IMG/VR virus record: IMGVR_UViG_3300044918_000111
Span: 1 to 57,787 of that record
DNA length: 57,787 nucleotides
Direction: 5' to 3' (one strand)
DNA from: a virus
Lineage: Duplodnaviria > Caudoviricetes
In this document: piece by piece, positions 1-57,787 of the stretch
Position numbering within the stretch: position 1 is the stretch's first letter
How the letters are laid out: each line of letters opens with the position of its first letter
The notes under the pieces: model-generated
What the model was told of the DNA's origin: nothing
Seen by the model: only the letters and a program-made list of their open reading frames with translations
Databases searched by the model: none
Translations under genes and position numbers: made by a program

Positions 1-309
1 ATGCCATCCCGTTCCCTGCATCCTGACGTCGCGCTCGGCGTGAAGCTGTCCGCGATCTGCTCCCGGAATCGGTACACGAAAGTCCCCGGCCCGGTGATCG
101 CCGAGTTGCGCGAGACTGCCGGCGGCCGTGACGACATCCTCGCTGACGAGGTCGGCCGGTGGATCGGGTTCTACGACTCACCCGAAACGCACGTGCTCGC
201 CGGAGCGCTACGGGCGGCATTCACGGACCTGAACCTGCAACCGCACATCGAACTCGGGCAGAAGCGCCGAGACGCACCGTGGCACTCGACGCCGCCCGCC
301 CGCCCGTAG
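1..309 (+). CDS. Hypothetical protein (prophage-end accessory gene)
   Basis: 102-aa ORF with plausible composition; its stop overlaps the -10 element of the next gene. Confidence 0.6.
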   Translation: MPSRSLHPDVALGVKLSAICSRNRYTKVPGPVIAELRETAGGRDDILADEVGRWIGFYDSPETHVLAGALRAAFTDLNLQPHIELGQKRRDAPWHSTPPARP

Positions 310-319
310 GCTGAGTCTC

Positions 320-595
320 ATGCTCATCGGCACCATCCGCCCCACCGAATCCGCCACCGTTGACGTCCAGGGAACATCCCTCGAAGACGTCTACGCCAAG
401 CTCGCAGAGCAGGCGCCAGCCGGGTTCGACCTCGTCTCCGCGCCGGTCAGGATGATCAAGGGTGCACCGTTGATGGAAGCGACCGCGACGTTCCACCGCC
501 GTGACGAGCCGACCGTGATCGAAGCTGAAGACATGGACGCGCTCACCGGGAAGGTGCCGGACGGGTGGCAGCTGCTCTCCGTCAGGGCCGTCTGA
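320..595 (+). CDS. Hypothetical protein, probably leaderless
   Basis: TAGGCT (307-312), 7 nt, ATG; 91 aa with two similar halves (…PAGFDLVS / …PDGWQLLS). Confidence 0.65.
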   Translation: MLIGTIRPTESATVDVQGTSLEDVYAKLAEQAPAGFDLVSAPVRMIKGAPLMEATATFHRRDEPTVIEAEDMDALTGKVPDGWQLLSVRAV

Positions 596-597
596 CC

Positions 598-774
598 TCA
601 GCGGACCTTCTCGTAGTCCTTGCCGTCATCGATCCAGCGGGTGTGCGAACGCAGGCCGTGGTGGACGCCCATGCGGATCGCGGAGTACAGCAGCAACCAG
701 CCGATGATGATCGCCAGCAACGCGCCCACAATGTAGACGACCCAGAGCAGAGCGACCTGTGATTCGAAGTCCAT
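598..774 (-). CDS. Small single-pass membrane protein, probably leaderless
   Basis: MDFESQVALLWVVYIVGALLAIIIGWLLLY…; TATGGT, 7 nt, ATG on the minus strand. Confidence 0.65.
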   Translation of the reverse strand: MDFESQVALLWVVYIVGALLAIIIGWLLLYSAIRMGVHHGLRSHTRWIDDGKDYEKVR

Positions 775-791
775 GGTTGCGACCATAGCGG

Positions 792-1049
792 GAACGACGA
801 AAGACCCCCACCGACCAGCCGTCGACGTCGAAGCTAGAGTGAGCGGCATGGAGCTGATCGGATTTGCGTTGGCGGCCGGCGCGGTCGTCGGCCTGGTGTG
901 GGCGTTCTGGAAATTCGTGGCCGGCATGGGCAAAGGGCCCAAGCCTGGCAGCGCGCTGGATCGGCGGATGACGCGGGTGCGCTGGTCGCGGGAGGACTTC
1001 GAGAGAGAGCGCGCGGAGCGCGGAGAAGGTTGAACGACGAAAGACCCCC
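792..1049 (+). repeat. 18-bp direct repeat GAACGACGAAAGACCCCC (792-809 and 1032-1049)
   Basis: Exact copies 240 bp apart, flanking ORF 848-1033. Confidence 0.9.
848..1033 (+). CDS. Small membrane protein, probably leaderless
   Basis: TAGAGT (835-840), 7 nt, ATG; N-terminal hydrophobic helix and charged tail. Confidence 0.6.
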   Translation: MELIGFALAAGAVVGLVWAFWKFVAGMGKGPKPGSALDRRMTRVRWSREDFERERAERGEG

Positions 1050-1081
1050 GCACGCTGGCTGATGCCAGGTGCGGGGGTCTT
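1041..1081. terminator. Intrinsic terminator-like hairpin
   Basis: 13-bp inverted repeat AAGACCCCCGCAC/GTGCGGGGGTCTT. Confidence 0.75.
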
Positions 1082-1145
1082 GTGTTCGCCCCTACGATCG
1101 GGGGCAGTGCGCGTCGATGGGGCGCGCTGAATGCAGGGATGTCTC

Positions 1146-1394
1146 ATGACCGAGTACCGTGTCGTCACGTTCACCCAGCCGACTCGCAAGTTCTTTGCCG
1201 AGAGCGTCGGGGCTGTGAGCGTTCAGACCTTAGATTTCGCTGGCTCGATTCCCGAGCTCGCTGAGCACATGGACGGGTGGGAAGCCGTGAACTTCCAACT
1301 CATCCCGAATGGCGAGGTCACCTACCTGTCGATCCTCCTCAAGACGGAACTCGCCGTTCCTGACCTCGAGCATCCGGTAGTGTCCGGGGCGTAG
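1146..1394 (+). CDS. Hypothetical accessory protein, convergent with the lysis cassette
   Basis: 82-aa ORF MTEYRVVTF…; candidate -10 TACGAT at 1093-1098. Confidence 0.6.
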   Translation: MTEYRVVTFTQPTRKFFAESVGAVSVQTLDFAGSIPELAEHMDGWEAVNFQLIPNGEVTYLSILLKTELAVPDLEHPVVSGA

Positions 1395-1453
1395 GTCAGC
1401 GGGGAGACTGATCCTCTGCCGTGCCGCGAGGTGTGTCGCCTGCACGGCCATGA

Positions 1454-1684
1454 TCAGGCGACATTCGCGGGTGCGGCCCACACGCCGGCGAAGCCGACAG
1501 CGAAACCGCCGACGACAGCACCGGCGATCAGCCAGCCGTCGCCGCCGTTGATCGCACCGTCAGCGAGTGCCGTGGTGAGTGCGGTCGAACCGGCCGCGAC
1601 AGCGCCGGTGACGCCGCCTGCGATGGCTTTCTTGGATCGTGCGAGGAACGACGGCGCGTCGGGGGTTGCGGGGGTGGTGCTCAT
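1454..1684 (-). CDS. Holin-like two-TM protein
   Basis: KKAIAGGV start, two hydrophobic segments, last gene of the lysis cassette. Confidence 0.7.
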   Translation of the reverse strand: MSTTPATPDAPSFLARSKKAIAGGVTGAVAAGSTALTTALADGAINGGDGWLIAGAVVGGFAVGFAGVWAAPANVA

Positions 1685-1995
1685 GGTGTGTCTCCAAGGG
1701 GGTCGGGTCGGCCGGGGTAGGCCGGGAGTTTGTCGTACGGGACGCCGTGTTCAGTGGCGACGACTCTGGTTTGGGAGAGTGCTTCCTGAAGTCGGCGTCG
1801 GTGTGCTGTCTCGAGGTCGAGGGCGAGGTTCGTTTTCGTGAGGTCGGCTCGGAGCCGGTCGACTTCGGTGCGGGCTTTCTGCGCCCGCCCGGTGATCGAT
1901 TTCGCGAGGGCTGTCCAGGCTTTCGGTGCGAGGTAGCCGACGCCGAGCATGGAGAGGATGCTGATGATGGTTGCTGGTGTGGACCATTCGCTCAT
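1681..1995 (-). CDS. Lysis-cassette membrane protein (TM plus coiled coil)
   Basis: MSEWSTPATIISILSMLGVG…; ATGA-coupled to its neighbours. Confidence 0.65.
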   Translation of the reverse strand: MSEWSTPATIISILSMLGVGYLAPKAWTALAKSITGRAQKARTEVDRLRADLTKTNLALDLETAHRRRLQEALSQTRVVATEHGVPYDKLPAYPGRPDPLGDTP

Positions 1996-2420
1996 ACGAT
2001 CCGTGCCTCCCGTGGCGCCCAGTCGTGCCCCCAGGTGACGACGGCACGAGAGATGAGCATGACCAGTCCCACGGTGAGGCCGGCGAGCTGCATGGCGCGT
2101 GAGCCCTCGGAGGTGAAGTGTGCGTAGGCGGTGGCGACGACGTATCCGCCGACGCCGAGGGACATGAATCCTATGCCGACGCGTTCGAGTGCGTACCAGC
2201 CGGACGGTGCCGAGTAGGCGGCGAGGGCGGCTCCGAGGAGGAGGAGGATCGCGATGCCTGCGGTGACGATGGGGCCGATGTCGCCGAGGACTGACAGGGG
2301 CGGTTCGGTGAGCGCCCAGAACGCCAGCGCCGCGATGAGTACGTACCCAGTGAAGAACACCACGGGGATACGTTTCGGTTCGTACACCTTCGCCCACAGG
2401 CGAGCGATGAGCGCGCGCAT
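1992..2420 (-). CDS. Four-TM membrane protein (holin-associated)
   Basis: MRALIARLWAKV…, four hydrophobic helices, directly after the endolysin. Confidence 0.7.
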   Translation of the reverse strand: MRALIARLWAKVYEPKRIPVVFFTGYVLIAALAFWALTEPPLSVLGDIGPIVTAGIAILLLLGAALAAYSAPSGWYALERVGIGFMSLGVGGYVVATAYAHFTSEGSRAMQLAGLTVGLVMLISRAVVTWGHDWAPREARIV

Positions 2421-3235
2421 CAGGTGATCTTCATGCCGCGGAATGTGGCGGACTTCACGGTGAAGTCGAACGCGGCACCGCCGATCTCGAACGACAGTCG
2501 CTGGTCGGCTCGCAGGGCACAGTTCACCGCGACTTCGCCGAGCGTTTCCCCGCCGGTGAAGATCGTCTCGCGTGCCCGGAGCGAGACACGCTCGATCTCC
2601 TTGCCGGCCTTGTAGGTGCGCACCACGGGGGTGACCTGCACGGCCCCGGCGTACGCTTTCCCGCCCGTGAGCGCGAAGGCGAGGTTGCCGGAGACGTGCT
2701 TCGCGAGGCCGCGGGCGACCGTGACGTCCTTCTTGTCGTTGATGTGCAGGTTCACCTTCTGCCCGGCCTTGACGGGCTGGCCGCCCTTCTTGCCGAACGC
2801 GGTGTGCAGGTCTTCTACGGTCATGTCGTCCTCCAGGGCGGCGGGTTCGGGGTCGTTGCGGTGGTTGTCGAGGTTCGGGAAGTGTTCGCCGTGCCAGGGC
2901 TCGTCCCGGTCGTCGTTGTAGCGGGCGGTCTGCCGCCACCCGTGGTCACGCCACACTGCCGCCGCTGCGGCGTTGTACCAGTCGTCGGAGTCGGCGGCGT
3001 TGCCCCAGCAGTGCACCGACTGGGATGCGGGGAGCGCGTACGGTGCCCACGGGCCGCCGTTCTGGTAGGCGATCCACTTCCGGTAGTTCTCATCGGCCTT
3101 CTCCGGGGACCGGCCCGCCTCGTTGATGTCAGCGGGCCGGCCCAGGGCACGGTCGATGCGACGGATCGACGCGGCCGCGGTCGGGGATGCCCAGCCGCGG
3201 CCGTGGCCGAGGTCGACCTTCACCAGGCCGCCCAT
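2420..3235 (-). CDS. Endolysin, M15-type zinc peptidase domain
   Basis: SVHCWGNAAD (SxHxxGxAxD) and EPWH motifs; position between tail and holin genes. Confidence 0.8.
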   Translation of the reverse strand: MGGLVKVDLGHGRGWASPTAAASIRRIDRALGRPADINEAGRSPEKADENYRKWIAYQNGGPWAPYALPASQSVHCWGNAADSDDWYNAAAAAVWRDHGWRQTARYNDDRDEPWHGEHFPNLDNHRNDPEPAALEDDMTVEDLHTAFGKKGGQPVKAGQKVNLHINDKKDVTVARGLAKHVSGNLAFALTGGKAYAGAVQVTPVVRTYKAGKEIERVSLRARETIFTGGETLGEVAVNCALRADQRLSFEIGGAAFDFTVKSATFRGMKIT

Positions 3236-3486
3236 CAGCTCTGCTCCTGCCGGAGGTCGCGCACGGCGTCCGTGATCATCTCGTCGGTGATCGCCGCCGC
3301 CCGGTCGTGGTCGTCGTCGGGGGCTTCCCACGCGTCAGCCCACCCGGGGCGGGCGGCGAGCTCCCATGCGTGGTCGGCGGCCCACTGCTCCGGGGAGCCG
3401 GGGACACCCTCGACGACCACGCATGCGGTGACACGTTGGCGGATACTTGCGTCGCCCTGAATCTGGGCGATCGTTGCATAGGTCAC
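3235..3486 (-). CDS. Hypothetical protein between tail and lysis genes
   Basis: GTG start (TYATIAQIQGD…), coupled to the endolysin. Confidence 0.6.
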   Translation of the reverse strand: MTYATIAQIQGDASIRQRVTACVVVEGVPGSPEQWAADHAWELAARPGWADAWEAPDDDHDRAAAITDEMITDAVRDLRQEQS

Positions 3487-3514
3487 GATGACCCCTTTCC
3501 ATAGATCGGCTGGC

Positions 3515-5065
3515 TCACAGCCGCGCCATCGAGAAGTACGACTTACCCACCTCGGTGTCCGTACCGATCGCCGCACCCGACGACTGGTACGCGGCCACCG
3601 ACACCACATCGCCGACGTTCAGCCGCACCACGGTCGTGATGGACGGAATCGTCGGGTAGGTGGCGTTCGCGGGCACGAGCTGCGGCGACATCGCATACTG
3701 GCTGCCGTTCAGTTCGAGGCGGATCGTGCGCTGACCTGTCGTGTTCGTCCCGAGCATCGCGACCTGTGTCGACACGAGATACAGGCCCGCGACCGTCGCA
3801 GTGAACGTCCCCGACGTGCCGTAGGTGACGCCGTTCAGGTCAACCGCGGTCGGCCAGGTGATCGTCGTCCATGAGATGTTCGGGATGCTCTGACTGGTCT
3901 GTTTGTTCCGGGTCGCGACCGACGGGAGCGCGGCCATGGCTGTCGCGAGGGATGTTTCGTCGATGACCGCTTTGCCGTCGTTCTGGTAGATCTGGCAGAA
4001 CACGTCAAGCGTGCCGCGTTCCCACATCTTCCCGACGCCCATGGTGCCTTCGCCCCAGTCCATGAGCACGCCGCCCTTGGATACGAACGTGACCGCGGCC
4101 GTCGCGCCGAACAGGTCGGTCACGTCGACGCGCACCTCGTAGGCGGTGCCCATCGGGAACCCGGAGGGGGTGACGGTGGAGGTGGGAGCGAGGCTGGTCG
4201 AACTCGTCGCGGACGACCTGGTTGTCCATGTCGATCCACCACGCGGGCGAGTCCGCAGCGTCCAGGTGGTGCGGTTCTTCTGCGTGCCGACAGTCAGGCC
4301 GGTCGCGGAAGCGGTGAACGACATGCGCAGGTAGGTGCCGTTGTCGTCCTCGACGCCGCTGGAGGTGGCCCGGTAGGCGATCAGGTTGGTGATCTTCGGC
4401 GCCGAGTAGGCGAGGACGGTGATCGTCTCCGTGCGGGTGGCGGTCTGGCCGCGGCTCGTGGTGATCGTGCCTTTCACCGTGATCGTGCCCGCGTTCGCGA
4501 GCGCCGGCGTCTGCCCCGCCAGCGACGGGAAGGTCACGCCCTCGATCTCGAGCTTCGCCGCCGCGATGGTCGCACCCGCACCAGCGGACGCCACCATGTT
4601 CCACTTCAACGTCGACACGCCTTGCACGTACGCGCCGATCGCCGCCGCCGTGACCGCCGCATTCCCCTCGGACAGGCCGAGGGATGAGATGGATGGCACG
4701 TCGGATGCGGACGGGAAGATCTGCGCCGACACCTGCCGGTAGCCGAGGTAGTTCGCCCCGGTGCCGCTGAACGGCGGCGCCGACCAGGAATGCAGGGTGA
4801 GCCCGAAGAACGGGGCCGACCCCATGAACCCGCCCCCGCCAGTCGGAACCGTGATCGTGGTTCCGTTGGCGATGGGGCGGGTCGATGAGGGCGCACCTTG
4901 CGGGACGGCCAGTGCGGTGTCTCCCGCGCCCTGACCGGCACCGTTGCTGAACCCGTAGTCGTACGTGTGGTAGACGGTCGGGTCGGGGCTGACGAGGGTG
5001 ACGGTGATCGTCTCCCCGCGAATATAGTTCGCCTTCGAGATCGTGATATCGGTGGGATTCGCCAC
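3515..5065 (-). CDS. Minor tail protein / receptor-binding candidate
   Basis: 516 aa, Thr/Gly-rich beta composition, C-terminal C1q/TNF-like segment (GTFTATVAGLYLV…LNVGDVVSV). Confidence 0.7.
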   Translation of the reverse strand: MANPTDITISKANYIRGETITVTLVSPDPTVYHTYDYGFSNGAGQGAGDTALAVPQGAPSSTRPIANGTTITVPTGGGGFMGSAPFFGLTLHSWSAPPFSGTGANYLGYRQVSAQIFPSASDVPSISSLGLSEGNAAVTAAAIGAYVQGVSTLKWNMVASAGAGATIAAAKLEIEGVTFPSLAGQTPALANAGTITVKGTITTSRGQTATRTETITVLAYSAPKITNLIAYRATSSGVEDDNGTYLRMSFTASATGLTVGTQKNRTTWTLRTRPRGGSTWTTRSSATSSTSLAPTSTVTPSGFPMGTAYEVRVDVTDLFGATAAVTFVSKGGVLMDWGEGTMGVGKMWERGTLDVFCQIYQNDGKAVIDETSLATAMAALPSVATRNKQTSQSIPNISWTTITWPTAVDLNGVTYGTSGTFTATVAGLYLVSTQVAMLGTNTTGQRTIRLELNGSQYAMSPQLVPANATYPTIPSITTVVRLNVGDVVSVAAYQSSGAAIGTDTEVGKSYFSMARL

Positions 5066-8000
5066 TACATGCTCCTGACGATTGTCCGCGCGCCGCGCGT
5101 CTCGATCTTGTGATTCGCGAGCACGACTTCCTCACCGACAAACGACTTCACGATCATCTGGCCCCCGTCCCACAGCGACACCGGCACGTCGTTCTGTAGG
5201 AACGAGATCCCCGTGTCGGAGATCGACAACTCGGACGCAGCGCCCGGCTGCCCGATGCGCAGATCCGTGTCGTTGAAGCGGTAGTAGCGTCCAAGATTCT
5301 CGTTCGCCGAGATCGCGGCCGCCGCGTTCGCTGCAGCCTCAGCGGCACGCTCAGCAGTCACCCCATTAGCGATACCGGCGTTCTCTGCAACGCGTGCGGC
5401 CTGTGTCGCAGCGTCGAGCGCGTTCGCCGCGTTGCCCGTGAGCAGGGTGATCGAACCGGATGCGGAGATATCCAGGTTGGCCCCGAAGTTCGGGGTCACC
5501 ATGTCAACGGAGACCTTCCCGAAGTTGCCCTCGTTCGCCCAGAACTTATCCGCGAAACCCTGATCCATCACGATCAGCGCCGCAGTGATGGAACCCGCCG
5601 CAATGATGTCCTGCGCGTACAGAACCTGCGGACGCCACTGAGAGCCGTTCCACACCTTGATCGCCACCACCGACGTGCCAGCCTCATTGAGCTGCAACCA
5701 CAGATCGCCCTGGACGAACGGCTTCTCGACGCTGCCTGCGAAGAGCGCCGCCGAGTCCGTGTCGATGCGGTCACCGATCTGGTACGTGCCGACCGTGGGC
5801 AGAAGCCCGGTCTGTGTACCGGAACCCGAACCGGCACCCCCGGTAAGCCGCACGTCCGTCCACTCACCCTGCGGGAGCGTAACTTCAGGGCCGTTCGCGC
5901 CGCGGATTCGCGGACGGGCGCGAAGCTCACGGTCCTTCGGTCGAACCTTCATGAACAGCGTGTACGTCACGCCGGTAGTCGGCGAGATCGCTTGCGGGTT
6001 GATGCCGATGGCACCCGCGGTTAGCGCGACGCTTCGCGCCAACTTCGCCCCGGAAGCCGGGGTGTCCGACGACTGGTATGTTGCGGTTTGGGAGGCGGAG
6101 TCAGCCCACCCCAAGGGCTTTGCGCCGGTCAGGATCGACTCGCTCGCGTTCGCTGCGCCCGTCCAGGACGGCGTAAAGTCCGGGTCGGGGCTGTAGGAGC
6201 CGCAGTACCAGTCGCGCGACGTGGGTGCCTTTTCGGCGAGCCCATCCCCGGCCATGATCCATGCCCCGACAGCCGGGAGGCCCCAACCGGCAAGAATCGG
6301 ATCACCCGAACCGCTGGCAGTGAAGGTCGCAGTCAGCCATGCCGTGAACGTGCCATCACCGTGGTCGATGGTTCCGCGAACTTCAGTCCGGGCCGGAGGC
6401 GCAGTACCGCCCATGGCGACAGATGGAGATTGTGGCATACCGGAAGCGGCATACCGGAATGAGAATGTCCACACCTCGCCAGCGGCGAAGTTGAGCCCGC
6501 CCGACGCCGTGCTGATATACATCCCACCCGCGTTTACCGGCGCAGTCGTCCACGTTGCCTTCCTCGCCTGCGGAGCCTTGAACCGAGGATCGGCCATGTC
6601 GATCGTACTGACGACACCATCCGTGCCCGCGGTGAACGTCCACGGCGTACCCACGCCCGAGTATGCACGCTTCCAGTAGTTCCGTCTGACCTCGACAGTC
6701 CCCGCCGCATCCTCGAATGACCCGTTGGTGAACAGGTTGTCGCCGGGTGAGTCCTTCTGCATGTAGATGCGGTTCTTACCGTCAGCGGTCTGCAACGCGC
6801 GGATAGCTTCAACGGCTGCCGCTTCCGCAGCAGCTTGTGCCACTTCCGCCGCAGCCTGCGCGGTCGCCGCTTTCGCTTCGGCTGCTACCTGCGCCGCGTT
6901 CGCTTTCGCGGACGCGTCCGCCGCCGCTGCAGCCTTCGCCGCCGCTTCAGCCGCTGCCGCCTTCGCCGTGGCATCCCCGGACGCCGCAGCGATTGCCGCA
7001 AGGCGCGCCGCCTCGGCCTCCGCGTCCGCGTACGCCTTCGCCGCCGCCTCCGCCGCGGCTGACTTCGACGTAGCATCCGCCGACGCCTGAGCAGCCGCCG
7101 ACTGCGCATCCGCCGCCGCGACACCTGCCGCCGTCGCATCCGACTGCGCCTGATCAATCGCGTCGATGATCGCACCGTCGAGATCGGGCATGTCGATGCC
7201 CTTGACGGTGATCTGCCGCTGATCGGAGACGTTCGACACGCGCCCGAGGGTGTCTACCCAGCGGAGGCGGGCCTGCACGATGTCGCCGATGGCGGCGCGC
7301 ACCTGCCCGACCTGCCCAGCACCCTGCGACAGTGGCCCGACAGCGCGGACGAACGTGCCCGTGGTGCCGATGCGGTACTCGGCGAACACGCCCTGCGACC
7401 CGGCGGGCATCGGCCCGTCAGACAGCATCCCGTCCCAGCCGATGAACACGCCGCCGCCGCCCGTGGTGAGGGTCGGTGGGGTCGGTTTGGTCGTCACGTG
7501 TGCGGGGACGGCCGGGGTGACGGTGATGTCCTCGGACCATTCGCCGACGGTGAACCCGAGACGGGCGCGCACACGCACAGTGCGCTCAGCGGCGGGTGCC
7601 CATGCGGTCGTCGTGAACGACTCGACATCGGACTGACCGTCGATGACCGACTCGCCGCCGAAGGTCGACTCGATGTCATACCCGGTGGTGATCAGGTCAG
7701 CCCCGGTGATGTCCTCCGTCACTGCATCCCAGGTGAGGGTGACGGTGGAGACGACAAGCCCGGACGGCCCGTACGATCCCACGTTCGAGGTCACGGTCAG
7801 TCCGGTGGGGGCGTCCGGGATCAGGGTGAGGTCGTCGAGCTCGTCACGCATCTGGTCAGCCAGGTCACCCTGACCGTCCTCGATGTCACCGAGAGCTTCT
7901 TCGACAGACCCCTGCAGGTCATCCACGAGGGAGATTGCCTCAGCGCCCTGCCCGATCGCGTCGGGCACCGGAACATCGGCGCCCTCGACGTTCAGGGTGG

Positions 8001-8091
8001 AGCGGGAGATCTGCGACGCCCGCCCGAGGGCACGCTGCGCCTTCTCCACCTTCGCGATGCGACGGGCCAGTTCAACGGCGGAAGAGTCCAT
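5065..8091 (-). CDS. Large minor tail protein (FN3-like repeats, Ala-rich coiled coil, CBM-like segments)
   Basis: PDAPTGL…TLTWDAV, NLFTNGSFE, long Ala-rich helix; tail module. Confidence 0.75.
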   Translation of the reverse strand: MDSSAVELARRIAKVEKAQRALGRASQISRSTLNVEGADVPVPDAIGQGAEAISLVDDLQGSVEEALGDIEDGQGDLADQMRDELDDLTLIPDAPTGLTVTSNVGSYGPSGLVVSTVTLTWDAVTEDITGADLITTGYDIESTFGGESVIDGQSDVESFTTTAWAPAAERTVRVRARLGFTVGEWSEDITVTPAVPAHVTTKPTPPTLTTGGGGVFIGWDGMLSDGPMPAGSQGVFAEYRIGTTGTFVRAVGPLSQGAGQVGQVRAAIGDIVQARLRWVDTLGRVSNVSDQRQITVKGIDMPDLDGAIIDAIDQAQSDATAAGVAAADAQSAAAQASADATSKSAAAEAAAKAYADAEAEAARLAAIAAASGDATAKAAAAEAAAKAAAAADASAKANAAQVAAEAKAATAQAAAEVAQAAAEAAAVEAIRALQTADGKNRIYMQKDSPGDNLFTNGSFEDAAGTVEVRRNYWKRAYSGVGTPWTFTAGTDGVVSTIDMADPRFKAPQARKATWTTAPVNAGGMYISTASGGLNFAAGEVWTFSFRYAASGMPQSPSVAMGGTAPPARTEVRGTIDHGDGTFTAWLTATFTASGSGDPILAGWGLPAVGAWIMAGDGLAEKAPTSRDWYCGSYSPDPDFTPSWTGAANASESILTGAKPLGWADSASQTATYQSSDTPASGAKLARSVALTAGAIGINPQAISPTTGVTYTLFMKVRPKDRELRARPRIRGANGPEVTLPQGEWTDVRLTGGAGSGSGTQTGLLPTVGTYQIGDRIDTDSAALFAGSVEKPFVQGDLWLQLNEAGTSVVAIKVWNGSQWRPQVLYAQDIIAAGSITAALIVMDQGFADKFWANEGNFGKVSVDMVTPNFGANLDISASGSITLLTGNAANALDAATQAARVAENAGIANGVTAERAAEAAANAAAAISANENLGRYYRFNDTDLRIGQPGAASELSISDTGISFLQNDVPVSLWDGGQMIVKSFVGEEVVLANHKIETRGARTIVRSM

Positions 8092-8108
8092 CCCGGACCC
8101 CCTTCTGT

Positions 8109-9557
8109 CTATGCGCCGTACGTGAACGTGTCCGAGCGCTCCAAAGTGAGTTGTGCGGTGGAGTCGGTGAGCAACTCCCAGCCGACGACCCGATGCCAGA
8201 TCGACACGTCCCCGAGCCACGGGAGGGTGGCCTGCACGAGAATGTCGTCCCCGAGCTGCCATGACCCGATCCGGGCGTGCGGGTGATCCCGTACCGTGAT
8301 GTTCGGGATCGTGAGGGGCTGCTGGCGGCGGATACGCTCATCACGGATCAACGCATCCAGGCGGGTCGCTTTCGCGACATCCTTCACCGCGAGCACGTAC
8401 GGGCGACGCAACCGGCCATCCCTGACCGCTGTCGTCCGCCTGAGCGACCCGGCACCCTCTCCGGCACCGAGCCCGATGACCTCGTTCGCGAACGCGTCAC
8501 CGTCCCGCACCGGGTCGGCAATCGCGGTCACGTTCTCCCCGAGAGTGAAGGCGAGGTCGTCGCGGCGGCGGCCGGCACGCGGATAGTGCACGGTGACGGT
8601 GTGCGTGACATCCGTGCGGTCAGCGTTCCACGTGTGCGTCTCGGTGAAGTCGAACGGCGTCTCCCGTGCGAGGGAGTCGATCTCGTCGCCGACGTCGGGA
8701 GAATCCCACCAGTCGAGCTTGTACGCGCCGCCGTCCGCGTCCTCGGCTTCCTTCGCGAGCCGCTTCGTCTCCGCCCGGGCGTCGAGCACATCCTTGAGCG
8801 GTTTGACGATGTCGGCCTGAGCTTTCTTCGACGCCGCCCGAGCATCCACGACCGTCTTCTGCGCCGCCGCGACAGCCTTGGCCGTGTTGTACGCCGCCTG
8901 AGCCGCCGCGATCTGACCCGCGTTGCCCGTCTTCTTCGCCGCCGTGAGCGCCTTCGACTTCGCCGTCCGGTCGGCGACCAGCGGCGAATACGCCTTCCGG
9001 GCCGCCGTCTCGGACGCCTGCCGAGACTTCAACACCGCATTCGCGGCGTCGTACGCCGCCTTCGCCGCCTCCCACGCGGTCGTCGCCGCCTGCAGCTTCG
9101 CCGTCGAATCCGTACCGATCCGCAGCGACGTCGAACCCTTCACCATCACACCAAGGTCACTGTCCGGATAGGACTGGACGTGCGCCCACAGGTCACGGAC
9201 GATCTGCGCCGGGTCGGCCTGTGCGAGCGCCAACGAACCGCCGTAGGGGATGCCGAACGGGTAGGTTGTGAACCCGGCCGCCTCGATCCGCCACCGGGAG
9301 CCCTCGAACCGGGATGAGATGACGATCCCGCCGCCGCGAATGATGCCGTCCGCTTCGATGTAGATCAGCGACGACCACTCATCCAGCAGCGGCTTCCCGT
9401 CCTGTGCGAGCATCCCGCCGATGTCCGGGGCCACCGACCCGGCCAGGATGCCCGGGGCAGACAGCGCCCACGAGCACGAGTCCCGGGTGAGCGGGAGATC
9501 GGTGTGCAGCCATTCCTTCGTGCCGGCCCGCTGCACGAGATACCGCCACGTCGACAT
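8109..9557 (-). CDS. Minor tail (baseplate hub-type) protein
   Basis: Tail-module synteny; FANEVIGLGAGEG and WQLGDDI motifs; internal Ala/Lys coiled coil. Confidence 0.7.
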   Translation of the reverse strand: MSTWRYLVQRAGTKEWLHTDLPLTRDSCSWALSAPGILAGSVAPDIGGMLAQDGKPLLDEWSSLIYIEADGIIRGGGIVISSRFEGSRWRIEAAGFTTYPFGIPYGGSLALAQADPAQIVRDLWAHVQSYPDSDLGVMVKGSTSLRIGTDSTAKLQAATTAWEAAKAAYDAANAVLKSRQASETAARKAYSPLVADRTAKSKALTAAKKTGNAGQIAAAQAAYNTAKAVAAAQKTVVDARAASKKAQADIVKPLKDVLDARAETKRLAKEAEDADGGAYKLDWWDSPDVGDEIDSLARETPFDFTETHTWNADRTDVTHTVTVHYPRAGRRRDDLAFTLGENVTAIADPVRDGDAFANEVIGLGAGEGAGSLRRTTAVRDGRLRRPYVLAVKDVAKATRLDALIRDERIRRQQPLTIPNITVRDHPHARIGSWQLGDDILVQATLPWLGDVSIWHRVVGWELLTDSTAQLTLERSDTFTYGA

Positions 9558-10555
9558 CAGACAGCCTGCTCGTAGAACTCGATCTGCAATGCCATCGCCG
9601 AACGCAGATCCAAGGTCACCGTTCCCGTCCCGCCCGCTTTCCGACCCCGCGGATAGAACTTCTGCGACGTGCCGCGCATCGACGCGGGCACCGCAATATC
9701 CGCGGCCGCCATGATCATCGTCCGGTAATTCCCCGCAGCGTTCTGCGCATCCCAGTTCACTTCCTGGGTCTTGTAGTTATCCGGGTGGGAGTTCGCCCCC
9801 ATCTGCACCCACACCGACCCCCACGAGTTATTGGTGCACAGCACACCCGCCCACGTCATCACGATCCGCACACGCGTCGCCCACGACGGAATCGCAACAT
9901 CCGCCCACGACGTCTCAGCGGGCCAGTTCTGGCCACCAGCCGGATACGCTGACGTCGCCGACAGCACCGACGTATCCGCAGAGACGAGCGCATACGGCTG
10001 CAACACAGCCTTCGTGCGCGGGATCGCCACCTCACGCAGATCCGTGATCATTCCCGCCGTCACCGTCCCCGTCGACGCCGGGAGCGTCACCCGGGCCAGG
10101 GTGATCGCTGAACGACCCTCATACCCCGGAACATCCTGCAGACGGGTCGTGCCGGCCGGGACTCCCGAGATGACGCGGGTGAACACGTACGGCCCCACAG
10201 TCGGGTCGGACGGCTCCTGCCACTGCTCACCCGCCGTGAACGGGTCTTCGACCTGCGCGACGATCAGATCCGTGCGCCCCGCACCCGAACCCGTCACGGC
10301 GATCTCCACCTGATCCGCGACCGGCAGGCGTGCCGCATAGGTCTGCTGTGCGCCACCGGCCCCACGGTTCAGGATCAACGCCGCCCCCGGCAGGACGCGC
10401 ACAGCCGTGCCAGGCACGGACAGCGGGGCCACCTTCATGTCGCCAGGGGTAACGATCCCCTCAGCGCCGGACGTCGCCGCATATGCGAGCAGACGGGCAA
10501 CCTCGGGGGAATGCTGGGCACCGCCGCCCACGAACCACGGCACAGGGTCAAACAT
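9557..10555 (-). CDS. Minor tail protein
   Basis: 332 aa, RTDLIVAQVEDP motif; synteny. Confidence 0.7.
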   Translation of the reverse strand: MFDPVPWFVGGGAQHSPEVARLLAYAATSGAEGIVTPGDMKVAPLSVPGTAVRVLPGAALILNRGAGGAQQTYAARLPVADQVEIAVTGSGAGRTDLIVAQVEDPFTAGEQWQEPSDPTVGPYVFTRVISGVPAGTTRLQDVPGYEGRSAITLARVTLPASTGTVTAGMITDLREVAIPRTKAVLQPYALVSADTSVLSATSAYPAGGQNWPAETSWADVAIPSWATRVRIVMTWAGVLCTNNSWGSVWVQMGANSHPDNYKTQEVNWDAQNAAGNYRTMIMAAADIAVPASMRGTSQKFYPRGRKAGGTGTVTLDLRSAMALQIEFYEQAV

Positions 10556-10582
10556 GAAGATCTCCGATCCGCGCCGAAACGC

Positions 10583-11449
10583 TCAAGGTGTGTGAAACGC
10601 GGGACGCCACGACGCCACCGCACGCGCAGTACCCGTCGACGACGAACCACGCAAAACGAACTCGTGAACGCCCGGCGAAACAGTCGCGTTCGCCAGACGA
10701 GTGGACTTCGGGGTCAGCACCCCGGGGACACCAGCACCGTCACGGAGAATCGTCCGAGCCCACGGAGCCGCATCAACCGTCAACGACTGGTCGTACGCCA
10801 ACGTGATCCGGAACTCCCACCGGACAGGCCCGATCTCCACCACCGGGTTCGTGATCGGCCCGAAGACCATCACAGCCGGCCACGTCGGCAACTCCCCGCC
10901 CACCGTGACCGCCTGCGACCTATCCGAAGACTCAGTCGTCGACAACGGCGCAGCCAACGGGGCCACCAGGCCACCCGAAGGAACCGGCACCAGGCCAACC
11001 TCGACCTGCTCCAACTCCCCGAACCACAGATCAGACACCGTCGCGAAATCCGCGGTCACTCGGATCAGGCCGGAACGGTCGCCGTCCTCGCCGGGAACGA
11101 ACCGGCGAGGACGGCCGAACGTGACGCGGCCCCGATCAGACGTCAGGGTCGCAACCGCGCCGGCATCCGATCGGATCGCATCCGCCCGCCACACGTGACG
11201 CATCTGCGCGAGCAGCACTTTCGCGGCCTCCCGGTCGCCCGGTGTGAAGATGTCCACCTCGAAGGTGACCATCTGCCCGCCGAAGTAGTCGACGCCGAAC
11301 AGGCGACCGTCCCCACCGGGAGCGCTCATGTCCTCTGTGAGGCTGTCGGGCAACCCGATCTCGGGCGCCGACGCGAACCCCATCCTCGATTCGTGCGAAC
11401 CGAACGTGAGCGTGTTCCCCGGGTAGGTCAGCTTCCAATCGCCGCTCAT
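10583..11449 (-). CDS. Distal tail (Dit-like) protein
   Basis: First gene after the tape measure; GPITNP motif. Confidence 0.7.
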   Translation of the reverse strand: MSGDWKLTYPGNTLTFGSHESRMGFASAPEIGLPDSLTEDMSAPGGDGRLFGVDYFGGQMVTFEVDIFTPGDREAAKVLLAQMRHVWRADAIRSDAGAVATLTSDRGRVTFGRPRRFVPGEDGDRSGLIRVTADFATVSDLWFGELEQVEVGLVPVPSGGLVAPLAAPLSTTESSDRSQAVTVGGELPTWPAVMVFGPITNPVVEIGPVRWEFRITLAYDQSLTVDAAPWARTILRDGAGVPGVLTPKSTRLANATVSPGVHEFVLRGSSSTGTARAVASWRPAFHTP

Positions 11450-14286
11450 CGGCGACCCCCTCTCGCGTATGACCGCAGATGGAAGTTGACCTCTTCAAGG
11501 TCACGCTTCACATCACCAGACGACTGCAACGTGAGGCTTCCCACCATCGGTGCGGGCGCGACTGGCGTAGCACTCTGCTGAGAACCCACGCCGAGAAGAC
11601 TTCCTGTCGCCTGCCAGATCCCGATGTTGCGGTCTCTGTCAGCCATGCGCCCGGAGATATACGTCTCCCAGGGAACGCCCTTGTCCTTCTCGGCGAAGAT
11701 GCGATCACGGTCACGGATACCGCCCTGAACGCTGGCGTAGATCCCCGATGCGAACCCGCCTTGGTAGAACTGCTTCACGCCTGCGGCATACACGCCGCCC
11801 TGATAGTTGCCGTCGTAACCCGAAGCTGACGCCGTCCGATTCCCGTACGTGACGGTCTCCAACGTGATCCGCCTGTATCCGGGGATGCGTTCCACGGCCT
11901 TGCGTGTCTCCTCGAGCCGCTTCAACGCCTCAGCATGCTCCACCTGATACTTGGTGTGCTTGTTCTCCGGGAGGTTCAGCCATGCCCGGTAGACGGCGTC
12001 GATGCTGGCCTTGACTTCCGATGCCGACCCCAGCTGCTGGTCAGCCCACCGGATCGCCTCTTCCCGGTCCATGCCCTTCGCGGTCATCATGTTGATGACG
12101 GCTTCGCGGCCCTTTTCCCACTCGGCTTGAGCGTCGGTCAGGGAGCCTGTGTTCTGGATGATCGATTCGGCCGAGTCCCGGTGTGCGGTCTCCACATCGC
12201 GGAGCGAATCGCGGTACCGTATCGACGCGTCGTTCGACCCGTTGAGCTCAGCACCCTCTGCTTTCGCGGCTTCCGTGAGCGCGTTGATTGACGACAGCGC
12301 GGCGTCCTTCGCTTCAGCCATCTCCATGGCCTTGCCAGCGACGCCATCAAGTGCGAGCTTCATGTCCTCGAGGTCGCCGGCCGCCGCATCCGCGGCAGCA
12401 GCGATATCGTCCATCGCGCTCGTCGCCGGGACAGCGACGTCCGGAGTGTTCCCCAAGGCGAGATTGATCAACGTCTGCTTGTCCGCGGTGAGGCCCTGTC
12501 TAGTCGCCGCAGTTGTCAGCGCATCCTTGTAGGCAGGCATCAACGACAGAAGTGCCCACAACTGCCGTTCCGTACCGTCGCTCTCGTCCGCCATCATGGC
12601 GAACGCTTTCTGCGCGGAAGGGAGGTCCTGCTGCGCAAGCGTCCCGAGCTCATCACCGATGCTGGCGAGAGTCCGTTCCATCTTCGACGTTTCCGCACCT
12701 GTCGGGGTCAGACGCAACCACAGGTTCTCCCACTGCGCAGCCGACTGATCCAGCACGCCACCGAGATCCTTCAACCCCGCCGCCGTGTCACTCCAATACT
12801 TCAGTTGGGAACCCTGGCCGGCCTTGTCAAAGATCTCCTGCGCACTCTTCGCAGTCACCAGACTGTTCTGCATCTCTTCCGATGACGCGGCCGCGGCATC
12901 AAGGCCATGCTCGAGCAACGTCAGCCCCGCCGCCGCCGCAACCAGGGCAATACCCCACGGGCCGGTCAGGAATGATGCGAACCGCGACAGCCCGGCACGA
13001 GCGGTCGCGGCCTGCGGGGCGAGGGTCGCCATAGCGATCTTCAGTTCCGCGATCTTCGGGATAGCAACCAGCACGGCGCCGCCGACCAGGCCGATTCCGG
13101 CTGTCAGCAGCCCAACACCGAACGCGGCCTGTTGAGCCCAGTCCGGGAGCCCGTTGAACCCGTCAACAAGATCCGTGAGTCCCTGCACCAGGGAACGGAG
13201 CGGACCGTTCGCACCGGAGCCCATCGTGATGAACGCGGTGTCCAACGCCCCAGTGAACGCTTCCCAATCGCCCTTGAGGTTGTCGAGACGCATTGCGGCT
13301 GTATCCGCCGCATACCCGCTGTCGTTGACAGCTTCAGTCCATTTCGCGACACCGCTCGCACCAGCCTGGTAGAGCGCGGTTGCGGCGGTGATCTGCTGGT
13401 TACCGAAGATCAAACCCAGGGAAGCATCGCGGGCTTCACCTGTCATCCCCGAGTATGCCGACGCAAGCTGGCCTGCGGCATGCTCCAACCCGATGAAGTT
13501 CCCCGCATTGTCGTATAGGGAGATCCCGAGACGGTCTATCTCTTTCCGCGCCAGCGCGGACGGGGACGTGAGCGACGACAGCATGCCACGCAGTGACGTA
13601 CCAGCCTGCTCACCGATGATGCCCTGCTGCGCGAACAACGCGAGCGTGCCCGTCGTCTCCTCGATCGACACACCCATGGATGCCGCGATCGGGCCGACAA
13701 ACTTCAGTCCCTGCGCGAGGTCATCAACAGAACCCATCGCCTTGCCAGCACCAGCCGCGAGGACATCCGCGACATGGGATGCCTGAGTCCCGTCCAACTG
13801 GAACTGCTGCAACGCGGTAGCCGAGATCTCCGCCGCTCGAGCAACACCTAGCCCACCCGCCGCCGCAAGGTCCATAGCGCCAGTCAGACCGCCACCAAGG
13901 ATGTCAGCCGTTGAGATGCCGGCCTTAGACAGTTCCTCGACGGCCTGCGCCGCCTCCGTCGCAGAGAACACCGTCGACGCGCCAGCGTCCAGAGCCGCCT
14001 GACGCAGAAGACCCATGTTGTCCGCGGTCTCGTGCGTCGCCGCCTGCACGTACGACATCTGCTGGTCGAACTCAGCGAACTTCGCCACAGCGACACCGAC
14101 ACCGGCCGCGGCGGCAGCGCCCAGCGCGATCGCCGCAGTCCCCAAAGTGGTCATCGCCCGGTGAGTCTCAGCGAGCTTGTCACCCTCGTCCTTGAGATCC
14201 TTCGTCGCGTTCTTCGCGCGCTTCAGGTTCTCCTCGAACTTCGCGATATCTGCCTCGAGGATCACCCGGGTGATGCGTTCAGCCAT
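11446..14286 (-). CDS. Tape measure protein (TP901-type core)
   Basis: ~946 aa; FDQQMSYV, STVFSATEAAQA, GEQAGTSLR, DNLKGD motifs. Confidence 0.92.
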   Translation of the reverse strand: MAERITRVILEADIAKFEENLKRAKNATKDLKDEGDKLAETHRAMTTLGTAAIALGAAAAAGVGVAVAKFAEFDQQMSYVQAATHETADNMGLLRQAALDAGASTVFSATEAAQAVEELSKAGISTADILGGGLTGAMDLAAAGGLGVARAAEISATALQQFQLDGTQASHVADVLAAGAGKAMGSVDDLAQGLKFVGPIAASMGVSIEETTGTLALFAQQGIIGEQAGTSLRGMLSSLTSPSALARKEIDRLGISLYDNAGNFIGLEHAAGQLASAYSGMTGEARDASLGLIFGNQQITAATALYQAGASGVAKWTEAVNDSGYAADTAAMRLDNLKGDWEAFTGALDTAFITMGSGANGPLRSLVQGLTDLVDGFNGLPDWAQQAAFGVGLLTAGIGLVGGAVLVAIPKIAELKIAMATLAPQAATARAGLSRFASFLTGPWGIALVAAAAGLTLLEHGLDAAAASSEEMQNSLVTAKSAQEIFDKAGQGSQLKYWSDTAAGLKDLGGVLDQSAAQWENLWLRLTPTGAETSKMERTLASIGDELGTLAQQDLPSAQKAFAMMADESDGTERQLWALLSLMPAYKDALTTAATRQGLTADKQTLINLALGNTPDVAVPATSAMDDIAAAADAAAGDLEDMKLALDGVAGKAMEMAEAKDAALSSINALTEAAKAEGAELNGSNDASIRYRDSLRDVETAHRDSAESIIQNTGSLTDAQAEWEKGREAVINMMTAKGMDREEAIRWADQQLGSASEVKASIDAVYRAWLNLPENKHTKYQVEHAEALKRLEETRKAVERIPGYRRITLETVTYGNRTASASGYDGNYQGGVYAAGVKQFYQGGFASGIYASVQGGIRDRDRIFAEKDKGVPWETYISGRMADRDRNIGIWQATGSLLGVGSQQSATPVAPAPMVGSLTLQSSGDVKRDLEEVNFHLRSYARGGRR

Positions 14287-14351
14287 AACGGATACCCCCT
14301 GAGTCGATACCCGCGTGGGCATGCGTCCGAGCGCCCTGTTACGATCCGGGC

Positions 14352-14690
14352 ATGAAGAAGAAACTGGCCGCCCTCGCGGCGATGGCACTGCTACTCACCG
14401 GGTGCAGTGCAGGCAAAGCGGGTACGGCCCTCGATGCGTGTGTGAAAGCCGCCGAAGAAGAAGTCGGCGTGAGCGTCAACGCGAGCGACATCGAGTCCAC
14501 CAACATGAGCGATGCGCTCTATGAAGTGGGCATCAAAGATGAGCGCGAAACCAGCGACGACAATGCGTTGTTCACCGTCGCCGGGAAGATCACCTACGTG
14601 CAGGATGGCACCGAAACACGCCGCTCAATGATCTGCATGGTGCAGTTCAATGAGGGTGAGCCCGAAGAACCAGAACTCACCCTCACCTGA
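14352..14690 (+). CDS. Lipoprotein moron, antisense within the tail operon
   Basis: MKKK, hydrophobic stretch, LTGC lipobox; TGtTACGAT, 6 nt, ATG. Confidence 0.8.
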   Translation: MKKKLAALAAMALLLTGCSAGKAGTALDACVKAAEEEVGVSVNASDIESTNMSDALYEVGIKDERETSDDNALFTVAGKITYVQDGTETRRSMICMVQFNEGEPEEPELTLT

Positions 14691-15454
14691 TCAGTCGTCA
14701 AGTTCGACGTAGAACAGCAGATCCCGTGTCGAACCCTGCCCATGACGCGTCTCCCACGCCTCTTCGGCTTCACGGAGCGCTTTCGCGGCCAGATCCGTGA
14801 CAGGCTCGGGAACCTTGAACTTTCCGAAGTTCTTCCCGTCCGTCGCGTCCGCCACCGGGACACCATGGGAACCCCGGGGGATGTGCGACTGACGGAACGA
14901 TTCGGTCAACCACATGCGGTCCAGTTCAGAGAACTCAGGCTCTCGGACCGTCACCGCTTGGACAACACGACCGGCACCGTCGTATTCGTACGTGGTGACC
15001 TCGGCAGGCTCCCAGCCGAAGAACCTACGGACAGAAACGCCGAGTTCGCGGGCAAGCTCTACTTCTTGCCCGCTCGGCCTTTTCCCAGTTCCTGCAACTC
15101 CTGCAACACGGCGTTGACGTTGATGCCCCAGATGACCAGTTCGACCTTGTTGCGGTGCACAGAATCAAGAACCGAGTACATCTCCGCCCACGTTTCCGGG
15201 TCCATGACCTCACCGTCAACCATGACGTTCGGGTAGGACGCAGAAACACCCTTCGGGTTGTACCCCATCACCGAGTCACCCTCAACGCCAGCCCGCGGAG
15301 GGTTGTCACCCATCAACGTGTCCCACACGTCCGGGTGCACACGCTCAATGCTGAGCGTCACGATCTCGCCGCCGAGAACAACATCCAACTCGGAACGGTT
15401 CTCAACCTCAAGCTCGGCACGCTGCTTCGCGATCAGCGCCTTGATGTCCGCCAT
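14691..15454 (-). CDS. Tail assembly chaperones G (15059-15454) and G-T via -1 programmed frameshift
   Basis: In-frame G GGA AAA slippery site (plus strand 15080-15086); the -1 frame stays open to 14691. Confidence 0.85.
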
Positions 15455-15528
15455 GGTTTCCTCACCTCTCCTCACCAGATGGAAGACCGGGGGCAGGGCG
15501 GTGAGGAACCCTACCCCCGGGGTTTGTG

Positions 15529-16041
15529 TCACGCGCCGGCGACGACCGCGATCTCATGCAGGACTTCGCCCGTGATCGACGGGGAAGTCGTCTTGTGCGC
15601 CTCCGTGTTCGCCGTCGCCGGGACGACGCTCGAGCGGGCTGTACGCACCGGAACGATGTCGGTGATGACATCACCCGCGGCGATCTCCCACCCGTTCGCA
15701 TATCCGAGGAAATGAACGATGTACCCGGCCGTGCCGCGCACGCCGATCGTCGTCTCCGCGTCGGTGGGCGTCTCGCGGTTGAACACGTACAGCAGCGTCA
15801 GCACGTACGAGACGGTGCCCTCAGCGGAGAGCATCTGCCCGAGCGTGTAACGGGTGATCTGCCGGGGCGTCTCGGCCGGGGTCAGGCTGTACCCGGTCGC
15901 ACCGTACAGGTCGTACGTGATCGGCGTTCCCGCCGCGAGTTCCGCGACGGTGGGCTTGGTGGGGTCTGCGAGGGTCGGCACCCACAGGACGGTGCCCATG
16001 TCTTCATAGCCGAAGCCCTCAGATACGCTTTCGCGTGCCAT
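15529..16041 (-). CDS. Major tail protein
   Basis: PTVAELAAG motif; directly upstream of the chaperones. Confidence 0.85.
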   Translation of the reverse strand: MARESVSEGFGYEDMGTVLWVPTLADPTKPTVAELAAGTPITYDLYGATGYSLTPAETPRQITRYTLGQMLSAEGTVSYVLTLLYVFNRETPTDAETTIGVRGTAGYIVHFLGYANGWEIAAGDVITDIVPVRTARSSVVPATANTEAHKTTSPSITGEVLHEIAVVAGA

Positions 16042-16283
16042 TATTTCTCCTTGGGGTTGGCCCCACGGCGGGGCTTCTTCACCGCTGGACGGTCGTCCAC
16101 GGCATCCGCCTCAACAGGCGGCTCCGGCCTCACCCCGGAAACGAAAGAAGCCGGTCGCTGCTTAGCTACCGGCTTCTTGTCCACGACCTTGTAACGGTCG
16201 GGATGACGTTCCACTTCGACAGTGGGAACATCGAACTCATGTTGTGCCGCACCAGGGCGGGCACTGCGCACTCGGACGAACAT
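16041..16283 (-). CDS. Small hypothetical virion-module protein
   Basis: 80 aa, coupled at both ends. Confidence 0.55.
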   Translation of the reverse strand: MFVRVRSARPGAAQHEFDVPTVEVERHPDRYKVVDKKPVAKQRPASFVSGVRPEPPVEADAVDDRPAVKKPRRGANPKEK

Positions 16284-16702
16284 CAAGCGCCTCCTGGCCT
16301 CGAAGTGAACAGAATGCCCGTGTCGCACACCCACAGGCCGGGTTTGATAGACCGGTCAAGTTCGGCCTTGCCGGTCTCAAGGCGTGCCGGGTTACACCAG
16401 CGCCCAGGGATCTGGAACCGGTGCCCGACAACCGCCGAACGCACCCGGTCCATCGCCTTGAGCAGCGCGCCGAACGTGGCGCCGACGATCCGAACATCAA
16501 TGTCAAAATCAGCCGGCCCCTCAACACCCACCGGCATGGTGTACCGCTGCTCTTCCAGATCATCAGGGAGCGGCGCGAACAGGATCAGGTATGTGGCGAC
16601 GATCAGCTTGTCCTCGGGCGTCACCAACGCCGTGTCATGCACCGGCAGCAGGGTCGTCTCAAGGCGTGACCTAACCGCGTTGTAGGTCGCTTCGACGGTC
16701 AT
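16283..16702 (-). CDS. Tail terminator-like protein
   Basis: Size and position before the major tail gene. Confidence 0.6.
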   Translation of the reverse strand: MTVEATYNAVRSRLETTLLPVHDTALVTPEDKLIVATYLILFAPLPDDLEEQRYTMPVGVEGPADFDIDVRIVGATFGALLKAMDRVRSAVVGHRFQIPGRWCNPARLETGKAELDRSIKPGLWVCDTGILFTSRPGGA

Positions 16703-17085
16703 AGCCCCGCCTTCCGCAACCCATCCGCGAGCGCCTTATCGATCCCCGCGTGGAAGTCCTTCTCGTTGTTCTTGAGCGCGTCACGGCCCGCATGCTGAGG
16801 TGCCGAACGAACGCCACCGTTCGCGTCCTCCACGAAACCGAACGAACCCTGACGACGGCCCGGTGTCGGGCCAATCTCGGCCCAGATCGACGACGCCTTG
16901 ATCTCTGTGTCGTACCCGACCGAAGCGCCGTACGCTTCAAGCCCAGTGCGGGCGGCCTCCTCGCGCCACTCATCGCGGATGTTGTGCGCCGTGAACTGCA
17001 GCGCCGACCGCGCGAACGGGATCGTTTCAGCCGGGACACTGGTCAGATCAGCGGCCAGCTTGTCGAGCTCGGAGAAGTCCGTCAT
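16699..17085 (-). CDS. HK97 gp10-like tail completion protein
   Basis: FSELDKLAADL start, AEIGP motif; synteny. Confidence 0.6.
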   Translation of the reverse strand: MTDFSELDKLAADLTSVPAETIPFARSALQFTAHNIRDEWREEAARTGLEAYGASVGYDTEIKASSIWAEIGPTPGRRQGSFGFVEDANGGVRSAPQHAGRDALKNNEKDFHAGIDKALADGLRKAGL

Positions 17086-17505
17086 TCAACTCACCTGCTC
17101 CACCGGATACCGCCAGGCCGTCGTCTGCCCCATGGCTGGGAAATCCTTCGTCCTCACCCGAACGCCAGCCAGGCTCGGATCGGACGTCGATGCGCTGACC
17201 TGCACGAATACGGACGGCCCTACGCGAATGGACCCCGACGGAACCGACAAGACCAGTGCGGAAACGACAGGCTCTTGACCGGCGATCTCCACGTCTCTCG
17301 ACTCCTTGGACGCGGCCTTCAGCCGCGCAGGGATGTTGAACGTGGACTTGCCATCCACGGTCCCTGCGATCGGCGTCTCCACCTTGATCGGTTGCAGGGT
17401 TTCCTCGTCAATGGCGTCTTCCTCGGTGAAGAACGTGACAGTCTCCGTCATCCGGGATTCGGCCATTCGGCGGCCCAGCGTCGTGGTCCCGCGGAGGATG
17501 CTCAT
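17086..17505 (-). CDS. Head-to-tail stopper-like protein
   Basis: GRRMAESRMTETV… and GQTTAWRYPV motifs; synteny. Confidence 0.65.
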   Translation of the reverse strand: MSILRGTTTLGRRMAESRMTETVTFFTEEDAIDEETLQPIKVETPIAGTVDGKSTFNIPARLKAASKESRDVEIAGQEPVVSALVLSVPSGSIRVGPSVFVQVSASTSDPSLAGVRVRTKDFPAMGQTTAWRYPVEQVS

Positions 17506-18062
17506 TGCGTCACCATGGTCCCGCTAGACGCCCCGTAGGCGCGTTGCAAGTTCTCTTGCGTGAGCGCGGGAAGGGTGAGGTGTCCGGTCTTGTCGCCGCC
17601 GTCCGCGAAGGCGATCTTGAAGTCATCCAGAGCCAGGGACGAGAGCCCTCCGACGTTCACTCCAAGGTCGGCTTCTACGAGAAGGATCGCTGATGCGACC
17701 ATGGCGACGTTGATGCCGACGAGATCGGCAGGCGGTTCCGCGGCCCCGTAGCTAAAGGTGACCTCCACCGACTGATAGAAGACGTCTTGTATCGAGTCCT
17801 CGAACCGCGTGAATGGGACGTTGGCGCCGTTTGCTTTGACGGACACAATGTCAGCTACGAATGACTGCGGGAGGTCCACCCGCCCGAGCACCGGGTACGC
17901 AACGTACGTCGATGTCACGGGCGGGTAGATGTGCTGACCGATGACGCCCCGCAAGTACCCTGCGGACTGGTCCAGAAGGACCTCAATCCACGCCTTCTCC
18001 TCGTCGGTGAAGGTGCGGCTGAGGGTGTCCTCAACGTTGTCTGCGGTGGCGAAACCGGTCAT
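17502..18062 (-). CDS. Head-to-tail adaptor
   Basis: FATADNV…LLDQS and VEVTFSYG motifs. Confidence 0.7.
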   Translation of the reverse strand: MTGFATADNVEDTLSRTFTDEEKAWIEVLLDQSAGYLRGVIGQHIYPPVTSTYVAYPVLGRVDLPQSFVADIVSVKANGANVPFTRFEDSIQDVFYQSVEVTFSYGAAEPPADLVGINVAMVASAILLVEADLGVNVGGLSSLALDDFKIAFADGGDKTGHLTLPALTQENLQRAYGASSGTMVTQ

Positions 18063-18065
18063 GTG

Positions 18066-18386
18066 TCACTCCTTGAACAGGGCCCGGATCTCGTCGCGGG
18101 ACATGCCCTCAACGTCCTTGCCGTTTGCGGTGGCGAACGCGGCCCAAGCGTCGAGTCCTGCGTTGCCCTTCGGCATCTCGCCAACCGTTTCGGCGGGCTC
18201 GGGTGTGGTCTCGGTGACGGGTGTCACTTCTGCCACTTCGACGGGCTCGGCAGGTGCCTCTTCAGCGCCCTCGGGCTCGGGTGTGGTCTCGGTGACGTAT
18301 CGGGCGTGCCCGCCGTCCACAAGCCCGGATGCAACGATGTCTTCAACATCGAGGATCAGCCCGCTGGGGCCGATGATCTTTGCCAT
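18066..18386 (-). CDS. Small acidic protein after the capsid gene
   Basis: VTETTPEP twice; C-terminal PKGNA…W…MSRDEI motif. Confidence 0.6.
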   Translation of the reverse strand: MAKIIGPSGLILDVEDIVASGLVDGGHARYVTETTPEPEGAEEAPAEPVEVAEVTPVTETTPEPAETVGEMPKGNAGLDAWAAFATANGKDVEGMSRDEIRALFKE

Positions 18387-18442
18387 GATTCCTTCTCTCC
18401 GAGTGAGCGGGGAGGGCCGGCATGCGACCCTCCCCGTTTGCG

Positions 18443-19306
18443 TCAGGACGCGGTGAAAACGCGGATGCCGGTCGCGCGGACGACCTTGCCGCCGTACACG
18501 TGCAGGCCGCGAACACGATCAGCGATCGAGTCGTTGTCACGCATGCGCTCGATCGAGTCGAGCTGCGACACGTACGCGGCAGCATTGCGGTGGAACGCGA
18601 TGAAGCGCGGCTTACTGGACGAGTCCGGGATGGACAGCGCCGACACGGTGCGGAAGCCGAGCACGTTGCCGATGGTCGCGTTGCGGAGACCGTTCGCATC
18701 ACCAGAGGTGTCGAAACCGGTGATCTTCGACGCGGCCGTGAGCAGCAGCGCCTCAAATTCCGGGTTGACCGCCAGGACACGGTTCGCGGCAGGGACCTTC
18801 GCCTTCTGCAGTTCCTTGCGTGCCTGGACGATCTGATCCCACGCCTGATCACCGGTCGTGACCGCCGCAGCAGTCATGGCCGTGCCGTTGGTGGCGAGCA
18901 GAGCGGCGAGGAACGCGTCCGAGTCCGCAGCGAGCGCGTCGCCGGCCGCGTCCGTGTAGTGGCGGACCTGCACGATGCCACCAGACTGCACAGCATCGAT
19001 GTCCTGCACCTTGAAGTCGAACGCCTTCTCCTGGTCGATGAGGAGATCCACACCGGTATCGGTGACGTCATCCGCCTTCGTGGTGCGGGGAATGGGCTGC
19101 GGGTCCTCAGGGTCGTTGTCCGACACCGCGCCCGTCTTGTAGTTCTTGATCGTCGGGGCGACGACACCAGTCAGGTGCACGACGTTGCCACGGCGGGCAA
19201 CACCCTCGTACTCGCGGGACACGAGCTGCGGGAAAACCGCCTCCGCCTCCCAACGGTCGAGGATCTCATCAGCCCATACCTCGGGGATTCCATTTGCGAG
19301 AGCCAT
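18443..19306 (-). CDS. Major capsid protein
   Basis: IPEVWA, VSREYEG, DRVRGLHVYGGKVVR motifs. Confidence 0.9.
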   Translation of the reverse strand: MALANGIPEVWADEILDRWEAEAVFPQLVSREYEGVARRGNVVHLTGVVAPTIKNYKTGAVSDNDPEDPQPIPRTTKADDVTDTGVDLLIDQEKAFDFKVQDIDAVQSGGIVQVRHYTDAAGDALAADSDAFLAALLATNGTAMTAAAVTTGDQAWDQIVQARKELQKAKVPAANRVLAVNPEFEALLLTAASKITGFDTSGDANGLRNATIGNVLGFRTVSALSIPDSSSKPRFIAFHRNAAAYVSQLDSIERMRDNDSIADRVRGLHVYGGKVVRATGIRVFTAS

Positions 19307-19324
19307 GATGGCGCTCCTTTCGTG

Positions 19325-19957
19325 TTATTTGGCCCCGAGAATCAGGTTGACGCGGCCCTCATCACGGGCCTTGCGTCGCTCTTCTCGGGACAATGCGTTG
19401 TATTCGTTCTGTGTCAGCTGCCCGGGCTTGGCCTGGGGTTTCGCGGACTGGTTGACGTTCCCGAACTGCCTCTTGCCCGTCGCGGCAAGGTGGGGTTTCC
19501 GGGTGAGAAGGTCGGTGATCGCGTCCTCGATTGCGGATGCGTCCACGTCGCCGTTCTCGTCTACGTCGAATTCGCTGAGGTCAAGGAATGCGACCGCATC
19601 GGCAGGATCTGCGAGCTTTCCTGCTGCCGCCGCACGGATCTCGCTGCGGAGAATCCGGGTGTTCGACTTCTGGGTTGCTTCCGCTGTGGCTTCGCGCCGC
19701 ACACGGTCCAACTCCTGCTCATCGGTCGGCTTGTCCTTCGCCGCGATCTGCGCCTTCAGGGCGGCAAGCTCGGCTTTCGCCTCGCGGGCTTCACGCTTCG
19801 CGGTACGTGCCGCGGCGCGCTCGGTCGCGAGAGCCTTCTTGCCAGGTTCACCAAGGGTTTCCTCGGTTTCCTCGGCATCGGTCGTCTCTTCGACTTCCTC
19901 AGCAGTTGTCTCTACGTCAGTCGTCTCGTCCGTCGCGTCGGTGACGTCATCAGTCAT
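19325..19957 (-). CDS. Scaffolding protein
   Basis: Acidic N-terminus, LGEPGKKAL, KLADPADA, KPHLA; precedes the capsid gene. Confidence 0.85.
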   Translation of the reverse strand: MTDDVTDATDETTDVETTAEEVEETTDAEETEETLGEPGKKALATERAAARTAKREAREAKAELAALKAQIAAKDKPTDEQELDRVRREATAEATQKSNTRILRSEIRAAAAGKLADPADAVAFLDLSEFDVDENGDVDASAIEDAITDLLTRKPHLAATGKRQFGNVNQSAKPQAKPGQLTQNEYNALSREERRKARDEGRVNLILGAK

Positions 19958-19984
19958 GGGGAATCGCTCCTCAAAATGGGCATG

Positions 19985-20010
19985 AAAAAAGCCCCCACGG
20001 TTGTGGAGGC
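19985..20010 (-). terminator. Intrinsic terminator inside the head operon
   Basis: GCCTCCAC-AACC-GTGGGGGC followed by T6 on the minus strand. Confidence 0.75.
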
Positions 20011-20087
20011 CCTGTTGTGCCCCATTTGAGGGGCTGTCCCGCGTCGCGCGGTCGTCCCCGGCGCCGGGCCGGGAAAGTCTTGGTTGG

Positions 20088-21113
20088 TCAGATGATGTAC
20101 CCGTACCGCTTCAGCAGTTCGCGGATACGCTCGGGAGACTCGGACGTTGTCATTTTCATGACGGATTCAGGCATCAAGCGGAGGGTGTTCGAGCGTCGGT
20201 AGCGTTCGTCGCCCACTTTGACGAGCTCAGAGCGTCCACGCCCCCACGCACCTCGAGCTGTCGTCCCTTCGAGAGTCGCGTACACCTGCAACGGTGAACC
20301 GTCAGGGCGAACGCCGATCGTGACCGGGCGGAGCCGGGATCGGCTGTACGAGCCGTCCGCACGCAGCGTGGACGTCTTATACGCACCCCGCCGTGCGTTT
20401 ACGACCTTGATCGGGTCAGCACCATTGCGGATCGCCCATGCGCCGGACTTCGTGAACACCCGGTCCTGTTCCACCTCAGTCATGGATTCGAAGTAGTCGG
20501 ACGGGTGCTGGAAGAACCCTTCAGGCGTTTCGTTGTCACGCAAAGGCATGGAGAAGCATCGGCATTCGGGGTGACGTTCGAAATCTGTCCTGTACCCCTT
20601 GACCCCGGCGAGGATCGCACATCGGGAGCACGCGCCCGGCGACACAACCCGCACCGAGTACAGGGCACCGTTCGCGACAGCCAACGTATTGTCGGCGGAT
20701 CTCCCTGCGTCCCGAATCGTGTTCGCGGCGAGGATCGACATCAGCGCGGTTCCGGCCTGGAACGCCGCCCCGACGCCCACGCCAGCGCCAATAAGGCGCT
20801 TCGTGTGCGTGACCCCGCTGTACAGCTCTGGGGCGATTTCACGGCCCTCACGGGTCACGCCACTGAATGACTGCGCCGCGAGCGCCGCCGTGCCGCCGAC
20901 TGTCGATGCGATGTAACCCGTCGCCTGTTGCGCAGCCTCAAGCTGAGCGGACGACACCGCGGCCGCCAATTGTGGCGCACGGGCCGTCCACTCGGACTCA
21001 AGACGGGCAGGATCAGCACGAGACCACTCCCGCGCCACCGAAGCGGCGGAGGTCATGGCTATCTCATCGACGGTCGAACGATGCTCCGCAGCGGTATCAA
21101 GCAGCCTGCCCAT
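20088..21113 (-). CDS. Minor head protein (MuF-like / capsid maturation)
   Basis: ACSRCAILAG…HPECRC motif; between portal and scaffold. Confidence 0.75.
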   Translation of the reverse strand: MGRLLDTAAEHRSTVDEIAMTSAASVAREWSRADPARLESEWTARAPQLAAAVSSAQLEAAQQATGYIASTVGGTAALAAQSFSGVTREGREIAPELYSGVTHTKRLIGAGVGVGAAFQAGTALMSILAANTIRDAGRSADNTLAVANGALYSVRVVSPGACSRCAILAGVKGYRTDFERHPECRCFSMPLRDNETPEGFFQHPSDYFESMTEVEQDRVFTKSGAWAIRNGADPIKVVNARRGAYKTSTLRADGSYSRSRLRPVTIGVRPDGSPLQVYATLEGTTARGAWGRGRSELVKVGDERYRRSNTLRLMPESVMKMTTSESPERIRELLKRYGYII

Positions 21114-22605
21114 CGGGGACCTCATCAAGTTCGTCCTGCAATGCACCGCGCGCACCCATCGCGAACATCATCGACTGATCCTTCTCGATCATCTTCATGA
21201 TGCGGGATAGGTCACCGGGGGATACGCCGTCGAGTTCAAGCAGATACTCGGTCGGATAGCCGATCGACTTCTTCTTCGCGAGAGCGTCGGTGAGCTGCGC
21301 TTCGGAACGAATCTCCGGGTTCGCCCAACGGAGCGACGCGAATCGTGTCTCCTTCGCGAGTTCCGTGTTCCCTCGGGCGAGATGCCCAAGCCGAATCACT
21401 TCCTTCAGCGCGGGTGTCGCGAACGTCTGGAACTCGATCGACTTCTTCACCAAGCCGATCTCAGACGCCTTCAGTCCCTCCGCAGACACATTCGACATGC
21501 CCGCCTTCGTCACCAGGTACGTCGGTGGCGTGCGGGTCTGCGCAGCTATATGCCCGACCATGATGCCGATCGCGTCCGTGAACACGTCCAGACGGGCAGG
21601 GTCCCACTGATCGATCTTCGCGTCCTTGCCGTTGAACACGGCAAACCGCTTCTCGTTCAGTTCCTGCATCGTCACCGGCGCCGAACCGATCGGCTTACCG
21701 TTCACATCGAGCAGTTGACGTTTCGGCGGGTCCGTGCCCAGCAGCACGCGTGCCGGCATGGACGCGTAGTCGGCGGCAAGGAACAGGTACGCCCACAGCA
21801 GGTTGATCGCGTTCTGCTTCGGCATCACCACGTCAAGCTCAGACACCGGGTCACCACGCAACAGAGGCCGATTCGGGATCTCCACGACCGGCACCGCGCC
21901 GATCGGGTTGTTGAGTGGCCACGTGTCATCCCCGCGCTCCACCCACGGCTCCCACCCGCCATCAGACGTGCGCTGAGTGCGTGCCTGATCCGCCCACGAG
22001 TCGCGTTCGTTCTTCGAGTTCCCGTAGCGTCGACGCCACTTCCACACCGTCAGCGGCATGTACAGGATCGCGAACTCATGATCGCCATCGATCCACGTCT
22101 TCAACGCGGCGCGACGAATACGCGGGTTCGCGAAGTCGTACTCGATCTCCACATTCGACGGGTGCTCCCACGAGAACGACGGCTCCACGTCATCGCCCTG
22201 ATCGACACCCCACACCGACACGTAGGAACGCTTCGCGACAAGCGACATGAGGATGCCCTGAGAAGCCTGAGCATCCATATCGTTCAGCAGCCAGTCGTCC
22301 CATGTGGAGAGTGAGATCGAATCCTTCGACTTCACATCGTCATTCCGGTAACGGATGCCGATCGGAGACAGGCGCTCGGCCTCCGCATTCGCGACAACGC
22401 CGCACCAGTTGTCGGAGAACTCCGAATACCGGGCGCCGTTGGCCTTCAGCCACTCATCGGTAGCGAACGTGAGGTTGTGCTGGCCGCCGTAGTAGCGTTC
22501 AGCCCGCTCGATCTCCGTACGACGCTCATTCAACCGTGGGTAGATCCGGTTCACCATTGCGAGCGCTTCGTGTGCGTCCGGGGATGCCGTGATGTCCATT
22601 GACAC
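21097..22605 (-). CDS. Portal protein (SPP1-type)
   Basis: YYGGQH, NWCGVV, VPVVEIPNR, NVSAEGL motifs. Confidence 0.9.
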   Translation of the reverse strand: MSMDITASPDAHEALAMVNRIYPRLNERRTEIERAERYYGGQHNLTFATDEWLKANGARYSEFSDNWCGVVANAEAERLSPIGIRYRNDDVKSKDSISLSTWDDWLLNDMDAQASQGILMSLVAKRSYVSVWGVDQGDDVEPSFSWEHPSNVEIEYDFANPRIRRAALKTWIDGDHEFAILYMPLTVWKWRRRYGNSKNERDSWADQARTQRTSDGGWEPWVERGDDTWPLNNPIGAVPVVEIPNRPLLRGDPVSELDVVMPKQNAINLLWAYLFLAADYASMPARVLLGTDPPKRQLLDVNGKPIGSAPVTMQELNEKRFAVFNGKDAKIDQWDPARLDVFTDAIGIMVGHIAAQTRTPPTYLVTKAGMSNVSAEGLKASEIGLVKKSIEFQTFATPALKEVIRLGHLARGNTELAKETRFASLRWANPEIRSEAQLTDALAKKKSIGYPTEYLLELDGVSPGDLSRIMKMIEKDQSMMFAMGARGALQDELDEVPDGQAA

Positions 22606-22614
22606 CCCTTTCAG

Positions 22615-24270
22615 TCAGAACCAGACGAGCGATTCCGTCTCTTCGTCTTCAGCCCCACCAGATGCGATGACATCCATGCGCGCCTCATGAGCGAGGACGC
22701 CAGACATGGTGATGTCGATCTTCTGAGGGTCCGATGCTTTACCGATCGAGTAACGCCGTATCTTGTTCACCGGGTCCACGGTCCCCGACCGGATGATCGC
22801 GTTGAGCAGATGCGCTTCCGCGTCCTTGTCCTGGTCGTGCGTGAAATCCGAATCCGGGTTGTACACGTCCGTGCGGAACCGTTCCAACGCCGCATGAATC
22901 TGCGTCGGACGGTTCGTCGCCCACTTCACGAACACACGCTCACCGTGCTCCCCAGCAAGCGCATTCGCCTCGGACTCCCAAAACATGGGGTCCCAGTAGA
23001 CACGCACCAGCGAATACGTCTCCGCGATCTCAGACCATGCGGCCATCACCTCAGCACGCGGAATCCGGCCGCCCCAATCTTGCGGACGCCAATGCGCCTT
23101 CCGTTTCGCCGCCCCATATGTCGGGGTGAACTGGTAGCCATCCATCGTCTCGAGCCGGATCGCAGAATGGTCCTCATTCTCGGAACCATCGAACCCGCCA
23201 CACACGCGAGTGCCCGGTGCGACCTCTTCGCGGAAGCCCTTCAGCGCCCACTTCTTCATGTCGAACCATGTGCCAGCGCCCGCCACGATCCGGTTGCCGA
23301 AGAACCGTTCAGCCTCACCGGGACTCACCTCAGCAAGCCCCTGCGACTCGGCCTCGATCGACCGCAGATCAACCCACGGAGATGAGGAATAGTTCCACCG
23401 GAAGATCTCGGTGCGGTCCTTCTTTACTCTGAAGTCCAGGTGCGCGGGCGGCGGGTAGTAATGCTTCAACACGTCCGCGCGCTTCGACTCGTGCGTGTCC
23501 TGCGCCTGCGACGACTCGGCAGGGTTGTACGGGTTCGTCGTCTCCGACACTCGCCCACCCATACCAGCGGCGCCACGGCGCAGCGTGCGCATGAACTTCT
23601 TCATGCTGTTCTGATCAGTCCACAGACCGGTCTCATCCGGCTTCCCGCAAGAGATACGAGCACCGAGCTTGCCGTCGGCCTTCGAAGTCACGATCTCGAT
23701 ACGCGAGTCACGGTTCCCGTTCGGGTGGCGGATAAACGCCTCGCCGGTCTTCGTGATCACGTTCGACAGTGGGCCGTCATCGATCATCGGGATGAGAGCG
23801 CCCCAGGTGTTCTCCACCTGATCCTCAACGACCGCCGCAAGCTGGATGCGGGGAGTTGGCCAATGCCTGCCCATCGGCTCGCCAACCTCGTAGAGGTACA
23901 CCCCACCGCACGGACACCCATGGTCGGAGCATGCGTAGTAGTCGCCCTCTTCCGCGCGGCCGTCATACAGCGCCGGGCCCACGAATTCCAAGCACGTCTC
24001 TGCAGCGACACCAGGAGACTTCCCGATCTTCTGCGCGGCCATCCACTGCCCGGTGCGGTAACGAAACGCGACGTTACGCTCCCCCGGCTTCGCAGACGGG
24101 CGAACCTCATACCAATTCGCGATCCACACGCGGTGATCCAGCGTCGGAACGAACGGATCGCCCGCATTGTCACCGTCAGGAATCACGCAGTGACGTTCGA
24201 TCCACCACATGCCGAGGTAACCCAAGGAACGCGTACGCGGAGGAATCCGATACTCAGGTGCCTTCGCCAT
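22615..24270 (-). CDS. Terminase large subunit
   Basis: QKIGKS P-loop, DETGLW Walker B, GFDGS…D and KID nuclease motifs. Confidence 0.92.
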   Translation of the reverse strand: MAKAPEYRIPPRTRSLGYLGMWWIERHCVIPDGDNAGDPFVPTLDHRVWIANWYEVRPSAKPGERNVAFRYRTGQWMAAQKIGKSPGVAAETCLEFVGPALYDGRAEEGDYYACSDHGCPCGGVYLYEVGEPMGRHWPTPRIQLAAVVEDQVENTWGALIPMIDDGPLSNVITKTGEAFIRHPNGNRDSRIEIVTSKADGKLGARISCGKPDETGLWTDQNSMKKFMRTLRRGAAGMGGRVSETTNPYNPAESSQAQDTHESKRADVLKHYYPPPAHLDFRVKKDRTEIFRWNYSSSPWVDLRSIEAESQGLAEVSPGEAERFFGNRIVAGAGTWFDMKKWALKGFREEVAPGTRVCGGFDGSENEDHSAIRLETMDGYQFTPTYGAAKRKAHWRPQDWGGRIPRAEVMAAWSEIAETYSLVRVYWDPMFWESEANALAGEHGERVFVKWATNRPTQIHAALERFRTDVYNPDSDFTHDQDKDAEAHLLNAIIRSGTVDPVNKIRRYSIGKASDPQKIDITMSGVLAHEARMDVIASGGAEDEETESLVWF

Positions 24271-24724
24271 CGACAGTGACCGCCTTCAACCAATCGCCAG
24301 ACGACGTCTTACGAGCAGCCTTCTTCGCCGGAACCACCGGAGCGCTCGGAGCGTCAGCAATCTGCCAACGCAACATCCGCATCCCCGGGATCGTCAAGCC
24401 AAGCTCGCCGGCCATCCGCAGAACAGCCGTCCGCAATCCTGCAGACGCCTCGGGCTGCGCGGCTTCCAGGTACGACCGCACATAGAGAGCAACCTGATCG
24501 CCCATATCGAGTGCCGACCACTCCTGCGCCTGCGGCATCCGCCACAGCCGAGCCCACATGTCAACCTCATCGAGGTTGTCAGGCTCAAACGGCCACGCCG
24601 GAGCCTCGCCCTGAAATCCGCCAGCAGGCAAAGTGACCCACGCCGCATCATCCTTTCGATCCCGGCGAGCCGCCATCGGATCAGGGGCAGGGCCAGAACG
24701 AGCACGAGCGCCACCAGAAGCCAT
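24254..24724 (-). CDS. Terminase small subunit
   Basis: MASGGARARSGPAPDP, WARLWRMPQA, ELGLT motifs; directly upstream of terL. Confidence 0.8.
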   Translation of the reverse strand: MASGGARARSGPAPDPMAARRDRKDDAAWVTLPAGGFQGEAPAWPFEPDNLDEVDMWARLWRMPQAQEWSALDMGDQVALYVRSYLEAAQPEASAGLRTAVLRMAGELGLTIPGMRMLRWQIADAPSAPVVPAKKAARKTSSGDWLKAVTVDGEGT

Positions 24725-24821
24725 GAAGAACACCCCCAGCAGGACGTATAAGGATCGAAGGGAACATTCGAACATCAGAGCGATCAGAGACCTTTTGAAC
24801 CCGCCAGAGGTTTTTTGGCCC

Positions 24822-24831
24822 TCACCGGCGA
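24822..24831 (-). other. Candidate cos site (TCGCCGGTGA)
   Basis: Lies in the HNH-terS intergenic gap and is flanked by 11-bp direct repeats; inferred from position. Confidence 0.5.
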
Positions 24832-24904
24832 CTCTTTGTAGCATCGGCGTGACGGGGTGCACCCCCGGGCCGGCGAGGCGATATTCGAACATCCCTCCAC
24901 CCGG

Positions 24905-25243
24905 TTAGGCGTTCCAGCCTCCGGGTTGCAGCCGCGCAGTCTCGATAGAGTGGCAGCGATGACACAAGCCGCGTCCGTATTGCGGATCGTTGGGGTTGAG
25001 TCCGAGCCGTTCGAGTTCGCGGCGGTCTTGCGGGTGATGGTCTGCGACGGTGGCGATGCCGGCATGACAGAGGACGCAGACGGGATCGCGTGCGAGGACT
25101 GCTGCGCGGAACTCTCGGTGTCCTGCGGTTGAGTACACGCGGTTGTCTACCCGCTTGGCCCTGGCCTCTCGGCTGTGGTCGTCGCAGCGCCCTCCTGGTC
25201 CATTGAATAGTTCCCCGCATCCGTGGACGTTGCAGGCTTTCAT
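24905..25243 (-). CDS. Terminase-associated HNH endonuclease
   Basis: RDPVCVLC…ADH…GLCHRCHSIET. Confidence 0.85.
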   Translation of the reverse strand: MKACNVHGCGELFNGPGGRCDDHSREARAKRVDNRVYSTAGHREFRAAVLARDPVCVLCHAGIATVADHHPQDRRELERLGLNPNDPQYGRGLCHRCHSIETARLQPGGWNA

Positions 25244-25497
25244 GGGGTCAGTCGTCTTCCGCTCGGTCGAGAAGGTTGTTCGTCAAGAGATGCATACGCG
25301 CCTCGATCGCGGCGCGCTCGGCTTCCGCGAGATCATCGAGTTGCCCGATGTGGTGAGAGATGGGCTATCAGGCCCTCTGGCGAGTTCGTACGCGACTCAG
25401 CGCTTGCGGTGCCGCAGGTCGACTGCCCAGGTGACCCAGAGCATGGTGACCGTGCCTGCCGCGTATCCGGTGAGCAGCGTCTGGATGAGGAGTTCGC

Positions 25498-25773
25498 TCA
25501 TCGCGGGTCCTTTCCGAGGCGTCGTCGTAGTCCGCGTGTTGCTTCGGTTTGGGTCTTTGCCTTGTGGCATGGCTCGCATGCGGCTTGGCCGTTGTCCAGG
25601 TCGTAGCGTGCGCCACCTTCAGCGACTGGCGTGATGTGATCCGCGTCAGTGGCCCTGCGTGTGCAGTGCGGGCCGCGGATCTGGCAGATGCCTTTGTCGC
25701 GTCGGAGTACGGCCGCTCGCCACGTCTTGTGACCGGCGTCGGCGGCGTGCGTGCGAGGTGACCAGTGATGCAC
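25498..25773 (-). CDS. HNH endonuclease
   Basis: RDKGICQI…DADHI…DNGQAACEPCHKAKT. Confidence 0.8.
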   Translation of the reverse strand: MHHWSPRTHAADAGHKTWRAAVLRRDKGICQIRGPHCTRRATDADHITPVAEGGARYDLDNGQAACEPCHKAKTQTEATRGLRRRLGKDPR

Positions 25774-25905
25774 AGTGTGGTCGTCGCAGTATCGGGTGTT
25801 GGTGATGCGGTTGTTGCACCCTGGGGTCGGGCATTGGCGAGGGGCTCTCGGAGATGTCCGTTCCGCTCTCCGCGGGAGTTGCGGCCCTTGTTCACACTGC
25901 CTCGC

Positions 25906-26100
25906 ATGGCCGAACTGGAAGACCTTCGCGAATCATCCGCCGCGCTCGCCCGCCTTGACGAACGCCGGGCTGGCCAAGTCGCCTACCGCGATGAACTCGT
26001 GCGCAAAGCACTATCGAACGGGGCGACGTGGCCGCAGGTCATGGATGCTGCCGGGCTGTCACGCCGTGGTGTCCAACAGGCGATCCGGCGTCAAGCCTGA
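25906..26100 (+). CDS. Small HTH protein, antisense moron
   Basis: RDELVRKALSNGATWPQVMDAAGLSRRGV HTH; CACACT, 7 nt, ATG. Confidence 0.7.
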   Translation: MAELEDLRESSAALARLDERRAGQVAYRDELVRKALSNGATWPQVMDAAGLSRRGVQQAIRRQA

Positions 26101-26834
26101 GTGTCAAAGTGTGGCGACTCAGTCTTCGTCCCAGCGCGCGACTGGTCGCATGACCCTGGGGCTGACGTGTCCTTTGCGGGCGGCTACCGTGTCGGCGAAG
26201 TCGGCTTCTTCGCAGAGCATCATGGCCCGGTAGCTGGGGTAGGTTTCGTTGCAACCCTCACAGGTGTATCCGATGTCGGTGCGTGCGGCGGCGGCAACAG
26301 CTTTGATGTCGCTCACGGTTCCTCCATCAGCACGCCGTTGTGCCAGGTGCGGTGTTTGGGTGCCCATCCTGCTGGTGTGGCCGGTGGGATGCGGGTGAGC
26401 GTCCATACGATGGCGGGTTGCCAGATCGTGTAGGCGAGGATGCTGAGGGTGATGCCGGCTGCGACGCCGAGGATGGTTCTCATTGCAGTGCCAGACAGGC
26501 GAGTGTGAAGTCGGGGTCGGATTCGAGCCAGGGTTGCCGTTTGGCGAGCTCGAGCATGGCGTCGAGTGTGGCCGCCCATGTCATGCCGAGCATGGTGCCC
26601 CCGTTCGGGTGAGGACTGCTGGGATCGAAGGGGAAAGAGTGCCCGACCGCGTGCCCGTGCTGTGTCGATTCTCGAGACGGAGGGGTCGGGAAGATGCGCC
26701 CCGTTCGGGTCGTGGACGGTGCTCCGTCTCGCCGTTCGGGGTCTTCTGTGAGGGGTGCACCATCGCGGCATCCGGGAAGCGTGTACTTGGCCTGTCGGCT
26801 CAGTCGCTTATCCGGTCGCGTTGACCTCGCATTG

Positions 26835-26908
26835 TGCCGCCACGAGGTCTCGAACCCCGCACCCTCCGCTTACAAGGCGGACGCTCTAGCCAGATGAGCT
26901 ATGGCGGC
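26835..26908 (-). tRNA. tRNA-Thr(TGT), CCA not encoded
   Basis: Full cloverleaf: acceptor GCCGCCA/TGGCGGC, D stem GCTC/GAGC, anticodon arm TCCGC-CTTGTAA-GCGGA, T arm CGGGG-TTCGAGA-CCTCG, A73. Confidence 0.95.
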
Positions 26909-27079
26909 ATGACGGCCAAGGCGGATGCCTGCTCCGTCGTGTGACAGCGGTGAGCCTGTGGCTCTGGCTGTATTTGTGCGGCGCACGGCTGGGGGCCTGT
27001 GCGCATTGTTGCCGCATGCCTTTGCGGCTCCTACGACCGACCTATTGCCACGTGTCAGGTGAGCGGGCCGGGAGGTACT

Positions 27080-27107
27080 AAAAAAGCCACCCTCGTGATG
27101 AGTGGCG
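27080..27107 (-). terminator. Intrinsic terminator at the early/late junction
   Basis: GCCACTC-ATCAC-GAGGGTGGC followed by T6. Confidence 0.7.
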
Positions 27108-27163
27108 GCTGTGCGGCTGGCTGAACATAGTTCTTGAGCCTCGCGGCTAGAGTATCAGATTTC

Positions 27164-27358
27164 TCACATTGTTTTGCGCGGCCTCCCCGGCATGTTCTTC
27201 TTCTGTTTCCGCAAGTCGGAGATGTTGAACCAGAGCACATCGCCGGGTCTGAGCGTGCGGACTTTCCCGTGTCTCGCCCACCGGTAGATGGTCTTCTCGG
27301 ATCTGCCTGTGATGGTTACAGCGTCATCAAGCTGCGCCCAGTCGTCGAGTGCCCCCAA
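27164..27358 (-). CDS. Small wHTH DNA-binding protein
   Basis: DAVTITGRSEKTIYRWARHGKV; last early gene. Confidence 0.75.
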   Translation of the reverse strand: MGALDDWAQLDDAVTITGRSEKTIYRWARHGKVRTLRPGDVLWFNISDLRKQKKNMPGRPRKTM

Positions 27359-27869
27359 TGTGCTTCTTCCCCTCCTCGATGAGCAACGTCATCAGATCCG
27401 TGAATTTCTCTTCGGTGATTTCGGCGCGGCATTCGGTGCATGCGATGTGCACGTTGTCGCCGTCGAACTGTGGTGGCCGGTATCGGATGGTCTCCCCGGC
27501 GCACTCCTGACAACGAACGTGCCTGACTGCGTGGGGTTTGTCTTCGATGGGCCACCTTGCGAGTGCGGTCTCAACTTCGCGCGTGAACTGCATCGCGATG
27601 TCTTTGCCGTAGTCGTCGTTCGCGACGTCCTCGAGGTCTGTCCAGTACCTGAGCTCTCGGGACAGGCGGGTGATCTCTTCTGCGGCGAGCCACGTCGGTG
27701 GCAGGTTGATGGACGAGTCCGCCGAGGGCGACCTGACCTCTTCCACAGTTCCCTTGATGTAGCCGGCCACCCGGAACCAGGGGACGACGATCAACGACTT
27801 GTCCACGGCGATGCGGAACCGGCGCCATTCCTCCCATGTGAGGTAGCCGACGTTCTCGTGTTCAGGCAT
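27327..27869 (-). CDS. Zn-ribbon protein (candidate late regulator)
   Basis: C-terminal CQEC…CTEC; position at the end of the early operon. Confidence 0.65.
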   Translation of the reverse strand: MPEHENVGYLTWEEWRRFRIAVDKSLIVVPWFRVAGYIKGTVEEVRSPSADSSINLPPTWLAAEEITRLSRELRYWTDLEDVANDDYGKDIAMQFTREVETALARWPIEDKPHAVRHVRCQECAGETIRYRPPQFDGDNVHIACTECRAEITEEKFTDLMTLLIEEGKKHIGGTRRLGAA

Positions 27870-28473
27870 TCTTGGCTCCCTCGTGTTTGGTGTACCGGTG
27901 CATGAGTTCGGCTGGCACCGGGTACTCGGCTGCCAGCTTCTCGATGTGCTCGCGCAACGCGGGGCTTTCTCGGAACCATTCGCGTCCGCGCGCCAGGTCG
28001 CGGACGAACTGCCCGTGTCGTTTGTGTTCCGTCTCGGTGGTGCCCGGTTCAACGGCGAGTAGTTCTGTCCCTGGCGGGTAGTGGCGGGATCGTTGCCGCA
28101 GGTTGGCGGTGTAACCGATCTTGATCTGACCGTTGATGCGCATGTAGTACACGAACCCGGTCGACTCAGGGTCGGCCTTGAGCCGACGGTTGTTCTGCAC
28201 AACTTCCTGTTTCGCGAGCTCGGTTCGCTTGCGCGCTTCCCGGTACATGGCTACAGACATCTCGGGCATCGCGACAAACTTCTCAAGGTTGCCGAGGATC
28301 TCGATCTGACATCTCATGCAGATCGTGCCGTGTTCGTACTCCTCCTTGAGGTCGCGGTGCTTGAAGGTGCGATGCTTGCCCCACGAGCAGTAGAACGCCT
28401 CCGAAGCCGGCCATTGCTTCTTCTTGCGCTGACGACGGCTTGGCCCCCGCATGGGGAACTGGATATCGCTCAT
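27862..28473 (-). CDS. GIY-YIG/T5orf172-like protein
   Basis: FVYY…IKIGYTANLRQR…E…H…F…REWF. Confidence 0.75.
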   Translation of the reverse strand: MSDIQFPMRGPSRRQRKKKQWPASEAFYCSWGKHRTFKHRDLKEEYEHGTICMRCQIEILGNLEKFVAMPEMSVAMYREARKRTELAKQEVVQNNRRLKADPESTGFVYYMRINGQIKIGYTANLRQRSRHYPPGTELLAVEPGTTETEHKRHGQFVRDLARGREWFRESPALREHIEKLAAEYPVPAELMHRYTKHEGAKNA

Positions 28474-29482
28474 CCCCTCACCTTCACGGGTTTCGGGAGG
28501 GTGAGGTCATCGACGGCCTCGAGCAGTTCGGTCATGCTGCGTCCTTTCGGTCGTTGAGTGTGTCCCAGTGGCACGGGCACTGACACGGGACTTCTTCGTC
28601 TGCGTCGTCGTCCCATGCCGTGTCGGGGTGCAGCGGGTGTTTCCCGTCGCGGCAGTCGGGGGACTTGAGTTCGGTCACGGGTTTTCCTCTCGGTCGACGA
28701 CGTACGCTCCGAGCGCTTCGCCGGTGTCGGGGTCGTCGATTCGCGAGTACCGTTCCCCCGCGATGACGATGTACGGCGGTTCGCGACGCAGATTCGGCTT
28801 GGCGTTATGGAACCGTCCGCCGAGAAGGACTACCTCAGGCATCGGGTGCCTCCTCTCGTGCTCGGGCTCGGTCGCGTGCCCGTTGCCGTTCTCCGTTGTT
28901 GCGGGCGCGTTCGGCCATGCGCCCGTCGTGGTAGGCGCGTGCGTACACCCTGGACACGGCATCGTGGAGTGCGTACGCGCCACTGTCGTCCAGCACCTCA
29001 CGGTTCGAGAACTTCTGGGCGTCTCGGTGCTCGTTGTCGATGTACCGGTCGATGATCTCGACGACCTCGATCGGGACCGGCGTCGGGTAGTCGCTCATCG
29101 GTCTGTCTCCTGTATCTCGACATCGGCCCCGTCGATTCCGGGATACCGATGCCAGAGGTGCAGGCACAAGTCGCACGACACCTCGGCGGGATCACGTGTC
29201 GTGAACTCGAATGACGATGCGCCGCTGCCGTGCAAGCTCGTCGGCGCGTCCAATTCCAGATGAATCTTCATTGCTCGTCCCTCCGGATCTCGACATCCGG
29301 CTTCGTCAGGCGTGCGACGATGTCGCTCGCGCTTTCGAGCAGGACGACCTGAGCGACGGCGGTCGCGCCGTCTGCCTGCTCTGTCCAGGAGCTGACATCG
29401 TTGATGTGCTCGCACGCTTCGATGGCCCGCTTCTTCGAGCGGAACGGCCCCGCCACAGTCGCGACTAGCGTGAAGTACTGCA

Positions 29483-29941
29483 TCATCGCTCCTCTCGACT
29501 ACGGATCTCGTGATTGGTGGTCTCCTGGTATGCCGCGATCCGCTCGGCAACCCAGATCGCGCTCAGCGACCCGTCGTAGCTGTCGTCGTCCGCATCGAGC
29601 AGTTCGACGGCGTTGGCGCGGATCTCGGCCAGCACCTTCTCGGCGGCATCCGCCCGATGCAACCACTCGTCCCGCCGTTCGATCAGCACGTCCCGGTGAG
29701 CCTGTAGCTGCTCTACGGTCTTCTCTGCCTGCTCCAAGCGGTCCAGGAGGGCGAGGACGGCGATGGGCTGGAATGCTGCGATGTGCGCGGCGTCCGCGAG
29801 CAAGGCCGCCTGACCGACAGATACGTCCGGATCGTGCGGCTCACCACCCGCGCCGATGTAGTGCGCTCCCCGATGCCACGGCCCCGGTGTTGCCGCTTCT
29901 GCCACCTTGCGCAGAGCCTGGGGGTCAAGCTGAGCGGTCAT
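29483..29941 (-). CDS. Ea22/Ead-like protein
   Basis: AEAATPGPW…DAAHIAAFQPIAVLALLDRLE. Confidence 0.75.
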   Translation of the reverse strand: MTAQLDPQALRKVAEAATPGPWHRGAHYIGAGGEPHDPDVSVGQAALLADAAHIAAFQPIAVLALLDRLEQAEKTVEQLQAHRDVLIERRDEWLHRADAAEKVLAEIRANAVELLDADDDSYDGSLSAIWVAERIAAYQETTNHEIRSREER

Positions 29942-30886
29942 CGGGTCTCCTGTTCGCGGTGCTCGTTCCAGTGGTCGATCAGGTCGATGGCGGCGGTGCG
30001 GCGGGTGCGTTCGATCGGCGACCACCAGGGACTGCACCTGTCGCACTTCGACCGCCATTCCCGTTTCTCGCGGCCGACCGTGCCGAGTAGCGTCCGCTCA
30101 GCCGTCAGCCACACGCGGCCGTCGCGCTGGATCGTGATGTGCCCGTACTGGATCACTGGTCTTCTCCTTCCATGGAGAGCACGATCTTGGCGTTGTGTAC
30201 CTTCACTGCGTGCTCGTTGAATGCGGCCTGCGCGCCGGCCTTCTCGTCGCGGGTGAACGTCGCCCCGCACGCGCTACACGTCCATGTCCACATCAGCTCT
30301 CCTGCCCTTCCAGGGGTGAGGCGGGGAGGACGACGGCTGAGAGGGCCGCGCAGGCGTACTGGTACGCCCACTGATCCGAACCCGGAACGTACGTGAATGT
30401 GGGGTGGCGCAGTTTGAATATCGTCTCAGCGGCGCGATGCTTCTCCGCTTCGGTGAAGTTGATCCCCGCGTACGGCATCACTCGCCTCCCTGCTCTGCCT
30501 CGAGTGCATCGAGGATGTTCCGTCGCCATGCCGCGTCGGCACGCAGGTGCCACGACTGCCACCAGTGCCACTCCGCAGTCACGGTTTCCTCGGCCATCCG
30601 GGTCGGGTTTGCGTCCATCCGAGATCCGTAGCGCGCGGCCTCACGCACTCGCTCGATGCTGCGTTCAGCCGCCGCCAGACGCTCGCGCAGCTGCTCCGGT
30701 TCCTCGGGTACGACGGGCGGCAACAGCGTCGGCAGAAGCTCCTGCGCACGCCGCACGGCGTCTCGATAGTGCTCGTCCGAGACGCCTCGATCGGAGGTGT
30801 CGGTCTCGTACTCGATCAGAGCCCACGCGACGCCCTGGACGGCGGCTGCCAGCAGAGCCCCCTGGCGCGCCGGGGTCAGTTCTTCC

Positions 30887-31078
30887 TCAGCCATGGTTCT
30901 GCTCCTCTCGGTTCTCTCCTGGGGTGGCGGTGGGCATCGCGCAGTTACCGCCCCACGCCGTGCTCTCGTACGACCCGCCAGCTTCGATGCACTTATCGAA
31001 ATTCGTCTTTGGCCGGTCACATCCCGTGAGCGTCAAGGCCAGAACCCCGATCCCGATTGCCGCCACGATCTTGCTCAT
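30887..31078 (-). CDS. Small lipoprotein
   Basis: MSKIVAAIGIGVLALTLTGC lipobox; 63 aa. Confidence 0.65.
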   Translation of the reverse strand: MSKIVAAIGIGVLALTLTGCDRPKTNFDKCIEAGGSYESTAWGGNCAMPTATPGENREEQNHG

Positions 31079-32155
31079 CGGCTCTCTCCCTGTACGGGGG
31101 ATGCGGCACGGAGAGCGGCGCGACCCGTCTCTGTCCACTCCTTCGCGAAGCCGATCCCTGTACCGAACTGCTCGAACAGGTAGCGTCCGAACTTCTTGGC
31201 TTGCGCGTCGGTCGGTTCGCCGTGCTGCATCAGGCGCTCGGTCGGTTCGGCCTGCGGCTCCGATGCACGGCAGCGCCACCCAGGCTTGAGGTGTCCGTGG
31301 TTCAGCACCTGCTCGGGCGTTCCCGTGACGGTGTTGCCGTTCTCGTGTTCGATCGTGATGCGAGGCTCAGCGGCCGACTCTGGGGATACGGGGCGGCGGA
31401 AACCGGCAGCGAGTACGCGATCCGTGACGGTGTTCGCCGTGCCGTCATCGCTGTCCCATGATTCGACGGTCGCCTTCGCCACGATGTCTATTAGCACTTC
31501 CCGCTCGTCGTCGGTCGGTGCGTGCGCCTCCTCGAAGACGGCGAAGGCGGCTTCGGCATCCCGTCGCGCTTCCGCCTGCGCAGTCTTCATGGGTAGGTTT
31601 CCCCACGCCCACGGTGTGATCGCCTTCGCGGCCTTCTCGATGAATTCCTCCCTGCTGGTCATGACTGCTCCTTCCGGTATGGATTCTTCGGATGTCGGTA
31701 CTCGTGCTCGCTGAGTTCGGTGTAGTGACCTTCACCCCAGCCCCTGACGTACCCCTCGTCCCATTTCTCGGCGTCACGTTCCCGGAGCGCATCGACAGGG
31801 GCGACCTTCGACAGAATGTGCTCGATCGCGCTCAGGGCGTCGTTGTCGGACTGCTCGAAGTTCTTCACCTCACCGTCGATGCGTTCGATGACGGCCGCGA
31901 GCTCGGCTGACTTCTGCTCTTCCTCGAAGTGGTGCAACTCACGGGCGTGCATCTCGCGTTCTGCGTCCGCCATCCGTCGCCAGTACTTCGCCGACGTGTG
32001 GTCAGCGCCCGCCAACACTTCGCGGGCCTCATCCAGCGCATCCAGCACCACCCGCAGGTCGGTGAACGCCGATCCTCCCGGTGTCACGCAGAGGCACTTG
32101 TCCTCACCGTTCGTCAGGATCTCGCGCAGCCGTTCGGTGGCACCCTCGATGTCGG

Positions 32156-32769
32156 TCATGATGCTCTCTCCAACTCTTCGAATTCGTCCTGGTCGATGAC
32201 GTGCCGGCATTCGTCGTTCGAGCACCTCACAGTCACGTGCCCTTCGAACCACGCGGGCGGGTGCCAGATCATCTGTGCTGCTGGCATTCGGGGCAGCGGA
32301 CGCGTCGGATGCGGTGCGGGCGTTCTACGGTCTCGTGCGCCCGGTACGCGCGTTCGGCTGCGGCGGCGAACTGGATCGCGTCAGCGGCGCCCGTTTCGGT
32401 CGACACCCAGAGTTCGAGGGAACGGTGCCCCTCCGCTGATGCGAGGTGTCGCCGGCATTCGTCGAGCGCGAGCATCACGCCGGTGAGGTTCACATGCCCG
32501 TCCGCCCGTGTCCGCACGCCACCGTTGTCCCGTTGAACCGCACGCGACAGGCCCAGCAGCCCGACCTGACGTTCGAACTCCGACCAGCGACTGTAGGCAT
32601 GCTCGAGGCGGTCGAAGTGCGCAGAGCACAGGAACCCGCGTTCAGCGGCCCGGTAGTAGCAGCCCCCACAGTCCGGGTTCTGACACGTGTCGAGATGCAC
32701 ATCCCGCTGCTTGCACGGGGCCACAGACGGCACCCCGGGGAAAGCGCAGACACACAGGATCGTGTTCAC
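32156..32769 (-). pseudogene. Zn-ribbon protein split by a frameshift at ~32272
   Basis: RCPECQQH then, in another frame, MIWHPP…CSNDEC; aligns with the intact domain of 27327-27869. Confidence 0.6.
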
Positions 32770-32993
32770 GCCGGTTCTCCAATCTGCACCAGGGCGTCCA
32801 TCTGTTCGGCCAAGTCGGGATTCAACGCCCGGGCGAGGCCATGCGGGGACACCTGCACACGCCGGCGTCCGATCATCCCGACCCACCAGCCGCCCTGGAA
32901 CGTCCAGATCACCCCGGCACCGTCCATGCACCTGTCGCCGTCCTTCGCCTGCGTGAAGTGATCCAGGACGATCTGTGCTTCATGCGTGCTCAT
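32766..32993 (-). CDS. Hypothetical protein flanked by 22-bp junction repeats
   Basis: 75 aa, coupled at both ends. Confidence 0.6.
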   Translation of the reverse strand: MSTHEAQIVLDHFTQAKDGDRCMDGAGVIWTFQGGWWVGMIGRRRVQVSPHGLARALNPDLAEQMDALVQIGEPA

Positions 32994-33481
32994 GCCGGTT
33001 CTCCGATCTGCCCAAGGATCTGAGCGATCGTGAATGAGTCGAGCCACCTCAGCCCGAGCGCTCCCTTGTACGCGATCGGCTCGGCGATCGGGCGCGGGTT
33101 CGCGAGCACCAGGTGATGTGCGTCCCACTCAGCCCACGGCGAGCAGAGCTCACCCGGCTTCGTGTGTTCGGCCCAGTCGACGAGCCGACCGGACGCTGTG
33201 GCGCGCGCGACGTGCACGTCGACGAGGTCGACAACTCCGATGATCGCGCCCCGGTCCGACCACTCTGGGGTGAACTTGTTCGGTTGCGGTCGCCGCACCC
33301 GATACCAGTTGGCCTGATCCATCCAGAGCGATTCGGGGGCACTGTCTGCATCGGCCTGAGCGACGTGGATCGCGATCTGACCTCTGTAGTGACCGGCGAT
33401 GTTCCGGACGCGATTCTCTACGTCCTTCCCGCCATGGATGATCGCCCATGCCCACGGCTGGCGAACAGTCAGAATCCTCAT
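32990..33481 (-). CDS. ASCH-domain protein
   Basis: LTVRQPWAWAIIHGGKDVENR…GAIIGVVDL…KGALGL. Confidence 0.88.
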   Translation of the reverse strand: MRILTVRQPWAWAIIHGGKDVENRVRNIAGHYRGQIAIHVAQADADSAPESLWMDQANWYRVRRPQPNKFTPEWSDRGAIIGVVDLVDVHVARATASGRLVDWAEHTKPGELCSPWAEWDAHHLVLANPRPIAEPIAYKGALGLRWLDSFTIAQILGQIGEPA

Positions 33482-33802
33482 GATGCGTTCTCCTGTCCCT
33501 TGTCTCGTCCGCTGCGCATCCAGTCCAGGTATGCGCCACCGGAACCGCGCGGATCGTATGCCGGGTCGTTCTCGATGAGACGCCGGATCTCATGTGCCGC
33601 GCGTTCGATCGCACCGGCAGCGTCGGGCCGCCAATATCTCGACCCGGGCAGTTCCATGTGTCGGTCACGTTCCCGCAACCACTCGTCATCACAGAGCGCT
33701 TGAAGGCGTCGGATCAGGTCGGATCGCGAGTCGTCTACCTGTTCCGGTTCGGGTGTCGGATCGAAACCCGGCAGCACGTCCGAGCCCATGTCGGACCCGT
33801 GG

Positions 33803-34300
33803 CTAAAACGGGGTGTCGTCTCCAAAGCTCCCACCTCCGCCCCACTGCTCAGCGCCGTTCTGAGCGCCTGACGCGTCCCACGGCTCATCGTTGGCCGTCT
33901 GGGGTGCTGTTCGGCCCGCCTGGCCGCCCTGGGGCGACTGGGAGCGCGTGACCTGTGCGGTCGCGTAGCGCAGCGACGGGCCGATCTCGTCGACCTCGAG
34001 CTCGATGGCCGTGCGGTTGTTGCCCTCACGGTCCTGGTAGGAGCGCTGACGCAGACGGCCCTGCGCGATGACGCGCATGCCCTTGGTCAGCGAGCCAGCC
34101 ACGTGCTCGGCGAACTCGCGCCACACGGACGCACGGAGGAACAGCGCTTCGCCGTCCTTCCACTCGTTCGCCTGACGGTCGAACGTGCGCGGAGTCGATG
34201 CGATCGTGAAGTTCGCCACCGGAAGACCGTTCTGGCTATACCTCAGTTCCGGATCGCTGGTCAGGTTGCCGACGACGCAAACCACGGTTTCATTCGCCAC
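33803..34300 (-). CDS. ssb: Single-stranded DNA-binding protein
   Basis: [13 protein letters not shown]…[10 protein letters not shown]…; acidic DDTPF C-terminus. Confidence 0.95.
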
Positions 34301-34841
34301 GGTGGTATTTCCTCTCAATCTGGATGGGCCCGCCCGCTTTGGGCCTACGAAGACCTCGGACGAGCATGCTTATGTAGTTCTGATCCACGCCGAATTGGTC
34401 GGCAAGATCGAGTTGGCGTGCACCCAACGCGCGCCGTTCCCGAATGAGCCGCACCTGGTCGTCGGTGATCTTCACTGCGTTCACTTCCCGGCCGCGCGCG
34501 TGCATGTCAGCGACGTTCGCGGCTGGTGTGTCGAAGCGCAGATGGCTCGGATTGCAGCAGGGCGGGTTGTCGCACGAGTGGCAGGTCATCAACGATGGGT
34601 GTCTGACTTCCCCTGTGGTGAACGAGAGTGCGAGCTCGTGTGCTCCGCGCATCCGGTTCTCGTAGTAGAAGACGCCGTAGCCATCGCCTCGGACATCGCC
34701 GAGCCAAGGCCAGCAGTCGTCCGCGGCGCCGATCTGCACATTGCGCCAAAATCGGGAGATGGTGACGGCCGCGCTAAGCGACTCGTGCGGGTCGGCAGCA
34801 ACCTGTCTGCGTGCGGGGAATGGCTTTCGGGTAGCATCCAT
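34290..34841 (-). CDS. HNH homing-type endonuclease with C-terminal HTH
   Basis: CWPWLG…GYG…AH…[15 protein letters not shown]. Confidence 0.9.
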
Positions 34842-34920
34842 TGCTAGCCCCTCCTTGCTAACTCAAGTGAGTGGGTCAGGCTCCGGGTTGAGTGTTAGCG
34901 CACTCCCCGGGGCCGTCTCC

Positions 34921-34977
34921 ATTCTATCGAATATCGATTCGAAGCGCGGCAAGACAGGTCCTCGAATATCAGTTCTT
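34921..34977 (-). promoter_or_regulatory. Promoter with two LexA(SOS)-box-like sites
   Basis: -10 TAGAAT (34921-26) abutting TCGAAT-ATCG-ATTCGA (34927-42); second site at 34962-77. Confidence 0.45.
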
Positions 34978-35508
34978 TGTCTTGCCGAGCAGGGTCCGGG
35001 TGAGTCCGGTCGTGTGGTTGTTGGGCAGCTGGATGATCGGCCTGCCCGCGATGATGGATGCGGCCACGGCGATCCATGCCGCGTCTGCTTCGTGTTCGTT
35101 GGTGACGTCCGCTTCGGGGAGTCGTTTCGCGGTCGCGAGGATCACTTCCCCCTTGGATGCGTTTCCCTTGCCGGTGGCGAGTTTCTTGATCGACGATGGG
35201 GCGAACACCCACGGTTCCTCGTGGTGCGCGGTGAGGTCACCTACCGTGATCCACCAGCCGCCGAACATGCGGTCGACGGCTGCGCCTTTCGCACCCAAAG
35301 ACGGACCTTCGATGGCCCACACGTCGTCTTCGTGCGGATCAGCCCACTCAACGACCTTCGACGCAATGTGGTGCACCCGATCAAGGAACCCTGTCGGTGT
35401 CCCATCGTCCGGTCTCGTGCGGACCGTCATCCGGTCCCACTCGCCATCGATGAACGCCGTCACGCCCGTGCTCGTCAACGACCAGTCGATACCGATGAAA
35501 CCAGTCAC
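34969..35508 (-). CDS. RuvC-like Holliday junction resolvase
   Basis: IGIDWSLTSTG, AIEG, KKLATGKGNASK, HEADA. Confidence 0.9.
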   Translation of the reverse strand: MTGFIGIDWSLTSTGVTAFIDGEWDRMTVRTRPDDGTPTGFLDRVHHIASKVVEWADPHEDDVWAIEGPSLGAKGAAVDRMFGGWWITVGDLTAHHEEPWVFAPSSIKKLATGKGNASKGEVILATAKRLPEADVTNEHEADAAWIAVAASIIAGRPIIQLPNNHTTGLTRTLLGKTKN

Positions 35509-35668
35509 CAGAGTTTCCCTTCGTCCGTGTGCGCGTACTTGTGGAAGCTCGCGTTCAACTCGGCCCCGTCCTTGAACCACGTCCACGGGCCACCGAACTC
35601 GCAGACGTGGCATGCGGGGCTGTACTGGGTGCCGTGCTCGGTGACGCGGGTCTTCACGTATTCGTGGC

Positions 35669-35872
35669 TCATGCGGCCTCCTTGATCGGTGGCACACCGG
35701 GGCGTGCCCATGAAACTCGGGGGTGTCGTCGGGGACGATCTGCGCGCCGACGCCACGGTCTGAGCTCACGGATCTCCTTCGTCGACCGGCCCTTGGTACG
35801 CCAGTGCACCCGGTCGTTCGAATGCAGCCCCTTCGGTGGACGCTCATACGGGAGCGTGAGTATCCACGTCAT
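35669..35872 (-). pseudogene. Internally deleted RusA-like resolvase remnant
   Basis: N-terminal LHSNDRVHW motif joined out of frame to a C-terminal IVPDDTPEF motif. Confidence 0.5.
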
Positions 35873-35898
35873 GCCGTCGCCCCCGATAGAGTGCGGGC

Positions 35899-36042
35899 AT
35901 GGCGATCACCGAGAATGAAATCGACACCATACTGACCACCAAGAATCGGTGGTCGACCGATACCCCTCGAGAACTCATCCAGGACCTCTACCGGCGCATC
36001 CGCGCTCTTGAGAACGAGGTCGCCGAGCTGCGCGGCAACTGA
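35899..36042 (+). CDS. 47-aa leaderless antisense gene (below the ORF-track cutoff)
   Basis: TAGAGT, 6 nt, ATG; MAITENEIDTILTTKNRWSTDTPRELIQDLYRRIRALENEVAELRGN (coiled-coil C-terminus). Confidence 0.65.
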   Translation: MAITENEIDTILTTKNRWSTDTPRELIQDLYRRIRALENEVAELRGN

Positions 36043-36071
36043 TCCGCCCGTCTCCTCATCCAGTAGGACGC

Positions 36072-36989
36072 TCATGCCGGAACCTCGTCGAGATGGTCGG
36101 TGATCTTCGTCTCTGCGAGCTCATGTTCAAGGTCGGTGAGGTACTGGCATCCGGTGGACCAGTAGGACGGCTTGAGTTCGATGCCGAGCGCACGCCTGCC
36201 CCACTTCACGGCGACGTAGAGTTCCGATCCGACGCCTCCGAATGCGGAGAACACCGTCTCGCCGGGGTTTGACCACAGCCGCACGCACCGTTCGATGAAG
36301 TCCAGCTGCAACGGCGTCAGGTGGCGCTCGTCATCCTTCTCGCGCGCGGCTCGGGCGTTGAGGGTGTTGGACTCCTTGATCGAGTACCAGATCGGGCGAG
36401 CCCACTCGATCCATTCCTCGTTCGTCACGTCCGTCTTGACGGGCGCCGGCCGCTCTCCCGGCTTCTTGAACACGAGTAGGTAGTCCGGCAGCGCCGGGGA
36501 CACCTTGGACGAGTCCTTGTTCTTCGTCACGAACATCAGGTGATGCGCCTTGGTGCGGATTGCCTGCGCCTGCGGGTCTTTGTCGACCGTTATCCGCGAT
36601 TCCCACTCCCACCCCTCGACCTCGAATGCGCGGACGACCTCGCCCGAGAAGTCGAACAGTCCCGTCCGGTCATGCCGGCCTTTGAGGTAGGGGACATCGG
36701 CGACGTGGATGCAGGCATGCCCTCCGGGGACGGTGACGCGCAGCAACTCGCGGATGATGAACGCGAACTGCTCCATGAAGTCCAGCAGTGATGTCGCGTT
36801 GCCCATGTCTCTCAGCAGTGCCGAGTACGTGTACAGCGCCCCGCCTTCCGGGGTCGCGAACGGCGGCGACTGCACCGACATATGGATCGAGCCCGAGGGT
36901 ATCTCGGCCATGCGTTCGGCGGAGTCCCCCAGCCAGAATTCCCACGCGTTCCCGTGGGCTTGATCGGTGATGTAGGCGTCCTCGGTCAT
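36072..36989 (-). CDS. DNA methyltransferase (N4/N6, beta class)
   Basis: SPPF motif IV precedes the FGGVGS SAM-binding motif. Confidence 0.88.
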   Translation of the reverse strand: MTEDAYITDQAHGNAWEFWLGDSAERMAEIPSGSIHMSVQSPPFATPEGGALYTYSALLRDMGNATSLLDFMEQFAFIIRELLRVTVPGGHACIHVADVPYLKGRHDRTGLFDFSGEVVRAFEVEGWEWESRITVDKDPQAQAIRTKAHHLMFVTKNKDSSKVSPALPDYLLVFKKPGERPAPVKTDVTNEEWIEWARPIWYSIKESNTLNARAAREKDDERHLTPLQLDFIERCVRLWSNPGETVFSAFGGVGSELYVAVKWGRRALGIELKPSYWSTGCQYLTDLEHELAETKITDHLDEVPA

Positions 36990-38284
36990 GCGATCCTCCT
37001 GAGTGCGTTGCGGGCGACCAGGCCGTCGATGACGCGGTTCGCCTGGGCTTCCTTGCGCGCGACGTTCTGCGCGATCTGTTCCTCGATGTGCGAGAGCACG
37101 ATATGGGCGTTCACGACCCGGGTCTGTCCGTACCGGTATGAGCGTCGGATGCCCTGGTAGTACTGCTCGTACGAGTCGTTCAGCCCCACGAACGCTTGCC
37201 GTGCGCAGTGCTGGTAGTTCATGCCGAGACCTGCGATCTTGAGCTTCGTGATCAGCACCCGGAAGTCGCCATGCGCGAACCCGAGCAACCGGTCAGCCTT
37301 CTCATCCGGGGTCATCGATCCGTGGACGTTCACCGCGCCGGGGATCAGCTTCGCGAGCGCGTCGGCCTCGTCGTTCAGCCCCGTCCAGAGCAGCCACGGC
37401 TCATCCGTCTCGGCGGTGACCAGATCGGCCGTCCTACCCACACGTGCGTCGAGGGATTCGCGGCGTACCTTCGAACGCCCGGACACTCCCCCGATCGACA
37501 CCGCGAACAGTTCCCCGTCCCCTGGCTCGATTTCGACGTCCACAAGCTCGGGGACGATGTTGAGCCCCGGGAGCTCGTAGCCCTCGTCCGAGTAGCCAAG
37601 ATCGGAGGGGCGTCGGATCGCGATAGCCCACTGGCTCATCCAGTCGAGCATCGGATCGACCGCGTGACCCTTGAGACGCCACCCGTCCTGGTCGTGCACG
37701 AAATACGCGGCGAGCATGTTCGTCCGCGTCATGTGTCCCAGGAACTCCGCCTGGTTGGTGAGTTCCTCGGGGTCGTTCGGCGCCGGCGTCGCGGTCCACG
37801 TCGAACGGTACGGGACATGTTCGAAGTGACGGATGAGCTTGGTGCGCGTCTTGCCATCCGACTGCTTGAGGATCGACGCCTCGTCCAGTGCGACCGCGCC
37901 GAGGCGGGAGGGGTCGAACTGGTCGACCATCTCGTAATTCGTCACGTACACACCCGGACCGGTGATTTCATCCTGAGACCGCACGTAGCGCGCCTCGGTG
38001 TGGATCAGGGCGGCTTCCTCCGGCGTCTGCCGCGCGACGCCCAGCGGGGCCACGATTAGCGACACGTCCGCCATGGACCGCGACCATTCGAGCTGCATAC
38101 GCGTCTTGCCCAGCCCGGTGTCCGCCCACACGGCAGGACGACCCACGCGGCATGCCCACCGGGTCACATCGACCTGGAACGGCTTGAGCGAATGATGCAG
38201 GTCTCCCGGCTCGATCTCGCGACCGGTAGCACCGACGCGCGCGCGGCGACGCTCGATGAAGTCGGCGTATGACACGGTGCTCAT
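36986..38284 (-). CDS. SNF2-like SF2 helicase
   Basis: DTGLGKT, DEAS, TATP, QGIRRSYRYGQ. Confidence 0.88.
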   Translation of the reverse strand: MSTVSYADFIERRRARVGATGREIEPGDLHHSLKPFQVDVTRWACRVGRPAVWADTGLGKTRMQLEWSRSMADVSLIVAPLGVARQTPEEAALIHTEARYVRSQDEITGPGVYVTNYEMVDQFDPSRLGAVALDEASILKQSDGKTRTKLIRHFEHVPYRSTWTATPAPNDPEELTNQAEFLGHMTRTNMLAAYFVHDQDGWRLKGHAVDPMLDWMSQWAIAIRRPSDLGYSDEGYELPGLNIVPELVDVEIEPGDGELFAVSIGGVSGRSKVRRESLDARVGRTADLVTAETDEPWLLWTGLNDEADALAKLIPGAVNVHGSMTPDEKADRLLGFAHGDFRVLITKLKIAGLGMNYQHCARQAFVGLNDSYEQYYQGIRRSYRYGQTRVVNAHIVLSHIEEQIAQNVARKEAQANRVIDGLVARNALRRIA

Positions 38285-38805
38285 GCATGCTCCTGGGAAT
38301 GAGAAACCCCCGGGGTTACCGGGGGTTGGTTGATGGATCGTCGGTTGGGGTCGGGGTTTCGTTCCCACCCGGCCGTTGCCCTGGATTGGGCGACTTGTCG
38401 GCGCGTGTACCCGTACAGGTCGACGATCTGCCGGTCTGTGAGACCGTCGTCGAGGTGCTTGCGGAGCACGGCCCGTGGGATGAGGGCGAGCTTGTCACCG
38501 CGTGCCCGGTTCGCTGCTGCACGGCCGTCGTATGGGCCTTTCTTCGCACGGGGGCCAGGGCGTGCCATTCGGGCGCGTTTCGCGGCCTCAGCGGCTTCCC
38601 GTGCGGTCTCCTGCTCCTGGTGAAGGATCTGCTCGAGCGGTATGCCGGCGTCGACCTGCTTCCTGAACGCCCAGTCGCCTGCATATCTGCGGTGCACGTC
38701 CCTGCACGGGAGGGGTGCGGGGCAGTGAGCGCCGTGGCATCCCTGCCGGTAGCCGTCAGCGGTCCCGTGCGGGAAAGTCAGGTCGGTGATGACGTCGGCA
38801 TTCAC
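38281..38805 (-). CDS. Cys/His-motif protein with C-terminal HTH
   Basis: HGTADGYRQGC…C…C; GLTDRQIVDLYGYTRRQV. Confidence 0.6.
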   Translation of the reverse strand: MNADVITDLTFPHGTADGYRQGCHGAHCPAPLPCRDVHRRYAGDWAFRKQVDAGIPLEQILHQEQETAREAAEAAKRARMARPGPRAKKGPYDGRAAANRARGDKLALIPRAVLRKHLDDGLTDRQIVDLYGYTRRQVAQSRATAGWERNPDPNRRSINQPPVTPGVSHSQEHA

Positions 38806-39101
38806 GCTGCTTTCCCTCCCTTGGTTCCCCACGCAGCGCGCGCTCGTCTGAACCGTGCCTGTTTCTGCCGCTTGGATGATGCGGCCCTGCACGGGTCGCA
38901 CCGGCACCCGTGGTTGCTGTAACAGGTGGTGGTGTCCGAGTGCGGGTGCTCGGGCGGGCAGATGCCGTGGGTGCCCGGCAGTGCGCCGGGTTGCTCCGCG
39001 TGGAGCGCGGCCCGGTAGGTGGCTGATTCCGCATACGCCCGGAGCGTGTTGTCGATGTGGTCGGCGAGGTTCATGGCTGATCCCATGGCTGCCCCTTTCA
39101 A
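38802..39101 (-). CDS. Small Zn-binding protein
   Basis: CYSNHGCRCDPC motif. Confidence 0.6.
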   Translation of the reverse strand: MKGAAMGSAMNLADHIDNTLRAYAESATYRAALHAEQPGALPGTHGICPPEHPHSDTTTCYSNHGCRCDPCRAASSKRQKQARFRRARAAWGTKGGKAA

Positions 39102-39155
39102 ACGATGAAGGCCACCAACCCGGTATGGGCGGTGGCCTGTGGATGACTTGGTCGG

Positions 39156-39809
39156 CTAGTGGCGGCGAGCGGTGCACTTCGTGCACGTTCCGTCGTTCAG
39201 CCAGTGATGCTCATCGGGTTCGCACTGCTTCGGCTCTGGCGAATACGCGGATGGGATGTGGGTGGGCTTGTTCTTCGCGGTCGCAACGGCTTGCTCCTGC
39301 CGCTTGCGTGCTGTTCCGCACGCCCGGCACGGCTCGTCGGTGCCTTGGGGATGCTTCTTGCAGAATGGGGAGAGTGGCGCGTCAGCGCTCTCCCCTCCGT
39401 TCCCTTCCTTTCCCCTCCCCTCCCCTCCTGGGAGGAGTTTGAGCAAACTCACGTGAGTTTCTGTGAGTCCGTCAGAGTCCAGGTGAGAGCAGACGGGGCA
39501 TCGTGAGTTCCATCGGGTGTCGACGCGTTGGTGATCGGTGAATCTCGGGATGACGAGATATCGCCTTCCATCAGGGAGAACTAGCCGATCTACGCGACCA
39601 GACTCGACAAGCCGCTCGACGAGATCCGCCCCGTCGACAGGGTCAGCCGGGAGGATCTTGAGCTTCAACCCGAGCGGGTCATCCGACAGGTGCCCGCGAT
39701 CGCACGAGTTATTCCACATTCCGATGTAGAAGAGTCGAGCTTCGTACGGGAGTGAGATGATCGCGCCGTCAGTCCAGAACTCCGGCTTGATCGTCCGGAT
39801 TCTTGCCAC
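39156..39809 (-). CDS. Phage replication initiator-like protein
   Basis: MARIRTIKPEFWTD…RLFYIGMW; C-terminal FCKKHPQGT…CRAC. Confidence 0.8.
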   Translation of the reverse strand: MARIRTIKPEFWTDGAIISLPYEARLFYIGMWNNSCDRGHLSDDPLGLKLKILPADPVDGADLVERLVESGRVDRLVLPDGRRYLVIPRFTDHQRVDTRWNSRCPVCSHLDSDGLTETHVSLLKLLPGGEGRGKEGNGGESADAPLSPFCKKHPQGTDEPCRACGTARKRQEQAVATAKNKPTHIPSAYSPEPKQCEPDEHHWLNDGTCTKCTARRH

Positions 39810-40140
39810 GGTTGTGCCACCTCCTGTTCTGCATCTTGTTGTGGATCGGGTTCAGGTTTCGAATGCACCACGTCTCCCAATGGCGGGATGCGCGGGAGTC
39901 GGCTCCTTGGTGAAGGTCGAAGTACCGAATGTCCGGCCACCATGGCTGCGTACGGCGATGTCGAACCCATCTCGAGTACGGGTTCCAGGTGACGCCGACG
40001 TACAGCAGTCGCATCTCGTCGTCATAGAACCGATAGATGAACTCCCCGCCCGGCGAGGACGTCCCCAGACTCGCCCACTGATGCGAGTCGTTGAGCAGCG
40101 CGCCTCGAGTGATGAACGTTGGAATTTGTGGGGACATCAT
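39769..40140 (-). CDS. GIY-YIG nuclease
   Basis: IYRFYD…LLYVGVT…RWVRH…E…I…NPIHN. Confidence 0.8.
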   Translation of the reverse strand: MMSPQIPTFITRGALLNDSHQWASLGTSSPGGEFIYRFYDDEMRLLYVGVTWNPYSRWVRHRRTQPWWPDIRYFDLHQGADSRASRHWETWCIRNLNPIHNKMQNRRWHNRGKNPDDQAGVLD

Positions 40141-40147
40141 TCTCTTC

Positions 40148-40703
40148 TCATTCGACGCACGGGCACGGCCGAACCAGGAAACAGTCGGGGCACACGACCT
40201 CGCGTGGCCCGAGCGTGTGCGGGTCCGGTCTTGGCCGGCACGCGTCGTGCACGAGCTCGTCGTTCTCGTCGTACCGGACGGTGTCGCCCGGATGAATGCG
40301 ATAGCCGCAACCGGCAGGGCAGAGGCCCTTGGACTCGAACTGTGCCCGGAACGGGTTACCGGGGCTCATCGCCATCCGCCTCGTCGTCAATCACTTTGGA
40401 CTGGTGGTGGTGACCGCATAGCGGCCAGATCACCCCGCACCACGAGCACTGGGGGCCGTTGCCGTTCATGTCGAACACGCCCCGGGCGGTCGCGGCACCG
40501 AAGCGCTCCATCTTGTCGATCACCCAGTCCGCGACTACGCGCGCCCGGTCGTCGTCCTCGATGCCCAGCGTGTGCTGAACTTCGCGGATGAATTTGGATG
40601 ACGCGACCTGACGGGGCGGGTACGACATGACCGGGCGGTCAGGGCGTATCGAGTCCTCGGCGGTCTGCATGATCTCGCTGAACTCGTCCGACTGAGGCGT
40701 CAT
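40148..40703 (-). CDS. Two small Cys-rich hypothetical genes (40148-40390 and 40356-40703)
   Basis: Overlapping ORFs with CxxC motifs. Confidence 0.55.
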
Positions 40704-41755
40704 GATTCACCTCGCCCGGACGTGTCGGCGCCCATCGGTTCGACCATCCGCCAGACGGCGTCGGTGATGTCCTTCCCATCGAGCAGGGAGAACACCAGCC
40801 CGCGTACGTCCGGGAGGATCTCGCGCGTGATGTACAGCGCCTGATCTTTCCGAGTCTCGAAGCCGCGCGCGTGGACAGCTGCTACCCACGCATGCGCGCC
40901 AGCCACCGTCCAGCTGTGCTGTGCGAGCAGAGGTTCGGCAGTCTCAAGCGCCCACTGGTGGAACTCATCCGGAAGGGACACGGCAAACTCTTCGAACGTG
41001 CCTGCGCGAAGCTGCCGCCACACCTCTTTGGTGGACAACGACGAGACGATCCGGTGCAGCGCGAGGTAGTCCTCCTGCTTGAACTTCACCGCGCGCTGCG
41101 GGTCGAGCCACACCACCCAGCCTTCGGCGTTCTCTCGACTGGGGAGCTCGATAATCTCCCGCAACGTCTTCGCGTTCGGTTCGTCGCGACGGCGCACCGG
41201 GTAGAAGTCTCCGGATGCGTGTTCGACCGCTCCGAGGAACATCAACGCGTCCATGTCGCCGTAGTCGAGAACGATCCGGTTGCCGGGGAAGATGATCTCG
41301 AACAGGTCGGTCTGACCGTCGATCGGGATCGGGAGCCCTTCGGGCTGAGCGTGCAGCAGCGAAGTCGCGTGGATCGCCTGATCCGATGTGAATGATCCCC
41401 GCGTGGCGATCGCATAGCGGCCGTCCGGCTGACGGTATCTGATCCCCAGGGACCCGTCCCACTTGTTGTGAGCGGACAGGATCGGCGCGTCGGGCGACAG
41501 GTCCCCCGTGTTGGTCGTGTCGCCGTAGTTGTAGAACTTCGCGAACGGCCGCGCGACGATTTCGCTCGTCTCACGGTTGTAGATCAGCCCGCGCGTCCGG
41601 CGCGTGACGTCCGTCCAGTGCTGATCAAACTGGCACCGATCGGTGTAGTTCAGGATCGCGAGTTCTGGGAACTCGGGGTGGAACCTCTCGGTCACGTAGC
41701 CGGCGTGGAGCTCGTTCGCCAGCATGTCGGTGTCGATGATCTCGTTGAGCTTCAT
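40700..41755 (-). CDS. T4 Rnl1-type RNA ligase
   Basis: RGLI…ARPFAKFYN, KWDGS (motif I), ATRGSF, FEII, EGWV, KFK. Confidence 0.9.
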   Translation of the reverse strand: MKLNEIIDTDMLANELHAGYVTERFHPEFPELAILNYTDRCQFDQHWTDVTRRTRGLIYNRETSEIVARPFAKFYNYGDTTNTGDLSPDAPILSAHNKWDGSLGIRYRQPDGRYAIATRGSFTSDQAIHATSLLHAQPEGLPIPIDGQTDLFEIIFPGNRIVLDYGDMDALMFLGAVEHASGDFYPVRRRDEPNAKTLREIIELPSRENAEGWVVWLDPQRAVKFKQEDYLALHRIVSSLSTKEVWRQLRAGTFEEFAVSLPDEFHQWALETAEPLLAQHSWTVAGAHAWVAAVHARGFETRKDQALYITREILPDVRGLVFSLLDGKDITDAVWRMVEPMGADTSGRGES

Positions 41756-42636
41756 CAGAAGGCCCCTTCCTGGGCTTGGAAACACTTCAGTCCGAGGTCG
41801 CGCCACATGCGCACCACCTGGTTGCGGTCGTCGATGACGCCGCGGACATGGAACCGGTCACGCACGTGCTGGTTGAACAGTTCGGCCTTCACGGTCGAGT
41901 CGGCGCGCGTGTCGCCAGCGGGCCGCATGTGCAGCTCGTCGTAGCGGATGTTGTTGTCCTGCAACCACGTCTCCGTCTCGGGACGGCAGGAGTCTTCGCG
42001 CCCGGACATGATGACGATGTGGTGTTCGACGTTGAGCGCGTTCGACAGGTGTGCGACGCTCTCGTCGACGGCGTCTTCATGCACGCGTGTGTAGTCGTAT
42101 GGTGACCGCCCCGCCATGTGGGCGAGGGTCCCGTCGATGTCGAACAGGTACGCGCCGGGAAGGTTCAGGTCCGGGACGTATCGATCCCCCACCGTCAGGA
42201 CCTCGAGAGGTGGTTCGGGCAGTTGCCCCAGCCTCGTGAGCCGCGTGTACGTCTTCTCGATCGCTTCCCGCGGGATCGGGTCCTCCCTCGTCGCGTTCCT
42301 CGCGATCGCGATGTGCAACTCCACGGGGAAGTCCCGGAACTCGATGTCGTACCCGAGGGTGGTCCACTGCTTCACCCACTTCGCACGCAGGTTCATCGCA
42401 TCGACCACGACGTCTTTGCCCTTGTCGAGAGCGGTCTTCGCGATCGCCCTTTCCGCGGCCGTGACGTTCTGTTCCTGCTCCCAGGAGAGCAGCATGTCGG
42501 TGGCGCCGTAGAGCATGCGGCGCAGGTCGTCGCGGTTCACGCGGACGCGGCGCTGCGGGTATTCCTGTACCCACGCTTTGGCCCAGGTGGACTTGCCGGA
42601 TGCGGGGATGCCCCGCGTGAGGATCAGCTTCGGCAT
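41755..42636 (-). CDS. Polynucleotide kinase/3'-phosphatase (T4 PseT-like)
   Basis: GIPASGKSTWA and NRDDLR kinase motifs; FDIDGT, SGR, K, DDR HAD motifs. Confidence 0.93.
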   Translation of the reverse strand: MPKLILTRGIPASGKSTWAKAWVQEYPQRRVRVNRDDLRRMLYGATDMLLSWEQEQNVTAAERAIAKTALDKGKDVVVDAMNLRAKWVKQWTTLGYDIEFRDFPVELHIAIARNATREDPIPREAIEKTYTRLTRLGQLPEPPLEVLTVGDRYVPDLNLPGAYLFDIDGTLAHMAGRSPYDYTRVHEDAVDESVAHLSNALNVEHHIVIMSGREDSCRPETETWLQDNNIRYDELHMRPAGDTRADSTVKAELFNQHVRDRFHVRGVIDDRNQVVRMWRDLGLKCFQAQEGAF

Positions 42637-42666
42637 GGGGATGCCCTTCTCCCGGGCATCCCCGGG

Positions 42667-43059
42667 TCAGTGTGGTGCTGGTACTTGTTCGCGAGTGGTC
42701 GCGTCGATGAGCTCGTACCAGAGCCCGTCCGGGTATCGGACGGGTGTTTCTCGTGCACGGCGCAACGTCGCATCATTGGTCGACGCTTGGAGAACCAGCA
42801 GCCCGTCACGGATCAGGCGCTCCTTCGTGTCCCCGGTCGCGTCTTCCTTCTTGCCGTTGCAGATGATGCAGATGCCGGCGAGGTTCGCGGGATGATTGAG
42901 CACCCGCGAACCTCCCGCACCACGACCGGCGCGGTGGTCGGTCGTCTCGGCTGTGCCCGTGCAACCAGGGAGCCGGTAGATGCAAATGCCGCCATCCCTG
43001 TGGATGACGTCCCTCTTGATCTGAATCGGCGGGTGGTTCAGCCCCTTGCGTTTGTTCAC
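42667..43059 (-). CDS. HNH endonuclease
   Basis: RDGGIC…DHRAGRGAGG…NL…CIICNGKKE. Confidence 0.8.
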   Translation of the reverse strand: MNKRKGLNHPPIQIKRDVIHRDGGICIYRLPGCTGTAETTDHRAGRGAGGSRVLNHPANLAGICIICNGKKEDATGDTKERLIRDGLLVLQASTNDATLRRARETPVRYPDGLWYELIDATTREQVPAPH

Positions 43060-43595
43060 GCCCTCCCCGCGATCCGCGCCAGGTCTGCACGCTTGTGACA
43101 CGGAACGCACATCGGGACATAGAACGACGGATCAACGCTGTACGCCCCCACCTCCGACGTGAGCTCGGCCGGGCCGGAGTGGGTGTAAGCCCACTGCTCG
43201 GCAGGCTTCCCACATTCACACGTGTGCTCCTGTGCTCGCCCGCGGACGGCACGGACGCGCATGTGAGCACCGCTATAGGAGACGACCTGCCGTCTTCCGC
43301 GGCGTCGTGGGCGCATGGTCACGCCGAGTTGCCGCAACTGTCGCGACACCTGGGACGCATCCAGTCCGATCAGCGCACCCACCTCGGTCGTGCTCTGGCC
43401 CGACTCGTAGAGCTCTCTCATCTGCTGGTCCCGGGCGGCGTCGCGCTCTCGCGGTTTGCGATCTGGACGCTTGTAGTCGCCACGGGCTTTCAACCCAGCG
43501 TGCCCATTCCGACGAACACGCACGTAGTGCTTCTCGCACATCGTCGCGTTCTTGGAACGGACGCCGTCCTCGCAGCCGTCGACGACGCAGATCAT
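43056..43595 (-). CDS. Zn-finger + HTH + HNH-like protein
   Basis: CVVDGC…CEKHY, central HTH, YSGAHMRV…CECG…MCVPCH. Confidence 0.7.
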   Translation of the reverse strand: MICVVDGCEDGVRSKNATMCEKHYVRVRRNGHAGLKARGDYKRPDRKPRERDAARDQQMRELYESGQSTTEVGALIGLDASQVSRQLRQLGVTMRPRRRGRRQVVSYSGAHMRVRAVRGRAQEHTCECGKPAEQWAYTHSGPAELTSEVGAYSVDPSFYVPMCVPCHKRADLARIAGRA

Positions 43596-43737
43596 GACGG
43601 TTCGTGTGCGATCGCATTGCGGGCGGCGTCCATCGCGTCATCCCACGTGTCGAACTGGCGCGACTTGATAATCCCCACAGGGCTCTTCCCCATCGAGAGA
43701 TACCAATGCCCCGACTCACCCCACCAGACGTAGGGCT

Positions 43738-44133
43738 TCACGATTCCGCCTTCGGCTTCCGCTTCACCGGGTTGGGCAGGATGCCGAGGTTCCTCATGGC
43801 ACGGGATCTCGCGATTGTGTCGGCGGACTCGAGCGGTGCGGCGGCGATGATCGGATTCTGGTCCTTCGTGGACCCCTGAGCCCATGCGGACGCGTCCGGC
43901 CGGCCCTCCGGCTCACCCGTCCACACGTTCGCCCGTACCACGTAGGTCACGTTCCCGTCCGGGTGTTCGATGATCCGCTCGAGGTCGGTGTCCACGAACC
44001 CGTCCTTGTGCTTGCGTCGGAACGCGGCGAACCTGTCGGCGGCGCGGACGATCTCCTCGTCAGTCGGTTCGACGCGTGGCGGCTTGTTCAGCCGCGACTT
44101 GCCGGTCGCTTCGGGCAGTTCGATGTCGGTCAT
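43738..44133 (-). CDS. Rad52/Sak-like ssDNA annealing protein (putative)
   Basis: ESADTIARSRAMRNLGI resembles the Rad52/Sak3 C-terminal helix motif; follows the RecE-like gene. Confidence 0.55.
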   Translation of the reverse strand: MTDIELPEATGKSRLNKPPRVEPTDEEIVRAADRFAAFRRKHKDGFVDTDLERIIEHPDGNVTYVVRANVWTGEPEGRPDASAWAQGSTKDQNPIIAAAPLESADTIARSRAMRNLGILPNPVKRKPKAES

Positions 44134-44960
44134 GCTGCGTTCTCCATGTCGATGTGGTCATAGATCGCGAACTGGGGCGGTCTGACGAGTTGGATATCTG
44201 TCGGGTATCCGGGCCACTCCCCCGTTTCGAGGGCGAGCGCGTACCGTTCCCGTGCGCGGCGTGCTTTCGCGATCCCGATGTCTTTGAAGTCCGGGTCGAG
44301 CCGTGCGGGGAGGATGTGGAACGGTGGTTCCGTCTCGACGACAAGAAACACCATGTCCGCGACATCCTCCCCGGCGAGCTCGGCGGTGAGCGTGTAGTGC
44401 GCCCACGAGACGTCGTACCCGTACTCGACGATCGATGATGCGAACTTGTGCAGTCGTGCACCGCCCTTCCGTGCCGTTTTCAGGTCGACCGCGACACGCC
44501 GGTCGGCGGGCAGGAAATCGAACCGGCACCGGATGTCCACCCCCGTATCCGGGTCGGTGGTGAACATGGATGCTTCCGCGTCCCCGTCACGTTCGAGCAG
44601 CGCCCGGGCTGTGGGGTGTCGGAGGACGGCCTGTGCGGTCGCGTGGACCTCTTCCATGTCCTTCTTGAGCATCGGGATCAACCCTGCCGCTCTGGCTTCG
44701 TCGCGCGCTTCCTGCGCCTTGTTCGTCCGGTAGTTTTCGAAGTCGAGCTCCTCCACCCCGTACCCGGTCCCGAGGACTTCCGCGTGAACCGCCGACCCGA
44801 AATCGAACGCCGCTTTCTCGGTGCGGTGTCCCTGGTTGATGACCCAGTCGAACGTCGCCGGAGAATCGAGCAGAAGCTTTGCCCCTGACGAGGAGAGCGA
44901 CGGGTGTGCGTGGTACTCATGCTCAGGGAGCCCAAGTACCAGCCCCTCGTAGGCGGTCAC
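44130..44960 (-). CDS. RecE/exonuclease VIII-like PD-(D/E)XK nuclease
   Basis: EYHA…LSSSG, FGSAVH, RCRFD, VDLKT. Confidence 0.9.
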   Translation of the reverse strand: MTAYEGLVLGLPEHEYHAHPSLSSSGAKLLLDSPATFDWVINQGHRTEKAAFDFGSAVHAEVLGTGYGVEELDFENYRTNKAQEARDEARAAGLIPMLKKDMEEVHATAQAVLRHPTARALLERDGDAEASMFTTDPDTGVDIRCRFDFLPADRRVAVDLKTARKGGARLHKFASSIVEYGYDVSWAHYTLTAELAGEDVADMVFLVVETEPPFHILPARLDPDFKDIGIAKARRARERYALALETGEWPGYPTDIQLVRPPQFAIYDHIDMENAA

Positions 44961-45331
44961 AACAGCACCTCCGTGAACGATCTGGGGAGGATGATGTTTT
45001 CTGGTGCGTCGGCGAGCAGTGGCGCGATCTCACCTGGCGTGTACCCGGCGATCCCGCATCCGATCGGGGTGAGCAGGAACGTCAGCCCGGGGCGCTCCGT
45101 GGCGAAACGGATGAACACCTCCACCTCGCCCCGGAGGGCGTCGAGTCCGCTCATCGTGTCGATCGCGTACGACTGCCCGTGCAGCCCGTGACCTTCACCC
45201 ATCACGGCACCGAAGTGGTCGAGGGCGGCGCGTGCAGCACCCGCCCCGTGAATCCCGGCAGCGTTGCTACCGAACACGAACACCTCCCCCGATTCGAGAG
45301 AGGTGATGACATCAGGCGTGTTCCTTGTCAT
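44957..45331 (-). CDS. Macro-domain-like protein
   Basis: FVFGSNAAGIHGAGAA and TPIGCGIAG glycine loops. Confidence 0.6.
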   Translation of the reverse strand: MTRNTPDVITSLESGEVFVFGSNAAGIHGAGAARAALDHFGAVMGEGHGLHGQSYAIDTMSGLDALRGEVEVFIRFATERPGLTFLLTPIGCGIAGYTPGEIAPLLADAPENIILPRSFTEVLL

Positions 45332-46089
45332 GCCTTCACGACCTTCCCGCCCCGCAGCGTGTAGTACACGTCCGGTTCGATGTTCTTCCCGTCGACGATG
45401 ACCGCCTCAGCGGCGACGATCGTCCACTCCTCGTCACGCTCCGTCAGGAACAGCGCCGTACCGAGCACACCACGTGCGCGACCGTTGTAGCCGGACGCGA
45501 GCGCCACCGACTTCTCCCCGCTCGCCGTGGCCGCGCCGTACCATCCGCTCGCCGTGGCCGCGCCGGACCGCCCGCTCGCCGTGGCCGCGCCGTACTCCCC
45601 GCTCGCCGTGGCCGCGCCGGACTCCCCGCTCGCCGTGGCCGCGCCGGACCGCCCGCTCGCCGTGGCCGCGCCGGACCGCCCGCTCGCCGTGGCCGCGCCG
45701 TTGTCGATTTCCGCAGTTGCGAGGCCGTTCTTCGCCTTCGACACCCCACCCTTGGCGGGCTTCTTCGCATTCTTGAAGACGAAATCGATCTGTGCCTTGA
45801 TCAACGCGGGTAGCTCGATGCGGGCGCCGATCTTGATCTCCCGGCCAGCGACCTTCGAGTCGCCGTCAGCATCAGGTCCGACCACGTCGACGAGTTCGAC
45901 CTCGTGGTACACCGACTTGTTCGGCGGGTAGTAGGCGAGCACGTTGATCGGCTGCTGGACCGCATGGAACCCGGTCGAGCAGAGCTCAGCGGGACGGTCC
46001 TGCGTGTACGTCTCCCCGACTTCGTATTGGAAGCCGCGGCAGGTCAGATCCTGGTTGAAACCCTTGTAGGCGAGGATCGGTTCAGACAT
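45328..46089 (-). CDS. Phage protein with GAATASG repeat solenoid
   Basis: AYKGF…CRGFQYEVG…GFHA, seven GAATASG repeats, IEPDVYYTL. Confidence 0.8.
   Translation of the reverse strand: MSEPILAYKGFNQDLTCRGFQYEVGETYTQDRPAELCSTGFHAVQQPINVLAYYPPNKSVYHEVELVDVVGPDADGDSKVAGREIKIGARIELPALIKAQIDFVFKNAKKPAKGGVSKAKNGLATAEIDNGAATASGRSGAATASGRSGAATASGESGAATASGEYGAATASGRSGAATASGWYGAATASGEKSVALASGYNGRARGVLGTALFLTERDEEWTIVAAEAVIVDGKNIEPDVYYTLRGGKVVKA
45518..45700. repeat. Seven identical 21-bp units with 6-bp variable spacers (27-bp period, coding)
   Basis: CCGCTCGCCGTGGCCGCGCCG x7. Confidence 0.95.
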
Positions 46090-47184
46090 TCTTATTCTCC
46101 AAGAGGGTGATGAGTTCTTGTTCTCGCCGGGCGAGGTCGTCGTTCCCGGCGTGCATGGTGTTGTTGAAGTCGGCCGCAAGGGCGAACAGTGCACCGTTGT
46201 CGTGTCCTTCACCGATCCGGACGTACGACAGGACTGCTTCGTGCATCCGGCGAAGGAGCGCGAATGCGGTGGAGTGCTGGGCTGGTGTGAGGGTCGCCCA
46301 GTCGACGAGAGAGGCACCGTTTCCCATCAGCCGGCCAGTTTCTGGTACTTGTGCGCCCACCAGAACTCGTGGACGGCGAGGATGAGCATCGCGATAGTGC
46401 CGATGGTCATGAGGATCGCGAACGGCCACAGTCCGATCGTGAGAAGAAGAACGGCAACCGCTCCTGCGGTTGCCGTGAGTGCCAGGTGTCCGAGACCGAC
46501 AGTGCGTCGTTCCCTCGCCCACCGATCCCACATGCCGGTCATTCGATCCCCAGCCCTTCTACGGCTTCGTTGCGCAACCGCAGGGACTCCTCGAGTTGTG
46601 TGAACAGCCGCACAGCGTCCTCTCCGGTGTGGCTGAACTGTGCGAGAGCGATCAGGTTGGCGATCCTCTTCTGTTCGACCAGGGCGAGCGTGGCGTGCGT
46701 CTGTGCGTCGATGCTGCTCGCGACGGCATCCACGCCGCCCACGCTCGAGTTCTTCGCCATGATGCGCCGCGCCTCTGCGGCGTGGTCGATTCGTGCGCTC
46801 ATCGTTGCCCTCCGAACACTTTCTTGTAGAAGTAGCCGCCCGGGATGACCAGAGGCCAGAACGGGGCGATCATCATCGCGAGGGCGATCACCAGCACGCG
46901 GTCCATCGCGTCCAGGTCGCCATCAAACGGGGAACTGCTTGCCAGGAATCGGGCGATCGTGACCGTGAGCCCGAGATATCCGACGATGTACACGGTGAGG
47001 ACCACCCAGCCCACTACGTTCACGAGTCACCCCCGAGGATGTCGGTTGTGTGTGTGCGTTCGGTCTGCTTCGGTCGGCGGATCATCGCTCCGATGACCGC
47101 GACGACCAGGAGCACGGTGAACAGCACGACAGCAGCGACGAACACCACCAGCAGCCACAAGAGAACTTCAACCGGGCCGATCAT
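46082..47184 (-). CDS. Five small coupled genes, three of them membrane proteins (46327-46542, 46799-47023, 47020-47184)
   Basis: Hydrophobic helices; overlapping start/stop codons. Confidence 0.6.
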
Positions 47185-47537
47185 GCTGCACCCACGATCA
47201 GTCGCGCCTCTTCGACTGGAACAGCGAGTTCCCACACTGTCGATGCTTTGCCCTGTCGTGACGGTCTGCGCTCCCCCGACTCACGGATCACGTGATGCCG
47301 GGAGTGAAGTTCGGACAGGCGACGCTTCACGTTGTGGGCGTCTTCGAGCAGCGGCCACCGTTCCATCTCGGCCTTGTGGAAGTACACGGCCGTCAACTCG
47401 TCGGCCGTGCGGGGCTTCTCGTCGAGAAGGATCAGCAGTGCGTCTCTGAGACGTGCGGACACGTTCGCGTCGGTTGACTCTGCTGCGAGCTTCGACGTGA
47501 TCGGGTCGGTCGCGTGCGACATTGCGTTCAGGTTCAT
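47181..47537 (-). CDS. wHTH protein
   Basis: ATDPITSKLAA…TADEL…RRLSEL…ESGERR…VW. Confidence 0.7.
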   Translation of the reverse strand: MNLNAMSHATDPITSKLAAESTDANVSARLRDALLILLDEKPRTADELTAVYFHKAEMERWPLLEDAHNVKRRLSELHSRHHVIRESGERRPSRQGKASTVWELAVPVEEARLIVGAA

Positions 47538-47778
47538 TCGTCCATCCCCTGTCGGTAGTTGTTGAAGCGCGGGAGTCGGTGGTGATCCCATGCCCGTTGA
47601 ATCGCGACATCCAGGTACGTCGGGTTATCGGCACGGAAGAGCCGCCGTGAAAGGTTCATGACCGCGGATGTGCGCGGGTATGCGGACGCGAGCCGGTTGA
47701 AGATCGGCGGGCCCGTACGAACGAACCGTGGCCGGAATGACGCCAGCCCGGCCTGAGACGAAACGTTCTCGTGGACGG

Positions 47779-48309
47779 TCATGCCTGCGCCTTTTCCGGA
47801 CGCGGGTTATCAGCCCACAGTTCCGCAGTCGTCCACAGGATCGTCCTGATGACGGCCTGCCCGTTCGGGGTGATCGACGCGGCCACCGCGATCCTGTCCC
47901 CAACCCACAGCCACGAGTCGTGGCCGGGATGCCACAGCACCTTCGACGGCGCTTTGAGTGCCACCAGCACCTCCCGGTATTCGAGGTCACCGGATCGGCG
48001 CATCTGGTCGAACCGTTCCATCGCATGCTTCGACGCGACAACCCGGCCCAGGTCGATGACCGGCGCACCGGGTCGTTTCTCCGCACCCGCCAGCGGGTCG
48101 TTCCACGGCCTGTCGTACATGCGTCGGAGACGGTTCAGCATCACCTTCGCCGCGCCCGGTCGGATGTTCTTCGGCACGTTGTGCCGGGCACCGTCAGGGA
48201 ACCGGCACGAAACCTCGAGGGCGGTACGGTCGATCCGCACCGCCCCCATGTTCCGGAACTCCCTGTCGAGCCGTTTCGCGGGCTGCTTGAAGAAGTCCCC
48301 CATCGTCAC
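47779..48309 (-). CDS. Two-domain protein: HicA-like N-terminus plus DUF4258/BECR-like C-terminus (putative)
   Basis: SKHAMERFDQMRR…VLVALKAP…VIRTIL; pattern recognition only. Confidence 0.45.
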   Translation of the reverse strand: MTMGDFFKQPAKRLDREFRNMGAVRIDRTALEVSCRFPDGARHNVPKNIRPGAAKVMLNRLRRMYDRPWNDPLAGAEKRPGAPVIDLGRVVASKHAMERFDQMRRSGDLEYREVLVALKAPSKVLWHPGHDSWLWVGDRIAVAASITPNGQAVIRTILWTTAELWADNPRPEKAQA

Positions 48310-49349
48310 GCCCGCCTGCGGAGAAGGAAGACACCACCGAGAACAGCGACCACCGCGACCCCGACCGCGATGACAGGGATCTCCATGCCGGAGTTCGCAA
48401 GCTCACAGTCCAGGTCACCGACGAGGTTCGGGGCGACAGCGAACGTGGCCGTCGTGTCGTCCCCGGTGACAGTCCAATAGCTGCCGTCCGGGGTAGGGAG
48501 GGCGCCGAGCTTGTAACCCTCATCGACGGTGAACGTGAACTCGGTCGTGTTGGTGAGTTCGACGTCACCGCTGACCGGTTCCCCGTCGCGGCTCCACGAC
48601 CCATTGCTGATGGTCGGGAGGGTGAGAACAGCCGGCGTGTACACCGGCTGTTCGGCGACACATGTCCCGGTAGCGAGCTGCAGTGTCGGGGCAACGACCT
48701 CGACGACCTGACGGCAGTCGAGCCCCCAGAGATCGGATTCCTGGACGGTGTAGGTGCCGTTCTCGGTCACCGTCTCCACCGACTTGACCGTGCCGTCCCA
48801 CTTGAACTTCGTGACCTTCACCTGGCGTGTGCGATCCACCACATCCCCGACCTGGCTGTCACAGGTGAACACGACCTGCGACCACTCACCCGGTTCGATC
48901 AGGTCAGGCGGGGTCTGGCACCCCGTACCGACCGGTTCCTGACCGCCCTCACCGAAATGCTGGTTGTAGCCCTTGTTCGTGTGGATCTGCACCCACGTGA
49001 CGCAGAAAGGTTCCTTGGCGTTGAACCCACCCAGCGCCTCCCACGGCAGGAACGACTGCCCGTAGAACTGGTTTCTGGGGTCTTGATGATTGAACGGCAG
49101 ATTCCGCCACTCCGGGTTGTTCGGATCGGCGTACTTCGACTCGAAATGAATCGAGTACGTCTTCCCCTTGTCGTCACGCACGTTGACGTGCGAAGCGTCC
49201 GTGAACACGTCAACGTCCGGCAGGTAGATTCCCTGCGTGGTGACCGTGTATGGGGTCGGGCCATCCGAACCAGATGCCTGCGCGGGCAACGCAGCCCCGA
49301 GGACAAGGGCGACCGCAGCGACCGCCCCGACGATGAACTTCTTGAACAT
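48306..49349 (-). CDS. Secreted cell-wall-anchored protein
   Basis: Signal peptide ending AQA; C-terminal LANSG, hydrophobic helix, RRR. Confidence 0.8.
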   Translation of the reverse strand: MFKKFIVGAVAAVALVLGAALPAQASGSDGPTPYTVTTQGIYLPDVDVFTDASHVNVRDDKGKTYSIHFESKYADPNNPEWRNLPFNHQDPRNQFYGQSFLPWEALGGFNAKEPFCVTWVQIHTNKGYNQHFGEGGQEPVGTGCQTPPDLIEPGEWSQVVFTCDSQVGDVVDRTRQVKVTKFKWDGTVKSVETVTENGTYTVQESDLWGLDCRQVVEVVAPTLQLATGTCVAEQPVYTPAVLTLPTISNGSWSRDGEPVSGDVELTNTTEFTFTVDEGYKLGALPTPDGSYWTVTGDDTTATFAVAPNLVGDLDCELANSGMEIPVIAVGVAVVAVLGGVFLLRRRA

Positions 49350-49454
49350 GATCTCTCCCCTGTTGAACTGACGGCCCGGACAGGCCTTGGTATGAGAACG
49401 AGGCACGACGAAACGTCAGTGTCTTGTGATTCACGGTTGATAAGGCCGTGCCCC

Positions 49455-49505
49455 TGGTGCCGCCGCCCGGACTTGAACCGGGACGATGCCTTCACACTCG
49501 GCGGC
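49455..49505 (-). ncRNA. Mini tRNA-like element lacking an anticodon arm
   Basis: GCCGCCG-16nt-CCCGG TTCAAGT CCGGG-CGGCGGC-ACCA. Confidence 0.75.
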
Positions 49506-49593
49506 TGTCGCATCTACTCAGGCCCCATGCGACGGCGGGGTGGACGACTCCCTTGGCGCGAACAGATACGCGCATCCCGGAAGCTCCTGAGGT

Positions 49594-49872
49594 CTATGCG
49601 ATGTCGTAGCCCATGTCCTTGAGGGCGTCCGCGTGTGATTTGTGTGCGGCGAATCCGATCTCGCCCCAGTCGGCAATCTCGCCGTCCTCGGTCGCAGGGA
49701 ACACCATCGTTTCCGACGTGCGGTAGTTCGCGGGATGGAATCCTCCGAAGTCCAGATCGACCGCCGATGCGATGACCAGAACCGTTTCGTCTTCCATCGG
49801 GGGGTCGAGGCGATACAGCGCCGCATCGCCTCGGAAACCGGTCAAGCTTCGAACCTTCGTTGCAGTACCCAT
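49594..49872 (-). CDS. Hypothetical protein bracketed by tRNA-like elements
   Basis: 92 aa with a GAGGTG RBS. Confidence 0.75.
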   Translation of the reverse strand: MGTATKVRSLTGFRGDAALYRLDPPMEDETVLVIASAVDLDFGGFHPANYRTSETMVFPATEDGEIADWGEIGFAAHKSHADALKDMGYDIA

Positions 49873-49901
49873 CTCTCACCTCTTTCATGCAGTACTTCTG
49901 C

Positions 49902-50290
49902 GTGCGCCCGGTGGAGTCGAACCACCGCTTAGACCGTCAGCGCTCCCGGGCCGTTCCTAACGAGTCGTCAGCACGCCTCTACGTGCCTCGTCGTCGTGTG
50001 CAGACTCACCGCGCCGAATGGCATGAGGAACGGTGAACGCATAGCTCCCAGGACAAACTTGTGCGCACCCTCAGGTGCGTCTTTCCCTTCGACCCCCAGA
50101 TCCCCGGCACCACTATCGCCCGGTTCACCAGCGCTCACACCCAAACAGGTGCCTCGCTTACGTGGGTTGTATTCGTCATCCGCATCGAAGCCGAGCCGTG
50201 GAGGGCCAGGGCGTAACGGTTGAGTTGTAATCGCCCCGAAGGGTCGACGAGTAGCGGGTAAATCAGTGCGACCTACCAGCCGGATCAGAT
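49902..50290 (-). ncRNA. Candidate structured ncRNA ending in a T-arm
   Basis: No credible ORF; several helices, a C(UUCG)G loop, GGTGG-TTCGACT-CCACC. Confidence 0.5.
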
Positions 50291-50298
50291 GTCGGGGA

Positions 50299-50457
50299 TC
50301 AGCCGGGGTGGTGCCCAGTCCTCTCAAGGACGTCCAGGCCCGTCAGAGACTCAGGGTCAGGGTCCGGGGCTGCGTCACGCAGAATCAGGACGATCAGCAG
50401 CGTCCACAGGAAGATCGCCAGGGGGACGAACAGCCACGGAGAAATGGTGTCGATCAT
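50299..50457 (-). CDS. 52-aa membrane protein (below the ORF-track cutoff)
   Basis: MIDTISPWLFVPLAIFLWTLLIVLILR…; ATGA-coupled. Confidence 0.6.
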   Translation of the reverse strand: MIDTISPWLFVPLAIFLWTLLIVLILRDAAPDPDPESLTGLDVLERTGHHPG

Positions 50458-50852
50458 GAGTCGCCCCCTACGATCGGGGAATGACAGTAGACATTCACTA
50501 CGACGGCAGGACGTTCACCGAGGTCTCGGCCACCGCCGAAGAGGTGTACGCGGGACTTCAAGAAATCGTTGAGTCCGACGCCCGACACGGAATCTTCGAG
50601 ATCATCACCGCGACCGGCTCCGTCGGCATCTACGTCAGCCCGCACATTCCCGTCGCGGTCGAGACCGGAGCGCCAAACCCGAGTCCTGGAACGAAGCCGA
50701 TCATCAGACGCATCCGCTGACACCATCGCTGCCTGGATCTCATCAGCACGACGCCGAACGGCATCCTGCATCATCCGCCTCTCGACGAGCTCGACAGCCC
50801 GATCCTCGACCTCGCCCGTGTCAGGGGTGAACACCCACGCCTCGCCGGTCAT
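50454..50852 (-). CDS. Hypothetical 'bridge' ORF overlapping an antisense gene
   Basis: ATGA-coupled at both ends. Confidence 0.5.
   Translation of the reverse strand: MTGEAWVFTPDTGEVEDRAVELVERRMMQDAVRRRADEIQAAMVSADASDDRLRSRTRVWRSGLDRDGNVRADVDADGAGRGDDLEDSVSGVGLNDFLKSRVHLFGGGRDLGERPAVVVNVYCHSPIVGGDS
50481..50720 (+). CDS. Leaderless antisense gene
   Basis: TACGAT, 6 nt, ATG; 79 aa with globular-looking composition. Confidence 0.65.
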   Translation: MTVDIHYDGRTFTEVSATAEEVYAGLQEIVESDARHGIFEIITATGSVGIYVSPHIPVAVETGAPNPSPGTKPIIRRIR

Positions 50853-51574
50853 GCTGACACCGCCGCGCGGACCGTCAGCCCGAGCTTCTGAGCGATGAAG
50901 GGGATGCCAGTCGGGCGAACCTTCGTCGTCTCGTAGGCGTGCCCGTTCTTGGAACCGGGGACGATCACGAAGTGGTGTGCGTACCGCTGGTATGGCCTGG
51001 TTCCGGTCGCCATGATGACGCCGTGGCCACGCAGCATCCGGTACAGGGTGTTCCTGCCGACGCCGAGGATGTTCCCGACCGCGCCCACCTGGTAGTACCC
51101 GTCAGCATCCATCCACTGGTCGTAAGCATCCACCTTGGGCGCATCGGCAGTGATCTTCGCTTCCAGCGCCTCGGTGCGCTCGACGTTCTCCGCAAGCTGC
51201 CGCAGCGCGTCCGCATACGACTTCGGCAACGCGTGCTCGACCTCCACCTGACGAAACTCGCCAGTGCGACGAATCTGCGGCAGAACCTCATGCGTCACCC
51301 AGCGCTTAAACTCGACCGCGCCAGGAACCCGAGACTGGAAGATCAACTCGTACAGGCCAGCCTCGCTGACAGTCTTCGCGGACTGAGTACGCCCCATCGA
51401 GTCGATGATGTCGGCAATGCCGACCCCATCCTGATCAAGCCGGCTGATCGCATCACGGCCATTCCCGAGACCGAGAGCATGGGTCACGTCAGCGGCCACG
51501 AACCATGGCTCGCCGTCAACGATGACCGTCCGCACCTGCTGGCCGGCGTACTGGAAGATGTCGAGGGCGGTCAT
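50849..51574 (-). CDS. BRO-N / ANT-C antirepressor
   Basis: GEPWFVAADV, SEAGLYELI, FKRWVTHEVLPQIRRTG, DAPKV. Confidence 0.93.
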   Translation of the reverse strand: MTALDIFQYAGQQVRTVIVDGEPWFVAADVTHALGLGNGRDAISRLDQDGVGIADIIDSMGRTQSAKTVSEAGLYELIFQSRVPGAVEFKRWVTHEVLPQIRRTGEFRQVEVEHALPKSYADALRQLAENVERTEALEAKITADAPKVDAYDQWMDADGYYQVGAVGNILGVGRNTLYRMLRGHGVIMATGTRPYQRYAHHFVIVPGSKNGHAYETTKVRPTGIPFIAQKLGLTVRAAVSA

Positions 51575-51771
51575 GACCGCACCTCCACTCGGCCAGCGTC
51601 GATGATTGCTTCGACCTCGGACCGCTTGTAGTAGACGGCGCGTGTCCCGGGCACCTTGTAGAACGGGTAGATGCGCCGCTCGTACCGCAGCTGCTTGAGG
51701 CGATCCAGAGATAGCTGGGTGAGTTCGGACGTTTCCTCCGGAGTGATCCGATCGTCGGATACGGCGCTCAT
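51571..51771 (-). CDS. Excisionase-like wHTH protein
   Basis: ITPEETSE…LRYERR…FYK…VYYKRSEVEA; second gene of the early operon. Confidence 0.7.
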   Translation of the reverse strand: MSAVSDDRITPEETSELTQLSLDRLKQLRYERRIYPFYKVPGTRAVYYKRSEVEAIIDAGRVEVRS

Positions 51772-52007
51772 GCTGCTACCGCCTGCCGCTGAAACTGCGG
51801 TGGCGTGAACATACTCGGAGAGACTCCCAGAGCGTCTGCAATGAGGAACAGCTCGGAGAATGAGAACTCTGTCTTCCCCGCGACCTTGCGGTTCAGAGTC
51901 GGGTACGGGATACCGGTTTCATCGGAGAGCGAGGTCTTGGATCGACCAGCGTCTGCGATGGCCCCTTGGACTGCCTTCGCGGTCCATTCGATGATCGGGT
52001 TGCTCAT
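51768..52007 (-). CDS. Cro-like HTH regulator
   Basis: LSDETGIPYPTLNRKV…IADALGV; divergent from the repressor. Confidence 0.85.
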   Translation of the reverse strand: MSNPIIEWTAKAVQGAIADAGRSKTSLSDETGIPYPTLNRKVAGKTEFSFSELFLIADALGVSPSMFTPPQFQRQAVAA

Positions 52008-52110
52008 GTGAACAATCTACGTGCTCATCTCGACATCCGTCAAGGCTTCTGCTATATCGATTCGGGCATTGCGGTTGTCCGATTTGATTAGTATGGTGTT
52101 CCCATGAACA
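52001..52110. promoter_or_regulatory. Lysis/lysogeny switch: two divergent leaderless promoters and five 14-bp operator-like sites
   Basis: TTGACG-18-TAGATT-6-ATG (cro); TTGCGG-17-TATGGT-6-ATG (repressor); related sites at 52001, 52022, 52055, 52076, 52097. Confidence 0.75.
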
Positions 52111-52523
52111 TTCGACAGCGCGCCGAAACCTTCTCCCGCTACGTGGGACTTGAGCTCAAGGGAAAGATCACTTCCCAGGAGTTCACCGCCAAAGCGGTGG
52201 CCGAGGGGATCGGGCGCCAGCCGGCAGCGTTTAATCGTTGGCTCAACGGCAAGGTGGAACTGCCGATGACAGTCCTGTGCGAGGTGTGCGAGTACATCGA
52301 CATTGAGCCCGCGAAGGTCGTTGAGGACGCATACGCACGACTGGCAGTGGAGTTCGGCGAACGCGACGGCCGAATCTACACAGGGTCAGACTTCGATGAG
52401 CTTGTGGACGGCGGAGAGAACGTCATCGGCAAGCCCGATGTCCCTGCTCCATCGGAAACTAGATCGGACTATGTACGGGTTGCGAAAAAGCGGTCCACAG
52501 ACCGGGGATGGGACCTTCAATGA
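52104..52523 (+). CDS. Immunity repressor (XRE HTH)
   Basis: TAKAVAEGIGRQPAAFNRWLNG; upstream of the ImmA-like gene and integrase. Confidence 0.85.
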   Translation: MNIRQRAETFSRYVGLELKGKITSQEFTAKAVAEGIGRQPAAFNRWLNGKVELPMTVLCEVCEYIDIEPAKVVEDAYARLAVEFGERDGRIYTGSDFDELVDGGENVIGKPDVPAPSETRSDYVRVAKKRSTDRGWDLQ

Positions 52524-52969
52524 TCGAGCATCTCTTTGATATGGCCGACACGCTCGGCGTAGTCATCGAGTACGGTGACCTGTCGCACCTCGAGCGCGAC
52601 GGCGACTACGACTTCGAGACACACACCATACGGCTGCAGGAAGGCGTCTCGTACCGCCTGCTCCGCTCCACCTTGGCGCACGAATTGTGCCACGCAGTGT
52701 TCGGGGACGTGCCGTCGAAGTTCGGCCCAGTGAACGCCAAGCAGGAGCGTCGAGCAGACGAGTGGGCGGCACTGCGGCTCATCGATCACCGCGAGTATCG
52801 AATCATCGAGGAGCACCGCGACGGGAACGTTCAACTCATCGCACAAGATCTTGACGTCACCGATGACATCGTGAAGGCGTACCAGCGAATACTGCTGCGC
52901 GTAGGTGAGAACGTCTACATCGGCCCCCGTCTGGGTTCCGGTCAATGGGAGTCGAAGGTGGCAGTCTGA
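52520..52969 (+). CDS. ImmA/IrrE-family metallopeptidase
   Basis: RSTLAHELCH (HExxH)…QERRADEWAA…IAQDLDV. Confidence 0.9.
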   Translation: MIEHLFDMADTLGVVIEYGDLSHLERDGDYDFETHTIRLQEGVSYRLLRSTLAHELCHAVFGDVPSKFGPVNAKQERRADEWAALRLIDHREYRIIEEHRDGNVQLIAQDLDVTDDIVKAYQRILLRVGENVYIGPRLGSGQWESKVAV

Positions 52970-54063
52970 TGGCCGGCACAGTCACTCCATACGAGACGGC
53001 GGCTGGCACGCGGTATCGCGTGCGCTATCGGAAACCGGATGGTGCGCAGACAGACAAGCGAGGGTTCACGACGAAGCGCGACGCCAGGCTGTTCCTCTCC
53101 ACAGTCCACGTGACGAAGGCCCGCGGCGAGTACATCGACCCCACGGACGGGAAGCGCCTCGTATCCGATCTCGCAGAGACATGGAAGCGGGCACGACTGG
53201 GGACCCTGAAGCCTTCATCACGCAACACAATGGAGACCGCCTGGCGCATCCACGTCGAGCCAGAGTGGGGTTCACGGAAGGTCAGCACGATCCGTCGAAG
53301 CGAGATCGCCGCATGGATCGGTGACCTGTCCGTCAAGAAGAAGAAGTCCGCTCAGACTGTCCGCCGCGCCATGCTCGTGCTATCCGGAGTTCTCGATGTC
53401 GCTGTTGACGATCGTGCCATTGGCTCGAACCCAGCGAAAGGGGTTGACCTTCCTGCGAAGCGTCGAAAGGAAGCGACTTATCTGTCCCACTCCCAGGTGG
53501 CCCATCTAGTGCGGGAAGTTCAGCATCCCGAACTGGTCGAGTTCCTGGCTTACACCGGGCTCCGATGGGGGGAAGCGGCGGCACTGCGCATTCGCAACGT
53601 CGACCTCAAGGCGCGCACGGCGTTGATCTCGGAGAACGCGGTACTTGTGAAGGGCGCGTACGAGCTCGGCACGCCGAAGTCTGGGAAGGCTCGCAAGATC
53701 GTGTTCCCCCAGTTCCTTGCTGACGGCCTTCTGCGGCTATCGAAAGACCGGGAGGGGTCAGAGTTCCTCTTCGGGGATTCGCAACCTCCCAGGTACCCTC
53801 ACGCCACGTCTGGCTGGCTTGTCGCTGCGGTCGCGTCCTGCCAGTTCGACGACCCGAAGTTTCCGAGCATAACCATGCACGATCTGCGGCACACGGCGGC
53901 GTCGTTGGCGATCTCGGCGGGAGCGAATGTGAAGGCGGTACAGCGGATGCTCGGGCATGCGTCGGCCGCGATGACGCTGGACGTCTACGCGGACCTCTTC
54001 GACGAAGATCTGGGCCACGTCGCGGACGCACTCACCAAGGCCAGATCGGACGCGCTCTCGTAG
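52969..54063 (+). CDS. Tyrosine integrase
   Basis: TGLRWGE, K, HDLRH, LGH, Y catalytic set; N-terminal arm-binding domain. Confidence 0.96.
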   Translation: MAGTVTPYETAAGTRYRVRYRKPDGAQTDKRGFTTKRDARLFLSTVHVTKARGEYIDPTDGKRLVSDLAETWKRARLGTLKPSSRNTMETAWRIHVEPEWGSRKVSTIRRSEIAAWIGDLSVKKKKSAQTVRRAMLVLSGVLDVAVDDRAIGSNPAKGVDLPAKRRKEATYLSHSQVAHLVREVQHPELVEFLAYTGLRWGEAAALRIRNVDLKARTALISENAVLVKGAYELGTPKSGKARKIVFPQFLADGLLRLSKDREGSEFLFGDSQPPRYPHATSGWLVAAVASCQFDDPKFPSITMHDLRHTAASLAISAGANVKAVQRMLGHASAAMTLDVYADLFDEDLGHVADALTKARSDALS

Positions 54064-54067
54064 AAAC

Positions 54068-54087
54068 GTGGGCAAAGTGTGGGCAAA
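54068..54087 (+). repeat. Tandem GTGGGCAAA, candidate integrase arm-type sites
   Basis: Exact copies at 54068-76 and 54079-87 (11-bp period), immediately after int. Confidence 0.65.
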
Positions 54088-54093
54088 CGCGAA

Positions 54094-54142
54094 GAAAGCC
54101 CCCACCTAACCGCTCATCACGAGCGAGCAGATGGGGGCTTTC
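54094..54142. terminator. Terminator between convergent int and nrdF
   Basis: 11-bp stem GAAAGCCCCCA/TGGGGGCTTTC with an inner hairpin. Confidence 0.75.
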
Positions 54143-54175
54143 GTTCTTAGGAATATCGCTCCCGATCAGCGATTT

Positions 54176-57371
<3,196 letters not shown>

Positions 57372-57787
57372 CGATCCAATCCGTCGCTCACGCGATCAAC
57401 ATCGTCTTGCGTGCCGAATACTTCGAGCCGGTACAAGTGCGGCACATGACACTTGCGGCTGATGATGTCGCCGGCGACGCAGAACGCGTCGCCGAAGTTG
57501 GTGTTGCCTGCGGAGATCACTCCCCTGATGTGATGCCGGTTGCGCTCGTCGTTGAGGAACCGGATCACCTGCTTGGGAACAGCGCCCTTCTCCTCGCCCC
57601 GGCCCTGCCCGCCGCCGTAGGTCGGAGTGACGAGGACGAAGGGCTCATCGACGACCAGCGGCTCATCCGCGCGGTGCAGCGGGATGCGGCGAGCCGGCAG
57701 GCCGAGCTTCTCGATGAACCTGGCCGTGTTGCCCGAGGTGCTGGAGAAGTAGACCAGGAGCGGCGCGGCGGTTGCGACAGCGCTCAT

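What the first reader, a model, noticed from the sequence alone, without database searches (positions are those of the whole stretch)
49902..50290. ~390-nt ORF-free structured RNA candidate ending in a second T-arm
Seen on the minus strand: CCC-UUCG-GGG (~50234-50243); GCACC/GGUGC and GCACGU/GCGUGC hairpins; a perfect 8-bp long-range helix (50033-50026 with 49958-49951) enclosing GACGAG/CUCGUU; then GGUGG-UUCGACU-CCACC followed by GGGCGCA. That last strand can pair with UGCGUUC (50041-50035, 7 bp with two G.U), giving a tRNA top half closed over a ~110-nt inserted domain, or locally with GCGCU (49943-49939). A gap this large is anomalous in an otherwise tightly coupled operon. Inference: an undescribed phage ncRNA with a tRNA-like domain, architecturally reminiscent of tmRNA or YrlA but not matching the tmRNA ends.
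Basis: partly seen in the sequence, partly recalled or inferred. Interest (0 to 1): 0.7.

Follow-up and report, generated by a model that had tools for sequence, protein, structure and literature searches.

The report
New prophage RNA with tRNA-like tail
A gene-free stretch of a Microbacterium prophage encodes an intricately folded RNA that matches no described family, followed by a small tRNA look-alike; a handful of related prophages keep both, and the RNA's job is still unknown.

Summary
The gap 49873-50298 is non-coding: the only long ORF has GC3 0.57 against 0.73-0.80 in flanking genes, and its frame breaks in relatives. Folding energy is no better than shuffles (z +1.15, -0.85, -0.41). 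Comparative evidence is strong, but only for the 3' ~150 nt.

- **Core.** A 112-nt core (49943-50054) recurs in 11 distinct sequences: this window, Microbacterium phage Footloose, six copies in five Microbacterium genomes, and three other genomes. 24 of 29 pairs change on both sides and 96.8% of cells pair. No Rfam 15 family matches it.
- **Fold.** A three-way junction with a K-turn-like internal loop and a loop-loop pseudoknot.
Not supported: 73.9% paired, no compensatory change, and perfect only here.
- **tRNA-like part.** Closed locally (GCGCU/GGCGC plus T-arm, 49943-49904), not over the 110-nt domain. A second such minihelix, with an encoded ACCA, lies at 49505-49455.
- **Setting.** Where context could be read, the element sits in the prophage early lytic operon.

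Best reading: a new phage structured RNA whose end is set by tRNA-processing enzymes at the minihelix. The core's function is unknown. It is not a tmRNA, YrlA or tRNA.

The parts
49943..50054 (-). Conserved 112-nt structured core (three-way junction); extent of the covariance-model match
   Evidence: cmsearch gives 120.6 bits with R1 and 113.4 bits with R2. It aligns with 10 other sequences (A3, A6). Covariation is shown.
50047..50052 (-). P1 5' strand (CCUGGG); pairs with 49945-49950
   Evidence: All 6 of 6 pairs change on both sides across 11 sequences, and 97.0% of cells pair.
49945..49950 (-). P1 3' strand (CCCGGG)
50031..50036 (-). P2 5' strand (UCACCG); pairs with 50006-50011 (CGGUGA).
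   Evidence: All 6 of 6 pairs change on both sides, and 92.2% of cells pair.
50006..50011 (-). P2 3' strand (CGGUGA)
50025..50028 (-). Pseudoknot 5' strand CCUC, inside the near-invariant UUCCUCAU (50030-50023); pairs with GAGG at 49976-49979 in the P5 loop
   Evidence: 97.7% of cells pair. The outer C-G becomes G-C in L155 (GCUC with GGGC). L141 has GCUCA with UGAGC, read by eye because it is misaligned by one column in A6.
49976..49981 (-). P5 loop UAGAGG (identical in 9 of 11 sequences); its GAGG is the pseudoknot 3' strand
50013..50022 (-). Small hairpin P3 (GCC-AUUC-GGC) inside the P2 loop
   Evidence: Its 2 modelled pairs are 100% paired with two-sided changes.
49991..49995 (-). P4 5' strand (GACGA); pairs with 49959-49963 (UCGUU)
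   Evidence: 4 of 5 pairs change on both sides, and 100% of cells pair.
49959..49963 (-). P4 3' strand (UCGUU)
49965..49989 (-). P5 hairpin (49982-49987 with 49970-49975) with a K-turn-like internal loop: G49989 A49988 on one strand; a 3-nt bulge at 49967-49969 then G49966 A49965 on the other
   Evidence: P5 has 5 of 6 pairs with two-sided changes. The four loop columns (G, A / G, A) are invariant among the seven sequences of A3 except the first G, which is U in L135. L154 has the same pattern. L153, L155 and L141 differ. Calling it a K-turn rests on the recalled consensus and was not tested with a tool.
49951..49958 (-). AGGAACGG junction strand, invariant in the 7 sequences of A3.
   Evidence: It reads AGGCACGG in L153 and AGGUACCGG in L154 while UUCCUCAU stays unchanged. 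The helix has no compensatory change.
49902..49943 (-). tRNA-like minihelix 1: acceptor-like stem GCGCU (49943-49939) with GGCGC (49908-49904); 12-nt linker; T-arm GGUGG-UUCGACU-CCACC (49926-49910); tail AC (49903-49902); no CCA
   Evidence: Found by the script scan. The same architecture, with different stem sequences and a UUCRANN-type loop, sits next to the core in L134, L147, L139, L137, Footloose, L155 and L154 (L135 has UUGGACU). Sub-threshold Rfam mascRNA matches fall on the relatives' copies.
50055..50298 (-). Poorly conserved 5' part of the gap. It contains a 58-nt 5' module (50241-50298), the CCC-UUCG-GGG hairpin (50234-50243), an ACAACUCAAC stretch (50219-50228) and the CGCACC-UGAG-GGUGCG hairpin (50064-50079).
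   Evidence: Mean column identity is 39% over 9 sequences. The 5' module is 95-97% identical in L136 and L138, whose downstream parts differ. The last hairpin recurs with changed stems in L139 and L141. Whether this part belongs to the same RNA is not shown.
49455..49505 (-). tRNA-like minihelix 2: GCCGCCG, a 16-nt linker, CCCGG-UUCAAGU-CCGGG, CGGCGGC, then an encoded ACCA
   Evidence: Rfam mascRNA-menRNA 27.3 bits, E 0.0055, below the gathering score of 42.5. Sequence; scan.
52014..52043 (-). Promoter-like site (TTGACG-18-TAGATT) upstream of the cro-like gene; candidate start of the early transcript that would include the RNA about 2 kb downstream
   Evidence: A consensus match only; 1 site found against 1.3 expected in shuffles, so not significant on its own.

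Best explanation
Shown: window 49902-50054 (minus strand) encodes a member of a conserved structured RNA family that matches none of the 4227 Rfam 15 families searched. So far it was found only in temperate phages and prophages of Microbacterium and three further genomes that are probably of the same family.

The core is a three-way junction made of P1, P2 (which encloses a small hairpin P3) and P4-P5. An internal loop between P4 and P5 fits the K-turn pattern in most members. It would bend P5 so that its loop (GAGG) pairs with CCUC in the P2 loop. One to three nucleotides after P1 comes a 10-12-bp acceptor/T-arm minihelix.

Inferred: the RNA is co-transcribed with the early lytic operon, on the same strand, about 2 kb downstream of the cro-side promoter-like site. 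The minihelix is read by the host tRNA-processing machinery: RNase P on its 5' side, trimming on its 3' side. This would cut the polycistronic transcript, so that the folded core becomes the protected 3'-terminal domain of the upstream RNA, or is released as a small stable RNA. A second minihelix 400 nt downstream would bracket the next gene in the same way. This is the logic of MALAT1/mascRNA and of mitochondrial tRNA punctuation.

Speculative: the core, with its long invariant unpaired stretches, binds a specific partner (a protein, RNA polymerase or a small ligand). What that partner is remains unknown.
For: 1. Homology.
- blastn against 50,697 phage records finds only Footloose (2 records of one phage), 75.6% identical over window 49940-50059, in an unannotated 743-bp gap at the same place in the early operon.
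- A DNA search of 401 Microbacterium genomes gives 13 with any match. Four of them match over the core, one with 2 copies.
- Covariance-model searches add G431, G014 and G024 (2 of 151) and G236 (1 of 151).
- That makes 11 distinct sequences.

2. Covariation.
- On the MAFFT alignment A3 (7 sequences): 92.9% of cells paired, 13 of 30 pairs changed on both sides, 0 of 500 shuffles reach this, and slid controls pair at 34-45%.
- On A6 (11 sequences): 96.8% paired, 24 of 29 pairs changed on both sides, 0 of 500 shuffles, slid controls 32-44%.
- Many G-U pairs (for example 7 of 11 at the first P4 pair) fix the minus strand as the functional one.

3. Pseudoknot. CCUC:GAGG becomes GCUC:GGGC in L155 and GCUCA:UGAGC in L141.

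4. Minihelix. Stems differ while the loop keeps the T-loop pattern (UUCGACU, UUCGAAU, UUCAAGU, UUCGAGU, UUCGAUU, UUCGAGG), and the inner acceptor pairs change together. It starts 1-3 nt after P1 in 7 of 11. Two more (L141, L153) have a plain hairpin at that spot, 12 bp in L153. L155 and L154 have the minihelix about 26 and about 90 nt downstream.

5. Context. In the loci where it could be read, the element is on the same strand as an early operon next to repressor/cro-type HTH, antirepressor or Xis-like genes.

6. Non-coding composition and broken frames in relatives.

7. The MALAT1 precedent for a structured 3' end made by RNase P cleavage at a tRNA-like element: PMC8457004, PMC4824109 and PMC13170383 (search listing and start of abstracts only).
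Against: - No experiment or read-level data show a transcript end, a cleavage or accumulation.
- The four RNA-labelled runs are contigs at a low, even depth like the neighbouring genes, and may contain DNA.
- Folding energy is not better than shuffles.
- A6 was fitted to the model's structure, which inflates its pair counts. A3 is the independent control, but it has only 7 sequences, several of them closely related.
- The T-loop is not universal: L135 has UUGGACU, L141 has a 6-nt GCCAGU loop and L153 a plain hairpin. Recognition as a tRNA is therefore not guaranteed.
- The base before the putative RNase P site is A, C or G, with no preference.
- A simple hairpin would be enough for 3' protection, so the elaborate core is not explained by this model.
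- The minihelix also occurs without this core (L131, L140, L142), so the two modules may be functionally independent.
Confidence: 0.5

Rival explanations
1. Cis-acting processive antitermination or other co-transcriptional regulatory RNA, like HK022 put, the Bacillus EAR element or antitermination RNAs of conjugative elements. The nascent core would bind the transcribing RNA polymerase and let it read through downstream terminators of the long one-directional lytic gene array. The minihelix or hairpin would be a pause, terminator or processing site.
For: - The element lies early in a gene array that runs on one strand from about 52.0 kb down to about 5 kb.
- It sits 0.5-2 kb downstream of the immunity switch in the loci read.
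- It is independent of which gene follows.
- Footloose and L136 have a hairpin followed by a U-rich run about 120 nt or more downstream of the non-coding region (read by eye).
- A canonical terminator-like site lies on the minus strand at 27106-27086, inside the array.
- The put RNA acts alone on RNA polymerase: PMC9378689 (listing and start of abstract). PMC11658703 is listed for termination and antitermination in Tn916 (title and start of abstract).
Against: - There is no sequence or model similarity to any Rfam family.
- My strict terminator scan found a terminator within 1.5 kb downstream in only 1 of 11 loci (L134). A second hit, in Footloose, lies inside the tRNA-like element.
- Terminator-like sites in the window are not enriched (8 found against 12.4 expected; 9 against 5.1).
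- T-loop conservation is not explained by this model.
Confidence: 0.2
2. Riboswitch-like sensor. The core would be an aptamer for a host metabolite or signalling nucleotide. The adjacent GC-rich helix would be its expression platform, controlling the downstream early genes.
For: - The architecture is aptamer-like: a multi-helix junction, a K-turn-like bend, a pseudoknot, and more than 30 invariant positions of 113 columns, many of them unpaired (50 invariant columns in A3).
- The helix starts 1-3 nt after P1.
- That K-turn plus pseudoknot combinations occur in known riboswitch aptamers is recalled, not tested.
Against: - The downstream genes are unrelated among members, which is unusual for a riboswitch.
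- No U-tract follows the helix, and the ribosome-binding site lies 20-30 nt beyond it and is not obviously sequestered.
- The helix carries a T-loop, which an expression platform does not need.
- No Rfam riboswitch matched.
Confidence: 0.1
3. One reading: a tmRNA- or YrlA-like RNA whose tRNA top half is closed by UGCGUUC (50041-50035) pairing with GGGCGCA (49909-49903) over the 110-nt domain.
For: In this window the 7 pairs (two of them G-U) can be drawn, and the T-arm is genuine.
Against: - In the two sequences with CGGGGGC in place of UGCGUUC (L139, Footloose) the 3' strands are CUGCGC and CCGCGC, which do not pair with it.
- The local closure is present in all minihelix-bearing members, with coordinated changes.
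- ARAGORN finds no tmRNA, and no Rfam match was found.
- No tag reading frame or Ro-binding stem was seen.
Confidence: 0.03
4. Relic without function: a decayed tRNA gene, or an attachment-site or recombination scar, carried along between mosaic phage modules.
For: The minihelices look like tRNAs with internal deletions. The 5' module, the middle and the minihelix are shuffled among prophages.
Against: - The element is internal to the prophage, about 3-4 kb from the integrase end, so it is not a split attachment site.
- The core has no tRNA similarity.
- Compensatory changes in five helices across 11 sequences show selection on RNA structure.
Confidence: 0.03
5. The gap encodes a protein (ORF 49968-50327, 119 aa, or the plus-strand 51-aa ORF 50061-50216).
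For: Both ORFs are open. The plus-strand ORF has GC3 0.79.
Against: - The 119-aa ORF has GC3 0.57 and has no Pfam or PHROGs match at E <= 0.01.
- In the aligned frame, relatives show frameshifts after about 11 codons, and stops in L134, L135, L137, L154 and L155.
- The conservation pattern is that of paired RNA strands.
- The region covered by the plus-strand ORF lies in the poorly conserved part. It was not searched for protein homologues.
Confidence: 0.01

Closest known systems
MALAT1 / MEN-beta 3' end: triple-helix ENE followed by the tRNA-like mascRNA
   Same: A structured domain is immediately followed by a tRNA-like element lacking a normal anticodon arm. The only Rfam model that gives weak matches to the minihelices is mascRNA-menRNA: 27.3 bits for 49459-49505 and 21.5-23.9 bits in L134, L135, L139 and L140. 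The proposed logic is the same: RNase P cleavage at the tRNA-like element makes the 3' end of the upstream RNA (PMC8457004, PMC4824109; listing and abstract starts).
   Different: MALAT1 is eukaryotic and nuclear. All matches here are below the gathering score of 42.5, so this is shape similarity and not homology. The upstream domain is a junction with a pseudoknot, not a U-rich triple helix. Cleavage is not shown here.
   Same: These are small regulatory RNAs of temperate phages, cut out of an operon transcript by RNase P thanks to tRNA-like features, and located in the immunity/antirepressor region.
   Different: There is no sequence or model match (no Rfam match at E <= 10). Those RNAs act by antisense pairing to nearby targets, and no such target was looked for or found here. 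They come from enterobacterial phages. My search for papers on this point returned nothing directly usable.
Processive antitermination RNAs (HK022 put; EAR; elements of conjugative transposons)
   Same: A cis-encoded structured RNA early in a long operon of a mobile element, independent of the neighbouring gene's identity (PMC9378689, listing and abstract start).
   Different: As I recall it, put is two stem-loops of about 70 nt, whereas this is a 112-nt junction with a pseudoknot. There is no similarity in sequence and no demonstrated terminator context.
K-turn plus pseudoknot riboswitch aptamers (for example SAM-I, c-di-GMP-II, lysine); architecture recalled
   Same: A bend-inducing internal loop lets a hairpin loop reach a distant strand, and the junction nucleotides are highly conserved.
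   Different: No Rfam riboswitch model matches. The downstream genes are not conserved. No ligand is known.
tmRNA and bacterial Y RNA (YrlA)
   Different: The acceptor-like stem is closed locally, not by the RNA's two ends. No alanine-identity G-U pair at the third acceptor position, no tag frame and no Ro-binding stem were seen. ARAGORN and Rfam are negative.
tRNA punctuation of mitochondrial polycistronic transcripts (PMC3790967, listing and abstract start)
   Same: tRNA-shaped elements between genes would serve as cutting signals. Here gene 49594-49872 is bracketed by minihelices 1 and 2, and L140 shows the same gene-between-two-minihelices layout.
   Different: These are not functional tRNAs: they have no anticodon arm in most copies. 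Processing is not shown.

Membership tests
tmRNA | Detected by a tmRNA-aware gene finder or covariance model | tested here: not met
   ARAGORN finds only tRNA-Thr in the window and no tmRNA in L001, L094 or L095. Rfam finds nothing over 49400-50800 except a mascRNA-like match elsewhere.
tmRNA | 5' and 3' ends pair to form the acceptor stem (with a G-U at the third pair), and an internal tag reading frame is present | tested here: not met
   The acceptor-like stem is closed locally (GCGCU/GGCGC, third pair G-C). The long-range alternative is not conserved. No conserved reading frame exists.
YrlA / bacterial Y RNA | A long terminal stem with the Ro(Rsr)-binding helix, and a tRNA-like domain with D-arm-like and T-arm elements | tested here: inconclusive
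   No Rfam family reaches E <= 10 on the region. I did not verify which Y-RNA models Rfam 15 holds. No terminal long stem was seen in the conserved part. Presence of an Rsr gene was not examined.
tRNA | A cloverleaf with D-arm, anticodon arm, T-arm and acceptor stem | tested here: not met
   ARAGORN and the Rfam tRNA model do not call 49902-49943. Only a 12-nt linker stands between the acceptor 5' strand and the T-arm.
mascRNA-like tRNA-like minihelix (Rfam RF01684) | A score at or above the family gathering threshold of 42.5 bits | tested here: not met
   27.3 bits for 49459-49505. 21.5-23.9 bits for the relatives' minihelices. Minihelix 1 of the window gave no match at E <= 10. This is shape resemblance only.
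Acceptor/T-arm minihelix (tRNA 'top half') | A 5-bp T-stem closing a 7-nt loop of the T-loop pattern, stacked on a complementary acceptor-like stem, with stems that covary | tested here: met
   Window 49943-49904 and 49505-49459, plus 12 elements in 11 relatives' loci, with different stem sequences and UUCRANN-type loops (UUGGACU in L135). The same scan also returned the two true or annotated tRNAs, one overlapping secondary match in Footloose, and 4 matches inside coding regions that I judged to be chance.
Kink-turn motif | A 3-nt bulge followed by tandem G-A/A-G pairs, flanked by a canonical stem and a non-canonical stem (consensus recalled) | tested here: inconclusive
   The pattern is present in the window, L134, L147, L137, L139, Footloose and L154. 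L135 has U-A at one position, and L153, L155 and L141 differ.
Any described RNA family (Rfam 15, 4227 models) | A match of the core to a curated model | tested here: not met
   Gathering-threshold scan of the whole window: tRNA-Thr only. Permissive scan of 49400-50800 at E <= 10: nothing on the core. Permissive scans of 13 related loci at E <= 1 or <= 5: nothing on the cores.
Riboswitch | A conserved aptamer upstream of a functionally coherent gene set, with an expression platform | tested here: not met
   The downstream genes differ among members. No terminator U-tract follows the helix. Ligand binding is not testable with these tools.

The most novel reading that the evidence does not exclude
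The core is a sensor or effector RNA of a new class that temperate Microbacteriaceae phages carry in a swappable 'RNA cassette' slot of the early operon. In this reading it binds a host factor, RNA polymerase or a signalling nucleotide to set the pace of the lytic programme or to counter a host defence. The tRNA-like minihelices punctuate the phage transcript for the host tRNA-processing enzymes. The copy that carries ACCA could also act as a decoy for toxins that attack tRNA 3' ends. Together this would be a tRNA-punctuated, RNA-based regulatory layer in a bacterial virus.
Probability: 0.2. Interest if true: 0.85.

Novelty: categorically new. Interest (0 to 1): 0.68.

Why it matters
- Complex-fold non-coding RNAs (junction, bend and pseudoknot, with long invariant unpaired stretches) are rare. 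Historically they have turned out to be riboswitches, ribozymes or parts of RNA-protein machines.
- My two literature searches for such an RNA in actinobacteriophages returned nothing relevant (0 papers; no relevant title among the 12 of 291 papers listed).
- A phage transcript punctuated by tRNA look-alikes would be a bacterial-virus counterpart of mitochondrial tRNA punctuation and of the MALAT1/mascRNA 3'-end mechanism.
- Phage Footloose and its Microbacterium paraoxydans host are a cultivated pair, so the RNA is directly testable.
- The family is small (11 sequences) and narrowly distributed. That limits its general reach until a function is known.

Tried and rejected
**Exact-pattern scans that found no further member**
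- A 19-mer in viral contigs gave 0 stretches.
- A 14-mer in viral contigs gave 36 stretches, none similar beyond 15-19 nt by blastn.
- A 16-mer in genome contigs gave 55 stretches, none similar beyond 18-23 nt.
- A gapped pattern gave 4 stretches in viral contigs and 31 in metagenome contigs, none homologous.
- The 20-mer of the 3' tail found only the contig already known as L131.
- A three-block pattern found one provirus, L148. It has the same model score and the same listed flanking ORFs as L147.

**Protein-based searches**
- The search for related loci with the DUF7572 neighbour found no relative.
- The same search with the 52-aa protein found one locus, L131. It has the same slot and the same 3' end, but no core.

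**Genome searches**
- Family-level DNA search: 1 of 401 genomes, a 40-nt match that the model did not confirm.
- Class-level model search: 0 of 151.
- These are samples, so 'not found in those searched', not 'absent'.

**RNA runs**
- Four RNA-labelled runs hold the stretch as assembled contigs at depths of about 2-16, similar to the neighbours. This shows neither transcription nor level.
- In one run (X21) two contigs end exactly at 49904 and 49459, the last base of each minihelix's 3' strand. Contigs of X22 and X23 bridge 49904, and contigs of X23 and X24 bridge 49459.
- That is one run only, so I do not count it as evidence.

**Other checks**
- Folding energy against shuffles: no signal.
- The promoter/terminator scan of 49300-50600 found no promoter-like site and no minus-strand terminator.
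- The conserved TAnTyG stretch in the 5' module was considered as a -10 element and dropped, because it lacks the final T and a hairpin precedes it.
- The attachment-site idea was rejected because the element is internal to the prophage.
- Supplementary files of papers were not consulted; none bears on a claim made here.
Full report
**Setting.** The window is an IMG/VR provirus record with about 63% G+C. Its right part is a prophage end:
- tyrosine integrase at 52945-54063 (+);
- M78-type peptidase at 52508-52969 (+);
- HTH repressor at 52104-52523 (+);
- on the opposite strand, a cro-like HTH (51768-52007), a Xis-like HTH_17 protein (51571-51771) and a Bro-N/KilAC antirepressor (50849-51574).

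A promoter-like site (TTGACG-18-TAGATT, 52043-52014, minus) precedes the cro-like gene. From there, genes run on the minus strand through recombination and structural genes. The finding lies in this early operon. It sits between a 52-aa membrane-type ORF (50299-50457) and a DUF7572-like ORF (49594-49872; 24.5 bits, below the Pfam cut-off of 27).

**Observation.** The 426-nt gap is non-coding by composition:
- ORF 49968-50327 has GC3 0.57 (GC1 0.69), against 0.73-0.80 in four flanking genes.
- It has no Pfam or PHROGs match at E <= 0.01.
- Translated in the aligned frame, relatives diverge by frameshift after about 11 codons and carry stops in 5 of 10.

Thermodynamics give no signal. The z-score is +1.15 for 411 nt on the minus strand (91 of 100 shuffles fold as well) and +0.04 on the plus strand. 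It is -0.85 for 49902-50054 and -0.41 for 50055-50298. The other half (no covariation) is not.

**Known families.** Rfam 15 at gathering thresholds finds only tRNA-Thr (26835-26908) in the window. A permissive scan of 49400-50800 at E <= 10 finds one thing only: a sub-threshold mascRNA-menRNA match (27.3 bits against 42.5) at 49459-49505, which is a second tRNA-like element and not the finding. ARAGORN finds no tmRNA. Permissive Rfam scans of 13 related loci give nothing on the cores. They give only weak mascRNA matches on the minihelices.

**Relatives.**
- blastn against 50,697 phage records finds only Microbacterium phage Footloose. The match is 75.6% identical over window 49940-50059. It lies inside an unannotated 743-bp gap between genes 38 and 39, just downstream of the HTH genes next to the repressor-side genes.
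- Exact-pattern scans of IMG/VR, metagenome and genome collections found almost nothing (see Tried and rejected).
- I reached a Microbacterium genome handle through locus L061, titled Microbacterium timonense. A DNA search of 401 genomes of that genus then gave 13 with a match.
- Four of those genomes match over the core: G444 twice, G737, G471 and G521.
- Two match only the first 58 nt, at 95-97% (G594, G607).
- Three match only the 3' tRNA-like part (G503, G647, G628).
- A covariance model built on seven cores (R1) also recognised a divergent copy in G431 (27.4 bits; 52.3 bits with R2).
- It found two further genomes in a family-level sample (2 of 151).
- The rebuilt model R2 found one more (G236; 1 of 151 in an order-level sample). 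Its handle number suggests it was first drawn in the family sample.
- A class-level sample gave 0 of 151, and the genus-level model searches gave 3 and 4 of 151.

In all there are 11 distinct core sequences. All those found are in Microbacterium or in three further genomes that probably belong to its family; the tool told no kinship for these.

**Fold of the core (window 49943-50054).**

On the MAFFT alignment of seven sequences (A3), my structure gives:
- 92.9% of cells paired;
- 13 of 30 pairs with changes on both sides;
- 0 of 500 column shuffles reaching this;
- 34-45% paired when partners are slid by 1-3 columns.

On the 11-sequence, model-fitted alignment A6 the figures are 96.8% paired, 24 of 29 pairs, 0 of 500 shuffles and 32-44% for the slid controls. 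A6 leans towards the model's structure, so A3 is the fairer control.

The helices are:
- P1: 50052-50047 with 49950-49945;
- P2: 50036-50031 with 50011-50006;
- P3: a small hairpin in the P2 loop;
- P4: 49995-49991 with 49963-49959;
- P5: 49987-49982 with 49975-49970.

Frequent G-U pairs fix the minus strand as the functional one.

Between P4 and P5 lies an asymmetric internal loop: G-A on one strand, and a 3-nt bulge then G-A on the other. It fits the K-turn consensus as I recall it. Seven members have it, one has a variant, and three differ.

The P5 loop UAGAGG and the stretch UUCCUCAU in the P2 loop are identical in 9 of 11. Their CCUC and GAGG can pair. In L155 the pair of strands is GCUC and GGGC, and in L141 it is GCUCA and UGAGC. 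In both, the outer C-G has become G-C. This supports a loop-loop pseudoknot.

It shows no compensatory change, is 73.9% paired, and loses pairs in L141, L153, L154 and L155, where AGGAA or UUCCU changes alone. RNAalifold on seven sequences does predict that helix, but every one of its conserved pairs is invariant there. I therefore prefer P2 plus the pseudoknot. I note that the pseudoknot itself rests on two sequences with a swapped pair.

**The tRNA-like part.** A scan for a 5-bp stem, a 7-nt T-loop-like loop and a flanking complementary stem returns, in the window:
- 49943-49904;
- 49505-49459;
- the true tRNA-Thr;
- four matches inside coding regions with TTGAAGA or TTGGACT loops, which I regard as chance.

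In relatives it returns one element next to each core in L134, L147, L139, L135, L137, Footloose, L155 and L154. It also returns elements in L140, Camille and Count. Stem sequences differ throughout:
- T-stems include GGUGG/CCACC, CCGGG/CCCGG, CGAUG/CAUCG, CUGGG/CCCAG, CACGG/CCGUG and CAGAG/CUCUG.
- Loops keep UUCRANN (UUGGACU in L135).
- The acceptor-like stems keep GCGC and change together at the inner pairs (GG/CC, AG/CU, U/A, U/G, G/C).

The minihelix starts 1-3 nt after P1 in seven members. L141 and L153 have a plain hairpin there; in L153 it is a perfect 12-bp stem, the length of an acceptor plus T-stem stack. In L155 and L154 the minihelix is about 26 and about 90 nt downstream.

Linkers are 12, 16-18 or, in Footloose, 38 nt with an anticodon-arm-like hairpin. 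None ends in CCA except the window's second element (ACCA) and Camille's.

**The 5' part.** Only local pieces recur; mean identity is 39% over nine sequences. They are:
- a 58-nt module right after the upstream stop codon, 95-97% identical in L136 and L138;
- a hairpin with a stable tetraloop;
- an ACAACUCAAC-like stretch;
- in L139 and L141, the hairpin just before the core.

Loci that share the 5' module or the minihelix can carry an unrelated middle. L140 and L142 share a second conserved middle, and L131, L136 and L138 carry others. The slot thus behaves like a cassette.

**Expression data.** One search found 24 runs holding the stretch, 6 of them labelled RNA. Four RNA-labelled runs were laid. 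They are assembled contigs at low, even depth across the gap and its neighbours, and such libraries may contain DNA. So nothing can be said about transcription, ends or abundance.

**Mechanism.** What is shown is a conserved RNA fold plus a tRNA-shaped helix, on the operon strand, in early operons. I infer co-transcription with the early operon. I also infer that the tRNA-processing enzymes recognise the minihelices, which would cut the transcript next to the core and again after the following gene. This is the logic known from MALAT1/mascRNA (PMC8457004, PMC4824109, PMC13170383; listings and abstract starts) and from mitochondrial tRNA punctuation (PMC3790967; listing).

This model does not explain why the core is so elaborate. 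The main rival is a put/EAR-type antitermination RNA (PMC9378689; listing). It fits the position in a long one-directional gene array but lacks terminator support. A riboswitch is a weaker rival, because the downstream genes vary.

**Novelty.** No Rfam 15 family matches. Two literature searches returned nothing relevant: 'Microbacterium phage' with 'tRNA-like' gave 0 papers. 'Actinobacteriophage', 'noncoding RNA', 'intergenic' and 'tRNA-like' gave no relevant title among the 12 of 291 papers listed. I therefore treat the core as a new RNA family of unknown function.

**Verdict.** The object is real, smaller than proposed, folded differently from the proposal, and not a tmRNA or YrlA.

Noticed in passing
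window 49455-49505 (minus): A second tRNA-like minihelix with a 7-bp acceptor-like stem, a 16-nt linker, a T-arm and an encoded ACCA. It lies about 90 nt after the stop of gene 49594-49872, so that gene is bracketed by two minihelices. The window's own tRNA-Thr does not encode CCA.
   Followed up: partly
L094 1503-1570 (-), L095 1503-1570 (-), L001 2937-3004 (-): Microbacterium phages Camille, Count and Footloose share an unannotated tRNA-like element of about 68 nt. It has covarying acceptor stems, no D-arm, and an extended anticodon-like arm whose loop could present CCU. ARAGORN and Rfam do not call it. In Count it lies near an annotated tRNA-Arg and an RtcB-like RNA ligase gene.
   Followed up: partly
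L140 about 1425-1500 (+) and L142 about 1440-1500 (+): A second, unrelated conserved middle occupies the same slot immediately upstream of the same kind of minihelix. It has a stem that changes on both sides between the two loci. It may be another RNA family.
   Followed up: no
L136 and L138 (minus strand, about 1560-1100); L131 2600-2990 (+): Prophages that share the window's 58-nt 5' module (95-97% identical) or its upstream 52-aa protein and 3' tail carry different middles. L136, like Footloose, ends the non-coding region with a hairpin followed by a U-rich run.
   Followed up: partly
window 50299-50457 (minus); L139, L141, L131: A small membrane-type protein of 52-73 aa, with a shared acidic PDPD/PDPE-like C-terminal part, directly precedes the non-coding region in the window, L139, L141 and L131. 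It has no Pfam or PHROGs match at E <= 0.01.
   Followed up: no
window 26834-26908 and 27086-27106 (minus): A tRNA-Thr(TGT) gene inside the prophage gene array, with a canonical terminator-like hairpin plus a run of T just upstream of it on the same strand.
   Followed up: no
window 54176-57787: ORFs beyond the integrase have GC3 0.92-0.94, against 0.73-0.85 inside the prophage. These are probably host genes, so the prophage end would lie near 54.1 kb. The attachment-site repeats were not sought.
   Followed up: no
window 50454-50852 (minus) versus 50481-50720 (plus): Two overlapping ORFs on opposite strands fill the space between the antirepressor gene and the 52-aa ORF. Neither has a family match at E <= 0.01, and the plus-strand one has the more coding-like GC3 (0.76). 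The gene call here is unresolved.
   Followed up: no
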